Positions 1 to 64,000 of a DNA stretch of 64,000 nucleotides are shown here, one piece after another (the stretch's first letter is position 1; each line of letters starts with the position of its first letter). This DNA comes from Blastocatellia bacterium (GTDB lineage Bacteria; Acidobacteriota; Blastocatellia; UBA7656). The notes beneath the pieces are model-generated. The model was given only the letters and a program-made list of their open reading frames with translations. It was not told where the DNA came from and made no database searches. The translations under genes and the position numbers were made by a program. The stretch covers positions 96,001 through 160,000 of the forward strand of contig CAVXWP010000013.1 of assembly GCA_963765495.1 (NCBI GenBank), given 5' to 3'.

Positions 1-119
1 CGCCGTTGTCAGACGCAGGTAAGACGGAACGCGCGGGCGCGTCCGGCTGAGGGAATGTCGGCTGAGTAGCATTGTTTCAGTTACGGATTGTGATTTTGCG
101 CTCTCGATACCTTTGACCA

Positions 120-761
120 TCATTTCAATATCTCCCCGGTCTTTGTGTACCATAAGAGCAGGTCGAGTTCGTCGAAGTCTATACCGACGGTCTCGGCGAA
201 AAGCTTCATCTTTTCTTCCAGGCCCAGGTACTTCTTTTTAGTGGAGGGAGGCCTGGGGCTTTCGATAATATTCAATTCCGCGAGCCGGGCAAGTATGTGC
301 TTATCCAGTATCGCATAACCGCGATAGCCCACATTGCGAAGGAAATGGCTCGCTTCCTTGTAGCCCAATCCTCGCACTCCTTTGTTTGCCGCGAAGAAGT
401 CGCGCCGCTCATCCATTGTCTCGAAACTCGATAGCAACCTGCGCATGCGGAGGTCACAAAAGTCGCGCAAATACTCTCGCGTTTCATAGACATAAGCGCC
501 GCGAGCATCAGGCCAGCGATGCGCGTGCCTGAGCGCGCCCTGAATCTCTTCAAGAGACCCTGTTATCAGCACGGGCCGCGCTCGCTCGACCGAACGCAAT
601 CCCATGCGCGCGCTTGCTCCAGCGGTGTAGATGCAGAAGGTCAATTCTTCAAAGAGCCTTTCGTTAGATGCCGAGTCTCTTATCTGTTGAAACTCACTCA
701 GCCTGGCTAGTATCTCTGGGCGTTTCTCCTGATGGATTCGCTTTAGCTCTTCGATTTCCAA
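120..761 (-). CDS. ogg: Thermostable-type 8-oxoguanine DNA glycosylase/AP lyase (OGG2 family, HhH-GPD)
   Basis: HhH motif GLGYKEASHFLRNVG, then ILDKHIL, and a C-terminal WYTKTGEILK ending in the Lys typical of OGG2. Confidence 0.85.
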   Translation of the reverse strand: MEIEELKRIHQEKRPEILARLSEFQQIRDSASNERLFEELTFCIYTAGASARMGLRSVERARPVLITGSLEEIQGALRHAHRWPDARGAYVYETREYLRDFCDLRMRRLLSSFETMDERRDFFAANKGVRGLGYKEASHFLRNVGYRGYAILDKHILARLAELNIIESPRPPSTKKKYLGLEEKMKLFAETVGIDFDELDLLLWYTKTGEILK

Positions 762-797
762 GCCGGTTTGCCCTTTCGGCCTTCTGGTGCTGTTGGC

Positions 798-826
798 ATT
801 CTATGACTGCACACATTGAATGTCAA
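798..826 (-). promoter_or_regulatory. Sigma70-type promoter of ogg
   Basis: Minus strand reads TTGACA-17 bp-TAGAAT, about 35 nt upstream of the start codon. Confidence 0.7.
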
Positions 827-938
827 TAAAGCGATTTTTTGCGCATTAAAAGCGCTGAAAAAATTCTGTGAAACTTGTAAAAAATTGTTAAAGTCCCGAT
901 TTTGCCCATCAATTGCGGAATTTGAGGCACGGGCGGCT

Positions 939-1027
939 AAAAAAAGTTCTAGGCTCGAACGGTGTCCCTGGCCGTTCGAGCCTTACATGTCATCCCTGGC
1001 GGGATGACACGGGATTGGATTGTGGTA
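939..1027 (-). ncRNA. Candidate small RNA with two hairpins and an intrinsic terminator
   Basis: Downstream of TTGAAA-17-TATTAT. It has a 9-bp stem (988-1009) and a 12-bp stem (951-983), followed 5 nt later by a U7 run. No credible ORF. Confidence 0.5.
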
Positions 1028-1033
1028 TCGCAT

Positions 1034-1062
1034 ATAATACTCTCACTATTGATTGATTTCAA
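1034..1062 (-). promoter_or_regulatory. Sigma70-type promoter of the candidate sRNA
   Basis: Minus strand TTGAAA (1062-1057), 17-bp spacer, TATTAT (1039-1034). Confidence 0.55.
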
Positions 1063-1149
1063 CGGGTTAAAAATCGTTCGGGCGATTGCGCTCGTCCTGG
1101 GATGCGTCTCTTCGTGTGATAGAATCAAACGTAGAACCCCGGAAGATCC

Positions 1150-3171
1150 ATGAGGGTAAGAATTATGTGTAAAGTCAAAGTATTTCTGATCCTGGCGCTC
1201 TCATTTTCGCTTGCGCCTGTCGCATCATCCCGACCTCGAAAAATTATCAATATGCCGGTTGCCGCCGGGCAAAAGCCATCCGCCGCAAGGCAGAAGAAAT
1301 CCCGTAAGACCGTAGCTCCGCCTGACCGCTCGCTTCGCTCCCTCAACCGCCTCGCATCGCGTGAAGATTTCAATCGCCTTGCGCGCATATATTACGGCGG
1401 ACGGTTTTATGCCCTCCCTCACCTGATGTTCGCCATAGACCGGCAGGCGCACGACAGGGTCTATTACATAAACTCGAACGCGTTTAAGTTTCACAAGGAT
1501 TTTGTCAACGCTACCTATCTGTCGCTTGAGCGAGGCCGGGCATTTTATGAGAACAACTATCTGAAAAAGGACCGGCGTTTTTTGCTCGGCACGCTGGCCT
1601 ATCAGACGACGGTCGATAAATTCACATTTGAGTTCTGGGAAGGCGACCGCCTGAACTCTGACCTGATGGCCGAAGCCTACCGGGCGCTCAAGGAATCGTT
1701 TTTCGCGCCGCTTTATTTCAAGCCTAATTCGCTGGCTCAGGAAAGCGCCGCAACCGAATTAAACGCGGGCGCGGAGGATTCGGCAAGGATGCCCGTGCTT
1801 ACGGCAAGCGAGCTTGCGCGTGATCGCGCCTATGAACCGCTCAACCTCGGCGAAAGCATTGGCCAGCTTCGCATAATCGATCAGGTGGAGCCGGACACTG
1901 TCATAGACCGCAACCAGATAGTGATTTTCAAAGAGCCGCCCGTGCAACTGACGCCGCTATCGGGCATCATCACGACCGAACCGGCCTCGCCGCTTTCGCA
2001 CGTCAATCTGCTCGCCAAGTCCTGGTCAATACCAAACGCGCATATTAAGGACGCCGATAAACTTTTCAAGCGTCTCGAAGGCAAGTATGTCCGCCTCGAA
2101 GTGCGAGAGAAAGATTTCAGCCTTGAGCCTGCAAATGTGAGCGATGTAGAGAAGCGTCAGCAGCAGTGGGTAAAACGAGGCGATCTTGTGACCCCGCCCG
2201 CCGACCTCGAATACGACCGGATGAGTGACCTGAAAACTCAACGCGCGTCAGATAGTCGGCGGTTCGGAGCCAAGTCGGCCAACCTCGGCGAGATCATAAA
2301 CGCTCACCTTGCGGGCGTAGTCGTGCCGCCCGGCTTTGCGATACCGTTTCATTATTATCAGGAGTTTATTCGCAACAACGATCTGGAAGATCGTATAGCT
2401 CGCGCGGTCGAAGAAGACCGTTTTGTGCACGATCCAAAGTATCGCAAGGAGCGGCTCAGACAGGTGCGGCAATGGATTCAGGAGGGCAAACACGACGAGG
2501 CTTTCGCGGCAAAAGTGCTCGAAAAGGTTCATCGTGAATATCAGGGCAAGGGGCTTTTCGTGCGAAGCTCGACCAATGCAGAAGACCTGCCAAACTTCAG
2601 CGGGGCGGGGCTTTATACGACGGTGCCAAACGTGCGCACCGATCAACAGTTGATGGAGGCGATAAAGACCGTATGGGCTTCGGTGTGGAATTATGAAGCC
2701 TACGAGGCGCGCGAAAGCTTTGGCATGAATCATTTCGGCGTCTATCCGGCGGTGCTCGTTCAGGAAGGCATCAATGCAGACAGCGCGGGCGTTGCGATCA
2801 CTACCGATCCATTTAACCGCAGCAATCGAAGCGCGGTTTATGTAAACGCGAAACGCGGTCTCGGGATAAAAGTCGTCGAAGGCAAGCGTGTCGCCGAACA
2901 GGTGATCTATCGCCCGGATTCAAAGACGATTCAGGTATTGACCCGCTCCGGCGAAGATACGATGCTTGCCTTTGACGAGCACGGCGGTGTGAAAGAGGTA
3001 AGCGTAGATGAGCGCCGCGCGGTGCTGACCGACGAGATGATAAGAAGGCTTTCAAACGCGGCGCTCAAGATCGAGCGAGTCTTTGGCGGACACGATCAGG
3101 ACATCGAGTGGCTTTACCAGAGCGGACAGTTATATATAGTGCAGTCGCGGCCTTACATCGAAGGGAACTGA
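1150..3171 (+). CDS. PEP-utilizing/dikinase-family protein (His-swivel followed by PPDK_N ATP-grasp) with a predicted signal peptide
   Basis: Hydrophobic N-terminus VFLILALSFSLAPVASS; phospho-His motif SPLSHVNLLAKSWSIP; ATP-grasp motifs GAKSANLG, VRSSTNAEDLPNFSGAG, DIEW and IVQSRP. Confidence 0.75.
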   Translation: MRVRIMCKVKVFLILALSFSLAPVASSRPRKIINMPVAAGQKPSAARQKKSRKTVAPPDRSLRSLNRLASREDFNRLARIYYGGRFYALPHLMFAIDRQAHDRVYYINSNAFKFHKDFVNATYLSLERGRAFYENNYLKKDRRFLLGTLAYQTTVDKFTFEFWEGDRLNSDLMAEAYRALKESFFAPLYFKPNSLAQESAATELNAGAEDSARMPVLTASELARDRAYEPLNLGESIGQLRIIDQVEPDTVIDRNQIVIFKEPPVQLTPLSGIITTEPASPLSHVNLLAKSWSIPNAHIKDADKLFKRLEGKYVRLEVREKDFSLEPANVSDVEKRQQQWVKRGDLVTPPADLEYDRMSDLKTQRASDSRRFGAKSANLGEIINAHLAGVVVPPGFAIPFHYYQEFIRNNDLEDRIARAVEEDRFVHDPKYRKERLRQVRQWIQEGKHDEAFAAKVLEKVHREYQGKGLFVRSSTNAEDLPNFSGAGLYTTVPNVRTDQQLMEAIKTVWASVWNYEAYEARESFGMNHFGVYPAVLVQEGINADSAGVAITTDPFNRSNRSAVYVNAKRGLGIKVVEGKRVAEQVIYRPDSKTIQVLTRSGEDTMLAFDEHGGVKEVSVDERRAVLTDEMIRRLSNAALKIERVFGGHDQDIEWLYQSGQLYIVQSRPYIEGN

Positions 3172-3174
3172 CAG

Positions 3175-3268
3175 GTGATGCGTGATGCATGATGCGTGAT
3201 TTTAACGAGCATGGCGGTTGCAAACAAATCGCAAGCCTGACAAATCACGGATCACGCATCACGGATCA
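3175..3268. repeat. Heptamer tandem-repeat hairpin: (GTGATGC)n ... (ATCACGG/C)n
   Basis: Left arm 3175-3200 and complementary right arm 3244-3268, directly after a stop codon. Confidence 0.8.
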
Positions 3269-3301
3269 TTGAGCGTATTACGTATTATTCGAGTTAGAGA
3301 A

Positions 3302-6300
3302 GTGCTTAAAAAAATTCAAATCAGGATAACCTCTCCCGTTGCATCGCTCAGGCGGGCGCGCAGACCTCTGTTTCTACTGCTGCTTGTTACTCTGGTTGCG
3401 GGGACGGCTCGTATGCAGGGGCCTGTTGTCGCGCCGCCTCAGGTCGAAGGCGGCATCATCAGCGGAGTTGCGCAGGATGACAGGAGCGCGCCGCTTGCCG
3501 ATGTAAAGGTTTCCATTTCGTCGAAAGATTTTTCGGCATCCGTGCGTACGCAGGCCGACGGCAAATTCGAATTCCGCAATCTCAAACCGGATACTTATCG
3601 CATCACGGCCGAGGCGGTTGGCTTTCGCAAAGAGAGGACCACCGTAAATATCACACGGCCCGACGAAGCACTAAATCCTGTAATCAAGCTGAGTCCTTCT
3701 TCTTTGCACGTCACGGTCTTTGATGTAAATAACCAGCCACTCGACGGCGTGACCGTAGCCCTCTACACACAGGAGCGGGGAGCGCCGCCGTCGGTTGCTT
3801 CACGCACGACCACAGATGAGAGCGGCGACGCCTATTTTGGCAGACTGTCGCCGGACTCCTATCAGCTTACGGCGGCGCTGCGCGGGTATGAAGAGTATCG
3901 TAACGAGGTCTTTATCTCCTCCGGTATCACTACGGAACTGCCGCTTCAGCTTCTTGTCGCGCCCGTCATACCGATAAATGAAAAATTGACCGAGCGCTTC
4001 AGCGTGCCGAATCTGCCTTCGAAAAACGTTCGCTCGATCTTTCAGGACAGCGAAGGCTGGGTGTGGTTTGGAACCGATAGAGGCATAGCTCGATTCAACG
4101 GCGCGGATTTCAAATCGTCTGCTATGGCCGCTTCTCCGTACGAGCAACTGATAGGCGAAGACGTGCAATCAATAGCCGAAGACCAGCAGGGCACGGTCTG
4201 GCTTGGGACTCCGCGCGGAGTGCGGCGCATCAGCAAGGCAGGGGCGGAGGTTGGAGAGGCTCTGAGCGGGCGCGACGTGCAGGACATCAAGGTCGATTCG
4301 CGCGGCAACGTCTGGCTTGCGACCGCAAGCGGTGTCTTTATGTTTGACGGCAAGGATTTCGTCGCTTTCGGGCAATCCGAAGGACTGCCGTCAAACGATG
4401 TGAGGGCGATTGCCGAAGACAAAAACGGGAAAATCTGGATTGCGACTGCCAACGGCGCGGCTACGATTGACGAAGGCAAGGTGGAGGTCTTCAAACAAGG
4501 GGACGATCTTCGCGGCATATTCGTAGACCGGGCTGGCACGATCTGGTTTGCAACCGCGCGAGGCGTGCAGTTTTATGACGGCAAGCGCGTAAACAATCTG
4601 GATATAGCCGCCTTTAAAACCGCGAGAACTTCGGAGGATGCCGAGAGCGGAGCGCGTGCAATCAGCCAGGACAAACTCGGTCGCATGTGGTTTGCCCTCT
4701 TGAGAGGCGGCGCGCTGATTTACGATCCGGCCCGGCAAGAGTCCCAGCAGATGAGCCTGCTCGACCGCGACCACGTCGCCGTCATCTTTACCGGGCGCGA
4801 AGGAAATGTATGGTTTGGCACCGAAGATGGAGCGGTGCGCGCAGACCTTTACAGCTTTGTCAATTTCACAACCAGCCGGGGCCTTCCCGATAACGACGTC
4901 CGGGCCGTTGTAGAAATGCCGCCCTCCGGCAGCAGCGACATCGAAGGTCGTCTGTGGTTTGCCACCGCCGGAGGCGTGTCGCGCATGGAGGGCGGGCGCT
5001 TCGTGCCCGTAGAGGGATTCCGCCCAAATGTAGAGGTGCGCGCTATAGTCTTTGATCGCGCGGGCGAAGCATGGTTTGCAACCGGGCAGGGCGTCTTTCG
5101 ATCAAGCGGACAGACCCGCACGCAGATAAACGAAGGCAACGGGCTGGCTTCAAACAACGTCCACTATCTGACCCCTGTGACGGGCGGCTCCGCGATGATG
5201 TTTGCAACGGCAAAGGGCGTGAGCGTGTTTAAGAACGGCGAGATACACAGCCTTGAAGGGCTCGCGGGTTATGACGTGCGCCACATCTTCGAAGATGCGG
5301 ACGGACGGCTGTGGTTTGCCACCGCTCGCGGGATTGTAAACTTCAACCCCGCAACCGAAGATGCCAAACTGATAGACACCTCACGCGGACTTGCCGATAA
5401 CGATGCGCGATGGATCACCCGCTTTAACAATCAGTTGCTCGTGGCCACGCGCGCGGGCGTTCAGGTCTACAACGATCAGGATACCAACCGTCCATCATTC
5501 ACAACGCTTGACGGCGAGCCCGCAAACACGCTCTTCGTGGACCGCGACAACTTTCTGTGGATAGGGACCGATGACGGCAAGGTCGAGAAGTTTGCAGCAA
5601 TCGGCGGCTACATGATTCCGCAGGTATATTCGGGAGAGAACTATGCCCTGACGGGCAGCCGCATCAACTCGATCTATGAAGACAGCGAGGGCGAAATTTG
5701 GATTTCGACCGATAAAGGCGCGGTGCGCCATCTGCCGATACGTGTCGCGCCGCTTGCCCGCGTATCGCTTGAAGTAGACGGGCATCCCGATACGCCCTCC
5801 GAGTCAGGGACGTACTCACTTTCCTACGGTCGTCAACGATTGACGTTTCATTTTACGGCCGTCAGCATGAGCGGCGTGAGCATGAACGGCCAGGTGCGTT
5901 ATCTCTACCGCGTAAAATCCGATCAGGGAGAGCGGTGGTCGCTTTTGCCTGTTCAGCCGGGGGTCGAGCGCGAGGTAAACATCTTCAGCCTCGACGCGGG
6001 CACTCATACCTTTGAGCTGATGGCGCTCAACCGCGATCTCTACGGGAAAGACGCACCGGCGGCGGCTCTTTCGATTCGGGTAGGCCAGCCTTTCTGGAAA
6101 CGATGGTGGTTTTATGCTCTGGCGCTCGCGCTCATCGGTATCACCGTGGCTTTTGTAATCACAGCGCGCCGCGCGCGTGAACGCGAATATGTGCTGCCGA
6201 AAGAGTTGCGCTCTTACGTCGCAATCGAACCGAATCCTTATATTGTCGGAAATCCCATCCGCTCGGAAAACATGTTTTATGGCCGCGAGGACGATTTCCG

Positions 6301-7525
6301 CTACGTGCGCACAAAACTGGAAAGCGTCAACCAGGGTGTGATCATCGTCTTTTGCGGAGAGCGGCGAGTGGGCAAAAGCTCGATTCTTTATCAGGTGCTA
6401 AACGGGCGGCTCGGCCCGCGCTTTATCCCCGTCTTCGTTGACATGCAGGAGATGGTCATCGCAAACGACGCGGAGTTCTTTGCGCGCACTTCGCGCCTGA
6501 TAGCCGAAGCCGTCGCTCGCTCCGACGAAATGCTTGAAGCCGAAAAGAGCCAAAGCGAAAGGCTTGAAACCGAAAGGCTTGAAACCGAAAGGCTTGAAAG
6601 CGCCGCTTTGACAGGCGCACCCCGAGCAGGCGCGACTGCTCAAGCAGGCAGCCAGAGGGTTGCCGCAGGACGCGACATTCGCCCGATTGTGCGCGCACCT
6701 GCCTTCGATCAGGGCAATCCTTATCCGGTATTCATAGATTTTCTCGACGATGTGCTTCGAGACATAGGCGACCGCGCCCTGCTCATACTGATAGACGAGT
6801 ACGAGTTGATGGAAGCAAAAGTGGATGAAGGAAAACTCTCGCCCGAACTCTTTACATTCTTAGCCGGGCTTATGGACAACAAAGAGCGGCTGGCTTTTAT
6901 CTTCACCGGCTCGCGCCGTCTGGAAGAGCGCGACAAGAAATACTGGCGCGAATTGCTCCGTCGGTCGCTGTTTCGCAAGGTCGGATTCCTGTCTAAAAAA
7001 GACGCGATCCGATTGATAACCGAGCCTGTCGAGGGCCGGGTAGTTTACGGGCGCGGGGTGATCGAAGAGTTGCACCGGCTGACAGCCGGGCAGCCTTTCT
7101 ATGCGCAGGTTCTGTGCCAGAACACCGTAGATTACCTCAACGAACACGAGCAGAACTGGGTCACTTTAAGCGACCTCAACCACGTTGTCTCAGACATAGT
7201 GGACAATCCCTTACCGCAGATGATCTACATGTGGGACGGGCTGTCGGATGATGAGAAGCTGGCGCTTTCGCTTATGGCCGAGATGCTCCCGGACGGGCGG
7301 ACATTCGCCACGGCTCAGGAGTTGCGCTCATCGGTAAAGTCAAACGAGTATCCGGTCAATTTATCGGAAAACACTATCCGGGTGACGCTTGAAGAATTAT
7401 TCCGCCGCGAGATGGTCGAGAAAGACTCGGCCGACGGCTTCCGTTTCAAGATAGACCTCTTTCGATTGTGGATTCGCCGGTCGCATTCGATCTGGCAGGT
7501 AGTCAAAGAAGTGCGAACGCTTTGA
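3302..7525 (+). CDS. Transmembrane sensor: 2x carboxypeptidase-regulatory-like domains, Reg_prop beta-propellers, Y_Y_Y, TM helix and a cytoplasmic STAND-like P-loop NTPase
   Basis: Repeated 'I.ED..G.lW.gT..G' blades; TM WWFYALALALIGITVAFVI; NPY..G.P....FYGR; Walker A GERRVGKSS; Walker B LILIDEYE; GQP motif. Start moved from the 3218 TTG, which lies inside a repeat hairpin, to the in-frame GTG at 3302. Confidence 0.8.
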   Translation: MLKKIQIRITSPVASLRRARRPLFLLLLVTLVAGTARMQGPVVAPPQVEGGIISGVAQDDRSAPLADVKVSISSKDFSASVRTQADGKFEFRNLKPDTYRITAEAVGFRKERTTVNITRPDEALNPVIKLSPSSLHVTVFDVNNQPLDGVTVALYTQERGAPPSVASRTTTDESGDAYFGRLSPDSYQLTAALRGYEEYRNEVFISSGITTELPLQLLVAPVIPINEKLTERFSVPNLPSKNVRSIFQDSEGWVWFGTDRGIARFNGADFKSSAMAASPYEQLIGEDVQSIAEDQQGTVWLGTPRGVRRISKAGAEVGEALSGRDVQDIKVDSRGNVWLATASGVFMFDGKDFVAFGQSEGLPSNDVRAIAEDKNGKIWIATANGAATIDEGKVEVFKQGDDLRGIFVDRAGTIWFATARGVQFYDGKRVNNLDIAAFKTARTSEDAESGARAISQDKLGRMWFALLRGGALIYDPARQESQQMSLLDRDHVAVIFTGREGNVWFGTEDGAVRADLYSFVNFTTSRGLPDNDVRAVVEMPPSGSSDIEGRLWFATAGGVSRMEGGRFVPVEGFRPNVEVRAIVFDRAGEAWFATGQGVFRSSGQTRTQINEGNGLASNNVHYLTPVTGGSAMMFATAKGVSVFKNGEIHSLEGLAGYDVRHIFEDADGRLWFATARGIVNFNPATEDAKLIDTSRGLADNDARWITRFNNQLLVATRAGVQVYNDQDTNRPSFTTLDGEPANTLFVDRDNFLWIGTDDGKVEKFAAIGGYMIPQVYSGENYALTGSRINSIYEDSEGEIWISTDKGAVRHLPIRVAPLARVSLEVDGHPDTPSESGTYSLSYGRQRLTFHFTAVSMSGVSMNGQVRYLYRVKSDQGERWSLLPVQPGVEREVNIFSLDAGTHTFELMALNRDLYGKDAPAAALSIRVGQPFWKRWWFYALALALIGITVAFVITARRAREREYVLPKELRSYVAIEPNPYIVGNPIRSENMFYGREDDFRYVRTKLESVNQGVIIVFCGERRVGKSSILYQVLNGRLGPRFIPVFVDMQEMVIANDAEFFARTSRLIAEAVARSDEMLEAEKSQSERLETERLETERLESAALTGAPRAGATAQAGSQRVAAGRDIRPIVRAPAFDQGNPYPVFIDFLDDVLRDIGDRALLILIDEYELMEAKVDEGKLSPELFTFLAGLMDNKERLAFIFTGSRRLEERDKKYWRELLRRSLFRKVGFLSKKDAIRLITEPVEGRVVYGRGVIEELHRLTAGQPFYAQVLCQNTVDYLNEHEQNWVTLSDLNHVVSDIVDNPLPQMIYMWDGLSDDEKLALSLMAEMLPDGRTFATAQELRSSVKSNEYPVNLSENTIRVTLEELFRREMVEKDSADGFRFKIDLFRLWIRRSHSIWQVVKEVRTL
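6556..6600 (+). repeat. In-frame 15-bp tandem repeat x3 (ERLET)
   Basis: CGAAAGGCTTGAAAC x3 in a linker between Walker A and Walker B. Confidence 0.9.
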
Positions 7526-7551
7526 GTTGTAAAGCGAAGGTCAATCGGCGC

Positions 7552-7600
7552 AAAATACCAGTTCTTAAAAAATACCAGTTCTTAAAAAATACCAGTTCTT
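7552..7600 (+). repeat. 17-bp tandem repeat x3 abutting the kinase start codon
   Basis: AAAAAATACCAGTTCTT units (first copy 2 nt short) end immediately before ATG 7601. Confidence 0.9.
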
Positions 7601-9577
7601 ATGCAAGCAAACGAAATTCAACCACGCCCTAATCCCTACCTGAACCGGGTGGCGATCAAAGACCCGAAACAGTTTTTTGGACGCACAAGAGAAGTGGCCA
7701 AGATATTTTCGCGCATAGGCGCATCGCGCCCGCAATCGATCTCTGTCGTGGGCGAGCGGCGCATTGGCAAATCGAGCCTGCTTTATTACATCAATCATCC
7801 GGCAGTGCGCGCCCGATACCTCGACCGGAGTGATGCCTATACCTTTGTCTTTATCGACCTTCAGCAGAAGCGACGGCTCACGCTGACCGATTTTTTCAAG
7901 GAGTTGTTCGCGCTCATCGCAAGAGAGACCCGTGACGAATCCTTCACAACTCTTGATCCCGTTTTCGATTCCGTCCGCGTAATGCTTGAAGACTTTCGCC
8001 GCGAAGAGCGAAAGCTCATAGTGCTGTTCGACGAATTCGATGCCATCACGGCAAATAGCGCCTTTGATCTGGAGTTTTATTCTTTTCTGCGCTCAATCGC
8101 CAACAACTATGATGTAGCTTATGTGACAAGCTCGGCGCGCGATCTCCAGGAACTCTGCTACACGCAACTGATAGCCGACTCTCCGTTCTTCAACATCTTC
8201 ACAAATGTTTTTCTTCGCGCCTTCACGCGCAAGGAGGCGCTTGAGCTGATCACGCGACCCTCGGAAGAAGCCGCGCAACCGCTGGCAGGTTATGCCCGCC
8301 GCATCACGGAGATAGCCGGTTACTTTCCTTACTTTTTACAGATCGCCTGCTCGACCTATTACGACCACCTGCTTGAAAACGAGGGCAAGCTCGACCGCGA
8401 AGAGGTTGAAGCGACCTTTCTTGACGAAGCCAAAGGTCAGTTCCGGTTTATCTGGGATCACATGAACGAAGGGCAGCGCAGGTGCATACGCGATTTTCTC
8501 TCCGAAGGCCGCGTTGAAAAAGAGCAGGAGCACATCTACGAAGACCTCAAGCGCGCCGGTTATTTTATAGAAGATGATCGGGGGCCGCGAATATTTTCCA
8601 ATCTGTTTTCGACTGTAGTCTCGCGTCAGCGAGTCATCACAAGCGAACTGCGCGAAACCGACAGGGCAGTCCTCGCCGTGCACGACGGAAAGACCGAGAA
8701 GGTCCTGGCTCCGCCCCTGATCGAGCCCAAAGGTCACATAGGCCGTTTCGACATAGTGCGCTCTTTAGGCGCGGGCGGCATGGGCGAGATATTCGAAGCC
8801 TACGACACGGAGCTTCATCGCACGGTCGCAATAAAGGTACTGGCCTCGAAATATGTCGAGGACGATACGATGAAGCAGCGATTCCTCAGAGAAGCGCGCA
8901 TGGCATCGCAACTCAATCATCCGAATATCGCCACGATATACGAAATAGGTGAAGCGGCGGGCAATCCTTACATAATCATGGAGATGGTCGTGGGCGTAAC
9001 GCTTGCGGATCGTTTGATGAACGGCCCTTTCGATCTGAAATCCGTCGCAGACATCGGCATACAATCGGCTGAGGCGCTTGCGGAGGCTCACGAGCGCGGC
9101 GTGGTCCACCGCGACATCAAGACCTCGAACATTATGATAAATGATCGCGGGAAAGTGAAAGTGCTCGATTTCGGTCTGGCAAAACCCCTGCCTGTGGTAA
9201 ACAAGCAAAAGAGCAAGACCCGGCTCACGGAATCGGGCATACTGATCGGGACCGTGAATTATATGTCGCCCGAACAGGCTACGGGGCGAGGCGAGGTCAA
9301 TCACCTCTCCGACATATTCTCGCTGGGCGTCGTTTTATACGAGATAACCTGCGGGCGGCTGCCATTTGAAGGGGACACATACTTTCAGACTATCGAAGCG
9401 ATCAATAAACGCAAGCCCTCTCCCGTAAAGAAACACCGCGAAGACGCGCCTGATCGGCTCATAGCGATAATCGAGCGTATGCTTAAAAAAGACTCTGCCG
9501 AGCGCTATCAATCGGCCCATGATGTAGCGCAAGACCTGGCCCGGATCAACGCATCCGATTTGCAACAGGGTGAGTGA
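7601..9577 (+). CDS. STAND-like P-loop NTPase fused to a C-terminal Hanks-type Ser/Thr protein kinase
   Basis: NTPase: NPY...FFGR, GERRIGKSS, VLFDEFD, GYFPYFLQ. Kinase: GAGGMG, VAIK, HRDIKTSN, DFG, YMSPEQ, SDIFSLG. No TM segment seen. Confidence 0.88.
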   Translation: MQANEIQPRPNPYLNRVAIKDPKQFFGRTREVAKIFSRIGASRPQSISVVGERRIGKSSLLYYINHPAVRARYLDRSDAYTFVFIDLQQKRRLTLTDFFKELFALIARETRDESFTTLDPVFDSVRVMLEDFRREERKLIVLFDEFDAITANSAFDLEFYSFLRSIANNYDVAYVTSSARDLQELCYTQLIADSPFFNIFTNVFLRAFTRKEALELITRPSEEAAQPLAGYARRITEIAGYFPYFLQIACSTYYDHLLENEGKLDREEVEATFLDEAKGQFRFIWDHMNEGQRRCIRDFLSEGRVEKEQEHIYEDLKRAGYFIEDDRGPRIFSNLFSTVVSRQRVITSELRETDRAVLAVHDGKTEKVLAPPLIEPKGHIGRFDIVRSLGAGGMGEIFEAYDTELHRTVAIKVLASKYVEDDTMKQRFLREARMASQLNHPNIATIYEIGEAAGNPYIIMEMVVGVTLADRLMNGPFDLKSVADIGIQSAEALAEAHERGVVHRDIKTSNIMINDRGKVKVLDFGLAKPLPVVNKQKSKTRLTESGILIGTVNYMSPEQATGRGEVNHLSDIFSLGVVLYEITCGRLPFEGDTYFQTIEAINKRKPSPVKKHREDAPDRLIAIIERMLKKDSAERYQSAHDVAQDLARINASDLQQGE

Positions 9578-9591
9578 GACAAACAGGGATT

Positions 9592-9651
9592 TTTGACAGG
9601 ATTAACAGGGTTTAAAACGATTCAACCGTGTTCTCTGTTAATCCTGTCAAA
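9592..9651. repeat. REP-like hairpin built on the ACAGGATTA nonamer, between convergent genes
   Basis: Perfect 17-bp IR TTTGACAGGATTAACAG / CTGTTAATCCTGTCAAA. A related copy lies at 47470-47540. Confidence 0.85.
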
Positions 9652-9709
9652 GAACGCCCTCGAGCTTTTCAGCCGATAGGGCTTTTAACGAGCAGGCTCA
9701 TCTTTTCGA

Positions 9710-10381
9710 TCAGACTTCTCTGCGATGATGATCGGGGCTGATTGAAATCTCATCATCGTAAGTGGATTCGCGTGTGAACATCACAAAACCTACGCCGATA
9801 ATGACGAGCAACAGCACCAGCACGATCACCAGAAAATACCAGGGCAGATTTGGCTGATCCGGGTTATCGCGCCCGCCGATTGCCAGCAGCACAAACGGGC
9901 CTACGACCGCGCCAACCAGTCCCAGAACCAGTGCCACCCGGTCAATCATACCTTCCTGCGGCACTTTCACGTGCCAGCCGCTGTAGGCTCCAACGGTTGC
10001 CGCGATCAGCGAAAGCCCGAGCAAAAGCAGGCTTCGTCCGGCAAAGGCGAGATGCCCGGTCTCATCGCTGAGCAGAAGTCCGGTCACAAACTGAGGCTTG
10101 TTGGATTCGGGCAATATCAGATAGATCAGCGCGCTCAACACGAGCGTCGAAACCGCCACGATCACCGCGTCGCCTATTCGCAGTTCTTCGCTCATCCAGC
10201 CGATGACGAATCCCCCGACAAAGAACGTGCCCAGCGTTATCCCCAGAACATACAGCGATATAGTGCCCTCTCCGAGATTCGTCCCTGTAAAGGCAATGCC
10301 GGTGTAGATTAACGAGAGTATTACCTGAAGCCCGAACGTGAAGCCGAGCCCGACTAACATCCATTTGATACGATCCTTCAT
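9710..10381 (-). CDS. Hypothetical polytopic membrane protein
   Basis: About 6 hydrophobic segments; GGAGG RBS before ATG 10381 (MKDRIKW). Confidence 0.75.
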   Translation of the reverse strand: MKDRIKWMLVGLGFTFGLQVILSLIYTGIAFTGTNLGEGTISLYVLGITLGTFFVGGFVIGWMSEELRIGDAVIVAVSTLVLSALIYLILPESNKPQFVTGLLLSDETGHLAFAGRSLLLLGLSLIAATVGAYSGWHVKVPQEGMIDRVALVLGLVGAVVGPFVLLAIGGRDNPDQPNLPWYFLVIVLVLLLVIIGVGFVMFTRESTYDDEISISPDHHRREV

Positions 10382-10715
10382 TATTGAACCCCTCCTTGCG
10401 CCACGGCTCACACAGCCTGTGGTCCCACGCTGTTCCAATAAATTGTTTGTAAATCCCTACATGCGCGTATGTACGATCTGGCAACCCCGACGAGTTCCTC
10501 AAACGTATTATCGTTCAAACTCAGCGATAATGTTGCAGATCAAATCGAGGATAAGTTGCGCCGTTCGATTTGGTCCGGGTTGAGTCGTTGATCGGGATTT
10601 CAATCTCTCCTCTCACAACTCGTCTTTGAGCCCATCTTAGTCCTGTGTGAGGCTGGTGTCAAAGCCCGCAAGACGGGAGTAATTAGCAAAGCAGGCCAAG
10701 AACCGGCGTGAAGAA

Positions 10716-12719
10716 TCAGGCGACTCCAACCAGGCGCAAACCCTGAACGACCGCCGAAGAGAGCAGATACCCGATTCCCGTATAAAAGAGAAGCTGCAAC
10801 CCGGCCATGCGCCAGGAATTGGTTTCGCTGCGGATGACCGCAACCGTCGAAAGGCATTGAAGCGAGAAGAAGAAGAAAACGATCATTCCCAGAATAGATG
10901 AAGGCGTAAAGACCCGCCGGGAAGTGCCGGAAAAGGTGGCCGTGCGCAACTGCTCTAAAAGCCCTTCCTGCCCCGTATCATTGTCGTCGGCCACGTGAAA
11001 GACTATTGCCATAGAGCTTACAAAAACCTCGCGCGCCGCAAAGGCCGAGATCAGCCCAACCCCAACCCTCCAATCAACACCCATAGGCTTGAGGACCGGT
11101 TCTATAGTTTGTCCCAACTGCGCGGCAAATGAGTGATCCAATTCGCTCGTGCTGATCACGGACGACGAGCGGTTCTCAGATGTTGCAGGCTGACGGGATG
11201 TGAATCCGAAGTTTGAGAGCAGCCAGAGGCAGGCGGAGATTATTACTATTGGCGTCCCTGCCTTTTTCAGATAAGCCGATGACCGGCTCCAGGTGATTCT
11301 AAGCGTCGGTTTGACCAGAGGTTTTCGATATGCAGGCATCTCCATCGCAAGCATCGAAGAGGCGCGCTTGCGCAAAATCAAGCGGCTTATCAACCCGGCT
11401 GTGAGCGATCCAATAAGCAGGCTCAGCACATAAATAGACGCGAGACTGAGTCCTGAAAGCCACGGAGAGGCGGGAAGCAGGGCGGCAAGCAGCAGCGCGT
11501 AAACAGGAAGCCGCGCGCTGCAACTCATCAAAGGAATGATCCAGATCGTAAGCAATCGCTCGCGCTTTGAAGGTATCGTGCGCGCTGCAAGTACCGCAGG
11601 AATCGCGCAGGCGAAACCGCTCAGCATCGGCACAAAAGAGCGTCCGTGCAGTCCAAGAAAGGAGAGAGGACGGTCTACGAGCGCCGCGCCGCGTGCCAGA
11701 TAACCCGAATCTTCAAGCAGGGTCATCAGGAAAAAGAGGATTATTATCTGAGGGAAAAAGACCGCAACCGCGCCGACTCCGCCTATCAACCCATCGGCTA
11801 TGAAACGGGCCAGAATCCCGTCGGGCAGAACTCGCAACACGAGCTGTCCGGCCTGGCCAAATCCAGCTTCGATCAGATCCATAAAGGGTTTGGCAGCCCA
11901 GAATATTGCGGCGAATAATCCCATCAGGATGGTAAAAAATATGGGGAACCCAAAATAACGATTCAAGACTATGCGATCAATGCGCGAGGTAAACGAGTCT
12001 GTAGCCAGAGCCATCGGATTGCCGCGTTTAAGCGCCCCGCTCTTTTCGAGCAGTTCGCGGATTATTTTGTAAGCAGCAACCGGCTCATCGGGCAACGACG
12101 CAAGCGCGCTTGCCTGTCCGTTTGTCTCGGCAAACTGGCGGCGCAATCGAGTGACAAGTTCGGCAGCGCCCCATCCGGTGCGTCCGTCTACAGGTATGAC
12201 CGGGACTCGCAGCGCCGCTTCGAGTTTAGCTACGCTGACCGTTTGATTTGTACGAGCGAGCAAATCCGTCATCGTGAGCGCCACAACAAACGGCTTCCCC
12301 TGCCGGGCAGCAAAGGCGGCAAACTTTAGATGGCGCTCCAATTGATTGGCATCTACGACGATTATCAGCGCGTCGGGCTTGACCGAATGATGGCGGCCTT
12401 CAAGCACCTGGCAGGAGAGGGCTTCCTCCGGGGAAGGCGAGAAAGGGCTATGGACACCGGGCAAATCCACAAGCGTCAATTGAGGACCGAATTCCGATTT
12501 TGATTTGCCGCGCGACAATGCTACGGTCACACCCGGATAGTTAGCCGTGTGAAAACTGCCGCCCGTAAGCGCGTTCATCAGCGCAGTCTTTCCGGCATTG
12601 GGCATACCAACAAGACAGACCGTAGCCGGCCCTGCCTGTAGCTTTGCCTCTTCGGACTGTGTGTGTGGGGCCCGGGTGTCGGGTTTTGTGATGGTTACTT
12701 CTACTGAACCTGTATCCAC
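10716..12719 (-). CDS. feoB: Ferrous iron transporter FeoB
   Basis: G1 GMPNAGKT, ANYPGVT and DLPG; membrane gate motifs GFACAIPA, PLMSCSARLP and AREVFVS. Confidence 0.95.
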   Translation of the reverse strand: MDTGSVEVTITKPDTRAPHTQSEEAKLQAGPATVCLVGMPNAGKTALMNALTGGSFHTANYPGVTVALSRGKSKSEFGPQLTLVDLPGVHSPFSPSPEEALSCQVLEGRHHSVKPDALIIVVDANQLERHLKFAAFAARQGKPFVVALTMTDLLARTNQTVSVAKLEAALRVPVIPVDGRTGWGAAELVTRLRRQFAETNGQASALASLPDEPVAAYKIIRELLEKSGALKRGNPMALATDSFTSRIDRIVLNRYFGFPIFFTILMGLFAAIFWAAKPFMDLIEAGFGQAGQLVLRVLPDGILARFIADGLIGGVGAVAVFFPQIIILFFLMTLLEDSGYLARGAALVDRPLSFLGLHGRSFVPMLSGFACAIPAVLAARTIPSKRERLLTIWIIPLMSCSARLPVYALLLAALLPASPWLSGLSLASIYVLSLLIGSLTAGLISRLILRKRASSMLAMEMPAYRKPLVKPTLRITWSRSSAYLKKAGTPIVIISACLWLLSNFGFTSRQPATSENRSSSVISTSELDHSFAAQLGQTIEPVLKPMGVDWRVGVGLISAFAAREVFVSSMAIVFHVADDNDTGQEGLLEQLRTATFSGTSRRVFTPSSILGMIVFFFFSLQCLSTVAVIRSETNSWRMAGLQLLFYTGIGYLLSSAVVQGLRLVGVA

Positions 12720-12919
12720 GAAGCTTCCCGCCGTCTGAGCGCCAGGCGCATGCCGCGCACCAAAACAACCAGTGGATCACCGAGAGGGACAGCCTGAACG
12801 ACCGCCATCTCTTCACCCGGCGTAATGCCTAAATCGAGCAGCCTGCGGCATTCTTCTTCCGGCCCTTCAAGGCGATCTACCTGATGCCACATATTGAGCG
12901 GCGCTTCCAGCAAACTCAT
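12701..12919 (-). CDS. feoA: Ferrous iron transport protein FeoA
   Basis: RRLLDLGITPG...PLGDP...LALRRREA, directly upstream of feoB. Confidence 0.92.
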   Translation of the reverse strand: MSLLEAPLNMWHQVDRLEGPEEECRRLLDLGITPGEEMAVVQAVPLGDPLVVLVRGMRLALRRREASWIQVQ

Positions 12920-12942
12920 GATTATTCCCCTTGCCTAAGCAT

Positions 12943-12992
12943 GGTAATGATATTCACTATAACCTTAGAGCTTAATAATGAAATTCATTTTC
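12943..12992. promoter_or_regulatory. Two Fur-box-like operators upstream of feoAB
   Basis: GGTAATGATATTCACTATA (12943-12961) and AATAATGAAATTCATTTTC (12974-12992) each match GATAATGATAATCATTATC at 15/19. A minus-strand TTGACA lies at about 13040. Confidence 0.75.
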
Positions 12993-13137
12993 ATTTCTGA
13001 CTACAAGCGGAAGGATATAATTAAAAGGAGGGGTTGTCAACCGTTTTGTCGGTTATCATTTAACTGATGTCACGGACAAGGGACAAAGCCCCAAACTTGC
13101 TTTTTCGACTGACGGCCCGCAATATCATTTCCAGCGC

Positions 13138-14841
13138 GTGCCAGATAACAGGATCAGGATAGTGAGCGACATAGTCGAAAGGGTCTTGAATTTCATCGAG
13201 CACCATACAATGCTCGATAAATCGAGAGGCATAGTAGTGGCAGTAAGCGGCGGCCCCGACTCGGTGGCGCTGCTGGATATATTTGTGGGATTGGCCCGTC
13301 GTCCGCGCCTTCACGTAGCGCATTTGAACCATCAACTGCGAGGCCCGGAATCGGATGACGACGCCGAGTTTGTTCGCCTTTTGGCCGAAAAACTTGGCCT
13401 TTCGGCCACTGTGGGCGCAGCCGATGTGCGAGCGGCGGCTCAACTGTCGGGGCGGGGCATCGAAGAGACGGCGCGTGAAATCAGATATGATTTTTTGCTT
13501 CAAACGGCACGAGAGCAGGATTGTGACCGCATCACGACCGGCCACACCATGACCGATCAGGCAGAGACTTTTTTGATGAGACTCGCGCGCGGCTCAGGAC
13601 TTCGCGGTCTCGCCGCGATGCGCCCGGTGTCAGAGGCGCACTTCTTCTGCGAAGAAGTGCGCCGGGGGCCGGGGGCCGGGGGCCAGGGGCCGGTACTGAC
13701 TGAGGCGACATACAATCAAAGAGTGATAGAAGCTCAGAAAACAAATGAGGATTCCAGGCTCGATTTACCCCGGCCCCCGGCCCCCGGCCCCCGGCCCCTG
13801 CTCATCCGGCCCCTGCTCATCCGCCCTCTGCTTTGCCTCACTCGCGAAGAGGTAGAAGAACATTGCCAAACGCGCGGGCTGATGTTTCGCACAGACTCGA
13901 CCAATCTTGTGCCTGATTACACACGCAATCAGGTGCGGCTCAATGTGCTGCCCGCGCTTCGGGCGATCAATCCGCAAGCGGTCAGGTCTATAGCGCGCGC
14001 ATCCGAAATCATTGCGCGAGACCAGGACGCGCTCGAAATCCTTGCCTGTTCATTGCTCGACGAGGCGCGAGTCTGCGCGTCGGGCGAGTGCCCGGCGGGT
14101 CAGGAGTCTGCTGCTTACAGGGTCGCGGCTCTTCTTGCACAGCCCCGTGGTTTGAGGCGGCGAATGATCGTCGAAGCAATAAATCGAGCGCGCACGCGCC
14201 CGGATCAGCCCGGGCCGAGCGATGCCGGAATACTTTCTCTCTCTCCGCCCCCATCTGTGCGCCGGACACAGATAGATTCAAGGCATATAGATCAGGCAGA
14301 GCATTTGTTGGATAATCGTATGAGCGGTAAGCGAGTCCATTTGCCGGATGGGCTGGAAATCTGGCGCGAGTTTGATGCGCTTCGTTTTGAGATCAAAAGC
14401 GGCTATCCTGATAATGGATACGCTTTCGAGTTAAGCGTCGCGCGACCGGAAATAGAAGCAGGCGGTTTTCGCATCATGCTGCTGCGTGGAGAGCCGGGCC
14501 ATCTGCTTCGAGAGAAAATTGCCGAGGTTATGAGAGAGAAAAACCGTGGGGGAAGAGATTGGATGATTGCCGTGCTTGATGATCCGGCGTTGCCTGAAAC
14601 TCTTGTCGTAAGGCCGCGCGGACCGGGCGAAACCGCCCACGTTCTGGGACAGCTTAAGATAAAGAAGTTGAAAAACTTGATGATTGGCCATAGAATCCCT
14701 TCTAGCCGTCGGGCCATCTGGCCTGTGGTGGCAACCACTGACGGTCGGTATGTGTGGTCGCCCGGACTGCCCCCTGCCGTAGAATTCACCGCACGAGACG
14801 AGACTCACCGCCTTGCCGTCTTGCGGGCTTCAAGCGTTTGA
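13138..14841 (+). CDS. tilS: tRNA(Ile)-lysidine synthetase
   Basis: VAVSGGPDS, GHTMTDQAETFLMRLARGSG, RPLL, DSTN and YTRNQVR; tilS-hpt-ftsH synteny. Confidence 0.95.
   Translation: MPDNRIRIVSDIVERVLNFIEHHTMLDKSRGIVVAVSGGPDSVALLDIFVGLARRPRLHVAHLNHQLRGPESDDDAEFVRLLAEKLGLSATVGAADVRAAAQLSGRGIEETAREIRYDFLLQTAREQDCDRITTGHTMTDQAETFLMRLARGSGLRGLAAMRPVSEAHFFCEEVRRGPGAGGQGPVLTEATYNQRVIEAQKTNEDSRLDLPRPPAPGPRPLLIRPLLIRPLLCLTREEVEEHCQTRGLMFRTDSTNLVPDYTRNQVRLNVLPALRAINPQAVRSIARASEIIARDQDALEILACSLLDEARVCASGECPAGQESAAYRVAALLAQPRGLRRRMIVEAINRARTRPDQPGPSDAGILSLSPPPSVRRTQIDSRHIDQAEHLLDNRMSGKRVHLPDGLEIWREFDALRFEIKSGYPDNGYAFELSVARPEIEAGGFRIMLLRGEPGHLLREKIAEVMREKNRGGRDWMIAVLDDPALPETLVVRPRGPGETAHVLGQLKIKKLKNLMIGHRIPSSRRAIWPVVATTDGRYVWSPGLPPAVEFTARDETHRLAVLRASSV
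13661..13798. repeat. Heptamer tandem-repeat hairpin inserted in frame inside tilS
   Basis: (GCCGGGG)n at 13661-13693 and (CCCCGGC)n at 13768-13798. Confidence 0.85.
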
Positions 14842-14887
14842 CTTTTGATCTGGAATCAATGGTTCCGACGCGCTGGGGACAATTAAC

Positions 14888-15400
14888 ATGGAAACGACTC
14901 TCCGTATCCTATATTCCAAAGATGTGATTCAAAATCGCATAATCACGCTTGCCGAAGAGATAGCTGCCCGCCTCGCCGGGGATGACCTGACGGTTGTCGG
15001 CATACTTGATGATACTTTCATATTCCTCGCCGATTTGATTCGCGCGCTTGATATAGAGATGAGTTGCTGCTTTATGAATGTTGCGCGCCACCGTCACGGC
15101 GGGCAGACCGAAGTGGTATTTACAAGCGAATTCGATCCCCGCGGACGCAATATTTTACTGGTTGGAGGCGTAGTCGCCACGGGAGTAACGCTTGAGTACA
15201 TCACCAGGCAACTGGGCGATAGGGGCTTGAAATCCCTTCACACCTGTGTGCTCGTAGACAAACCTGGCGAGCGGCGCGTTGATCTTACACCCGATTTCGC
15301 CGCCTTTAAAAGCGATGAAGGTTTTTTGTTCGGCTACGGGCTGGGAATTCAGAACCAATTTCGTCAGCTTCCGTATTTGGCAGTGATGGATGGTCAATAA
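14888..15400 (+). CDS. hpt: Hypoxanthine phosphoribosyltransferase homolog with degenerate catalytic motifs
   Basis: HPRT scaffold motifs FIFLADL, LVDKP..R and FGYGL...RQLPY, but the PRPP loop reads VGGVVATG instead of VEDIIDSG. Confidence 0.8.
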   Translation: METTLRILYSKDVIQNRIITLAEEIAARLAGDDLTVVGILDDTFIFLADLIRALDIEMSCCFMNVARHRHGGQTEVVFTSEFDPRGRNILLVGGVVATGVTLEYITRQLGDRGLKSLHTCVLVDKPGERRVDLTPDFAAFKSDEGFLFGYGLGIQNQFRQLPYLAVMDGQ

Positions 15401-15445
15401 CCTCCCATCGCAAGAAAGGTACAACAAAGCTACGCGAGTCGGTTA

Positions 15446-15474
15446 TTGCGCATCAAAATGATGTAGGCTAGAAT
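15446..15474 (+). promoter_or_regulatory. Sigma70-type promoter of ftsH
   Basis: TTGCGC-17 bp-TAGAAT; GGAGG RBS before the TTG start. Confidence 0.5.
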
Positions 15475-15518
15475 TTTAACCAGACGCATAGGCGTTCTTT
15501 ATTATTGGAGGTACCAGG

Positions 15519-17429
15519 TTGAACTCAACAGTCAGGCAGATAATTTTTTGGGTTGTGATAATCGGGGGCGCATTCCTTCTCTACCAGCTCTTTGCCGGTA
15601 GGAGCGCGAAACAGGAACAGGTTCTTCCTTACACACAACTCCTGGATAAGGTCAACGCTGGCGAGGTCAAGAAGGCCACTATCGAAGAGGCTCACGGAAT
15701 AAAGGGTGAGTTGAAGTCCGGCGGAGAATTCACAACCGAGCTTAGCAATGAGTTCGTTCAGCGCGATATTGCCGAAGCGATGACAAAGGCCGGCGTAGAG
15801 GTCTCTTTCAAGAGCGCTTCTTCGAGCCAGTGGCTCATCGGCTTGATCAGCTACGCGCCTCTGCTGATTTTTATAGGATTATGGATCTTCATGATGCGGC
15901 AGATGCAATCGGGCGGCAACAAGGCTCTCTCGTTTGGCAAGTCGCGGGCAAAGCTTCTCAGCAATCAGCAAAAGCGCGTGACTTTTAAGGATGTCGCGGG
16001 CGTTGAAGAAGCCAAAGAAGAACTGCAAGAGATTATAGAATTTCTGAAAGAGCCGCAGAAGTTTCAGAAACTCGGCGGACGTATCCCGAAAGGCGTATTG
16101 ATGATGGGCCCGCCCGGCACAGGCAAGACCCTGCTTGCGCGCGCTATCGCGGGCGAAGCCAACGTGCCGTTCTTTTCTATCTCGGGCTCGGACTTTGTAG
16201 AGATGTTTGTCGGCGTGGGCGCAAGTCGTGTGCGTGATCTGTTCGAGCAGGGCAAGAAAAACGCTCCCTGCATCATCTTTATTGATGAGATAGACGCCGT
16301 AGGCCGCCATCGCGGTGCCGGACTTGGAGGCGGTCACGACGAGCGCGAGCAGACGCTCAATCAGTTACTGGTCGAGATGGACGGGTTTGAATCAAATGAC
16401 GGCGTGATCCTGATCGCTTCAACCAATCGTCCCGACGTTTTAGACCCGGCGCTGCTCAGACCCGGTCGCTTCGACCGTCGCGTAGTAGTGCAGAGGCCGG
16501 ATGTCAAAGGCCGCGAGGGGATACTTGCGGTTCACACGCGCAAGATTCCGCTCGGCGATGACGTGGATATAAACGTGATCGCGCGCGGAACCCCGGGCTT
16601 TACCGGCGCAGACCTTGCCAACCTCGTAAACGAGGCGGCGCTCAATGCCGCTCGCTACAATCGTAAAGCGGTTTCGATGCTCGATTTTGAGTGGGCCAAA
16701 GACAAGGTGCTGATGGGCAGCGAGCGCCGTTCGATAGTGATGTCGAACGAAGAGAAGCGCAACACGGCCTATCACGAAGCGGGCCACACGCTTGTGGGCA
16801 TCAAAGTGCCGAATGCCGATCCTATTCACAAGGTCTCGATAATCCCGCGAGGCATGGCGCTTGGCGTGACGATGCAGTTGCCCGAAGCCGACCGCTATTC
16901 GCATACGCGAGATTACCTCGAAGGTCAGGTCGCCATTATGATGGGCGGTCGAATTGCGGAAGAGATTTTCCTCAATCACATGACGACGGGCGCCTCAAAC
17001 GACATTGAGAAGGCGACCGAGCTTGCCCGCAGAATGGTCTGCGAGTTTGGCATGTCGAGTCTGGGACCGATCACCTTTGGCAAGAAGGAAGAGCAGATTT
17101 TCCTCGGGCGCGAGATCGCTCAGCATCAGGACTACAGCGAAGACACTGCCATCAAGATAGATCAGGAAGTAAAGCGGATCGTGATGGAGCAGTACAATCG
17201 GGCGCGCCAGATAATCGTTGAAAACAAGGACGCGCTTATACGGCTTGCTGAAGCTCTGCTTGAGCGCGAATCGCTCGACTCATTGCAGATTCGCCGACTG
17301 GTAGCGGGCCTCCCGCTCGACGATGATTCGGGACCTGCGCCGAGACGCGAAGATAAACCCAAGGCTGAACATAAACCGTCTATGCTCAACCCGATCATCC
17401 CGCCGATAACCGGCGACGCTACAGCCTAA
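15519..17429 (+). CDS. ftsH: ATP-dependent zinc metalloprotease FtsH
   Basis: Two N-terminal TM helices, [16 protein letters not shown], the SRH region and HEAGH. Confidence 0.98.
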
Positions 17430-17440
17430 CGGCTCTTTCG

Positions 17441-17513
17441 GAGTTTTGAGTTTTGAATTTTGAGTTTTGAGTTTTTGCTCAATTCCATAATTCAAAACTC
17501 AAAACTCAAAACT
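17441..17513. repeat. Heptamer hairpin (GAGTTTT)n ... (TCAAAAC)n between convergent ftsH and dtd
   Basis: Five left units and three to four right units; the right arm overlaps the dtd stop codon. Confidence 0.85.
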
Positions 17514-17955
17514 TCTTAGAACTATCGAGAAGAATCGTCACCGGCCCGTCATTGATCAAACTCACCTGCATCATAGCCTGAAATACTCCCGTTTCGACTC
17601 TTCCGCCGAATCGGCGCGCACGCGCGACAAAGTGCTCATACAAAGCATTCGCCTTTTCCGGCTCAGCAGCTTCGATGTAAGAGGGACGGCGGCCACGGCG
17701 CGTGTCGCCATAGAGCGTGAATTGTGACACGACAAGCAGCGCCCCGCCCGTATCCGAAAGCGACCGGTTCATCCTCCCCTCTTCATCTCTGAATATGCGA
17801 AGCCCAAAGACCTTATCCGCCAGATAGTCTGCATCCTGCTCGGCGTCATCACGCGAAACCCCGAGCAAAACGAGCAGACCCGCGCCAATGCTGCCCACTG
17901 TTCGGTCTTCGATTTTGACAGAAGCTTCGGTGACTCTTTGCACTACTGCGCGCAT
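17506..17955 (-). CDS. dtd: D-aminoacyl-tRNA deacylase
   Basis: [13 protein letters not shown] and NDGPVT motifs. Confidence 0.97.
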
Positions 17956-17986
17956 AATCCGAATCCCTTTTTGTTTGAAAACAGCT

Positions 17987-18499
17987 TCATTTTCCTACCA
18001 TCAAAGTGCTGAATATCGAGAGCATATCGATGTGCAGCCGTCTGAGAGCCTGTTCGTATCCGGGCGAGATATACTCTATGGGGTTAGAGGTACCCGTGTG
18101 TATGGATTCATCGCGCACCTTTAGAGTGCTGAACAGATTGGTGCCTGTGACGCGCACGGCTACATCGTTTGGCACATGGACTGTACCTGTACCAAAGATC
18201 GAGGAGATGCTGATCTTTGTTTCACCGAGCGGTAGCGTTTCGGCCTTCAGATCGACGGTTATCGCGCCAAAGATGGTCAGGGCGCTGTGGCCGTCGAGGT
18301 CCCGTCCCTCGTTTGATACCTTGCCTCCCGTAAAAAAGGCCGTGGTCTGACCGCCGCCACGCGCAGTGATCACACGATTTCGAGACTCTGATTGAGCAAG
18401 CCGCTCGCCTACAACGGCGAGATTGGTCCCGCACGACCTGCAAAATTTCTCTCCCTTAGATTGCGCGCCACATTTCGGACAGAATATGGTTTGCCCCAT
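17987..18499 (-). CDS. Zinc-ribbon plus LiaF/DUF2154-like beta-domain protein
   Basis: CPKCG...FCRSCG at the N-terminus, then 'IFGAITVDL...[13 protein letters not shown]' beta repeats. Confidence 0.65.
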
Positions 18500-18608
18500 T
18501 GATCTCCCTCTTCAAAACAAGAACCCTGTTGTTCCCGGCCAGTTTATCTTCAGATTAAATAGCTTCATAGCTTCGATTGGCTGCTGTCAAGTAACGGCGA
18601 TGCGAAAG

Positions 18609-19913
18609 CAGGGCTGTTGCAAAGTAGGCTCAACGACGCAATATTAGATTTAGGGCCTCTTGCGGATTGGCGTTGTAGCGCCGCCTTGCTTCCGGCAGAT
18701 TCTTCAAACCCTGCCTTAATACCATTGCGATTACCAGATTGTTTATCACTGCCAAGCTCTCTGCTGCATGCCCTGTCTTCAACCTACAATAGTCCTCTTT
18801 CATTGTCTTATCTCTTCGGTAGTGTAACCCATTCTCCACTTGCCAATGCTTTCGCACCACCTGTAGCATCCTTTCAGCATCTGCTTCCTTCTTTGTCAGG
18901 CTTGTTATTCCATAGCTTGTTTCGCTTCGCTTCTTTCCTGTAGACACTATTTCAACTTCTCGCTCTATCTTGTAGACTTGTTCCAAGTATGGCCAATCCA
19001 TCTCTCCTGCCATCATTGAACTTGTTGTTATCTTTCTGTGTTCAATTCGCCCGTGATGTTTCTCTATAGAGCAGGCTGTGGCCAGATCGTTTTTCATCTC
19101 TTTGAGTTTGGTTTTACCCTCTTCTATTTCGAACAATGTTTCAATCTCTGAGCGCAGGTGGGCTTGATTGTCCTTGACTGTCCAGACGTAATCGCCGCCA
19201 GCTTCGACGACTTGTCGAGAGAGTTCACGTTGTGCAAACATGGCATCACCAGTCACTATTTTCCCCTGTAAATCTATAGATTTAAGCAAGCGAGGGGCAG
19301 CAGATATTTCATTCTCTTTTGATCCTACTTCCATCTGCAAGAGCACAACGCCTTGATCTGGGAGATAGGCTGCAAGCAGATGCAACCCTTTAGTCTGACC
19401 TGCTGGTATAGTCCCTCTAAGAGTCTTTCCATCCATGTTCATTTCTACTGATTGTTCTGCTTTATCAGCAGAAAGCAGAAAGAGACTGAGAAGTTGTTGA
19501 AATTCATTAAGATCAAAAGCCTTGCCAAGTATACGAGAGTAAGTAGTAGGGTGAGGAGTGGAATCTCGATCAAAATCGAGAGCCTCACGAAGAAACTGCT
19601 TTCTCAAAGCAATCCAATGAGCAATGCCACGAGGCTCATCCTCGCCAGCAAGTTTAGCCAGAACGACAAAGACCAAAGCAAGTGCAAGAGGGTATCGCTT
19701 ACCTTTAGCTTTGCGATGATCTTTGAGATTCCCTAGATAATGATAGAGACTCCCGACATCGAAGAAAAAGGGAGAATCCCCAGGAACAATAGAAGCGGCA
19801 AAAGTGTTATACTCCATCAGAGACCTACCTCCGGTTTGTAAAGTGTTTGATTCAAAGAACAACCGGATAAGGTCTTTTCTCTTATCTTGTCAAGCTACTT
19901 TGCAACAGCCCTG
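18609..19913 (-). mobile_element. Complete ISAs1-family insertion sequence (1305 bp)
   Basis: Perfect 19-bp IRs CAGGGCTGTTGCAAAGTAG (18609-18627 and 19895-19913); 10-bp TSD GATGCGAAAG (18599-18608 and 19914-19923); visibly lower GC. Confidence 0.95.
18630..19817 (-). CDS. ISAs1-family transposase
   Basis: MDGKTLRG, KENEI, VTGDAMFAQ, VKDNQ, HGRIE and HWQVENGLHY..D; GGAGG RBS before ATG 19817. Confidence 0.95.
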   Translation of the reverse strand: MEYNTFAASIVPGDSPFFFDVGSLYHYLGNLKDHRKAKGKRYPLALALVFVVLAKLAGEDEPRGIAHWIALRKQFLREALDFDRDSTPHPTTYSRILGKAFDLNEFQQLLSLFLLSADKAEQSVEMNMDGKTLRGTIPAGQTKGLHLLAAYLPDQGVVLLQMEVGSKENEISAAPRLLKSIDLQGKIVTGDAMFAQRELSRQVVEAGGDYVWTVKDNQAHLRSEIETLFEIEEGKTKLKEMKNDLATACSIEKHHGRIEHRKITTSSMMAGEMDWPYLEQVYKIEREVEIVSTGKKRSETSYGITSLTKKEADAERMLQVVRKHWQVENGLHYRRDKTMKEDYCRLKTGHAAESLAVINNLVIAMVLRQGLKNLPEARRRYNANPQEALNLILRR

Positions 19914-20065
19914 GATGCGAAAGTATCAAGGAAGGAGGATCTGAGATTTGAAATTTTAGATTTGAAATCCCCGTCCTCAAGCAGCACGCATCTGTCCGTC
20001 TTTTTGCCTTTTGTCTTCCCGGTGTGTACAATCGAATAACTTGCTTTCGTTAATCTTTCGGAGGG

Positions 20066-20941
20066 TTGATTGTGTCACAGGGACCACCAGCGAGGCTCGG
20101 CATTATTACCAAGCCGCACGAACCGCGCGCAGCTGATCTGGCAGCCCGGATCGCCGAATGGGCGGCCGAGCACGAAATCAACCTCTTTGTAAACGACCGC
20201 GTAACGGAACTCCCGCCCGGCACTTTTTCTGCCACAGCCCGCGAGATAGCAGATCATTGCGATCTACTGATCGTTCTTGGCGGAGACGGAACCATGATTG
20301 CCACAGCCCGTCTCGTGCGCGGCAGCGGCACTCCGGTGCTTGGAATCAATCTCGGCACGCTCGGCTATCTGACCGAGTTTTCCGCCGAAGACGCAATACC
20401 GGCGCTCGAAGATGTGATCCGAGGCAATTATAGAATCGACCGTCGCACGATGCTTGGCTGGCGCGTGCTTCGCGACGGGGATCAGATAGCCCAATCCACC
20501 GCGCTCAATGACATCGTGGTTAACAAATCTGCGCTGGCCCGCATAATAGATATTGATTGCTGGATAGGGACCAATTACGTCACAACCTTTCGCGCAGACG
20601 GGTTGATTGTGGCCACGCCTACCGGCTCGACCGCTTACAATCTTTCGGCGGGCGGACCGATCATTTATCCGAGCACGCAGGGGCTTTCAATCTGCCCGAT
20701 TTGCCCTCATACGCTTACGAACCGACCGCTCGTCCTTCCAGATACCGCCGACATCAAGCTGCAAGTTCATACGCGCGATCAGGAAGTCATGATAACTGCC
20801 GACGGGCAGACGGGACTCCCCCTGATGCCGGGCGATCTGATACATATAAATAAGAGCGACAGGACATTCAATACCGTTTGCGCGGAAGACAGCGATTATT
20901 TCCAGATACTGCGCAACAAGCTGAAATGGAGCGGACGCTGA
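20066..20941 (+). CDS. nadK: NAD kinase
   Basis: GGDGT, GINLGTLGYL, LND, DGLIVATPTGSTAY and ICPH. Confidence 0.96.
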   Translation: MIVSQGPPARLGIITKPHEPRAADLAARIAEWAAEHEINLFVNDRVTELPPGTFSATAREIADHCDLLIVLGGDGTMIATARLVRGSGTPVLGINLGTLGYLTEFSAEDAIPALEDVIRGNYRIDRRTMLGWRVLRDGDQIAQSTALNDIVVNKSALARIIDIDCWIGTNYVTTFRADGLIVATPTGSTAYNLSAGGPIIYPSTQGLSICPICPHTLTNRPLVLPDTADIKLQVHTRDQEVMITADGQTGLPLMPGDLIHINKSDRTFNTVCAEDSDYFQILRNKLKWSGR

Positions 20942-21000
20942 AAATTAAATGCCTGAACGCTTCGCCGCGTTGCAAAGAGAAACGTCTATGAGGTTCACTC

Positions 21001-21744
21001 ATGTTGCTGCCTATCGGAGACGATAACCAGGGAAGACTCTCAACGCCTTTCGTCGTTTATATAATCGTCGCCATAAACGTGCTTGTGTTTCTGTTACAGC
21101 TTTCCGGCGGCGACGAGTTCACCTCCGCTTATGCCGTCGTGCCCTACGAAATCACCCACGGCGTAGATCTTGTCCAGGCAGTCAGGATACCCAACGTGGG
21201 GGTCATTCCGCAGGCTCCCGGCCCGACACCCATCTTCCTGACCATCTTCACCTCTATGTTTATGCACGGCGGATTCATGCACATAGCCGGAAACATGCTC
21301 TACCTGTGGATATTCGGCGACAATATCGAAGACAACTTCGGCCATCTGAAATTCCTGATCTTTTATCTGGTCTGCGGTGTTGCTGCCTCATTCTCTCAAA
21401 TACTGGTCGATCCGAATTCGATGATCCCGTCGCTCGGCGCATCGGGCGCGATTGCGGGCGTGCTCGGCGCTTATCTGATTATGTTTCCACGCAATCGGGT
21501 CCGCGTACTTACACTCACATTGATACTTACGACTTTTGAATTGCCCGCCGTCGTCGTACTCGGTTTCTGGATAGTGTTGCAGGTAATCAGCCAGTATACG
21601 GCCTTTGCCAACACACAGCTATCACAGGGGGGCGTGGCCTACATGGCGCATATAGGCGGATTCGTTGCGGGAGTAATCCTTACTTTTCTTTTCCGGCGAC
21701 CGCTCAGGACTTCTTACAGAGATTCGTTTTATGAGCGGGATTGA
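21001..21744 (+). CDS. Rhomboid family intramembrane serine protease
   Basis: HGGFMHIAGNM, GASG and AHIGG. Confidence 0.93.
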   Translation: MLLPIGDDNQGRLSTPFVVYIIVAINVLVFLLQLSGGDEFTSAYAVVPYEITHGVDLVQAVRIPNVGVIPQAPGPTPIFLTIFTSMFMHGGFMHIAGNMLYLWIFGDNIEDNFGHLKFLIFYLVCGVAASFSQILVDPNSMIPSLGASGAIAGVLGAYLIMFPRNRVRVLTLTLILTTFELPAVVVLGFWIVLQVISQYTAFANTQLSQGGVAYMAHIGGFVAGVILTFLFRRPLRTSYRDSFYERD

Positions 21745-21771
21745 TCCTCAAACAACCTGTCCCTTTGATTT

Positions 21772-22542
21772 ATGATCGTACTAGATAATCTGACCAAGCT
21801 CTACTACCCAGCCACCGCCGTGGACCACGTGAGCCTCGTCATACCGTCGGGGCAACTTGTAGGCTATCTCGGCCCGAACGGCGCGGGCAAATCGACTACG
21901 GTCAAGATGCTGACGGGGATGATAGCTCCTTCGTCGGGCCGCGCGGAAATTTACGGCCTAGACATAGAACGCGACACCATAGAAGTCAAACGATTGATCG
22001 GCTACGTGCCTGAGTCGGGCGCGGTCTATGAGACGCTGACAGGCGGCGAATACCTTGAAATGGTAGGCCGTTTGTACGGCATGGAGGACGCAATCATCCG
22101 CGACCGCATAGCGAAGTTTGCAGATTTTTTCGAGCTTGACCGCGCGACCCTTGACCGAAAGATGCTCTCGGCTTATTCGAAGGGCATGAAGCAAAAGGTG
22201 GTAATTTCAGCGGCGCTCATTCACAACCCGCGAGTGATATTTTTCGACGAGCCGCTAAACGGGCTCGATGCCAGCACTCAACTTATGCTCAAGACCCTTA
22301 TCAAAAGCCTCGCCACAGAAGGGAAGACCATCTTTTATTGCTCGCACGTGCTCGATGTGGTTGAGCGCATGTGCGACCGCATCGTCATCATCGATCACGG
22401 GCGAATAGTGGCCGACGGCACGCTGGCCGAGCTTCAGATCGCGAGCGGCGAAGGGTCGCTCGAACGCATATTCAACAAGCTCACGGCGCACACCAATCTG
22501 GAAGAGCGCGCAGAAGAATTCTCGAAAACATTCAGCTTCTGA
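21772..22542 (+). CDS. ABC transporter ATP-binding protein
   Basis: GPNGAGKST, YSKGM, FFDEP and the SH switch. Confidence 0.95.
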   Translation: MIVLDNLTKLYYPATAVDHVSLVIPSGQLVGYLGPNGAGKSTTVKMLTGMIAPSSGRAEIYGLDIERDTIEVKRLIGYVPESGAVYETLTGGEYLEMVGRLYGMEDAIIRDRIAKFADFFELDRATLDRKMLSAYSKGMKQKVVISAALIHNPRVIFFDEPLNGLDASTQLMLKTLIKSLATEGKTIFYCSHVLDVVERMCDRIVIIDHGRIVADGTLAELQIASGEGSLERIFNKLTAHTNLEERAEEFSKTFSF

Positions 22543-24245
22543 TGAATACCGAATTCGTCACAACTCGCGCGCTCAAGAGATACGATATCGACGCCCGGCA
22601 GGTGTGGACTCTGTTTGTCATCTATCTGAAGCAGGACCTCCGCAGCGGCAAGGCGCTTATGGGTTCGAGCAAGAAAGAGTATCTCTCTTCCAACCGAACG
22701 CTGATCGTGACCTTTGGAATGTACATGGCCTTGAGCCTCAGCATCTGCCTGCTTGTCGTGATGGATATAGATGTCTTTGTCTTTTCGATTTTTACGTCGA
22801 GTTTTACATTCTTTATCGTATCGCTGGGAGTTCTGGCCGAATCCGGCAACGTCATATTCAATCAGGCCGAAGTAGACATAATCGGCCATCTGCCCATAGG
22901 CGCGCGCACTCTTTTTGCTGCGAAGTTGCTGAACCTGCTCTCATTCACATTGCTGCTTACGGTTGCCTCGAACCTTCTGCCCGCGATTTGCGGCATCTGG
23001 GCGACGCGCTCAAACGCGCTGTTTTTCCTCGCGCACTCGCTGTCGGCCGCGCTCCTCGGGTTGTTTGCCACGTCGCTTGTCGTCACAAGCTACGGCGCGC
23101 TTATGCGCTATGTGAGCAAAGAGCGATTCGACTCCATAGCCGCATATTCTCAGGCCCTGCTGGCCCTGTTCTTCATGCTGGCCTATCAGTTATTGCCTCG
23201 CCTGATGGGCCGGATTGAGCTGGAGCGCATCGCCCAATTCAACTGGTATTACCTGCTGTATCCGCCCGCGTGGTTTTCCGGCATAACGATGCTCGTGATA
23301 GGAGAGGCGGATGCAGGTTCGGTCGCGCTCGCGTTTCTTGCAGTTCTGTCGCTGATAATTCTGGGCCTGATAGCATTGCGCAAAGTCGCAAGCGTCTATT
23401 CCTCTTTTCTGATGCAACTCGCTTACGGCTCAGGCAAGGTAAAGCCGGGCAAGATGGAAAGCATTTCGACGGGCGCGCAAGTACCGCGCAGGCCCGGAAT
23501 CAAACAGATGGCGCGCAAGATGTTTCTTCCTCGCCCTGTCGAGCGCGGCGTGTTCGATCTTGTTTCGGTTTATCTGAGGCGCAACCGCGAGATCAAAGTT
23601 CGGCTTTATCCGTCGCTCGCCTACTTCATTATCTTTCCGCTGATCGCGCTGCTCAGAGAAGGTTTGCCCGACCCCTTTATCGAAGACGGCCCGTCATTTT
23701 ACTCTTTGATGGGGGCGGCGATGGTCTGTTTCGTCGCGCTCACGGCTATCGAGGGACTGATCTTTTCCGAGCACTACGAGGCAGCCTATATCTTTTACGT
23801 AGCGCCGATAAATAGGGCAGGCGAAATCTATAGCGGCATCCGAAAGGTGATACTGGTCTATGTCGCGCTGCCGGGGTTTGCGACTCTGTTTTTACTCTAC
23901 GCGCTCTTATGGCGCACGCCCGTGCACGCATTGCTGGTGCTCACTCCGTGGATGATGCTCGCGCCTGTTCTGCTGCTGGTTCCCTTCCTGTTCAGGCAGG
24001 TGCTGCCGCTTGCGCGCAAGTATCAAAAGGGGCAGCAATCGGCACGCAATTTCGTTATACTCTTCGCAAGCAGTTCGGGTCTGTTCTGCTTTGGCGCTTT
24101 GCAAACCCTGGGCTTGAAAGGCTTCTTCCCCTACTGGCTCTACCTGATCTTCACCGCTATCGCCTCGCTTTTGATCTACTTTACGCTAGGCAAATTGACC
24201 CTTGAGTCGAGCCCTCTGGTCCTGAGACAGGATTTACGGCAATAA
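22542..24245 (+). CDS. Putative ABC exporter permease
   Basis: About 12 hydrophobic segments; ATG overlaps the ATPase stop (TGATG coupling). Confidence 0.75.
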   Translation: MNTEFVTTRALKRYDIDARQVWTLFVIYLKQDLRSGKALMGSSKKEYLSSNRTLIVTFGMYMALSLSICLLVVMDIDVFVFSIFTSSFTFFIVSLGVLAESGNVIFNQAEVDIIGHLPIGARTLFAAKLLNLLSFTLLLTVASNLLPAICGIWATRSNALFFLAHSLSAALLGLFATSLVVTSYGALMRYVSKERFDSIAAYSQALLALFFMLAYQLLPRLMGRIELERIAQFNWYYLLYPPAWFSGITMLVIGEADAGSVALAFLAVLSLIILGLIALRKVASVYSSFLMQLAYGSGKVKPGKMESISTGAQVPRRPGIKQMARKMFLPRPVERGVFDLVSVYLRRNREIKVRLYPSLAYFIIFPLIALLREGLPDPFIEDGPSFYSLMGAAMVCFVALTAIEGLIFSEHYEAAYIFYVAPINRAGEIYSGIRKVILVYVALPGFATLFLLYALLWRTPVHALLVLTPWMMLAPVLLLVPFLFRQVLPLARKYQKGQQSARNFVILFASSSGLFCFGALQTLGLKGFFPYWLYLIFTAIASLLIYFTLGKLTLESSPLVLRQDLRQ

Positions 24246-24304
24246 CATCCAGCCACGATTGAATACGATTGAAGCAGGCTGCTACACTGATAGTTTGATT
24301 TTTT

Positions 24305-24739
24305 GTGAAGGAGCCTTTCATGACAGAAGAAGTATTAGAGCATTCGGGACTGGTGATTGAAGAGACGCCCGCCGATGCTCTGGAGCTTTATCCGCTCGAC
24401 ACGTTTGAGTATAAATATGTCGGCAAAGAGATCACCATCTCATTCACCTGCCCCGAGTTCACAGCCATCTGCCCGTTTTCGGATTTCCCAGATTTTGCCA
24501 CGATCAAACTCGATTACGTGCCGAACCGGCTCTGCATAGAATTGAAATCGCTCAAGCTCTATATAAACTCGTTTCGCTCGGTAAAGATATTTCACGAGCA
24601 CGTGGTGAATCGCATAATGGATGATTTCGTCCGCGCCTCGGACCCTCTGCGAGTCGAGATCGAAGGCGATTTCCACGTGCGCGGAAACATCAAGACCGTG
24701 ATTCGCGCTTCATATAATCGAAGCGAAACCCGGAGGTGA
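24305..24739 (+). CDS. queF: NADPH-dependent 7-cyano-7-deazaguanine reductase (preQ1 synthase, unimodular)
   Basis: PEFTAICP...[12 protein letters not shown] and HE. Confidence 0.92.
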
Positions 24740-24769
24740 AGAGGCTCTGTTTCGGATGAGGATTCGGCT

Positions 24770-25069
24770 ATGGAAATGGAGAAATCATATTATGTAGTCA
24801 CCTGCAAACCGGCATATCTTGAATTGCTTCGAGCAACCGGGACGGCAGGCGACGGCGACGAACCTGTTTCGAAAAGATTGATTATCACCATAACGCAGGG
24901 CGGGTTCGGGCAGGATGTTATTGACGACGAGCGACAGGCGAAGGAACGGTTTCTGGAACATCTATTCTACTCAAGTGATATTGATCTGCCGCGCTCGGCT
25001 GAGAGTTTCGATCAGTATTTCGAGCTTGAAGAGGCAGGCGAATTTATCGACCTCGACGAAGAAGTTTAA
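24770..25069 (+). CDS. Hypothetical acidic protein
   Basis: 99-aa ORF in operon position with a GAGGA RBS. Confidence 0.6.
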   Translation: MEMEKSYYVVTCKPAYLELLRATGTAGDGDEPVSKRLIITITQGGFGQDVIDDERQAKERFLEHLFYSSDIDLPRSAESFDQYFELEEAGEFIDLDEEV

Positions 25070-25074
25070 CGATT

Positions 25075-25977
25075 ATGGAAATTCCTATACTCTCCCCCCT
25101 CGGATTCAGTTTTAAGCGAACGGCGATAAGTCACGGCTGGACAGATTTGCCGCCCTTCGAGTTTGACGAGCAGAACTGGACCATTACGCGAGTTCTCGAC
25201 AGCGGAGGCGCGCAACCCGTAACGGTAAAGATATTCGAAGCAGGCCCGGAGATAAAGATCAGCGTCAAGGGGCGCGCGGGTCGTCGCGCTTCTGAAAAAA
25301 TCGCCCGCGATGTGCGCCACATGCTCAGACTCGATGACGACATGCAGGCGTTTTACGAACGCGTGGCGCGCGAGCCGGACTTCGAATGGATAGTGAGGGC
25401 GGGCGCGGGCCGCCTGCTTCGCGGTCCCACGGTTTTTGAAGACCTGGTCAAGACAATGTGCACTACGAATTGCTCGTGGGCACTGACAAAGAAGATGGTC
25501 GCCGGGCTTGTGAACAACCTCGGCGCTGAAGCAAAGGACGGGCGGCGCGATTTCCCTGCGCCCGAGGCCATGGCCGCCGCACCCGAAAGCTTCTACCGCG
25601 ATGAGGTTCGCGCAGGTTATCGCGCTCCTTACTTGAAGGAGCTTGCCGACCGCGTAGCCTCCGGCTCGCTCGACCCGGAGACGTGGCTTTCAAGCGATCT
25701 GCCCGATATGGAGCTAAAACGCGAGATGAAGCGGGTCAAAGGCGTAGGCGATTACGCCGCAGAAAATCTCTTAAAACTCGTAGGCCGGTACGATGGGCTT
25801 GCGCTCGATTCGTGGGTGCGAGCCAAGTTTGCCCGCACTCATAACGGCGGGCGCGAGGCTCCCGATAAAAAAATCGAGCGGTATTATTCGCGTTTCGGCG
25901 TGTGGCGAGGGCTTGCGCTCTGGTGCGATATGACGCGCGACTGGCTCGATTCAAAAGAAGAGTTCGCCAAATGGTAA
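25075..25977 (+). CDS. HhH-GPD DNA glycosylase (AlkA/OGG1-like)
   Basis: FEDLVKTMCTTN, FP.PE, GYRA, KGVGDYAA and LDSW. Confidence 0.8.
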   Translation: MEIPILSPLGFSFKRTAISHGWTDLPPFEFDEQNWTITRVLDSGGAQPVTVKIFEAGPEIKISVKGRAGRRASEKIARDVRHMLRLDDDMQAFYERVAREPDFEWIVRAGAGRLLRGPTVFEDLVKTMCTTNCSWALTKKMVAGLVNNLGAEAKDGRRDFPAPEAMAAAPESFYRDEVRAGYRAPYLKELADRVASGSLDPETWLSSDLPDMELKREMKRVKGVGDYAAENLLKLVGRYDGLALDSWVRAKFARTHNGGREAPDKKIERYYSRFGVWRGLALWCDMTRDWLDSKEEFAKW

Positions 25978-25986
25978 TTCGTAATA

Positions 25987-26052
25987 GCCACCGCAGGCAC
26001 AGAGACACAGAGCTTTTATGAATTTTTCTCTGTGTCTCTGTGCCTCTGTGGC
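25987..26052. repeat. Octamer hairpin (CACAGAG[G/A])n between convergent genes
   Basis: GGCACAGAGACACAGAG / CTCTGTGTCTCTGTGCC. Confidence 0.85.
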
Positions 26053-26067
26053 AAATTTTTGTGTAGG

Positions 26068-26742
26068 TCAATCCGGCGTCTCGCCCGTCTTAAGCGATGA
26101 CGAAGGGCAGAGCGGCTCAACCGAACACTCGCCGCAAAGCGGATTTCGCGCCTTGCACACGTTGCGCCCGTGATAGATCAAAAGATGCGAAAAATCTATC
26201 CAGTCTTTTTTTGGCACCATCTCCATCAAATCGCGCTCGATCTTTTCCGGCTGATCCTGATGGCTAAGACCAAGCCGTCTGGATAACCTCTGAACATGCG
26301 TATCTACAACCACGCCGCTGGCGACACCGAAGGCGTTTCCCATCACTACGTTTGCCGTCTTGCGCGCCACGCCCGGCAGCCCGAGCAAGGATTCAAAATC
26401 ATCAGGCACGCGGCCCGCGAAATTTTCAGAGATCATCCTGCACGCGCCCTGAATTGATTTTGCCTTGTTGCGAAAAAATCCCGTAGAGTGAATGTCCTGT
26501 TCGAGTTCCGACTGCGGCACTCGCAGATAGTCATCACAGTTACGATACTTTCTGAACAACTCGGCGGTGACTTTATTGACGCGCTCGTCCGTGCACTGAG
26601 CCGAAAGTATAGTGGCGATCAGCAGTTCGAGCGGATTCGAATGATTGAGGCTGCATCGCGCCTCGGGATATGTTCGCCTTAGCAGGCGGATTATCTTGCG
26701 AGTTCTCTGTTTCTCTTCCGAATGTGCCAAGTTTCCTCTCAA
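26068..26742 (-). CDS. nth: Endonuclease III
   Basis: LSAQCTD, LPGVARKTA, VDTHV and the Fe-S motif C-x6-C-x2-C-x5-C. Confidence 0.96.
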   Translation of the reverse strand: MRGNLAHSEEKQRTRKIIRLLRRTYPEARCSLNHSNPLELLIATILSAQCTDERVNKVTAELFRKYRNCDDYLRVPQSELEQDIHSTGFFRNKAKSIQGACRMISENFAGRVPDDFESLLGLPGVARKTANVVMGNAFGVASGVVVDTHVQRLSRRLGLSHQDQPEKIERDLMEMVPKKDWIDFSHLLIYHGRNVCKARNPLCGECSVEPLCPSSSLKTGETPD

Positions 26743-26765
26743 CTTTCAAAGTCTCAAATCTCAAA

Positions 26766-28106
26766 TCACTCCCCAAGGTGCGCTCCCATCATCAGTCCCT
26801 CGATCTCTTCAATCGTCTTTGGGACGCGCGCCGACAGCACTTCGCAACCGTTTTCGGTAACCAGCACGTCATCTTCGATTCGCACGCCTATGCCGCGATA
26901 ACGCGGATCAACGTCTTCGGCGTCTTCGGCGATGTAGATTCCGGGCTCGATGGTCATCACCATCCCGGGCGCTAGACGACGCCATTCGTCGGCCACCTTG
27001 TATGGCCCCGCATCGTGGACATCCATCCCCAGCCAGTGACTCGTCCTGTGCATGTAAAACTTCTTGTACTTCTCTTCCTTTATCAGGGTGTCAACATCGC
27101 CTTCAAGCAATCCGACTTCGACCATTCCTTCGACAAGCACCCGCAGCGCCCGCTCGTGCGGTTCGATAAACGTAGCCCCGGGGCGTACGAGGTTTATGGC
27201 TTCCATTTGCGCTTTCAGAACTATGTTGTAAATCGTCTCCTGGTCTTCGGTGAACGTGCCGCTAGCGGGCAGTGTCCTCGTCACATCGCCCGTGTAATAG
27301 CCAAACTCCGTTCCGGCATCTATCAACACGAGATCGCCTTCTTTGATGCGGCGGGTGTTGGTCGTATAGTGCAGGATGGTCGCATTCGGGCCGGAAGCGA
27401 CTATTGTAGGGTAGCCTGCGCGAGGGCTGCCGTTTTTGCGAAAGACATAAAGCAAGGCGGCCTCGAGTTCGTATTCGTAGGTCATCGGGCGGAGCGACCG
27501 CATCGCGGTCAGATGCCCGTCGCACGTAATATCAATCGCGCGGCGCAACAGTTGAAGCTCCTCGTCTGTTTTGACAAGACGCATCTCGTGAAGAATTTCA
27601 GCCGGGTCAATCACGGCATTCGGCCCTGTGCCGTTTCGCTGCCGCTCGCGCTGAAAGCGCCGCATCCAGCCTATCAGCCGTTCGTCGAATGTAGGATCGC
27701 TGCCAAAGCGATAGTAAATACTGTTTGCCTTGGCCGCCAGCTTTGGCAGTTCCTCATCAAGCTTGTCTATGGTGAAGGCGGCGTCGGCCCCGTAGTCGCG
27801 TTTAGCCCCCTCATCGCCCGCGCGCCAGCCGGTCCAGACTTCGCGTTCGCGGTCTTTGGGCTGAACGAAGAGGACGAATTTATGCTCCGGGTGTTCAGGC
27901 GCAAGCACAGCGATTGCGCCCGGTTCCTCAAATCCGGTCAGATAATAAAAATCGGTGTCCTGGCGGTATTCGTGCTCGACATCGCCGTTGCGAAGAAAGG
28001 TGGGCGCGGCCGGGAATATCGCTATGCCGCTACTTATGCGATTCATGAACTCTTCGCGTCTCTGTCTGAGTCTGATCCCGGATGAATTATTTGGAGTGGC
28101 TGTCAT
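26766..28106 (-). CDS. pepP: Xaa-Pro aminopeptidase
   Basis: YRQDTDFYYLTGF, LHY, DAG...DVTRT, HWLGMDVHD, TIEPG and GVRIEDD. Confidence 0.95.
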   Translation of the reverse strand: MTATPNNSSGIRLRQRREEFMNRISSGIAIFPAAPTFLRNGDVEHEYRQDTDFYYLTGFEEPGAIAVLAPEHPEHKFVLFVQPKDREREVWTGWRAGDEGAKRDYGADAAFTIDKLDEELPKLAAKANSIYYRFGSDPTFDERLIGWMRRFQRERQRNGTGPNAVIDPAEILHEMRLVKTDEELQLLRRAIDITCDGHLTAMRSLRPMTYEYELEAALLYVFRKNGSPRAGYPTIVASGPNATILHYTTNTRRIKEGDLVLIDAGTEFGYYTGDVTRTLPASGTFTEDQETIYNIVLKAQMEAINLVRPGATFIEPHERALRVLVEGMVEVGLLEGDVDTLIKEEKYKKFYMHRTSHWLGMDVHDAGPYKVADEWRRLAPGMVMTIEPGIYIAEDAEDVDPRYRGIGVRIEDDVLVTENGCEVLSARVPKTIEEIEGLMMGAHLGE

Positions 28107-28240
28107 CTTTCACCTGAACGTCTTCGAAATTTATTTACGCCTGCCTGGGCGCATCAATCGTCCACAGGCATTCATATCCTATCATAATTATTATGCGGCG
28201 GGGCATTCGACCCGTTTTCGCGCGGCCTTCCATCTGTAGC

Positions 28241-28269
28241 TTGACACCCGCCTCCTACGACTATATTTT
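28241..28269 (+). promoter_or_regulatory. Promoter that probably gives a leaderless mRNA
   Basis: TTGACA-17-TATTTT ends 7 nt before ATG 28277; no SD. Confidence 0.5.
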
Positions 28270-28276
28270 CGAAGCG

Positions 28277-29764
28277 ATGCTGGATGATTACAGGCGCGAA
28301 TACACCGATTTCAATTCCGCGTTGATGCGTGAATACTACCTGTTTTATTCGGGACAAAAGGTTGAATTAACGATAGCGCCGATATTTGAGCGTTACAGCG
28401 ATCTGTTCACGAAGGATTCGATAGCGAGGCTCAAGCAATCGCTTGATGAAACGTCGGATCACTTCGAAACTGATCGCGCTGGAATAAATCATTTCCTGAT
28501 CTTTGCGATGGATATATATCTTGCGAACTCGGTTAAGGAGTTGACCGAACAGATCAGCGATATGGAAGCCGGCGCAACTGTCGAATGGATGGATCGAAAG
28601 ATTACCTTTCAGGATTTGATGGGTGTCATCAAAAACGAAGCGGATCGCCCTTCTCGCCGCGAGATTTACAGATTGAGGCTTGCCGTCATCGACTCCTCGA
28701 ACGACCTCAGGGCCGAACGACTCACGCGCCTGCACGAAGGCGCTCGCTCGCTCGGTTACAGCAGTTACACGAAGCTTTATGAGGAGCTATTCAATCTGGA
28801 TTATCGAGCGTTAGCCGAAGCGAGCAAGTCACTGCTCGCGCGCACGGAGGCGGTTTATATCGCGCGGCTCGATGAAGTGGTCCGGCGCTCGCTCGGCATC
28901 ACAGTAGAAGAGGCCGAGCGGTCCGATGCCATGTACTTTCTGCATCTGAACGAATACGACGACCGATTCCCTGCCGACAATTTGTTGCAGGTCTATCGCG
29001 ATACTATGCTCGGGCTGGGGATTGATGTAGACCAGCAGAAAAACATAACCATCGACAGCGAGCCGCGCCCGCGAAAGAACCCGCGAGCCTTCTGTATGCC
29101 TATCACTATTCCGACAGATGTGCGGCTTGTATTACGGCCTATGGGGGGGCAGGCGGATTACCAGGCACTGCTGCACGAAGGAGGACACGCGCAACATTAC
29201 GGGTGGGCTTCGGACGGCTTGCGCCCTGAATTCAAGTACACAGGCGATTACGCGCTCACCGAAACTTACGCATTTTTGTTCAATAACCTGATTTCAGACC
29301 GCGCCTGGCTCGGCCAGTTTCTGAACCTCCGCGACAACGACGAATTTATTCGCTCGGTAATGCTCTCTCGGCTCGTGACGATACGCCGGTACACGGCCAA
29401 GCTGATTTACGAACGCGAACTTCACGAATCCGACGATCTTGGCAAAGCTCCCGCTTTTTACTCTGAGCAACTGACCAGCGCGACTTTTTTTAATACCGAG
29501 CCGACCGAGTTTCTCTCCGACCTCGACGATTCGTTTTATGCAGCCAGTTACCTGCGCGCCTGGGCCTTTGAAGTTGCCTTGCGCGAGCATTTGAAGGAGC
29601 GATTTGGCTCATCGTGGTGGAATTCGCACCGGGCCGGTAATTTCCTCAAAGAGATATGGGAGACAGGCGACCGCTACACGGCTGATGAAATGGCCGGGCA
29701 AATCGGTCTCGGCCCCATCGCATTCGACCTTTTGACAGACGAATTGAACCGGGCTTTGAAATAA
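28277..29764 (+). CDS. M3/M2-like gluzincin metallopeptidase
   Basis: RPRKNPRAFC, LLHEGGHAQH and a downstream ETYA. Confidence 0.7.
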   Translation: MLDDYRREYTDFNSALMREYYLFYSGQKVELTIAPIFERYSDLFTKDSIARLKQSLDETSDHFETDRAGINHFLIFAMDIYLANSVKELTEQISDMEAGATVEWMDRKITFQDLMGVIKNEADRPSRREIYRLRLAVIDSSNDLRAERLTRLHEGARSLGYSSYTKLYEELFNLDYRALAEASKSLLARTEAVYIARLDEVVRRSLGITVEEAERSDAMYFLHLNEYDDRFPADNLLQVYRDTMLGLGIDVDQQKNITIDSEPRPRKNPRAFCMPITIPTDVRLVLRPMGGQADYQALLHEGGHAQHYGWASDGLRPEFKYTGDYALTETYAFLFNNLISDRAWLGQFLNLRDNDEFIRSVMLSRLVTIRRYTAKLIYERELHESDDLGKAPAFYSEQLTSATFFNTEPTEFLSDLDDSFYAASYLRAWAFEVALREHLKERFGSSWWNSHRAGNFLKEIWETGDRYTADEMAGQIGLGPIAFDLLTDELNRALK

Positions 29765-29801
29765 ACAGGGGTTGAAATAAACAGGGGTTGAAATAAGAGG
29801 G
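29756..29801 (+). repeat. 16-bp tandem repeat x3 spanning a stop codon
   Basis: TTGAAATAAACAGGGG x2 plus a degenerate third copy. Confidence 0.9.
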
Positions 29802-29817
29802 CAGCGTAGTTTCTATT

Positions 29818-30909
29818 ATGCCGACGATCAATGTCAAACTCGGGGATCGCTCTTACCCAATCGAGATTGCCTCGGGGGCGCTTGCCTGTCTTGGCGCGCA
29901 CGCGCGCGCATCTCTCGGAGAGAAAGCCCGCCGCGCTGTCATAATAACCAATCCGGCGATAGACGGGCTTTACGGCAAACAGGTCACGCGCTCGCTTGCC
30001 CGCGCGGAGTTTCGCCCGCTCAAATTTCTGATAGGAGACGGCGAGCGTTTTAAGTCTCTTCGCACAGCCGAATCGCTTTACACATTTTTGATCGAGCAGC
30101 ACATCGAACGTTCCGATGTGATAGTCGCGCTTGGCGGAGGCGTAACCGGCGATGTGGCGGGATTTGTCGCCGCTACCTATTTGAGAGGCATACGCTTTAT
30201 TCAGGTTCCCACCACGCTGCTTGCGCAAATAGACAGTTCGGTCGGCGGCAAGACGGGTGTCAACCATCCGCTGGGCAAAAATCTGATCGGCGCATTTCAT
30301 CAGCCAAGCCTTGTTGTGATAGACCCGGAAACGCTTGACACATTGCCCGCGCGCGAGATGAGCGCGGGCCTTTACGAAGCCATAAAGTACGGCGTGATAC
30401 GCGACCGCCGCCTGTTTACAAGAATCGCTCGCGACATAGAGGCGCTGAAGCGGTTAGACCCGGAAACGCTTTCATACCTGATAGCGCGTTGTTGCCGGAT
30501 AAAAGCCGATGTGGTCGCCCGCGACGAACGCGAAGGCGGGTTGCGGCGAATATTGAATTTCGGCCACACCGTAGGCCACGCGCTCGAAGCCGTAACCGGC
30601 TATCGCCGCTTCTATCACGGTGAAGCTGTCGGGCACGGAATGCGCGCCGCTTCCCTCATAGCCGAGCAGTTGAATTTACTCTCCTTAAAAGAGCGAAAGA
30701 CCATCGATGATGCCATTTTGAGAATAGGACGGCTGCCAAAAGCAAATAATCTTGCATTAGGTGATATAATTTCAGCGATGGATCGTGACAAGAAGGCCGA
30801 GGCCGGTCGCCTGGCTTTCGTGCTTCCGGTCGAGATTGGCCGGGTCGTGATCAGGTCTGATGTGCCCCTGCGAATTGTACGTTTAGCCCTCAAAGCTTCT
30901 CTGTCCTAG
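29818..30909 (+). CDS. aroB: 3-dehydroquinate synthase
   Basis: GGGVTGD, PTTLLAQIDSSVGGKTG, LNFGHT, HGEAV and DKK. Confidence 0.97.
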   Translation: MPTINVKLGDRSYPIEIASGALACLGAHARASLGEKARRAVIITNPAIDGLYGKQVTRSLARAEFRPLKFLIGDGERFKSLRTAESLYTFLIEQHIERSDVIVALGGGVTGDVAGFVAATYLRGIRFIQVPTTLLAQIDSSVGGKTGVNHPLGKNLIGAFHQPSLVVIDPETLDTLPAREMSAGLYEAIKYGVIRDRRLFTRIARDIEALKRLDPETLSYLIARCCRIKADVVARDEREGGLRRILNFGHTVGHALEAVTGYRRFYHGEAVGHGMRAASLIAEQLNLLSLKERKTIDDAILRIGRLPKANNLALGDIISAMDRDKKAEAGRLAFVLPVEIGRVVIRSDVPLRIVRLALKASLS

Positions 30910-30959
30910 CCGTCCCCTCAAGGCAGAGAGTGTTCAGCAAGTAATCTGGAGAGACCGTC

Positions 30960-31340
30960 ATGAATAATTCAACAGATACAGGCGCTCGCACAGGCGAGCG
31001 CGGAGCAGTGCGCATAAAAACGCTGCTGATCTTTACGCTGTTGGCTGTCGCTACATTCGCATTGATAAAGATTGCACCCGTCTATGTCGAAGAGCGGCAG
31101 ATGACACACGAAGTTGATGAGATGGCTCGCGTCGCCGCAATTCGCAGTTATAAGGAAGAGAAGATCAACAAGGATATCGAGAAACTGCGCAGAGATTATG
31201 ATATGCCGGAGTCTGCCGTGAATCTCGACCTTCGCGAGAACGGCGTGCGCATTATCGTGAATTACAACAGGACTATTGATTTTCTGGTAACAACCTACAC
31301 CTGGCACATAGACCACACTGCCGTAGGCAAAGAACTCTAA
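30960..31340 (+). CDS. DUF4845-like membrane-anchored protein
   Basis: ERG followed by a single N-terminal TM helix ending ...KIAPVY. Confidence 0.6.
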   Translation: MNNSTDTGARTGERGAVRIKTLLIFTLLAVATFALIKIAPVYVEERQMTHEVDEMARVAAIRSYKEEKINKDIEKLRRDYDMPESAVNLDLRENGVRIIVNYNRTIDFLVTTYTWHIDHTAVGKEL

Positions 31341-31490
31341 GGCAGTAGGCAGTAGGCAGACGATCAAGACCAAAGCAACAAGCCCGGGAACAGCAAACCA
31401 AGATATGGATATGAGTAGTTGGTATCCGCTTCCGGCACTAATAACTGCCTACTGCCTACTGCTTACTGCTTACTGCCTACTGACCACTGC
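31341..31490. repeat. Heptamer hairpin (GGCAGTA)n ... (CTGCCTA)n
   Basis: Left arm 31341-31359 starts at a stop codon; right arm 31445-31490. Confidence 0.85.
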
Positions 31491-31565
31491 CCGGCGCGCG
31501 TTGACTCCGTACAGAGCGCGACTCTATGATCTTTAGTAGCAGTCATTATTTCAAGGAGCCACGCT

Positions 31566-34500
31566 GTGCAAGGATTAAAGATCATACGCTTCATTGTCTC
31601 TGTCTCTCTTCTCGTAACCACCCTGTTGCCCGGAGCAGGAAACGCGCAAAGCGGACGGGGACGCCCCAGAGTTTCCGACCGCGAATCAGCGCCACCGCCG
31701 CCGCCGCCCGTGAAAGTGCCCGAAGCCACCGCAGTCGTCAGGAAAGCGCAATCGGGCGAAACGTCGCGATTCGTGCTGGCCAACGGCATGACGGTAATCA
31801 TCAGCGAACAGCACGCCACCCCGCTCGCATCTGCTGTAGCCTATTTCAAGACAGGCACAACCTCGGGCGCTGATAATTCAAGCGGCCTCGCGCGCCTGCT
31901 CCAGGAGATGATCTTTGAAGGCACACCGACCCGCCCGCAGGGCCGCATAACAAGCGACATACGCGCTCTGGGAGGATATATCGGCGCAGATACCCGGCCC
32001 GCCGGAACGGCTTTTTATACCCTCGTGCCGTCTGGAAAGATCGTTGACGGCCTGACCATCCAGGCCGATATGATTCAAAATGCTTCTCTCCCGGCCGAGG
32101 CTTTGAACCGCGTGTCCTCTTTGCCTGAAAGATTCGATAGCCGCTTAACAAACTTAATCACGGAAGGTGAAGGCGAAAGCCATACTCTCGATCTCACGAA
32201 ATATGATGACCCTGCGTCTTACGCTATGGATCAGCTTTACAGAATCGCTTTTGATCGCAATCGGGCCGTCGAGGGTCGGGGAGGGCGCTTGATCACTCGC
32301 GATCAGATCGTTGAGTTTTACAAGACGCATTACCGACCCGAAAACCTTGTCATCTCCGTTGTGGGCGATGTGAGCACTTTTAACACTCTGATCGAGATCG
32401 AAAAACTCTACGCCACCTTTAAGCCGGAGGCTGCTGATAAGGAAACGGCCGGTACTGTAAAGAAACCGGTTGCAAATAAACAATCTGCAAAGATCGAGCA
32501 AAAGAGACCGGCCGCGCCCGTGGCAGTCAAACCGGCTGCAATCCCGGTTACTCAGAAGGGCGACTCAAAGCCGGAAGGCGAGCCGTCAACCTCCGCAACA
32601 GAAGTGCGCGAGCAGGTGCCGGTCGGTCCGAGGCTCCGCTATGGAGCGGATCGCGGAGATATAAGCCAGTCAATCGTAACCCTTGGATTTGAAACGGTGG
32701 GAATGAACTCAAAGGAGTGGCCCGCCATAGAAGTGCTGGCCGCGCTCCTTGGTCGAGGGCGCGGGTCGCGCATGCATGGCGCGCTGGTTGACGGATTACA
32801 GGTAGCAAGTCGCGTCGAGGCAAATTATCTGCCGTTGCCTGATAAGGGGTTGCTTATCACGCAAATCTGGTCGCCTCCCGATTTGATTGATAAGGCGGAA
32901 TCGGCTTTCTTCCGAGAGGCGGATTTGCTCAGACGCGAGTTTCCGGGCGAAGGCGAACTGGCGCGGGCAAAAGTGATGCTCGAAAAGAGCTTTGTAGATC
33001 GGACAGGAACATACCCGGGCCGTGCGCTTGCGCTTGCTCGCGCAGAAGCCCTGACGGGCGATTACGATGCGGTGGTAAATTATCGAAATCGCATTCGCGC
33101 TGTCACGGGTCAGGACGTGCAGCAGGTCGCTGCCAAATACCTTATGCTCACATCCACATCCGTGCACGAGTATGAGCCCCGCTCGGCACCCGCGCGCACA
33201 TTCGATGCGGAGAGTTTCGCTGCGACCGTACGAGCATGGGCCGCCGGGTTTGCTCAACCCGAAGGCGATATAAAGGTAGCCGCAACGTCCGATGATCCGC
33301 GCCTTCCGGCAGCAAAACAGGGCGACGAGCGGCCCGCGCAGGAGCAAGCCATGCTTGCGTCGATGAAGCCGCTTGAGGTCAGAGATTTTTCCACGTTAAA
33401 CGGGCCGCGTGCGTTTGTGCGCGAAGACCACACCCAGCCAAAGGTGACTATTGCCATTCTGTTTCAAGGCGGTCGCCTGACCGAAGATGAAACCACAAGC
33501 GGGACTACCGAATTGATGCTGCGCTCAATGCTTTACGGTACAGCGCGCCGCCCCTACGCGCAGGTGGTAAACGACCTTGAGCAACTGGGCGCGGAGATCG
33601 ATGTTCTGGTTGAGCCGGATTACGCCGGGTTGGTGCTGAGCGTGCTCGCGCGCAACAGCGAGCGCGCGCTCAAGATCGTGCGCGACATCATCGAAGATGC
33701 GGCATTCAGAGATGACGATATAATGCGCGCGCGCGCCGTGCAGATAGGGCTGATACGCGAATCGAGCGATTCAAGCACAGCGCGAACGAAAGAGATGCTC
33801 TTTCAGTCGCTTTTCCCCGGCCATCCCTATGCGTTTCCTTCGCACGGGCGCGAGCAGGTGCTTGCCGCTCTCGACAGGGATAAGCTCTTGAAGTGGCACG
33901 AGCAGACCATAAATCGCCAGCTTCCGCTTTTCATCATCGTAGGCGATACGGATGGTTCGGCCCTTGTCTCAAGCGTGATAGCCAGCGGATTCAAGCGGCG
34001 CGAGGTTGACGATTCAATAAAGGTCAAAATTCCGCAAGCGCCAAAAACGGGTGAGAAGATCGAGCAGCGCCCGCGCAGTCAGACAATACTCGCGCTCGGG
34101 TCGGCGGGACCGAAAGGGGATAGTGATGACCTGATAGCAATGGATGTGATCGAAGCGGCGATGAATGGGCGGGGCGGGCGATTGCTGGGAGCATCAGGTG
34201 ACAGGCAGGATATCATCTCTTCGGCTCAACTCGACAATCAGGCGTGGTTTGCTGCCGGAGCCGTTTACGCATACGCGGTTGTCACGCCTGGAAATGAATC
34301 GCGCGCGCGGGCCGAACTGAGCGCGGAGTTTGAGCGCGTATCAAGCAATGGGCTGACCGAGCAGGAACTGGCCGCAGCGCAATCGAGAGCAGCCTTGCTC
34401 GATCTGGCAATGTTGCAATCGCAGGCAACGCACGCGCTCCGTTACGCCGACTCAATCTATTACAAGAAAGAGGCTGCAAGAGTCGACAATTATGCCGACC

Positions 34501-34655
34501 GCGTATCGAAGGTGACCGCCTCAGATATCAAGCGCGTCGCGACTGCTTACTTAAAACCTTCGTCGCTTTTTGTATGTATGCTTCGCGGCACGCCTCCACC
34601 GGCCGAGCGCCCCGCGATAAAGCAGGACGAATCAACCAACAAGCCGCCAAAATGA
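31566..34655 (+). CDS. Exported M16 (pitrilysin)-family protein lacking HxxEH
   Basis: Signal peptide; two M16 halves (LANGMTVII, FYKTHYRPEN.VISVVGD, HPYAFP.HG); the motif position reads RLLQE. Confidence 0.8.
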   Translation: MQGLKIIRFIVSVSLLVTTLLPGAGNAQSGRGRPRVSDRESAPPPPPPVKVPEATAVVRKAQSGETSRFVLANGMTVIISEQHATPLASAVAYFKTGTTSGADNSSGLARLLQEMIFEGTPTRPQGRITSDIRALGGYIGADTRPAGTAFYTLVPSGKIVDGLTIQADMIQNASLPAEALNRVSSLPERFDSRLTNLITEGEGESHTLDLTKYDDPASYAMDQLYRIAFDRNRAVEGRGGRLITRDQIVEFYKTHYRPENLVISVVGDVSTFNTLIEIEKLYATFKPEAADKETAGTVKKPVANKQSAKIEQKRPAAPVAVKPAAIPVTQKGDSKPEGEPSTSATEVREQVPVGPRLRYGADRGDISQSIVTLGFETVGMNSKEWPAIEVLAALLGRGRGSRMHGALVDGLQVASRVEANYLPLPDKGLLITQIWSPPDLIDKAESAFFREADLLRREFPGEGELARAKVMLEKSFVDRTGTYPGRALALARAEALTGDYDAVVNYRNRIRAVTGQDVQQVAAKYLMLTSTSVHEYEPRSAPARTFDAESFAATVRAWAAGFAQPEGDIKVAATSDDPRLPAAKQGDERPAQEQAMLASMKPLEVRDFSTLNGPRAFVREDHTQPKVTIAILFQGGRLTEDETTSGTTELMLRSMLYGTARRPYAQVVNDLEQLGAEIDVLVEPDYAGLVLSVLARNSERALKIVRDIIEDAAFRDDDIMRARAVQIGLIRESSDSSTARTKEMLFQSLFPGHPYAFPSHGREQVLAALDRDKLLKWHEQTINRQLPLFIIVGDTDGSALVSSVIASGFKRREVDDSIKVKIPQAPKTGEKIEQRPRSQTILALGSAGPKGDSDDLIAMDVIEAAMNGRGGRLLGASGDRQDIISSAQLDNQAWFAAGAVYAYAVVTPGNESRARAELSAEFERVSSNGLTEQELAAAQSRAALLDLAMLQSQATHALRYADSIYYKKEAARVDNYADRVSKVTASDIKRVATAYLKPSSLFVCMLRGTPPPAERPAIKQDESTNKPPK

Positions 34656-34667
34656 GAAGCGCCGGTC

Positions 34668-34752
34668 GCGTGATGCGTGACACATAATACGTGAAGTTTT
34701 CTGCTATCTCCGGTCACGCATCACGTATCACGTATCAAATTACACACGTATC
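34668..34752. repeat. Heptamer hairpin (GCGTGAT)n ... (TCACG[C/T]A)n between convergent genes
   Basis: Same repeat unit as 3175-3268. Confidence 0.8.
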
Positions 34753-34768
34753 CATTTACGTTTGCCGT

Positions 34769-37699
34769 CTATCGACTGGTTATCACCTGAGCCGCGTTCG
34801 GAGTGTTGAGCCTCGACACAAGGCTCGGATCTCCCACTATGATTACAAGAGTCTTGCCGTCTTCGGCCACCTGACAGGTAACCTTCGCGCTCAGATCGAC
34901 CACGATTCGCACCACATCTCCTCCGGGGCTTCCGACTCGCACTCGCTCGACCGAGGCCGCGTCGATGTCTATGCTCTTGCTGCCGAAATTATGCGTTACA
35001 CCCAGCACATCAACTACGATGCGTGAAGGTTCGGCGAGCGAGAAGGCCTTGAATCTGGCCTGACCATCCGCGTCGATGAATATGCGAAGAACCCCGCCGC
35101 TTATCTGTGTACGCACGGCAGAGATCACAGTCGCGGGCTTCAATGAAACGCCGCTTGCTCCACCCGTAGTCACGGTGCGAGAGGATGAAGCGGACGAATT
35201 ATCTTCGAGTCTTAAAACCGGCTCCGGGATCGGCTCGGGTCTGCGGCGGCGCGGCGCGCGCCCGGGCGGACGAGAGGTATCCAAAGGTGCGGGCTGCTCT
35301 CCGAATAAGACTCGTGGAGATGATCCGGGGGCGCAGGTCTTCAGTTGCTGTATCGCGTCAATGCTTGTGCCCTCGGGTAGAATCCAGAATTCAACCCTGC
35401 GATTGAGCTTCGGATCGCCCAGTTCCTGCGGGCAGGTATCGCCGAAATTACGGATGGTTATGCGACTCCGGTCAACTAGTCTTTCATTCACAAGATAATC
35501 GCTCGAGTTGTTGGCTCGCGTAAGCGATATTCCCACCCGTTCCGATGAATCGCGATGGCCGTCGATTACGAGTTGCGACCGGGGGTCCTGCTGCAACCGG
35601 AGCGCGACTTCATCAAGACAGGCCTTGTGCTCGTTGTTGATCCTCGATGAATTGAACGGGAAGAAGATCGGTCCGCACGGTATGACCGGTGGCTTTTCGA
35701 CAGGCGGCTGAAGCACCGACACCGTTACCGAGCAACTGCCCCCCGGACACGGCTGGTCGCAACGCGTTCTATCCGTAGACGCATCAACTCGAACCGTCAC
35801 TCTGCCCGACACGCCGGTCGTATTGAGCGTAACATCCGTTCCGGTATCGGAAGATAGCCTCCCGCCCGTTGTCGACCATCTGTATGAAAGATTGCTCGCC
35901 CCGGCTCCTCTCACACGCAAAGATACGCGCTCACCGGCCACGACTTCGGCAGGCGAAGCATTGATGTCGCAGGTGATGGTCGGACAGGGCGGTTCTGTGA
36001 CCTCGAAGGAGGTCGTGCAGGTTGTCTGGCCTGAGTTCGGGCAATCCGACGGGCAATCCACTTCGCTTATGCTTGCCGTCACGGATGTCGTTACGCTATA
36101 GCTGCCGCAAGCTAGCCGTGCCGTAGGCACTTCGACCGATGCGCCCGCGCCGCTAAGGGCGACGGGCCGCCCCAGCGCGTCCCTGACATCCCATCTATAT
36201 TCGTAGGCAACTTTATTGTCGTTATAGCCAGGAGTGGTCGGATTCGTGGTCAGGACCAGTCGATCTCCGCGATTCACCTGCGCGGCAGATGTTTCGATAG
36301 AGCAACTCGGCACGGGAAGCGGCGGACACTGTTTGCGATTTCCTACAGAAAAGAAGCCCAGGAATCCGTGGCGGTCGCCTCTGTCTTCAAACCGCTGCTC
36401 CTTGGGGCGACACTCGATTCGAGGCTTTGGGGGCTTGGGCGGATGGCAATCCGGGTTCCACGCCTCGCAATCGTGATCGCCCCAATCGTCCGGCTTTTCG
36501 CCGGGGACCTCAAAGCATTCGAGCACCTGAAGCGTCTTATCGCCTATGTTGGACAGATTGTATCTGTAAGCGCCTCCAAACGAGATAGCGCCGTCCTTGA
36601 GGTAAAATCGCATGCCGAGAGTCAGATCGGTAGGATTGCTTCGAAACAGGCTTGGAGTTCCGCCCCCGACAAAGCGCGTGTGTGACAGATCGGCAATTAC
36701 TTCTACGTGCCGGTTGATGGCTATCGAGAGGCCCACATTCAGCAGCAATTTGTCTTGCAGATCAAGCGCCTTGACCCCCGCCTTTTCGATGTCTCCGGTA
36801 TGAATATATCCTACGTTTTCATAAAGCCTGAACCGTTTGGAACTGCTTTCCTGACCAAACATCAATATGGGACCGTATTCGAATTCGCCGTTTGTGCGCC
36901 CGCGCGCCCGCGCGCTATCGGTTCGCGATATAGGTAACTTTACATACCCGCCGACCGCAATACTGAACCAGTGAGTATTTGCGTCTCTGAGGCTGTATTT
37001 TGATCCCAGATAAACGTCGCCCGAGCCGTTGGAAGACTGACGCGACCCGACGACTGACCTTCCTAATCCATCAAAGCCTATAAAATCGACTTCGCCAAAA
37101 AACGGCAGATCGTTATAAAAGCCGGGCAGGTCTGAGATGATTGCCGGGCTGAGCCCTATCACGGGCGATGCGTTCGAGCCTCCGGGCGAGATTGCGCCCA
37201 CGGTCGTGAAGTTGATAGGGGTGCCGAATCTACCGACCGCGGGCAGTATCCCGCCATAGAGCGCGCCGGTGCCCGGATAAAATGCTGCGCCGCCGTTTCC
37301 TCCGATGGGAGGACCCAGCAGCACTACGGGATCGCCAAAAAATCGAGTCGCGCTGTACTGATATCCGCTCAGGAGGAAGGGGTTGCGCGAGGTTGTCTGC
37401 TGCCAGGTTATCCAGTCTACCCATACCTCCCACCTGTCGGTCAGTCCCAGAGTGAAATTGAAAGGGATCTGGTTTATGTCGAGGTCGCCGGGATCGCGGT
37501 CGAAGTTATTCCAGAAGACCGCCAGGTTGAATTCCCCCCTGCAAAGCGAGCGAGTCGAGAAAGTATTGAACAGCCCTGTGCCGCCCTGTACAGTAGGCGC
37601 TTTCTGCTGGTCGGCCAGATTTAGGGTCTGACCCTGAACCCCTCCCACCATGGCAAAAATCAACAATCCTAGAATTATTACCGGCTTAGCCGCTCTCAT
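34769..37699 (-). CDS. OmpA-family outer-membrane protein: putative barrel, Cys-rich Ig/PKD-like domains, OmpA_C and an AMIN-like domain
   Basis: Signal peptide; IFFPFNSSRI, IDGHRD, SLTRA and NRRVEF; C-terminal PSRIVVDV...VRVG...VRIVVDL (AMIN-like). Confidence 0.8.
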   Translation of the reverse strand: MRAAKPVIILGLLIFAMVGGVQGQTLNLADQQKAPTVQGGTGLFNTFSTRSLCRGEFNLAVFWNNFDRDPGDLDINQIPFNFTLGLTDRWEVWVDWITWQQTTSRNPFLLSGYQYSATRFFGDPVVLLGPPIGGNGGAAFYPGTGALYGGILPAVGRFGTPINFTTVGAISPGGSNASPVIGLSPAIISDLPGFYNDLPFFGEVDFIGFDGLGRSVVGSRQSSNGSGDVYLGSKYSLRDANTHWFSIAVGGYVKLPISRTDSARARGRTNGEFEYGPILMFGQESSSKRFRLYENVGYIHTGDIEKAGVKALDLQDKLLLNVGLSIAINRHVEVIADLSHTRFVGGGTPSLFRSNPTDLTLGMRFYLKDGAISFGGAYRYNLSNIGDKTLQVLECFEVPGEKPDDWGDHDCEAWNPDCHPPKPPKPRIECRPKEQRFEDRGDRHGFLGFFSVGNRKQCPPLPVPSCSIETSAAQVNRGDRLVLTTNPTTPGYNDNKVAYEYRWDVRDALGRPVALSGAGASVEVPTARLACGSYSVTTSVTASISEVDCPSDCPNSGQTTCTTSFEVTEPPCPTITCDINASPAEVVAGERVSLRVRGAGASNLSYRWSTTGGRLSSDTGTDVTLNTTGVSGRVTVRVDASTDRTRCDQPCPGGSCSVTVSVLQPPVEKPPVIPCGPIFFPFNSSRINNEHKACLDEVALRLQQDPRSQLVIDGHRDSSERVGISLTRANNSSDYLVNERLVDRSRITIRNFGDTCPQELGDPKLNRRVEFWILPEGTSIDAIQQLKTCAPGSSPRVLFGEQPAPLDTSRPPGRAPRRRRPEPIPEPVLRLEDNSSASSSRTVTTGGASGVSLKPATVISAVRTQISGGVLRIFIDADGQARFKAFSLAEPSRIVVDVLGVTHNFGSKSIDIDAASVERVRVGSPGGDVVRIVVDLSAKVTCQVAEDGKTLVIIVGDPSLVSRLNTPNAAQVITSR

Positions 37700-38046
37700 T
37701 TATTGCCTCCCGAAATATCCCCATCCCGACTTCACGATCAATCTATCCCCTGAGACCACACAAGGCGATTGGCGGCATCCGTTGACAAGTAGATGGGATC
37801 AAGTTTTAGCTCAAGCTTTTGTGTAGAGTCATTTTGCCCGACGCGCTTTATCGCAGACCCCTATCTCCACTGTGTCCACTCTCAACACAGCGCGGTTGGG
37901 CGTAAATAAAGGAATGAACTTGCTGCTCCTCACAACAGCGAAGCTCGGATCACCGGATTCTTATGTGTCTCGGCAGTCAGGGTGTTTGGCTGCTCTTATT
38001 TTACCCGGCGAGTCTCCGAAAACTAGCGGAAGCTTGATACCTGGAT

Positions 38047-38100
38047 TGTCACGTTAAGTCGTGACATAGCTGACTATACACTAAAAAACAGGCGAGTCAA
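38047..38100 (-). promoter_or_regulatory. Promoter with an adjacent palindromic operator
   Basis: TTGACT-16-TATAGT (38100-38073); TGTCACG-N6-CGTGACA (38047-38066) lies at the predicted TSS. Confidence 0.5.
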
Positions 38101-38157
38101 TCCCCCGAATGGGTAAGAAAAATGTGGACAAGACAGATCAAATTCAGCGCATCCCAG

Positions 38158-38198
38158 AAAAAAAGGCGGGGCGATCCGAAGATCATCCCGCCTTTTTT
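38158..38198 (-). terminator. Intrinsic (possibly bidirectional) terminator
   Basis: A-tract, GGCGGG..GATC-CGAA-GATC..CCCGCC stem-loop and T-tract, just after the 38221 stop. Confidence 0.85.
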
Positions 38199-38220
38199 GG
38201 CCTGGAGTTTTAGCTCAGGG

Positions 38221-40704
38221 TTATTGATTTGATGTTGTGTCGGTCGACAGAGGCTGGCCCGTCATGATGACCGGCTCGCCCGGACGACGACGACTGCGGC
38301 GACGGCTGCGGCGACGGGGAGCGGGTCGTTCGACCGCAGGCTCTTCGGTGGTTATGACCTGTCCACCCGAACAGCCCTTCTTCTCCATAATCGCATCATC
38401 AACCGACTTGCAAGGCGGATTCGCGTTGTAATCGCCCGGCACGATGTAGAACTCAACTCTACGGTTGAGCGCTGCGTCACCGGATGAATGCGGGCAGGTA
38501 TCGCTGTAGTTCCGCACCGTGATGCGGGCTGCGTCAATACCTCTCTCGTTCACCAGATAATCGCGTGCGTTGTTGGCTCTGGTGAGCGATATGCCTACGC
38601 GCTCCGACGTATCGCGATGGCCGTCAACGACCACGTACGCTCGCGGATCCTGTTGCAAGCGAAGCGCGATCTCATCAAGGCAAGCCTTGTGCTCGTTGTT
38701 GATTCTTGCCGAGTTGAACGGGAAGAAGATCGGTCCGCACGGCAGTATCAGATCGACGCATCGCGGAACCACGGTCACAGGAACATTGATCGAGCAACTG
38801 CTACCCGGACACGGCTGGTCGCAGCGTGTGCGGTCTGTTTCCACGTTCACCGTGACGCTGGCCGAACCGGTTACGCCGGTAGTGTCAAGTGTGACCTCAG
38901 AGCCGGTCGTGGACGAAAGCGTTCCAGCGGTGGTTGACCACGTGTAGGAAAGATTGCCTTCGCCGTTGCCGGATACTCTCAACGTCACGCGCTGACCCTC
39001 TTCGGCTTCCGAAGGCGTCGCAGTGATTTCGCAACTGATGGTCGGGCAAGGCGGCTCTGTGACTTCGAATGAAGCGTTGCAGGTCGTCTGGCCTGTGGTT
39101 ATACAATCCGACGGGCAATCGACCGCCGGAACGGTTGCGGTAACGGTTGTTGTTACAGAGTAGTTGCCGCAGGGAATTCCGGTTGTCGGAACTTCGACGC
39201 TCGCGCCTGAACCGCTGACTGTGACGGGTCGCCCCTGAGCGTCTCTGACTTCCCAGCGATACTCGTAGGTAACTTTGTCGTCGGAGTAGCCCGGAGTCGT
39301 GGGCCTTGCGCTGAGTGTCAGCCGCTCTCCACGGTTGACCGTTGCCGGTCCGGCTTCGACCACACAGGTCGGAACGGGCGGCGGCGGACATAGTTTGCGG
39401 CGGCCAATTGACAGATAAGCCACAAATCCGTTTGCATCGCCGTTTTCACCGAAATGCTGCTCTCGCAGATTTAAGAACGGCTCGATTCTAAAGAAGGGCA
39501 ACGGCACAAAGACCGACCCCTGCTCAAATACGGGAAGGTCGCGTTCGTTAGCGTTGGTCAGGAACCTGCGGTATGCGCCTCCAAACGAGATAGCGCCGTT
39601 CTTGAGGAAGAACCGCAAACCTATGTTCCAATCGAGCGGATTCACCGGATCGAGGTTGGGCGTGCCGCCCCCGACATATACGTTGCCAGCCAGTTCGGTC
39701 ACGAACTCTACGTGCTTGTTGACCGCTACTGATAATCCGGCATTCAACAGAAGCTTATCTCGAAGATCGAGCACCTTGACATCATTCTGATCTATATCGC
39801 CGGTGTGGATGTAGCCGATATTTTCATAAAGCCGGAAGCGATGACCGCCGCTCTCCTGGCCGAGCATGAGGATAGGACCGGCTTCGAATTCGCCGCTTGT
39901 TCGTCCGCGTGCGCGGGCGCTATCCTCTCTCGAAATAGGTATCTTCAAATAGCCGCCAAGCGCCATGCTAAACCAGTGCTTGTTTGCGTCTATGAGGTTG
40001 ACCTTGGTTCCCAGGTAAATATCGCCCGAACCGTTTGACGACTGGCGTGGCCCGAAAATCGGGCGGTTAAGATTGTCGAATCCGACAAAGTCGACTTCGC
40101 CAAAGAAGGGCAACTCGTTATAGTAGCCCGGTCGGTCAGTCGCTATTGACGGCCCGAAACCCACAACCAGTGGTCCGCCTGCTCCAGCAGGAGAAAGGCC
40201 GCTGCTTGGGAACCCGATGGGCGTTCCGAATAATCCTACGCGCGGCAGAATTCCGCCGGGGAGCGCGCCCGTGCCGGGGAAGAATGCTGCGCCGCCGTCG
40301 GTTCCGCCAGAGGGCGGGCCGAGGATATTGAACGGATTTCCGAACGCCCGGACCAGATTATACTGGTACCCGCTCAGCAGGAACGGGCTGCGCGAGGTCG
40401 TCTGTTGCCAGGCCACCCAATCAACCCATACTTCCCACCTGTTGGTCAAACCCACAGTGAAATTAAACGGAATCTGATTGATGTCTATATCACCCGGGTC
40501 GCGGTCAAAGTTATTCCAGAATAACCCAAAATTGAACTCGCCCTTGCAGAGCGTTCGGGTCGAGAAAGTATTGAACAACCCTGTGCCGCCAAGCACTGTT
40601 GGCGCTTTCTGCTTTTCAGCGAGGTTGCCGTCTTGTGCAAAAACGGTGACCCCAAAAACTAGCAGCGCCAGGACAAGCGTGCTTATTTTTCTAGCCGCTT
40701 TCAT
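38221..40704 (-). CDS. OmpA-family outer-membrane protein, paralog of 34769-37699 without AMIN
   Basis: Long near-identical blocks shared with its neighbour (GGTGLFNTFSTR, WNNFDRDPGD, CPSDC, NNEHKACLDE); GGAGG RBS before ATG 40704. Confidence 0.8.
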   Translation of the reverse strand: MKAARKISTLVLALLVFGVTVFAQDGNLAEKQKAPTVLGGTGLFNTFSTRTLCKGEFNFGLFWNNFDRDPGDIDINQIPFNFTVGLTNRWEVWVDWVAWQQTTSRSPFLLSGYQYNLVRAFGNPFNILGPPSGGTDGGAAFFPGTGALPGGILPRVGLFGTPIGFPSSGLSPAGAGGPLVVGFGPSIATDRPGYYNELPFFGEVDFVGFDNLNRPIFGPRQSSNGSGDIYLGTKVNLIDANKHWFSMALGGYLKIPISREDSARARGRTSGEFEAGPILMLGQESGGHRFRLYENIGYIHTGDIDQNDVKVLDLRDKLLLNAGLSVAVNKHVEFVTELAGNVYVGGGTPNLDPVNPLDWNIGLRFFLKNGAISFGGAYRRFLTNANERDLPVFEQGSVFVPLPFFRIEPFLNLREQHFGENGDANGFVAYLSIGRRKLCPPPPVPTCVVEAGPATVNRGERLTLSARPTTPGYSDDKVTYEYRWEVRDAQGRPVTVSGSGASVEVPTTGIPCGNYSVTTTVTATVPAVDCPSDCITTGQTTCNASFEVTEPPCPTISCEITATPSEAEEGQRVTLRVSGNGEGNLSYTWSTTAGTLSSTTGSEVTLDTTGVTGSASVTVNVETDRTRCDQPCPGSSCSINVPVTVVPRCVDLILPCGPIFFPFNSARINNEHKACLDEIALRLQQDPRAYVVVDGHRDTSERVGISLTRANNARDYLVNERGIDAARITVRNYSDTCPHSSGDAALNRRVEFYIVPGDYNANPPCKSVDDAIMEKKGCSGGQVITTEEPAVERPAPRRRSRRRSRRRPGEPVIMTGQPLSTDTTSNQ

Positions 40705-40971
40705 TATTTTGCCTCCTGATTTCTTCATCCACGGAATGCGGTTCTTTACCTAGATTTCCTCTGAACTGCAAGAGGTGGTTTCTTAATTGCCTCCCCTCAG
40801 AAGTACAAGGCGAGTGGGATGATTTGCTGTGTGAGCGTCCAGCTTAAGCCCTTTCCTGCCGGGCTCATACGTTGATTCTATTATTACAACATCATGTATA
40901 TACTCGCAATCAGGCGTCGGGTCAACACAAAAATGACTTTTTTCCAGCATCTCCCACAGTTTACGCGCAGC

Positions 40972-42252
40972 CTACGCATAGATTCCGCGCAGCCTCGTAT
41001 CGTAGGCGACGCGATCTATTGCAAGCATATAAGCGGCCAGACGGGTGTTCACCTGATACTTTTCGGCGAACCCGTCCACATCGTTAAAAGAGCTGACCAT
41101 TATATCTCTCAAACGAGTGTTGACGACTTTTTCGGTCCAGAAAAATCCCATTCTATCCTGCACCCATTCGAAATAGCTGACCGTAACGCCCCCGGCGTTT
41201 GCCAGGATATCCGGGATTACATAGATATTTTTATCGGCGATGATATCATCGGCGTCGGACGTGGTCGGTCCGTTGGCCCCCTCGGCAAGTATTCGGCAAC
41301 GAATGCGGTCGGCGTTCTGGCTGTGAATAACGTTTTCGGTCGCTGCCGGCAGCAGTATCTCGCACTCAAGCTCTAATAGCTGCGCGTTGGTGATATGATC
41401 GGCCTCGCGATAGCCTTCGACCGTCTTTTCCTCTTTGAGCACCTTGAGCACCCCCGACACATCCAGCCCCGCCGGATTGTAGAGCGCGCCCGTGATATCG
41501 CCGATGCCTATGACTTTATAGCCTTCCTGGTGCATGAGCAGGGCAGCCGTGCCGCCTACATTGCCCGCACCCTGAACGATCACGCGCGTGTCTTTTACGG
41601 CAAGATTGAATTTTCTCGATGCCTCGTTGCAGACAAACAGCAACCCCCGACCCGTGGCCTCGCGCCGCCCGCGCGACCCGCCTATTTCAATGGGCTTGCC
41701 CGTCACGACAGCCGTGACCGTATGGCGAGCGTGCATGGAATATGTGTCCATCATCCACGCCATCACCTGCTCGTTTGTATTCATATCGGGAGCAGGTACA
41801 TCGCGTTCGGGGCCTATGAAATCCAGCAGTTCGGCCGTATATCGGCGGGTCATTCGCTCAAGCTCGCCCCGGCTCATCTGGCGCGGGTCGCAGATTATAC
41901 CGCCTTTCGCGCCTCCGAAGGGTATGTTGACGACGGCGCACTTCCAGGTCATCCACGCCGCAAGCGCGCGCACTTCATCGAGCGAGACATCGGGCGAATA
42001 GCGCACGCCGCCTTTGGCCGGACCGCGCGCGAAGTTGTGCTGTACACGATAGCCGGTGAAAACCTGATAGTTTCCATCGTCCATCAATACGGGTATATAA
42101 AGAGTGATTTCACGATTAGGCCAGCGAAGTATCTTATAAATGTTTGGATCAAGGTTGAGTCTTTGCGCCGCATCATCGAAGCGTTCCATCATGGACTCAA
42201 ATGGATTGTCTTCCTTGATTTCCTTGGCGTCATCAACGTAAACGGATGGCAT
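40972..42252 (-). CDS. gdhA: Glutamate dehydrogenase (Glu/Leu/Phe/Val family)
   Basis: [39 protein letters not shown] and [10 protein letters not shown]. Confidence 0.93.
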
Positions 42253-42451
42253 TAGCTGTCATCTCCCGGCTCGAAGTATTGAGGCGTGTGATAATCAAAC
42301 ATCATGCTCTGGCTTTCACAAGCATACGAGACAACAGATTATAGCCGACACCATAACGACAGGCAATGAAGGCAAGCGATATTGGGCAACCAAATCAAAC
42401 AATTTCAGGGCCATTCAGTTTTCCAAAATGTAGAATTGGAAAATAGAAATA

Positions 42452-42517
42452 GGCCGCGGATGACGCGGATGCGGCGGATTTGCGCGGATTCGTCCAAATA
42501 GGGTCAGATCCGCGTAT
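42452..42517. repeat. Nonamer repeat (CGCGGATnn)x4 with a partial inverted arm
   Basis: CGCGGATGA CGCGGATGC GGCGGATTTG CGCGGATT ... ATCCGCG. Confidence 0.65.
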
Positions 42518-42654
42518 CGGTAGCCTGTTCCCACACGCCTTTCGTCCAACTTAACCTGCAAAAATGGCTTACGCATGTTGCCCGCAAGTCAAAAACTGAA
42601 TATATTTCCGGTACTCCACTATCCGATGTCATTTCGTTGGCGTAGTTCGCCGGA

Positions 42655-43626
42655 TTGCAGGTGCCGGAGATGAAGGATGACCGGGATTTACAGCTCGCGC
42701 AGTTTCCACAGGTGGCCGAAGCGGTACGAAAGATCGCAGCCGACAACAGGTCGGGAGCATCGGAAATACTTCGAATCAGCGGCGAGATATTTTCTCTGCT
42801 CGAGGAAGCCGCATCAAAACAGGGGCCGTATGAGACGGAAAAATCCCGCCACCTGGTAATCAGAACATGCTTTGCGCTTGCGCGAGCGCAGCCTTCCATG
42901 GCGTCTCTCTTAAATCTTGCAAGTACGGTCGCGCAAACCGCGCTTGAAAGCTCCGACCATCCCATTGAGTCGGCCAGTAAATCGGCGCGGGACTTTATAC
43001 TCAAAACCGCACGGGCGATAGATGAGGCTACGACTAAGGCTTCCAGTCTTATAGCCGAAGGCGCTATCGTGTTGACGCACTCTCGGAGTTCAAGCGTAGT
43101 TGCGGCTTTCAAACAGGCGCACAATGCGGGTCGAAACTTCGAGGTCATCGCAACCGAGAGCCGTCCTTTGCTTGAAGGTCGCTCGCTTGCCCGTGAGCTT
43201 TCAGATGAAAACATCAGGGTAACCATCCTGGCTGATGCGGCGGCGGCTCTCGCCGTAGACCGCGCCGATATTGTCGTTGTCGGAGCCGATAAGATCACAG
43301 CTGATGTTTTGATCAATAAGATTGGAACCAGGCTGATTGCGCTCGCTGCCTCCGAGCGCAATTGCCCGGTCTATGCGATTGCGGACTCGTCCAAATTTAT
43401 CAACGCGAACGAAACATCGGATGAGGCCGATACAGGAAGAGATGCCGCCGAGCTATGGCCTGATGCGCCCGGTTCGATAAAGATATGGAATCGTTATTTC
43501 GAGCCTGTGCCTCTTTCATATTTCACAGGCATCATTTTTGAAGGCGGGTTGCTGAGACCAGAAGAGACAGCCCTTCGAGTTCGAAACGAGTTGAGCAACA
43601 CGAGGCTATTTGACTTCTTCCGTTGA
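42655..43626 (+). CDS. IF-2B family protein (eIF-2B/MtnA/R15P-isomerase fold)
   Basis: DNRSGASEI, QPSMA, LTHSRSSSV, ESRPLLEG, VGAD, NKIGT and FEPVP. Confidence 0.85.
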   Translation: MQVPEMKDDRDLQLAQFPQVAEAVRKIAADNRSGASEILRISGEIFSLLEEAASKQGPYETEKSRHLVIRTCFALARAQPSMASLLNLASTVAQTALESSDHPIESASKSARDFILKTARAIDEATTKASSLIAEGAIVLTHSRSSSVVAAFKQAHNAGRNFEVIATESRPLLEGRSLARELSDENIRVTILADAAAALAVDRADIVVVGADKITADVLINKIGTRLIALAASERNCPVYAIADSSKFINANETSDEADTGRDAAELWPDAPGSIKIWNRYFEPVPLSYFTGIIFEGGLLRPEETALRVRNELSNTRLFDFFR

Positions 43627-43749
43627 TGCTCGTATAGCCCTATACAAACCTTTAGTAATATTTCTCTTCAAATAGCGCTTGATAATTTCCACTCGATTTC
43701 CGGTCATGTTATACCTTATATACTAATCGGGGCACTGGTGTGATCGCTT

Positions 43750-45840
43750 ATGTTTTCAAGAGAGTATTTCATCGATGCAATTCATCGTTTACGCGAGAAG
43801 CTGTCACAATATCTTGCATTGCCCGGCTCACAAATTTCAGAAACCACCTCAAATACAGGGAAGAATCGCTCTCGCCGTATGATCGTTTGCGGCTGTATTT
43901 TTCTTGTAGCTCTCGGCGTCAGAGTATTACACAAACAGGACAGGAGTATTGAGATTGAGCGGAAAGAATCCTTGCTCACAAATCTCTCAAAACTCTACGA
44001 ACCCGAAGCGCGCCGGATGACAGAAAATAAGGCCCTGTTTTTTCCAGATCAATTGCCGGAGCAGGGCGATGCGCGGATACTGGTACACCCGCCGGGTTAT
44101 TCGATCCTTAGCGCGGCTCTGTTGAAAGAATTAGGCATCGGGCAAAATACGATGATCTTTTTACAGATGATTTGTGATGCGGCATCGGCGGTGCTGCTCT
44201 TTCTGATCACAGCAGAGTTCTTGCCCTTGATCGTCGCCTTCATAGGCGGGATTCTCGTCGCCCTGTCACCGCATCTCTCATATTATTCATTGCGGGTTTT
44301 ACCCGACAGCCTTGCAGTCTTTCCAATCCTGTTTGCGGTCTACCTGATTAGCAAAGCAATCAAACGGCCTGAGCTTTTCAAGATCATAGCCGGAGGCGCA
44401 CTCATAGGTCTTTCGTGCTGGCTCAGATCAAACGCGCTTTTGATGGCGCCGCTCCTTGCCCTGGCCATTTTCCTTCTGTTTGAGCGCGGCAAACGGTTGC
44501 GTTATTCGGCGGCGCTCGTCATTGCGATGATAGTAGTGATTTCGCCAATCACGATTCGCAACTGGGTCTTATATCATCGCTTCATTCCCCTATCGCTCGG
44601 CTCGGGTGTGACTCTGGTTGAAGGCATAGCCGATTATGACACCCAGAACAGATTTGGGCTTCCGGCAACCGATATAGAGACCGCGCGGAAGGATGCCGAA
44701 TGGCACAATCGGCCCGATTATCGAGGCAACCTATGGTCGCCAGAAGGCATTGAGCGAGATCGTTATCGTTTTTCGCGCGGCCTTACCGTGATCCGCTCAA
44801 ATCCCGGGTGGTTCCTCAAAGTGATGCTCAGCCGGGCAGCCTTTATGCTCAACTATAACAACGCGGGTCCGGCCGCCTGGCCGTTTAATACCTCGCAAGT
44901 TCCCCTGGTCTCGGCCACCCCGGCCTTTGGCCACAGCCTTGCCCTCGTTAACCAGATTGCGCCCCTTCGCTCAATCTCTCCCCGGGAATTGATTGCCGAC
45001 GGGGCAGCCCTTTCGCCACAGACAAGAGTCTCGCTTGTAGACGAAGGCAGGACTTTGCAAATTGCCGGGGACAATTCTCAGTTCGCCGATCAATTCGAAT
45101 CACCGCCCTTTGCTTTAACGGCTCATACAGATTACGTTCTCAGATTTCCGGTGAGCCTCGAGCAGGGATCAATGGCCGTCAAGGTGACGAGCGAAGATCG
45201 GCGTATCACTCTCGCCTCCGAGTTGGTTCTGCGACCCGATAAGGACGCAAAGAAGAGGGCTAAACAGAGCAGCGAAGAGGTCACAAGCGAAGAGGTCACA
45301 AGCGAAGAGGTCGCAAGCGAAGAAGACGCAAGCGAAGAAGGCGCAAATGAAGAAGGCGCAAGCGATTCAGATGTTGAGCAGCCGATAAAAACCATTGAGA
45401 TGGCATTCACAAGCGATGACAAGACCGGGGCGCGGCTCGTCATCGCAAGCGATCTGTCGCAAGTCTCGCCGCCCGTAGTCGAAGCCGGACAGGTTGAATT
45501 GTTCGCGCTTGGCGAGACTCCACATCGTTGGACCCGTTATCCTCGCGCTCTCATCTACGGTCTGCAAAAAAATCTCTTCAAGACCAGGGTCATGCTTCCG
45601 CTCGTCATCACAGGCATTGCGCTGCTCGCGTTTGCGCGTCAGTGGCGCGCACTGGTCCTGCTGCTGATCGTCCCCTTTTATTACCTGCTCTTCCAGTCAA
45701 TCCTGCATACAGAGTATCGCTACATTCTGGCGATTCACTATTTTCTGTTCGCCTTTGCCGGAGTAGCGCTTTACTCGATGGCGATGATTATCCGCCAAGG
45801 CAGTGTGTGGGTTATAAGCAGGGGTCAAAAGAAGAGTTGA
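43750..45840 (+). CDS. GT-C glycosyltransferase (family 39/ArnT-like) with a periplasmic insertion
   Basis: HPPGY, multiple TM helices, LRSN, PITIRNW and a C-terminal EYRY. Confidence 0.75.
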   Translation: MFSREYFIDAIHRLREKLSQYLALPGSQISETTSNTGKNRSRRMIVCGCIFLVALGVRVLHKQDRSIEIERKESLLTNLSKLYEPEARRMTENKALFFPDQLPEQGDARILVHPPGYSILSAALLKELGIGQNTMIFLQMICDAASAVLLFLITAEFLPLIVAFIGGILVALSPHLSYYSLRVLPDSLAVFPILFAVYLISKAIKRPELFKIIAGGALIGLSCWLRSNALLMAPLLALAIFLLFERGKRLRYSAALVIAMIVVISPITIRNWVLYHRFIPLSLGSGVTLVEGIADYDTQNRFGLPATDIETARKDAEWHNRPDYRGNLWSPEGIERDRYRFSRGLTVIRSNPGWFLKVMLSRAAFMLNYNNAGPAAWPFNTSQVPLVSATPAFGHSLALVNQIAPLRSISPRELIADGAALSPQTRVSLVDEGRTLQIAGDNSQFADQFESPPFALTAHTDYVLRFPVSLEQGSMAVKVTSEDRRITLASELVLRPDKDAKKRAKQSSEEVTSEEVTSEEVASEEDASEEGANEEGASDSDVEQPIKTIEMAFTSDDKTGARLVIASDLSQVSPPVVEAGQVELFALGETPHRWTRYPRALIYGLQKNLFKTRVMLPLVITGIALLAFARQWRALVLLLIVPFYYLLFQSILHTEYRYILAIHYFLFAFAGVALYSMAMIIRQGSVWVISRGQKKS
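45270..45364 (+). repeat. Degenerating in-frame 15-bp repeat x6 (SEEVT to SEEGA)
   Basis: AGCGAAGAGGTCACA-like units. Confidence 0.85.
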
Positions 45841-45843
45841 GCT

Positions 45844-46677
45844 TCAACGGTCTGCCGGTTTGTTCTTTTCGGCTTCCGGCTTTTGAATCCCGGCATCCTG
45901 CAAGGCGCGGGTCAGGTCTTCGAAGGCACGCTCTATCATCTGGTCCGCTTCTTCGGGTCTTTTGGCCGACGCCGAGAGCAGCACGCGAAAAGTGATGTCG
46001 CGTCCAAAGTGAGAGGCTCGCGATTTTATGTAAACGTCGGGATGCGCAGTAGCCACGCGGCGGAGCGCGGGCGCGAGAGCGGATTCGTCTCCGCACTTGA
46101 CCGTAACTTCCCGCTCGCGATAACTGCCTCGCCCGAATATTTCGCGCATCGTTTTTTGGAGCGGGCCCTCGATTATCGCTTTCAATTCCGAAGGCACGCC
46201 GGGCAGCGAGATGATGCGACAACCCGAAACTTTCAGCATAGCGGCCGGCGCAGCGCCCACGGGGTTTTCTATCGCCTCTGCGCCCTCGGGCAGACGCGCC
46301 ATCTTCAATCGCGCATCGGTCAGGCCCGCCTTTTCAACATAACCCTGATCGGCAAGCTCTTTATATCGCCACTCGACAAATCTGTGCGCCGCTTCGTCGA
46401 GTGAGAGCTTCAAACCGAGGCTTGCGGCAATAGCGCCGAGTGTCAAATCGTCATCCGTAGGACCAAGCCCGCCGCAGGTAAATATCAGGTCAGCCCGGCG
46501 CGCAAGTGAGCGTTTGATCTCATCGGCTATGGCTTCGGCTTCGTCGCGCACGGTTGCTATGTGACGCACGCGGCCGCCCATACCCCTTACCATTCGGCAG
46601 AGATAATTGGAGTTTGTGTCCTGCACTGCGCCAAGCAGAACTTCATTGCCGATTACTACTATCTCAATATTGACCAC
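45844..46677 (-). CDS. CinA-like molybdopterin-binding-domain protein (COG1058) without a PncC domain
   Basis: IGNEVLLG..QDTN, GGLGPTDDDLT and LPGVPSE; only 277 aa. Confidence 0.85.
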   Translation of the reverse strand: MVNIEIVVIGNEVLLGAVQDTNSNYLCRMVRGMGGRVRHIATVRDEAEAIADEIKRSLARRADLIFTCGGLGPTDDDLTLGAIAASLGLKLSLDEAAHRFVEWRYKELADQGYVEKAGLTDARLKMARLPEGAEAIENPVGAAPAAMLKVSGCRIISLPGVPSELKAIIEGPLQKTMREIFGRGSYREREVTVKCGDESALAPALRRVATAHPDVYIKSRASHFGRDITFRVLLSASAKRPEEADQMIERAFEDLTRALQDAGIQKPEAEKNKPADR

Positions 46678-46935
46678 GACAGATTACAGGTTACAGCCAC
46701 AAGGAGTTAAGTGCCAAGAGCCGGGATGCTAAAAGTTCCTCAAATACAAAGGCGGCTTCCGGGGTCTATAATTCTCAGAATGATCTGTCGAGATCAAAAT
46801 GCAGGCATCTTTTTGCGCGTCTTGAGTCTCAAACCAGTTGGTGGGGCTGGACGCTTGTCCGTTTTGGTTCGTGCGGCAACGTCCGGTACGCCCTGCCACT
46901 TCAATTTCTTGCATCTGTTCGAGGAGCGATAAAGA

Positions 46936-47289
46936 ATGAACAAAAATAGAATTCTGCTGGGCGTTTCCATCTCACTTCTGGCGCTGGCTCTGACGGGCTG
47001 CCCCGAGCGAAAACGCATATCGGAAATCACAAACGATCCGGGCCGCTATTACAATAAGGAAGTAACCGTGGTCGGGCGGGTGACTCGTTCTTATGGGGCG
47101 CTCGGCCAGGGTGTATTCGAGATAGATGATGGAACCGGGCGTATGTGGGTTTTCAGCGAAAAGTACGGGGTGCCAAGCCGGGATGCCTATGTCGGAGTAA
47201 GCGGACGCGTGATACCGGGCGTCACCTTCGGCGGGCGCAATTATGCAACCGTACTGCGCGAGACCAAGCGCCGATCACGTAAAGAATAA
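46936..47289 (+). CDS. Small OB-fold lipoprotein
   Basis: Lipobox LTGC; EVTVVGRV...IDDGTG.MWV OB-fold pattern. Confidence 0.75.
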   Translation: MNKNRILLGVSISLLALALTGCPERKRISEITNDPGRYYNKEVTVVGRVTRSYGALGQGVFEIDDGTGRMWVFSEKYGVPSRDAYVGVSGRVIPGVTFGGRNYATVLRETKRRSRKE

Positions 47290-47308
47290 ATTCTCCGCGA
47301 GCCTCTCT

Positions 47309-47344
47309 CGGCGCTCCGGCAACTTATGTGTTGCCGGAGCGCCG
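47309..47344. terminator. GC-rich hairpin between convergent genes
   Basis: Perfect 15-bp stem CGGCGCTCCGGCAAC/GTTGCCGGAGCGCCG with a 6-nt loop; no long U tract. Confidence 0.55.
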
Positions 47345-47469
47345 GGTCGTCTCTGCCCGATTTCCAACAAGCCTTTAGCTTTCGTCCGCCGACCGACAGC
47401 GCAATTCACAAACCCGTGTCAGGGATCGTCTCTTACACCGCGCAGGGAATCAAAGAGGGTAAAAAAGAC

Positions 47470-47540
47470 TTTTACAGGATTAACAGGATATTTTACATAT
47501 CTTCGGAGATCTTTTTTAATCCTGTTAATCCCGTCAAAAA
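47470..47540. repeat. REP-like nonamer hairpin (second copy)
   Basis: TTTTACAGGATTAACAGGAT ... ATCCTGTTAATCCCGTCAAAA. Confidence 0.85.
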
Positions 47541-47546
47541 AACCGA

Positions 47547-48704
47547 TCAACTCGATGCACTTTCGCGGGTGAGGGCGCGGCCTATCACCATGCGCTGAAT
47601 CTGATTTGTTCCCTCATAAATTTGCGTGATCTTCGCATCGCGCATGTATTTCTCTATTGGATAGTCGCGGCAATAGCCGTATCCGCCGAAAAGCTGCACC
47701 GCATCGGTCGCCACGCGCATGGCCGTATCGGTGGCAAAGACTTTCGAGATGGCCGAAATCTTCGATATATCCTTGACTCCGGCGTCGACTGCCCGCGCGG
47801 CGGCGTAAACCAGATGGCGTGCCGCCTCTACCTGAATAGCCATATCTGCAAGCATAAATTGTATGCCCTGGAATGAGGCTATGGACTGGCCGAATTGCTG
47901 GCGATTCTTTGTATATTCGAGCGCAAGGTCGAGCGCCCCCTGAGCTATGCCAAGCCCCTGAGCCGCGACAAACGGACGCGCTACGTCTAGCGTCATCATC
48001 GCGTGTTTGAAGCCCCGTCCTTCTGTGCCCCCCAGGAGGTTTTCGGCCCGTACGCGGCAATCTTTGAAGTGCGTCTCGTTGACCGGGACGCAGCGAATCC
48101 CCATCAGGTCTTCGCGTTTGCCTACCTCAAAGCCGGGTGTGTCGCGCTCGATTATAAAACCCGTTACACCGCGAGTGCCCCGTTCCGGGTTCACCGTGGC
48201 AAGGACGGTGTAGAGGCTTGCCGCCTCCCCGTTTGTGGTCCATTTCTTATCGCCGTTTATGACGTAATCGTCGCCATCGCGTTCGGCCCGCGTCTTGAGG
48301 CTGCCCGCATCCGAGCCCGCAGACTTTTCAGAGAGCGCAAACGCGATCAGCTTTTTGCCCTCGGCTATGTCGGGCAGGTATTTTTTCTTTTGCTCTTCGG
48401 TGCCGCCCAGAATGATTGGAAACGAGCCCAGCGCGTTGACCACATACGTGCAGCCGATGCCGCCGCAGACGCGCGAAATCTCTTCGACGACTATGCAGAG
48501 GTTGAGCAGGCCGGAGCTTGCGCCGCCGTAATCTTTAGGCACCCACATGCCCATCAACTTTTCCTCTTGAAGCGCCTTGATGACGCCCCACGGATACTCG
48601 CCCGTGCGGTCGAGTTCGGCGGCTACGGGTTTGACGTACTGCTCGGCGAGGGCTCGCGCCTTATCGCGATACTGAAGGTTCTCTTTTGTTAAAAGCTCGT
48701 CCAC
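47547..48704 (-). CDS. Acyl-CoA dehydrogenase
   Basis: FALSE..AGSD, NGDKKWTTNG, RQQFGQ, QLFGGYGY and IYEGTNQIQ. Confidence 0.95.
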   Translation of the reverse strand: MDELLTKENLQYRDKARALAEQYVKPVAAELDRTGEYPWGVIKALQEEKLMGMWVPKDYGGASSGLLNLCIVVEEISRVCGGIGCTYVVNALGSFPIILGGTEEQKKKYLPDIAEGKKLIAFALSEKSAGSDAGSLKTRAERDGDDYVINGDKKWTTNGEAASLYTVLATVNPERGTRGVTGFIIERDTPGFEVGKREDLMGIRCVPVNETHFKDCRVRAENLLGGTEGRGFKHAMMTLDVARPFVAAQGLGIAQGALDLALEYTKNRQQFGQSIASFQGIQFMLADMAIQVEAARHLVYAAARAVDAGVKDISKISAISKVFATDTAMRVATDAVQLFGGYGYCRDYPIEKYMRDAKITQIYEGTNQIQRMVIGRALTRESASS

Positions 48705-48843
48705 AGATAATTCCTCCTTGTAATTGCTGACCCATACGAAATCCTGATTTTGATAAAGGAAGCAGGCAGTGAATGGCGGATTGTACAGCCCTCAACTGTG
48801 CCAGTCAATCCGGCCCAAACGTGTTTAAGGAAGCAACGCCGCC

Positions 48844-51330
48844 TTATCTGTTCACAAGCGCGGTTCGCAGCTTCTGCGCGGCTACAAGCAACAGCCCGCC
48901 AATCACACAAACCACAATCACTATGCGCCATTCGATGCCGCTCATCGGAGAAATCTCATAAAAGGTCCTTATCAAACGGACAAGCCTGTTGCCTGATTGC
49001 GAGCTCGCGGCCAGAAAGTAAACCAGTGTCATACAAGCGCCATACAGGATGTAAGTGCCTCGCCGTTTTCTGCCTCCTCCAACCGCAACGATTAAAAAGC
49101 TGAGAACCGATATGACGATCATGATCGAAAGCATCACCATATGCGCAACCTCAGAATCTACGCCCGACAGTCTGCCGCTTTCTCTGACAAGGTAACTTCC
49201 CACATATCCCGAGGCGACAATTACAAGGGCGGAAATCGCTACAAAAGAGATCATATCCAGAACGAAGCGTTTAGGCCGGTCTGTGTTTGAATTGGTCAAA
49301 GCGATTATCATGGCCGGCAGCCCGATGGCAAAGATATTGATCAGGGATACTCTTCGAGGGGTCAGAGGGAAATCCCACAGCAAAAGGGCAGAGATGAGCG
49401 TCAGGTATACGACCATGAAATTCTTTGTCAAAAACAGTTTGGCCACAGACCCTACGGTGTTGATGATCTTCTTGCCTTCCTCAAACACTTCGGGCAAAAG
49501 GGTAAACCGGTTCTCAAGCAAAATAATGTCGGCCACCTCTTTGGTTATGGAGGCCCCCTCATCCATTGCCAGGCCGAGGTCCGCCTGCTTAATGGCCGGC
49601 ACGTCGTTGACCCCGTCTCCGATCATTGCCGTGTGAATATTGCTGGCTCTCAGCGCCTTGATGATCTTCACTTTGTGCTCGGGTTTCAATCTGGCAAAGA
49701 CTACCCTTTTATCAACTATCCGGGCTAGCTGCTCTGCTTCGAGTGCGTCGAGATCAGCGCCTGTTATTATATCTTCATCGGTAACATTCCATCCGATGTC
49801 GCGGCACGTTGCAAGTATCGAGGTTGCCGAATCACCGGAAAGAATCTTGAATCTGATTCCCTCGGGTTCGAGCCCCTTTATTACATCGCATACATCCGTG
49901 CGTACGGTATCGCTCAGCGACACCACGCATAATGGATTGACTCGAATAAGACCCAGGTTATCCGAGCGCCGGTCAATTGCTTCAGGATTTACAAGCACGC
50001 CAAATAAGAGGTTGCGGTAAACATCGAGCTTCGCTTTCGAGAAAATCTCGAGCGACATTTCGCGGGCTTCGTCGTGGCAATGATCCATGATCACTTCAAA
50101 AGCGCCAAGCACATACACGACCTCCTGCCCTCGGCTCGTAATGCTCAGGGCGCTCATTTTTCTTTGAGAGCTAAACGGCACTTCATAGGCTGCCTGACAA
50201 AGAGAGTCCGCCTTGAATGACTCCAGGGCTCGAATGGTCGCGTTCTTATCCGACGAGAGCCGGGCATAAGTTCCGAGAAGGTTCTCAATCGCATCAGATG
50301 ACAGGTCTTCGGCAAGCGTGGTGACTTCGCGCACGGTCATACGATTTTGCGTAAGCGTCCCCGTCTTATCCATGCAAATTACTTCTACGTTGGCGAATGA
50401 TTCTACGGCATTGAACGCCTGAACGATGGCTCCGACCTTGCTGATACGGTAAACGCCTATGGCAAACGTCACAGAGGCCATCAGGACCAGCCCCTGAGGG
50501 ACCAGGCCGATAAGAATAGTGGCAAGCCTTCTCGCAAAATCGGCATCAACCTGTTTCTGGTAAATGCTTCTTGAGCCTTCAAGCAGACACAGCAACAGGG
50601 CAACGACAAACAGGATCATCACAATGCGATTGATATGCCGCTGTAAGGGGCTTACGGCGATCTTGAGTTGCTGGGCGGACCGCGTGAGTTTCGCGGCATA
50701 GCTGCTGTCGCTTAACTCGGTCACGACATAATAGCCGTTTCCCGAAAGACAGAAACTGCCGGAAAGAATAGTATCGCCCTTCACCTTTTCAACCGGGACC
50801 GACTCGCCCGTCAACAGTGATTCATCGATCTCCATGTGATTTGAGTATATTACTCTTCCATCGACGACAGCCTGATCACCCCTTTTTACAGCGATGACAT
50901 CATCAAGAACTATCTGATCCTGCGGGATACTTGAGACCGTGCCGTCTCTTAAGATTCCGACTTCCCTCGTCAGCAACATGTTCACTTTATCGAGCGCCAG
51001 CTTTGCTTTGATTTCCTGAAAGATGGCGATGGCGGTGTTAAAGAGAGCTATCGAGAATACGCCGACGGCATCAAGCAGCAGGCGGCCGTCCCGCGTTCCG
51101 ACATAGAAGGCAAGAAGAAATAAGACAATAAGACCGATAATTACATTGAATACCGATACGATGTTGTCGAAGAAGATGCGGCGGATGTTCTTTGTAGCCG
51201 ATTGAGGCGGTCTGTTGTATTGGCCGGCCTCAAATCTTCGGGCAACCTCGTCCGAACTGAGCCCCCTTACCGCAGCCCCCACCGGGCCTTCTCCGCTTTG
51301 TGCTGCGCCGATGCGCAAGCCTTCTTTCAT
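48844..51330 (-). CDS. P-type ATPase (HAD-IC, CtpE-like)
   Basis: LTGES, VPQGL, DKTGTLT, SGD and GDGVND. Confidence 0.93.
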   Translation of the reverse strand: MKEGLRIGAAQSGEGPVGAAVRGLSSDEVARRFEAGQYNRPPQSATKNIRRIFFDNIVSVFNVIIGLIVLFLLAFYVGTRDGRLLLDAVGVFSIALFNTAIAIFQEIKAKLALDKVNMLLTREVGILRDGTVSSIPQDQIVLDDVIAVKRGDQAVVDGRVIYSNHMEIDESLLTGESVPVEKVKGDTILSGSFCLSGNGYYVVTELSDSSYAAKLTRSAQQLKIAVSPLQRHINRIVMILFVVALLLCLLEGSRSIYQKQVDADFARRLATILIGLVPQGLVLMASVTFAIGVYRISKVGAIVQAFNAVESFANVEVICMDKTGTLTQNRMTVREVTTLAEDLSSDAIENLLGTYARLSSDKNATIRALESFKADSLCQAAYEVPFSSQRKMSALSITSRGQEVVYVLGAFEVIMDHCHDEAREMSLEIFSKAKLDVYRNLLFGVLVNPEAIDRRSDNLGLIRVNPLCVVSLSDTVRTDVCDVIKGLEPEGIRFKILSGDSATSILATCRDIGWNVTDEDIITGADLDALEAEQLARIVDKRVVFARLKPEHKVKIIKALRASNIHTAMIGDGVNDVPAIKQADLGLAMDEGASITKEVADIILLENRFTLLPEVFEEGKKIINTVGSVAKLFLTKNFMVVYLTLISALLLWDFPLTPRRVSLINIFAIGLPAMIIALTNSNTDRPKRFVLDMISFVAISALVIVASGYVGSYLVRESGRLSGVDSEVAHMVMLSIMIVISVLSFLIVAVGGGRKRRGTYILYGACMTLVYFLAASSQSGNRLVRLIRTFYEISPMSGIEWRIVIVVCVIGGLLLVAAQKLRTALVNR

Positions 51331-51486
51331 GATATTTGTTATCTCCTGTCGCAGTGAAAACCCTGAGAATCAAGATCAGCAAAAAGCGATCTCGAAAGGC
51401 GACGAGGCGAGCGTTATGCCCGGGCGCGTATTCAATCACTGCCGCCTTCGAGAAACTATACTGGTGGGGATCGGGCTATAAAAGCC

Positions 51487-52515
51487 TCAATTGCTTGTGG
51501 ACATCAGCAAGACGCCGTCGGTAGCCATTGCGGTCAATTGCTCTTCGGCGTGCTCGCGCAGTTGAGCGGGCGTCATACGCACCATCTGTTCGAGCGTGTA
51601 TGCGGCAAGCACTCGTCTGGTGACTTCGTATCCGAGCAGGTATCCGCCGCGCAGAGGCACATCACCTGTGGGCGAGTTTGTAAACCATTGCTCATAGAGA
51701 TCGGGGGGGGCGTCGTCTGCGATTATCCCAAGATAACGCTGCGAGCTTACGACGAGGTCTTCTTCCTGAGCGGCAAATTCCGAGCTCGAAAAATGCAGAT
51801 ATAGCTCGCCCGGCTGAAAAGGATAGACCGCCTCGGCTCCGGCAACGGCCATGCCTTCGATCATCAAGGGCATGTGAGCCGTGCGAATCTCATCAAGCGA
51901 AGGTTGTTGAAAGAGAAATCCGAAATGATAAAGATGAAAAAATTCGTGACTGAGCGCCACAAGCAGTTGTTTCTCCGAATAATCCGCAAGCACATCGGCA
52001 CCAAGGCACAGAGTGTCGGGAATGCCTTCTTCGTTTTGAACGGGTCTGACAGAACCGTCAAAGCTGAACATGCTCAAGCCTATGTAAATATCTTTCTGCT
52101 GCCGGTATTCGGGAAAGCGCGATTTGAAATAGACGAGCGCCCTGACCAGATTATACTTAGCTTCCAAATTGAACTTGCGAATCCCTTCAATGCGCTCCGG
52201 CACGCGCAGGAGGAACTCTTCAAGCATCAATCGTCGCTGTTCGGGGTCGGCGTGGCGATAGACAGCCCGCTCGAAATAATCTTTATGTGGTCTTTCGACC
52301 ATCCTCCTCCAGAGTCGCTGCTGGCGTTTGGAATTGAGGTCTTTAGCCAGATCCCAGAAGGCCAGAAAATCATCCACCACGTTTATGATTTCGTGCCCGT
52401 CAAGCAGACTGCTCAGCCCCGAGCGGTCAATCGGCTGATTGGGGCGGGCAAAAGAAAGCTGTCCTGAAACAAGGATGACAATAACGGCGAGAGCTAGTTT
52501 TTTTAATCCCGGCAT
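51487..52515 (-). CDS. Exported DUF2268-like Zn-dependent protease
   Basis: Signal peptide; HEFFH, EGMA and GYLLGY. Confidence 0.7.
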   Translation of the reverse strand: MPGLKKLALAVIVILVSGQLSFARPNQPIDRSGLSSLLDGHEIINVVDDFLAFWDLAKDLNSKRQQRLWRRMVERPHKDYFERAVYRHADPEQRRLMLEEFLLRVPERIEGIRKFNLEAKYNLVRALVYFKSRFPEYRQQKDIYIGLSMFSFDGSVRPVQNEEGIPDTLCLGADVLADYSEKQLLVALSHEFFHLYHFGFLFQQPSLDEIRTAHMPLMIEGMAVAGAEAVYPFQPGELYLHFSSSEFAAQEEDLVVSSQRYLGIIADDAPPDLYEQWFTNSPTGDVPLRGGYLLGYEVTRRVLAAYTLEQMVRMTPAQLREHAEEQLTAMATDGVLLMSTSN

Positions 52516-52749
52516 CTGCTTGTTCCTTATTCCACTCTGTCAGAGCGAACCCGAATGAATAAGAACACAACCCTCGACATCAGGGCTGCTCGCTGCTCGG
52601 AGGAAGCCGCCGGCAAACCTACCGGAGCTATCACTGTGAACGCGCGGAGCGGACAAAAGTTGCAGCCTCATTACTTTAAAACAGATTAATGGAAACTCAA
52701 ACGGTAATCTTGCTGCCCGGCATCTTGCGCCCCGTTCAGGGCGAACAGT

Positions 52750-55700
52750 TCAGGGGGTCAATCGCTCGTAGAATTCGAATTCGGCCTCGGCCTCGCCCAG
52801 TTTGCCAAGCCTGCGATAGGCTTTGCTCAGATAATAATGGGCCAGAGCATGATCGGATTTGATCGTGAGCGCCCGTCTTAATTCGTCAATCGCGCGATAG
52901 GTCATCGGATCGTCAAGCGAGCGTTCGGCCATCACTTCATAGGCCGAGCCAAGCTGGAAATGGCCCTCCGCGTCCGAGGGGGCAAGCCGCACATACTCTT
53001 CAAACATCTGCGCCGCCTCTTGATAAAGGCCGAGTGGCACCAGGGCGGTCCCGAAATTCAGATAGAAAGTCTGGATGCTGCGCGCATACCGGGCATCGGG
53101 CAGAACCTTGCGATATTCGATCACGGCGCGTGCGCTGTCGCCCGTAGCTTGATAGGCAAGCCCGCGCAGGTGATGAGCGCGCGTGTTTTCGGGTTCTACT
53201 TTCAGCGCGTGGTCGAGAAAGGGCGCGGCGCGCAACGGTTCCTGCTTTGTCAAATAGAGCTTGCCGAGATTGATCAGCGTATAGAAATGATCGGCGTCGA
53301 GTTCCAGGGCGCGCTGCCATTCGCTGACAGCCCTCTCCTCATCGCCCCCGGCAAAGCGGAGTTCGCCCAGCACGCTTCGCGCTTTCGCCGTCTCGAACGT
53401 GTCGAGCGAATAGGCGATAAACTGTTCAGCCCGACCCGTGTCCTCACGCTTTATTGCCGAGAGCGCGGCTTCGGTCAGAAGATCGGCCGTCGCGCGCTCG
53501 TATTCGTTTACGCCGTCCAGATAAGGCAGAGGCGATCCGGCAGCCGCAAGCAACTGCTCGACGTTGCGCTCAACCGTCTCTTCGGTAGTGCCTACGTGAC
53601 GGGGCGCGCTGAATTCTATCAGCGCGTTGTCGTCGGTATTGATCGGAGCGCCGGATGAAAACCGCCGAACCTCGTCAGTGCCCAGATAAAATCGCGAGAC
53701 AAGATCGCTGGCCTCGGATATGTTTATGCGCCTGAGTGTGGCGGCCACCTTCTCATCCTCAAGGTGAGATTCGATTGAATCGCGATTCAGCCGCAGGGGG
53801 CTGTTGCTGCCTAAAAGCATCAGATCGCCTTCGGCCCCGCGAAAGATTTGCACGTGTGGAAAAGCGGCGTGAAACGTGGCCACGAGCGCCCTCACATCTT
53901 CGGGCGGCATCTCGTATATCTGCAACCACTGGCTGAAGACGCCGCCGTCTTTAAGCCTCTCAGCACCACGCTTGAAATACTCCAGCGTAAACAGATTTGC
54001 CACTCCCGTCACCCACGGATTCGACGGCTCTGAAACTATCACATCGAATTTTTCGGTGGTCGTATAGATGTAGTTGCGCCCGTCGTTGGCAATCAGGCGC
54101 AACCGGCTGTCTTCGAGCGGGCGGTTGTTCACATCATCAAAATAGTGCGAGGCTTCAATCACCGCTGGTTCAAGCTCCACGCAGGTGACGCGATTGATTG
54201 GAAACTGCTCGATGGCCCCAAGCGTTATGCCGCTGCCGAGTCCGACTACAAGCACATCGTCGGTTTGCCTTCGCGTAAGCAGAGGGAGCGCGCCTATCAA
54301 AATCTGGGTAGGCATATCGCCTGCGGTCGAGGCTTCGGGCTTGCCGTTTACCTTCAGAATGCGATGCCCGCCCTGCTTCTGAACTATGACCGTTGCCGTG
54401 AGCCCTTCTTTATAATATGCGGTCTCGCCCTGCCCGTGTTTGAGGTATTCGGAAAACTCCTGCCGACTCAGCTTCGCAAGCGAAGGCGCATAACGATAGA
54501 CGGCGCTCGACATCACGTCGGAATCCCAGGGCGGATCGAAAATAATCACCGCAAGCACGAGCACACAGGAAAGAGCGGCCCACAACCATTCTCGCCCTCG
54601 ATATGCGCCTTTCCATTTCGCCTTCGACCCGACCGCCCCGTCATCGCTTTTCCCGCTCCACATGTTGATGACGAGAAGCGCTGCGGCCACTAGGAAATTG
54701 AGAGACACGCAAACCTTCAAACTGCCGAGCAAACCGAGCCATGGTATCAATATGAACCCGCTCGCGAAGGACCCCGCGATAGCGCCTACGGTGTTTGCCG
54801 CGTAAGCGTCGCCCACCATACGGCCCGCGGCCTGCCCGCCAGCGCGAGCCGATACGACTCTTACTACCAGCGGGAACAGCGCGCCAAGCATCAGCGTAGG
54901 CACGATCATCACAAAAGACGCGATCAGAAACCTGATGAGAAGCAACACGGTGAAGGCCGAACCTTCGAACCACTTATAGACCTGCACGAAGACATAAGGC
55001 AGATCGTTGAAGAGATAGGCGCCGATCAAAGATGTAAGGCCGACGCCAATTTCAATCAAGGCAAAGGCGAAAACAGGTCGAGGGATTCTGTCTGCGACGC
55101 GCGCCGAGAGGCTGGCTCCAAGCGCGATGCCAGTAAGAAAAGTCGTCAGCATTATGCTGAAGGCATAAACGGAAGAGCCTATGATCAGGGCCAGCACACG
55201 GCTCCAGATCACCTCATATGACAGGGCCACAAACCCGCTGAGCGCAAACCCCACGAGCACCGCTATCAATTGCCCGCGTCCGAGCGGCTCTACCTGAATC
55301 GGGGAGACGTCCCCGCTAGAGCGGCCTTTTCTTTGACCGTTTGCCTGTCTTCTGTTTCGGCGCTGGCTCAACAGCGCGAAAGGCCACGCAAAGACTGTCT
55401 TTCGCTCACGCCGCCTCTCGCTGCGTTTTTCCGTAAAGCGAGTCTCTTCCGCAATCTGATCAGGAGAATAATTTGTTTGATCCGAAGAGCCGGTTTCCAG
55501 CCTGCGCGAGAGCGCGAGCGCCACGGCCCCGAGAATCAAATTTATACCCGCGGCAGTACTGGTAGTGGCTTGCATGCCAAGCACCGGGATCAAAAGAAAT
55601 CCCGTGGACGCCGCGCCGATGACCGCTCCAAATGTGTTGATCGAGTAAAGCGAGCCTACGCGAAAGCCTATGCGGCTCAGGTCGCGCGCATAGTAACTTG

Positions 55701-56169
55701 AAAGCACCGGCAGAGTAGCGCCCATAAGCGCTGTCGGCAGAATCAGGACAAGCGCCGCAAATAAAAATCTGACCACGCTCAAAGCAAAAAACGACAGATG
55801 GAGTTCCTGATATATCGGCTGATAAACCTTAGGAAGAACAGAAAAAATTATAGGGACCGCAAGCCCGTAAAGACCTATTCCGAGTTCAAGCAGCCCGTAA
55901 AGACGGAGCGGGCGATTGATCTTTTCCGACCGCCGGCCAAAGGCGAAACTCCCAAGCGCAAGTCCGCCCATAAAGGCCGTGAGCACAGTGCTCACAGCGA
56001 AGGTCGTAGCTCCAAAGATGAGGACAAGCTCTCGGGCCCAGATCACCTGGTAGACCAGGCCGCTCATCCCGGAAGCGAAAAAGCACAGCAATATGGTCCA
56101 TACTGCCTTGCGCTGTTGATTGCTGCTAACTGCTTTAGATAAGGCCATCCGGTATAAAAAAACAAACAA
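52750..56169 (-). CDS. Fused membrane (MFS-like)/spermidine-synthase protein with C-terminal TPRs
   Basis: FFASGMSGLVYQVIW repeats, VGLGSGIT, VELEPAV, DGR and DVIVSEP, followed by TPR helices. Exact start uncertain. Confidence 0.85.
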   Translation of the reverse strand: MFVFLYRMALSKAVSSNQQRKAVWTILLCFFASGMSGLVYQVIWARELVLIFGATTFAVSTVLTAFMGGLALGSFAFGRRSEKINRPLRLYGLLELGIGLYGLAVPIIFSVLPKVYQPIYQELHLSFFALSVVRFLFAALVLILPTALMGATLPVLSSYYARDLSRIGFRVGSLYSINTFGAVIGAASTGFLLIPVLGMQATTSTAAGINLILGAVALALSRRLETGSSDQTNYSPDQIAEETRFTEKRSERRRERKTVFAWPFALLSQRRNRRQANGQRKGRSSGDVSPIQVEPLGRGQLIAVLVGFALSGFVALSYEVIWSRVLALIIGSSVYAFSIMLTTFLTGIALGASLSARVADRIPRPVFAFALIEIGVGLTSLIGAYLFNDLPYVFVQVYKWFEGSAFTVLLLIRFLIASFVMIVPTLMLGALFPLVVRVVSARAGGQAAGRMVGDAYAANTVGAIAGSFASGFILIPWLGLLGSLKVCVSLNFLVAAALLVINMWSGKSDDGAVGSKAKWKGAYRGREWLWAALSCVLVLAVIIFDPPWDSDVMSSAVYRYAPSLAKLSRQEFSEYLKHGQGETAYYKEGLTATVIVQKQGGHRILKVNGKPEASTAGDMPTQILIGALPLLTRRQTDDVLVVGLGSGITLGAIEQFPINRVTCVELEPAVIEASHYFDDVNNRPLEDSRLRLIANDGRNYIYTTTEKFDVIVSEPSNPWVTGVANLFTLEYFKRGAERLKDGGVFSQWLQIYEMPPEDVRALVATFHAAFPHVQIFRGAEGDLMLLGSNSPLRLNRDSIESHLEDEKVAATLRRINISEASDLVSRFYLGTDEVRRFSSGAPINTDDNALIEFSAPRHVGTTEETVERNVEQLLAAAGSPLPYLDGVNEYERATADLLTEAALSAIKREDTGRAEQFIAYSLDTFETAKARSVLGELRFAGGDEERAVSEWQRALELDADHFYTLINLGKLYLTKQEPLRAAPFLDHALKVEPENTRAHHLRGLAYQATGDSARAVIEYRKVLPDARYARSIQTFYLNFGTALVPLGLYQEAAQMFEEYVRLAPSDAEGHFQLGSAYEVMAERSLDDPMTYRAIDELRRALTIKSDHALAHYYLSKAYRRLGKLGEAEAEFEFYERLTP

Positions 56170-56487
56170 GAATTAGAGCGTGAAATCCACTGTGGCCACA
56201 AAGGGCCGTCGACATTGCACGGGCCACGGTTTCAGATGCCTTGTTGGGCCTGAAACTATGGCATCCGTGTCGGGCTGAAAGCGACCTCCTCTACTATTTT
56301 TGCAGACAGCCCTCACAGGTGACAAGCCGCAGACAGTTTCAGGGAGAAGATATGGACATTCAGGTTGTGATACGGTATTTTCATGCTACGAATAAAGGTG
56401 ATTGACAGATAGCGAAGCGAGGCAGATCGCTCGGGTAAGAATTAATATCTGGAAGTTACCTGCGAGACCGATTTTAGAATCAGATAA

Positions 56488-56531
56488 GGCGGCGTAGCTC
56501 AGGTGGTTAGAGCGTGGGATTCATAATCCCG
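56488..56531 (+). tRNA. 5' half of tRNA(CAT), probably elongator Met; T-arm and 3' acceptor strand missing
   Basis: GGCGGCG TA GCTC AGGTGGTTA GAGC G TGGGA TTCATAA TCCCG, then non-tRNA AT-rich sequence with no GTTCRA. Confidence 0.8.
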
Positions 56532-57283
56532 ATACTTCGCCTTCCTTCCTGTTCTATCTAATCTTATAACCTTCTATTTACTGCGATTTGCAGCCAGCCG
56601 CGTAGTAGTGGATTTCGATAGATTTCTATGACTTTCTATAAAAGTTTGCCACAAATATGCCACACGCTTTCTCGATCTAAGTTTCGGCACGCCACACAAT
56701 AGGCGCTTGTGATCTTTGAAGGCCAATGTCTGGCGGAGCGCATCAAGTGTGGGCGACCTAATTGCCGGTGTGCGAGGGGACAGCTTCACGGTCCCTACTT
56801 CTACCGATGCTGGACACAGAACGGGCAAAGGCGGAAGGTCTAGTGCGGAAGCGTGATGTCTCAGCCGTCAGAGCCGCTTGTGATGTTTATCGCTCCGAGA
56901 GAAGGCTTCTCCGACTTGAACGACAGGTGGTTACTCAACAGATTCGCCGGTTACTCGACAAAGAAGGGCGGGGCCAAAACCGGCGAGAATGATCCGGTTG
57001 ATCGCCTCCCTCAACGGTAGCGACAACGCTACGACCCTAGCCACTCTACACCCTGGGACATTCATCAGCTACGCACAGATCGGCCCGGCAAGTATGGGGA
57101 TCTGCCGATTATAGTCGGCCTTATCTCTTTCACCTTAACGATGCTAGCAATTAAAGCGGGCGCGATAGACCTTATGGAGCCTTCGTTTCACTGGCAGGAG
57201 CGAACCAGGAAGAAGCGTAGCGGCACGATCCGCGAATCGGTCACGCATATGACCAATTCGCGGATCTGATCAATGGCGCGCGG

Positions 57284-59302
57284 CTAATCGGGCAGGCCGA
57301 TGCGTCGCATCAATTGCGAAAATCTGGGGTCTGAGCGCAAGGGGTCAAATTCCGCAGACGTCTTGGCGATCACGATCTCTGCCGCATGCTCTGTGCAAGC
57401 AATCTCCAACCACTTGAAGGCTTCTTCTTTATCCCCCAGCAAGGTATAAAACCATGCCACTGAGATCGGCGGGCAACGGCCTGTGGCCCCCCGCTTCGTT
57501 AATAATCCGTCAAGCTCTTTTTGATAGATGCCTCTCAGCCCCTTTTCTCTGTATGCCTTTCGATAAGCCGCGACCCGCGCAGCGCTCTCGCCATTGAGCG
57601 CCATCGCCTTGAGGTATTCATCAAGCGATTCTTCCGCGCGGCCCTCTATATGATAAGCGGTTGCAAGAAGCAGGTGCGCATTGGCAAAGCTGGGATCCAT
57701 CTCGACGACTTTCAAGGCTTGTTCAATCGCTTCCGCCTGGCGACCGGCACTCGAAAGAATGAATGCTACATCGGTGTTGATCACCATATTCAACGGGTCA
57801 ATCGCCTGCGCCTGTTTGATGGCTGCAAGAGCTTCATCGTTCCGCCCCATCAACAGCAGATGAAACGCATAAACATGATGCGCCCGCGCCAGTCTCGGAT
57901 TGAGCGCCAGCGCATGCTCAATCTCTTGTTCAGTGCCTGACCAGTTCCAATCCAGTTGATAGGCATTGGCCAGCGCCGTGTGCGCTTCGGCAAGCTGATC
58001 GTCAATTTCGACCGCCCGCAACGCCGCCGCTGTGGCTTTCGGCAAGACGGCTTTGGAATCAAACGGCACGTGCCAGATGCCTTGAATGTAGCTGTCGGCC
58101 AGTCCCGCATAGGCCAGCGCATAATTCGGATCGATGGCAATGGCATGCTCAAAGTAATCGATGCTGCGCAGGATGCCGTCAGAGGTGCGCTTGTTCCAGT
58201 AATAGCGGCCTTTCAGGTAAGCCTGATAAGCCTCGATGTTGCTCGTGTAGCGCTTCGCCGCTTCGGCCTCGCCGCAAAATTTGACGCGCAGCCCGGCAGC
58301 CACGCTACAGGCAATCTCATCTTGAACTGCAAGAATATCCTTGAGGGCGCGGTTGTAACTGTCGCTTGTCCAGATGATGCTGCCATCCCTGGTGTTGACC
58401 AGGCGCACATCGACACACACACTGTCGCCGCTCTGTCGCACGCTGCCTTCAAGAACCGCCGCGACATCAAGCCGATGACCGATTTCTCGCGGATCAATAG
58501 CCTGGCCTTTGAAGGTGAAGACTGAATTGCTCGACACCACCCGCAAGCCGTCGATCTTCGCTAGCTCGGTGATGAAGCTTTCGGTCAGCCCGTCGCTGAA
58601 ATACTCATTCGCCGCGTCGTCCGAAAGATTTTTCAACGGCAACACGGCAATCGATTGAATGGGCAATGCCTCGACTGTGCTGCCGCGCGCTTCAGAAAAG
58701 ATCGAGCGATGGCGCACCGCGGGCCCGCCGAGCAGTGCAGCCACAGCAATGATAAAGACAGCCACCAGCGCCGGGATATTGCGCCGCCACTTCACCCGCG
58801 CCGCGCCTGCTGGTTGTCCCGATGGGCTTGCCGAAACCGATTCTGCGCCTAGCCAATGCGCAGCAGCCGTTGCCTCGCCGTCCGGCAGAATTTCGATAGT
58901 CTCTTCTTCGATGATGACCTTGAAGCCGCGCTCCTTTTCGACTTCGACGAACCGGGCTTCGGGCGCATGCGAAAAGCTCTCTTCTAAAGGCCCGATGTAG
59001 CGATAACCTTTCGCCCATTGTGTTTCGATGAAGCGCGGCGTTTCCACCGTATCACCCATAACCTTGCGAATCGCGCCGACGCATTTGGTCAGGGTGTTTT
59101 CGTAAACCTCTTTGCCGTCCCAGAAGTGGTCGAGCAATTCCTTGCGGCTGACCATGCGGTCGCGGTTCTCAATCAAATGCAGCAAGACCAGGAACGGGCG
59201 ATTGGCAAGATGCACGGCCCGGCCTTCGCGCGCGAGCCGCTTCTTACCCGGATCTAATGCGAATTCGCCTAAGAGATAGGTTTTTCTGACTTGAACTGCC
59301 AT
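57284..59302 (-). CDS. CadC/OmpR-type winged-helix regulator with TM, TolB-like and TPR domains
   Basis: FLVLLHLIENRDRMVSRKEL...PRFIET...GYRY; hydrophobic helix; SIAVLPL.NLS....YFSDGLTE; TPR repeats. Confidence 0.88.
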   Translation of the reverse strand: MAVQVRKTYLLGEFALDPGKKRLAREGRAVHLANRPFLVLLHLIENRDRMVSRKELLDHFWDGKEVYENTLTKCVGAIRKVMGDTVETPRFIETQWAKGYRYIGPLEESFSHAPEARFVEVEKERGFKVIIEEETIEILPDGEATAAAHWLGAESVSASPSGQPAGAARVKWRRNIPALVAVFIIAVAALLGGPAVRHRSIFSEARGSTVEALPIQSIAVLPLKNLSDDAANEYFSDGLTESFITELAKIDGLRVVSSNSVFTFKGQAIDPREIGHRLDVAAVLEGSVRQSGDSVCVDVRLVNTRDGSIIWTSDSYNRALKDILAVQDEIACSVAAGLRVKFCGEAEAAKRYTSNIEAYQAYLKGRYYWNKRTSDGILRSIDYFEHAIAIDPNYALAYAGLADSYIQGIWHVPFDSKAVLPKATAAALRAVEIDDQLAEAHTALANAYQLDWNWSGTEQEIEHALALNPRLARAHHVYAFHLLLMGRNDEALAAIKQAQAIDPLNMVINTDVAFILSSAGRQAEAIEQALKVVEMDPSFANAHLLLATAYHIEGRAEESLDEYLKAMALNGESAARVAAYRKAYREKGLRGIYQKELDGLLTKRGATGRCPPISVAWFYTLLGDKEEAFKWLEIACTEHAAEIVIAKTSAEFDPLRSDPRFSQLMRRIGLPD

Positions 59303-59425
59303 AAACGACCTTCTGAGTTGCTGATGTCAGATTTATTTCACTTTTTTTTCAGGACTCAACCCGGCGCTATCGAGTAGAAATCTGTTTGTAGCCGGATTGA
59401 ATTTGTCGGATGGAGTTTAGCAGCT

Positions 59426-59707
59426 ATGGTTGCAATTATAAAGAGACGCCGGGTTGAGATCGTCGGTTTCGAGCGCGAGCGCATCATTGCTGCCCCGATG
59501 CAGATGCCGTGTCCGGTCTGCTGCTCGCCAAGCGAATTTCTGCCGACGCGCCAGGCGTGCAGCCTCGCGCAAGTCAAGCCGCAAAGCCTTTATCGCTGGC
59601 TCAGGCAAGGCAAAGCCCACGGCGTCAGAACGGCTGGCGGCGGGTATCGCATCTGCCGCAATTCGCTTTTTCACCTGCTCAATCCAGCCTTTTTGTCAAA
59701 GGAGTAA
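59426..59707 (+). CDS. Small excisionase/MerR-like HTH protein with a CPVC...H...C motif
   Basis: QACSLAQVKPQSLYRWLRQGK.H...GGGYRIC; divergent from the regulator, with its stop 4 nt before the next ATG. Confidence 0.7.
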   Translation: MVAIIKRRRVEIVGFERERIIAAPMQMPCPVCCSPSEFLPTRQACSLAQVKPQSLYRWLRQGKAHGVRTAGGGYRICRNSLFHLLNPAFLSKE

Positions 59708-59711
59708 CCTC

Positions 59712-62339
59712 ATGAAGCATTTTGCCTGTCGCACAGTCATCACTCTGTTCCTGATCTTTTCATTTCTGCTGTTTTCTGGCGTACCAAGACGAGGCGCAGA
59801 AAGTTCGACCGCAATCGCTGCCGAGGCAGCAAGAGAGACTCCCCATACCCCTGCCGGAAACCGCACGCCATTCAAAAGACAGCCTTTGCGTTTTGAGGTC
59901 AATCGCGGACAAACCGACGCGCAGGCTCACTTCATCGCCAGAGCCAGTGACAGCACCCTCTTTCTAGCCTCACAGGAGGCCGTGTTGCGTCTGCCCAGAA
60001 TGATGGCAAAGCCTGAGACCAGACACGCGGCTCACAAAAAGGCTTTTGAAGCTATTTCACAACCGGGCGAAAACGCAGTCATTCGCCTGCGTCCCGTTGG
60101 CAGCAATCCAGAGCCACGCATCACAGGCGAAGATAAATTGCCTGGCGTGTCAAACTATTTCATCGGCAACGATCCACGAAAATGGCGAACAAATGTCGAA
60201 GCCTATGCGAAGGTTAAATATGAAAATCTCTATCCGGGCATAGATTTGATCTATTACGGCAACGAAGCCGGAGAGATCGAATATGACTTCAAAGTGTCTG
60301 CGGGGGCCAACCCTGCGTTGATAGCCATGTCGGTTGAAGGAGCGGAAAGGCTCGAAATAGATGAGCAGACGGGCGATTTGATTTTAGAGACAACAGTTGG
60401 CCGTCTTCGACAGCACGCGCCGCTCATCTATCAAGAGGTCAACGGCAAGCGTCAGGAGATCGCCGGACGTTATCGGTTCGTTACAGATGAAAAGGAAGTC
60501 CAAAATCCAAAATCGAATACCCAAAATCCCCTGATCGCTTTTTCGCTTGAAGATTACGATGAGAGCAAGCCGCTTGTGATTGACCCGGTCGTCGTCTATT
60601 CGACTTTGCTGGGCGGTGCGGCGGGCAACTTCGACGCCGCAAGAGACGTGGCGGTTGACTCGCAAGGCAACGCGTACATTACCGGGCGGACGGAATCGAG
60701 CGATTTCCCGACGCGCAATGCGCGGGATGGAGTGCCGCCGCAGAGATTCGCATCCAAGGCGTTCATCGCAAAATTCGCGCCGGATGGAACATTGATTTAC
60801 TCGACGTTTTTAGGCGGCGCGGACGGCAGCAGCGGTGCTGACGCCATCGCCGTAGATGCGACGGGAGCGATCTATGTCGCGGGAACTGCGAACCCTGGCT
60901 TCCCAATCATCAACGCGTTTCAACCGACTGCGGGCAGTTTCTCCGATGCCTTCATCACCAAACTGAATGCTGACGGCACGATGATTATCTATTCGAGCTT
61001 TCTGGGTGGCAATCAGGGTGAAAGCGTAAGAGACCTCAAGCTGGATGCGCAGAATAATATTTACCTTCTTGGCGAAATTTCTGGGCGCGGCGCGGCGAGT
61101 GTGACTTTTCCAACGGTCAATCCGACCCAGGCAAACTATGGCGGCGGCGACAGCGATATGTTTTTATCGGTAGTTTCGGCAACCGGAACGAGCCTGTTGT
61201 TCTCTACTTTTGCTGGCGGCAATGGCGACGAGGAAGCGACTTCGGTTTCGGTTTCATCCGATGGAAAACTGATAGAGATTGTCGGCGCAAGTAATTCGAC
61301 GAACCTGACCACAGGCGGGATTGCTCCGCATGCAACTGACCCAAGCTGTGACACATTAGAGTCAATTTTGGTTGAACTGAAGAGCCTTGGAATAGACGTT
61401 GATATTACCGCTAGGATAGTCGAATTATCATATGTGCTCAACAAAAAGACGACAGAGGTGACCTGCACGGACATAGTAAAAACACTTTTAAAGAACCAAA
61501 ACTCAACAAGTGGGGTGGTTCTCGGCAGTGGACAACCATCTGCCTCTGGTAGCGGTCTGGTAAGCCCATCGTCACAAACCGTACAGGCAACGGGCGGAGG
61601 ATTCGATGTCGGCATTGCAACTTTCGATCAAAATTATGTCTTTACCCCGAAGGTTAGTTTTGGCGGCAGCCGTAACGAATTTGTTTCATGTGGTGTGAGA
61701 GACCAGCGCGGCGCAATCTATATCACTGGGGATACCAACTCGACCGACTTGCCAACTGTCAATCCGACGCAAGCCACACGCGGTGGCGTAAACGAAAACG
61801 GGTTTGTCGTCGTCTTTGCTCCAGACACCTATGACGTGTTGTTTGCAACCTATCTCGGCGGCGACGGATTTACCCTCCCGCAAAGCATCGACGTTGACCC
61901 GCAAGGAAACATCTTTGTCGCCGGCGTCGTCACCATCGGAACAACGTTCCCGTCAACGCCGGGCGCGTTTCAACGCGAACGCAAAGGCCGCAACGACGCG
62001 TTCCTGGTCAAATATTCGCCCGTCGACATCCCCATCGGGCCGGACTTTTCGCTCTCCTTCAGCCCCTCGACCATCACCACTTCATACGGCAAAACCAAAG
62101 TCACAGCCGACATCAATCGCACCGGCGGATTCACGGGAAACGTCACGATTACGCCAGCAACCGACTGGCCCGAAGGCATAGTTCTAAAAGGCGGTTCAGC
62201 TTCAACGACCGGGGGCCGGGTCACTTTCAAATTGAAGGTGAAAGCCAAGGCCGCGCCCGGTTCGCATTTGCTGACCTTCAAAGCCAGGGACAATTCGGGA
62301 AGAGAAAGAATCGCGACACTCAATTTGATTTTGCAATAG
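59712..62339 (+). CDS. Secreted SBBP-repeat (beta-propeller) surface protein
   Basis: Signal peptide; FEVNRGQ, NYFIGND, YPGIDL, IDPVVVYSTLLGG and repeated 'AVD..GN.YITG.T.S.DFPT'; AAGGAG RBS before ATG 59712. Confidence 0.85.
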   Translation: MKHFACRTVITLFLIFSFLLFSGVPRRGAESSTAIAAEAARETPHTPAGNRTPFKRQPLRFEVNRGQTDAQAHFIARASDSTLFLASQEAVLRLPRMMAKPETRHAAHKKAFEAISQPGENAVIRLRPVGSNPEPRITGEDKLPGVSNYFIGNDPRKWRTNVEAYAKVKYENLYPGIDLIYYGNEAGEIEYDFKVSAGANPALIAMSVEGAERLEIDEQTGDLILETTVGRLRQHAPLIYQEVNGKRQEIAGRYRFVTDEKEVQNPKSNTQNPLIAFSLEDYDESKPLVIDPVVVYSTLLGGAAGNFDAARDVAVDSQGNAYITGRTESSDFPTRNARDGVPPQRFASKAFIAKFAPDGTLIYSTFLGGADGSSGADAIAVDATGAIYVAGTANPGFPIINAFQPTAGSFSDAFITKLNADGTMIIYSSFLGGNQGESVRDLKLDAQNNIYLLGEISGRGAASVTFPTVNPTQANYGGGDSDMFLSVVSATGTSLLFSTFAGGNGDEEATSVSVSSDGKLIEIVGASNSTNLTTGGIAPHATDPSCDTLESILVELKSLGIDVDITARIVELSYVLNKKTTEVTCTDIVKTLLKNQNSTSGVVLGSGQPSASGSGLVSPSSQTVQATGGGFDVGIATFDQNYVFTPKVSFGGSRNEFVSCGVRDQRGAIYITGDTNSTDLPTVNPTQATRGGVNENGFVVVFAPDTYDVLFATYLGGDGFTLPQSIDVDPQGNIFVAGVVTIGTTFPSTPGAFQRERKGRNDAFLVKYSPVDIPIGPDFSLSFSPSTITTSYGKTKVTADINRTGGFTGNVTITPATDWPEGIVLKGGSASTTGGRVTFKLKVKAKAAPGSHLLTFKARDNSGRERIATLNLILQ

Positions 62340-62553
62340 TTTGCAGGGCCGCAAGGCGTAGTTCTAAAGCGTTCTTTGATGGCCGTTTGCGGCCCCGCTG
62401 AACGTGAGCGTTAAACGCACAGGAAGTCGGTCTGTGAAAATAGACGACACTGATAGCCATCACTCGGAAGTGAATTTGCCTTTGCCAGTCTCTCGGTTAC
62501 AATCAACCCGCCGTGCTATTGGAGGATTGCTGGTTTACAGGAAGCGATCTGAG

Positions 62554-62880
62554 TGGAGTTGACCCGGTTTAGTGGACAGGAGAACATTTTCCAGAAAGGA
62601 GTCCACGATGCCAAGAACACACAAACCTTACTCACAGGAATTTCGTCAATCAATGGTCGAACTCGTCCGCGCTGGTCGTTCTCCTAACCAACTCGCTAGG
62701 GAGTTTGAGCCTTCTGCTCAGGTCATCCGTAATTGGGTCAAACAGGCCGACCTCGATCAGGGTCTGAGTGATGATGGGCTGACCACTTCCGATCGCGATG
62801 AACTCCAGAGATTGCGCCGCGAGAATCGTCGCCTTAAAGAAGAACGTGAAATCCTAAAAAAAGCCGCTGCCTTCTTTGCT
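62554..62880 (+). pseudogene. IS3-family left end and orfA (ATG 62608), truncated; orfB absent
   Basis: TG...GTGGACA left IR; YSQEFR...IRNWV...LRRENRRLKEEREILKKAAAFFA; A7G slippery site. Confidence 0.85.
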
Positions 62881-63935
62881 CCCTCCTCCAAACCTCACTC
62901 CCGCAACTGCCCAGATTCGCTCTGCCATATGATAGAAATCCATTATCCTTGTTGCACCTTAGAAGATCATTTCCACCGTCTGGTCTATCCATTCTGCTCC
63001 ATCTCCTATGACGACTATCCTATCTGTTTGCCTCACTCCCACTCTTATCATCAAGCCCCAAAGCCTCCGCCGAAACTCCTCGACCTTGCCTCTGACCTCG
63101 CATACCTGCTTTTGCAACAATTCCCATCTCCGTTTGCTGATCTCGACTCGGTCACCCAACTCATAGATTATTCCAACTTTAACTTCCGAACTTCCACCTC
63201 CTCGCATTGGAGCCATGAGGCCATCCATCTCTACAATCCAGACTCGACTTTGCGCTTGCTCTGCTTTTACCCCAACCAATTCGACCATTCCTTTCTGCTG
63301 TGCCAGATGGGTTGATTCTTCTTCAATCAGGTCGGCCTCCTCTCCTACTGCTTCTGCCACAGTTTCGACTTGTCGGCTTGAGAGCTTCACATTACCTATC
63401 TCTTGCAAGACAAGTGTTGCTGTTGAGAAAGATAGATGTGCACTCAACAAGGATAAGGCTCGCTCAAGGCCAGCCGATATTTCTCTCTTGCTTTGTCCCA
63501 ACTCCTCATCGAAAGGGCAACGACTGGCCCCACACTCTCGACAGTAGTAATAAGGTCTTGAGAAAGTAATCTCGCCGACAAGAGTGCGAACACGACGTTG
63601 AGCCAATCGCTGGAAGGAGAGTCGCCCAACTTCACACTGGCAATCAAATGAAGCAGGGACGGCACAGGGATCAGGCTGATGGATAGAGCGTTGAAGGCCG
63701 ATGAGAGCGACTTTACGCCCCAATTGTTGAGCAGTTTTTTCCAAGACAGAAACCTTGCCCGCTTCTAGGGGATTGAGTTTTTGGAATTGCTCAAGCTGTT
63801 GGCTCCACTGGGTGACAGCTTCTATAATCTCATCAACTAAGGTCATAGTGGGATAGGAATCCTTTCTTTTGGATATTGTATTTGTGGAATCTATCCCCTT
63901 TGACCTCTTTCTTACAACTTTGACTTCGTACACCC
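62871..63935 (-). pseudogene. ISKra4-family transposase remnant with an internal stop and 3' truncation
   Basis: TLVGEI...RPYYYC..C...PFDEELG, VEMDG, EVKVG and GDGAEWI; in-frame TAA at 62959, then IMDFYH continues. Start ATG 63846; putative GGGTG end at 63935. Confidence 0.8.
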
Positions 63936-64000
63936 GGCAAGCGACGTGCAGTTGAAGCAGCAGCGAGAGGTAGTGTAAAATCAGCATCTGTCACAAATCT

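Follow-up and report, generated by a model that had tools for sequence, protein, structure and literature searches.

The window, meaning the whole 64,000-nucleotide stretch of Blastocatellia DNA that was analysed, carries two neighbouring genes on the forward strand, gene 1 (3302..7525) and gene 2 (7601..9577), both positioned as in the initial annotation. Gene 1 encodes a single-pass membrane receptor-NTPase of 1407 aa, and gene 2 encodes a soluble fusion of an nSTAND2 NTPase and a Ser/Thr kinase of 658 aa. Reading gene 1 from the GTG at 3302 gives the same length as the database's own gene call P0004. The reading frame is open from a TTG at 3218, and we prefer the start at 3302 because translation from this TTG would cross a strong hairpin. 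The hairpin is long and imperfect (3174..3270, forward strand), has arms made up of two 7-bp repeat arrays and lies between the stop codon of the upstream gene (3171) and the start of gene 1. Its RNA fold has an energy of -46.3 kcal/mol (z -4.78), and equal stability was reached in none of 200 shuffled sequences. It may terminate transcription of the upstream gene or be a structure in the 5' leader of gene 1. The 75-bp spacer between the genes contains a perfect 17-bp tandem repeat of 2.9 copies (7552..7601, forward strand; TRF score 100) that is unique in the genome and reaches into the ATG of gene 2.

Domain anatomy of gene 1

In brief, gene 1 encodes an extracytoplasmic sensor, one transmembrane helix and a cytoplasmic NTPase module. 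The N-terminus (3302..3415) is signal-peptide-like, with an Arg-rich n-region followed by PLFLLLLVTLVAG, as judged by reading the translation. It is followed by two CarboxypepD_reg domains, transthyretin-like beta-sandwiches that the initial annotation had not described (3458..3907; Pfam PF13620, E 3.9e-26, 91.6 bits, two stretches), and by 14 Reg_prop blades (4058..5734; PF07494, E 2.4e-53, 171.6 bits). The blade motifs are spaced 36-48 aa apart, and their number fits two seven-bladed beta-propellers. The nearest PDB sequences are the periplasmic domains of hybrid two-component sensors, namely 3v9f (E 2.4e-40), 4a2l (E 7e-35) and 3va6/3ott, with E-values from 2.4e-40 to 4.7e-20 overall. A Y_Y_Y domain had also been claimed for gene 1. 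The Pfam search gave no direct match to it even at E<=5, but the juxtamembrane Ig-like segment (5744..6091) is collinear with the Pfam-detected Y_Y_Y domain of a relative, P0149 (BLASTP E 2e-22), and the claim is thus only indirectly supported. Transmembrane helices were looked for in both genes by a hydropathy scan combined with reading of the sequence. In gene 1, the scan of the whole protein gave a single helix, FYALALALIGITVAFVITA (6110..6166; aa 937-955 counted from 3302), with a Kyte-Doolittle mean of 2.36 over 19 aa.

The periplasmic sensors of Bacteroides hybrid two-component systems (3v9f, 4a2l/4a2m, 3va6/3ott) share with gene 1 the order of Reg_prop double propeller, Y_Y_Y-type Ig domain and transmembrane helix, whereas gene 1 has two additional CarboxypepD_reg domains at the N-terminus. 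The cytoplasmic parts differ. The Bacteroides proteins continue with HisKA, HATPase_c, receiver and AraC output domains, and gene 1 has a P-loop NTPase in their place. A Pfam search of gene 1 found no HisKA, HATPase_c, REC or other effector domain. Pfam, hydropathy and PDB matches thus bear out the double propeller, transmembrane helix and P-loop NTPase first read from the sequence, as well as the missing His kinase and effector.

The cytoplasmic NTPase module (6224..7522) consists of a P-loop domain, a helical domain and a winged helix, as delimited from invariant motifs, an AF2 model and Foldseek. Walker A, GERRVGKSS, lies at 6356-6382 and Walker B, LLILIDEY, at 6779-6802, and the residues G45, K51, D191 and E192 are invariant in 27 sequences of this NTPase type. 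The AF2 model has a pLDDT of 89.9. Between the two motifs is a low-complexity insert of variable length (6526..6679), which includes ERLET repeats, with a 15-bp tandem repeat at 6526-6599, and a disordered loop; pLDDT falls below 50 at model residues 140-152 and matches to relatives break at the insert. ATPase_2, AAA_22 and nSTAND2 stay below the Pfam threshold, nSTAND2 with 17.8 bits where 24 are required, and AAA_14 on the isolated domain scores 29.3 bits against a cut-off of 27. The top Foldseek matches are the archaeal ATPase_2 proteins SSO1545 (2fna) and PAB2304 (2qen), ORC/Cdc6 and the NB-ARC of plant helper NLRs (NRC2/3/4), with E-values from 5.7e-12 to 1e-8 and target-normalised TM-scores of at most 0.64. 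These proteins have the same fold as the module at 10-16% sequence identity and, unlike the products of genes 1 and 2, are neither membrane-anchored nor paired with a kinase fusion. The label STAND-like is fair by fold, although among solved structures the nearest folds are those of archaeal ATPase_2 proteins and of ORC/Cdc6.

Gene 2 and the pairing of the NTPases

The nSTAND2 domain of gene 2 (7721..8479, aa 41-293) is a strong member of its Pfam family (PF20702, E 3.9e-67, 226.9 bits). Walker A, GERRIGKSS, is found at 7751-7777 and Walker B, LIVLFDEF, at 8015-8038; both motifs and R164 are invariant across 26 sequences of this type. The C-terminal part is a Hanks-type protein kinase (8750..9520, aa 384-640; PF00069, E 8.3e-50, 170 bits) with the G-loop, VAIK, HRDIKTSN, DFG and SPE motifs all found. 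The hydropathy scan gave no transmembrane helix or hydrophobic segment in gene 2, so that Pfam, motif set and hydropathy agree on an NTPase joined to an intact soluble kinase, as initially described. The NCBIfam model PknB_PASTA_kin matched the kinase domain only, at 292 bits, below its cut-off of 450. In PknB/PrkC-type receptor kinases a Hanks-type kinase is likewise the cytoplasmic output of an extracytoplasmic sensor. These are single chains, whereas here sensor and kinase are on separate polypeptides that would be joined via paralogous NTPases, and gene 2 has neither a transmembrane helix nor a PASTA domain.

The similarity of the two NTPases is far beyond chance by sequence comparison, with E-values of 6e-12 and 1e-9 in BLASTP and a profile-profile probability of 99.9% in hhalign (E 5e-35, 281 columns), and confirms the homology proposed earlier. 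Within the 7.3 Mb genome, each is the sole relative of the other.

We modelled the hetero-complex of the two NTPase modules, whose interaction had been proposed from the sequence. The model passes its controls, with an ipSAE of 0.64 (runs 0.65, 0.62 and 0.64) against 0.00 for the best of three controls, a partner pLDDT of at least 78 and at least 75% of contacts common to the runs. In calibration, 58 of 80 solved complexes and 2 of 110 mismatched pairs attained the mark for this score; the calibration is only roughly valid here since custom alignments were used. In the predicted interface, the P-loop and Walker B of gene 1 would face residues 157-169 of gene 2, including the invariant R164. 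At the column of R164 in the profile alignment, gene 1 has no evident conserved trans-acting arginine. The model supports binding between the two NTPases. It should be noted that homologous AAA+/STAND-like modules may pack in this way generically, and that a homodimer might score equally.

Conservation and recurrence of the gene pair

We surveyed 121 genomes of the class, with families labelled f1, f2 and so on. Five Blastocatellia families were represented by 52 sampled genomes, of which 51 have both genes. Gene 1 orthologues were found in 24/24 genomes of f1, 4/4 of f2, 1/1 of f3, 13/14 of f6 and 9/9 of f9; the counts for gene 2 are the same except for f6, with 14/14. Neither orthologue was found in f4 (28 genomes), f7 (3), f8 (8) or f10 (1). 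In 31 of the 51 genomes with both genes, these lie on the same contig and strand, at most 5.4 kbp apart, and in f1 the flanking genes are syntenic. In all 13 genomes of f6 the genes are unlinked and both retained; their separation is 0.86-1.38 Mb in three genomes of two contigs each. The identity of both genes declines with taxonomic distance, over a range of 50-84%, as expected for vertical descent of a single-copy pair in the five families. Between families, the sensor is 30-35% identical, the NTPase 53-59% and the kinase 50-58%, so the sensor evolves faster.

Since related genomes are not independent, a small number of gains or losses can account for the co-occurrence seen within one class. 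The divergences of the partners co-vary over 65 loci with a Mantel r of 0.97, matched by none of 999 permutations and inflated by shared phylogeny. The same class also has paralogous pairs of patchy distribution, in which a short NTPase accompanies a multi-TM protein of gene-1 type; at one such locus, L012, the short NTPase has the kinase next to it as a gene of its own. In three relatives, the two genes are separated by inserted restriction-modification (EcoRV-like) or toxin (BrnT) cassettes.

Among 80 loci from public genomes, a gene-2-type NTPase is found downstream on the same strand at 38 of 46 Blastocatellia-like loci, the other 8 having no partner within 7 kbp, and at 15 of 16 testable loci of other phyla, that is those with at least 2.5 kbp of downstream sequence. 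Together with the counts within the class, this agrees with the co-conservation anticipated for the pair. All but two of the downstream ORFs also match the kinase; at L078 and L094 several ORFs share the partner's sequence between them. In other phyla, whose number is approximate as several record labels ('Clostridia', 'archaeon', 'Patescibacteria') look unreliable, the gene-1-type protein is mostly built as TPR-TM-NTPase or NTPase-TM-PEGA. The sensor is thus swapped and the topology can be reversed. The partner is a kinase-nSTAND2 fusion, with the domain order of gene 2 reversed. Two of 22 proteins (L100, L102) showed no hydrophobic segment where one was expected between NTPase and sensor. 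The TPR-type loci adjoin cdaA and cdaR, and FG-GAP neighbours and an extra gene for a PEGA protein were also seen.

A candidate transmembrane signalling module

Based on these observations, we suggest, with a probability of somewhat under 60%, that the products of genes 1 and 2 together make up a single transmembrane signalling module of two proteins. In brief, gene 1 would be a single-pass receptor with an ATP-binding switch domain in the cytoplasm and a large outer part similar to the sensors with which hybrid two-component systems of Bacteroides detect glycans, and gene 2 would join a paralogous switch domain (nSTAND2) to a soluble Ser/Thr kinase. The NTPase modules of the two proteins would bind each other, probably as a nucleotide-dependent hetero-oligomer in which a surface of one subunit caps the ATP site of the other, and this pairing would hold the kinase at the receptor. 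Binding of a ligand, perhaps a glycan or a component of the envelope, would change the receptor and so alter the assembly or the ATPase cycle of the hetero-oligomer, thereby switching the kinase, which would phosphorylate cytoplasmic targets. We infer ligand-induced clustering, kinase activation, the outside-in direction and nucleotide dependence. Sensor/helper NLR pairs, in which two paralogous NTPases split sensing and output, may serve as a functional analogy. The recurrence of the pair in several phyla points to an unstudied route for passing signals across the cell membrane.

Signalling in the opposite direction is unlikely. Here a membrane-anchored, ATP-driven NTPase assembly would position, remodel or assemble surface domains, and the kinase would regulate this machine, e.g. 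by phosphorylating gene 1. Both NTPases do keep their hydrolysis motifs, although an adaptor that only binds could do without them, the order of domains with respect to the membrane inverts freely, and CarboxypepD_reg, PEGA and the products of the FG-GAP and extra PEGA genes are typical of cell-surface proteins. However, the outer domains are of the kinds found in known ligand sensors (periplasmic hybrid two-component type; Peripla_BP_6, TPR and Y_Y_Y in relatives), one transmembrane helix is ill suited to transmit mechanical work, and the kinase is constant across phyla, as an output would be.

The strong PF20702 match links gene 2 to the nSTAND2 family of Kaur, Iyer, Burroughs & Aravind (eLife 2021, PMC8195603), who predicted paired nSTAND2 two-gene operons to be mobile counter-invader conflict systems and already inferred a hetero-multimer of the two NTPases. 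Those operons resemble genes 1 and 2 in having adjacent NTPase genes and variable domains on a constant NTPase core. The principle of pairing is thus not new, but the version with a receptor and a kinase is not described in the main text of that paper. Following Kaur et al., infection or damage to the envelope would be sensed here by the hetero-multimer, with the kinase as an effector shutting down either the cell or the invader, as kinase-based antiphage systems do. We consider this rather improbable, even though the main text places the family only in conflict contexts, restriction-modification and BrnT cassettes and patchy paralogous pairs occur among the relatives, and the gene 2 kinase matches the PADLOC models PD-T4-6, mad6 and Stk2. 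These matches cover only the generic kinase domain, PADLOC gave none for gene 1, and the neighbours are housekeeping or envelope genes, a context that is not defence-like. Moreover, one NTPase of the published operons bears a GT4 or HEPN effector and its NTP-binding motifs are eroded, whereas both NTPases are intact here, the partners are a transmembrane receptor with an extracytoplasmic sensor and a Ser/Thr kinase, and the pair is vertically inherited and neither mobile nor patchy.

That the proteins form separate homo-oligomers, adjacent from tandem duplication only, with gene 1 signalling otherwise (e.g. by its winged helix on DNA, ToxR-like), is very improbable: in its favour are the lack of linkage in f6, the winged-helix-like end of gene 1 and weak MarR-like matches in a paralogue, but the pair co-occurs almost throughout the five families and is kept across phylum labels despite swapped sensors, inverted topology and a permuted kinase fusion, the modelled hetero-complex passes its controls, and the winged helix is integral to the NTPase module in the nearest folds.

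Domain architecture of the receptor and the kinase protein

Gene 1 (3302-7525) encodes a membrane receptor that ends in an NTPase, and gene 2 (7601-9577) encodes a soluble nSTAND2-kinase protein of 658 aa. Both are on the forward strand, with 75 bp between them. Translated from GTG 3302, gene 1 gives a protein of 1407 aa, the length of its database entry P0004. An alternative start at TTG 3218 (ORF 3218-7525) crosses a hairpin at 3174-3270. We take GTG 3302 as the start, since the length matches P0004 and translation from TTG 3218 would read through a very stable hairpin.

The extracytoplasmic part of gene 1 contains two CarboxypepD_reg domains and Reg_prop repeats (Pfam, 171.6 bits). Fourteen blade motifs with a spacing of 36-48 aa fit two seven-bladed propellers. 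The nearest solved sequences are 3v9f (E 2.4e-40), 4a2l (7e-35) and 3va6/3ott, all periplasmic domains of hybrid two-component sensors. The only transmembrane helix that a hydropathy scan predicts in the two proteins is in gene 1. The initial annotation described a double propeller, a Y_Y_Y domain and a transmembrane helix. The propellers and the helix were recovered, whereas Y_Y_Y gave no direct Pfam match even at E<=5. Its putative assignment is indirect, through a collinear alignment (E 2e-22) of the juxtamembrane segment with a stretch of the relative P0149 that bears Pfam Y_Y_Y (E 3.5e-11). Gene 1 thus shares Reg_prop propellers, a transmembrane helix and, via the P0149 alignment only, Y_Y_Y with the hybrid two-component sensor kinases, but their output is absent from it: a search of the whole protein at E<=0.01, and of its cytoplasmic part at E<=5, found no HisKA, HATPase_c, receiver, DNA-binding or other effector domain. 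Neither protein scored above the cut-off of any NCBIfam model.

That the cytoplasmic part of gene 1 is a P-loop NTPase, as first proposed, is agreed on by Pfam and by an AF2 model (pLDDT 89.9, pTM 0.83) with P-loop and helical domains plus a winged helix. In isolation, this part (433 aa) gave sub-threshold matches to generic P-loop families (ATPase_2, AAA_22 and nSTAND2). The isolated domain scored 17.8 bits (E 0.0021) against PF20702, nSTAND2, which is below the gathering threshold of 24 bits, and 29.3 bits against AAA_14, where the cut-off is 27. A gene-1-type relative, P0170, passes the nSTAND2 threshold at 53 bits. We treat the gene 1 NTPase as a sister family of nSTAND2. Foldseek ranked the archaeal ATPase_2 structures 2fna/2qen first, followed by ORC/Cdc6 and then by the NB-ARC domains of plant NRC helper NLRs.

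In gene 2, nSTAND2 is recognized directly (226.9 bits, E 3.9e-67, aa 41-293, profile positions 1-267 of 279; threshold 24 bits), and this is the sole PF20702 match in the whole genome. It is followed by a Pkinase domain (PF00069, aa 384-640) scoring 170 bits against a cut-off of 31.7, with the catalytic Lys, HRD..N and DFG all present. The homology of the two NTPases, together with an intact Hanks kinase on a protein lacking transmembrane helices, is upheld. Pairwise BLASTP gave E-values of 6e-12 and 1e-9, and hhalign of the gene-1-type and gene-2-type profiles, built from 27 and 26 sequences, gave a probability of 99.9% (E 5e-35, 281 columns). Within the 7.3 Mb genome the two NTPases are each other's only detectable relative. 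The 27 and 26 sequences conserve Walker A (G..R.GK[ST]S) and Walker B (DE) without exception, so that both NTPases look active by motif. The Pro of the GQP motif is nearly invariant in gene 1, and P243 is invariant in gene 2.

STAND NTPases in the sense attributed to Leipe et al. 2004 are said to combine a P-loop NTPase with a helical domain, a winged helix and a conserved GxP-type motif, and reportedly carry effector, NTPase and C-terminal repeat sensor on one cytoplasmic chain. The three-part fold and the GxP-type motif are common to them and the present pair, although ATPase_2 and ORC/Cdc6 outrank NB-ARC in Foldseek. The single-chain order has no counterpart here: gene 1 carries its sensor at the N-terminus, outside the cytoplasm, the effector belongs to gene 2, and no repeats follow either NTPase. 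The layout is thus inverted and split, as the initial annotation had it.

Conservation of the gene pair within and beyond the Blastocatellia

We searched 121 genomes of the same class with genes 1 and 2. Strong gene 1 orthologues were found in families f1 (24/24), f2 (4/4), f3 (1/1), f6 (13/14) and f9 (9/9), and gene 2 orthologues in every genome of the same five families (24/24, 4/4, 1/1, 14/14 and 9/9, respectively). Neither gene had an orthologue in families f4 (28 genomes), f7 (3), f8 (8) or f10 (1), and family f5 gave distant paralogues only (8 of 28 genomes per query, 6 genomes with both). Gene 1 is present in 51 of the 52 genomes that bear gene 2, the lone exception being an 85%-complete genome; it should be noted that the sampled genomes are related rather than independent, so this co-occurrence could rest on few gain or loss events. 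The genes are on the same contig and strand, at most 5.4 kb apart, in 31 of the 51 genomes (f1 21/24, f2 2/4, f3 0/1, f9 8/9, f6 0/13). In three two-contig f6 genomes they lie 0.86-1.38 Mb apart, yet both are retained.

Identity of the gene 1 NTPase is 72-79% in f1 and 56-67% elsewhere, and that of the gene 2 NTPase 75-84% and 53-58%. As identity drops with taxonomic distance for both genes, this fits vertical descent. Orthologues are full-length, including the kinase, in the 19 loci fetched. The extracytoplasmic part, at 30-35% identity between families, diverges faster than the NTPase and the kinase, which keep 53-59% and 50-58%, respectively. The flanks are syntenic in f1: upstream lies the gene for a PPDK_N-domain protein, and downstream the pair is followed by a 242-aa ORF and FeoB.

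For a wider sample, species-representative genomes were searched by pattern with the gene-1-type alignment, and 80 of 152 confirmed loci were kept. Fifty-eight of these are Blastocatellia-like. Among the 46 with at least 2.5 kb of downstream sequence, 38 have a same-strand gene-2-type NTPase downstream, at most 300 bp away in 28 of them, and eight have none within 7 kb. The other 22 loci, at 38-45% identity, include 16 with enough downstream sequence, and the partner is present in 15 of these 16. Their record labels include Glassbacteria, Gemmatimonadales, Calditrichota, KSB1, Krumholzibacteriota, Eisenbacteria, Fibrobacteraceae and Deferribacteres, as well as several implausible ones. Clear Blastocatellia- or Gemmatimonadales-type orthologues (L043, L054, L103, L113, L090 and others) are titled 'uncultured Clostridia', 'archaeon', 'Patescibacteria' or 'Actinomycetota', and such labels look unreliable.

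All partner ORFs bar two gave a kinase match; at L078 and L094 the partner is split over several ORFs. A strict pattern, HRD..N with DFG, is present in 47 of 52 partners, and the other five read HRDL[ST]..N with D[FL]G. In the distant lineages the order of partner domains is reversed, with the kinase preceding nSTAND2. Most of the 22 distant gene-1-type proteins have a hydrophobic segment between the NTPase and a different sensor, the proteins of L100 and L102 having none at the expected place. Two layouts occur. The first consists of a signal peptide or transmembrane helix, TPR repeats, a transmembrane helix and the NTPase. The second is inverted, with an N-terminal NTPase, a transmembrane helix near aa 410-435 and PEGA or TPR domains.

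The neighbourhoods of these loci are envelope contexts, not defence islands. Nine TPR-type loci encode a secreted ThuA-like protein between the receptor-NTPase and the kinase-nSTAND2. The TPR-type cluster (L097-L109, e.g. L099:215-15135) comprises FG-GAP/dockerin, a small ORF, a FadL-like porin, receptor-NTPase, ThuA-like, kinase-nSTAND2, CdaA, CdaR-like YbbR and VanZ-like genes. Its association with c-di-AMP genes may have a functional basis or reflect synteny among close relatives. Seven PEGA-type loci have a gene for an extra PEGA protein as a neighbour.

The gene-1-type NTPase profile matched 4,883 proteins at E<=1e-30 among 1.84 billion cluster representatives. The proteins are 350-2,700 aa long, and the module is found at either terminus. 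Five were inspected, and three have sensor-type modules: Laminin_G with CarboxypepD_reg, Reg_prop and Y_Y_Y; WD40 with Reg_prop; and TPR with Peripla_BP_6. P0178 has Reg_prop only and P0247 no recognizable sensor module.

Predicted coupling of the two NTPases and alternative readings

A modelled complex of the two NTPase domains gave an ipSAE of 0.64 (runs 0.65, 0.62 and 0.64) against 0.00 for the best control, although the chains are homologous and a homo-oligomer might therefore score as well as the hetero-complex. In the calibration of the tool, 58 of 80 solved complexes attained this mark, as did 2 of 110 mismatched pairs; this calibration is only roughly valid, our own alignments having been used. 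The partner's pLDDT did not fall below 78, and the runs had at least 75% of their contacts in common. On the gene 1 side the predicted interface is formed by the P-loop (R48 and S52 of the domain), the Walker B region and the conserved N-terminal NPY motif, and on the gene 2 side by residues 30-48, 157-169 and 194-204. Residue R164 of gene 2, invariant in the gene-2-type alignment, faces the ATP site of gene 1 in the model. The contact looks like the front-to-back contact of AAA+ proteins, and the model supports binding between the NTPases. By hand count, 8 of the 36 interface residues of chain 1 and 6 of the 45 of chain 2 are invariant; with ~3 and ~4 expected, this is too weak to claim enrichment.

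The initial annotation viewed the pair as a split receptor-kinase system coupled through two homologous STAND-like NTPases. What it observed is confirmed, and its interpretation finds support within the reach of comparative genomics and a single structural model. We suggest that the HTCS-like extracytoplasmic sensor of gene 1 would be tied to the soluble Ser/Thr kinase of gene 2 by hetero-oligomerisation of two paralogous NTPase modules that are catalytically intact by motif. This full outside-in model is the most likely mechanism, with a probability of roughly 0.58; that genes 1 and 2 are functional partners as such is held with greater confidence. A surface machine working from the inside out and driven by ATP is an unlikely alternative, even with two NTPases that look active.

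The closest published work is that of Kaur, Iyer, Burroughs & Aravind, eLife 2021 (PMC8195603), whose main text describes a paired nSTAND2 operon, read as counter-invader, in which the NTP motifs of one NTPase module are eroded and a GT4 or HEPN effector is present. The principle of paired nSTAND2 proteins is already predicted there. As in that operon, two adjacent, homologous NTPase-family genes lie on one strand here, with a short spacer. In the published operon the eroded NTPase bears the effector, whereas here the kinase-bearing protein has an intact P-loop and no GT4 or HEPN was found. For the conserved arginine finger described for both proteins, the candidate in gene 2 is R164; gene 1 has Ala in the aligned column (Arg in some gene-1-type members), a comparison confined to that column, with the GSRR arginines outside it. 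The published operons are described as mobile and patchy, whereas here a single copy is present in every or almost every genome sampled from five families, identity tracks taxonomy and the flanks are syntenic within f1. A conflict system is thus quite improbable. A defence assignment was also rejected after PADLOC, which gave nothing for gene 1 and generic kinase-domain matches only for gene 2. We consider it very unlikely that genes 1 and 2 act independently.

A second kind of pair looks more like the published mobile conflict operons. In f5, and here and there in f1 and f6, a gene-1-like protein is encoded just downstream of a short gene-2-like NTPase of 299-396 aa without an effector (L008-L018, e.g. 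L014:4175-9250 and L012:5676-11763). Ten of the 11 gene-1-like partners have 2-5 glycine-rich hydrophobic segments in their first 235 aa; the eleventh, in L015, is a HEAT-repeat protein. L012 also has a kinase gene of its own, ahead of the short NTPase. These patchy pairs are possibly conflict-type relatives of the module. Over 65 loci, the divergences of the two partners co-vary (Mantel r 0.97, 0 of 999 permutations as high), with r inflated by shared phylogeny. The multi-TM pairs come from the same class as the orthologues, yet both of their partners are the most divergent of all, at 28% identity each, which indicates that the pair duplicated and diverged as a unit.

The main text of Kaur 2021 (PMC8195603) has no receptor, PEGA or kinase version of the paired operon, its source data being outside the search. 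A full-text literature search gave no description of a receptor-NTPase/NTPase-kinase module beyond that one related paragraph, and the passages of a 2026 STAND survey (PMC13581612) do not mention one, although the supplements of both papers may list these architectures. Nor does the main text of Kaur 2021 contain the transmembrane receptor-kinase form, the two live NTPases, the vertical inheritance or the breadth seen here.

It is quite possible, and we propose it tentatively, that the pair belongs to a very large unrecognised class of bacterial transmembrane systems. In these, a receptor with almost any sensor, in either orientation, would end in an NTPase switch and signal by nucleotide-dependent hetero-oligomerisation with a paralogous soluble NTPase bearing the output, here a Ser/Thr kinase. 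Such a membrane-anchored two-chain 'signalosome' would form an evolutionary continuum with the nSTAND2 conflict operons and be distinct both from two-component systems and from single-chain receptor kinases.

Bacterial transmembrane signalling is understood mainly via histidine kinases, chemoreceptors, anti-sigma factors and single-chain Ser/Thr kinases. In the present pair, the kind of sensor that Bacteroides uses for glycans would be wired to a kinase via two paralogous ATP-binding modules on separate proteins, and genomes labelled Glassbacteria, Gemmatimonadales, Calditrichota, KSB1 and Eisenbacteria, among others, have the same wiring with other sensors. If true, NTP-dependent hetero-oligomerisation across a receptor/kinase split would be a new coupling principle, and thousands of proteins annotated merely as 'two-component regulator propeller' or 'AAA ATPase' would gain a function. 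It would also link immune-type nSTAND2 modules to housekeeping signalling, in a possible parallel to sensor/helper NLR pairs.

The intergenic spacer and flanking elements

Most of the 75-bp spacer is taken up by a perfect 17-bp tandem repeat (7552-7601, 2.9 copies) that reaches into the start codon of gene 2. A dispersed element was ruled out, as the repeat has a single site in the 7.3 Mb genome. Three f1 relatives have selfish cassettes between the orthologues of genes 1 and 2 (L022:7331-9069, L023:7026-8914 and L020:7261-7831), two encoding an EcoRV-like endonuclease and a D12 adenine methyltransferase and one a BrnT toxin with a small partner ORF. The spacer thus tolerates selfish cassettes, and since relatives carry them at the same place, the 17-bp repeat may be the scar of an insertion or act as a regulatory site. 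No conserved third gene was found in the Blastocatellia; what lies between genes 1 and 2 in some relatives is a cassette of the EcoRV-type restriction-modification or BrnT kind, or small ORFs that lack annotation. A promoter and terminator scan of 3000-9900 gave counts at chance level, with none in the spacer.

The imperfect long hairpin at 3174-3270 (-46.3 kcal/mol, z -4.78) lies between the upstream gene and gene 1, and its arms are arrays of 7-bp repeats in inverted orientation. It may act as a terminator or form a leader structure. The upstream gene (1150-3171, 673 aa) combines a signal-peptide-like start with a PPDK_N (PEP-utilising, ATP-grasp) domain, which is unusual, and its synteny with the pair extends to several f1 relatives. 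Within gene 1, a 15-bp tandem repeat (6526-6599) between Walker A and Walker B codes for ERLET repeats; these sit in a disordered insert of variable length, where alignments to relatives break.
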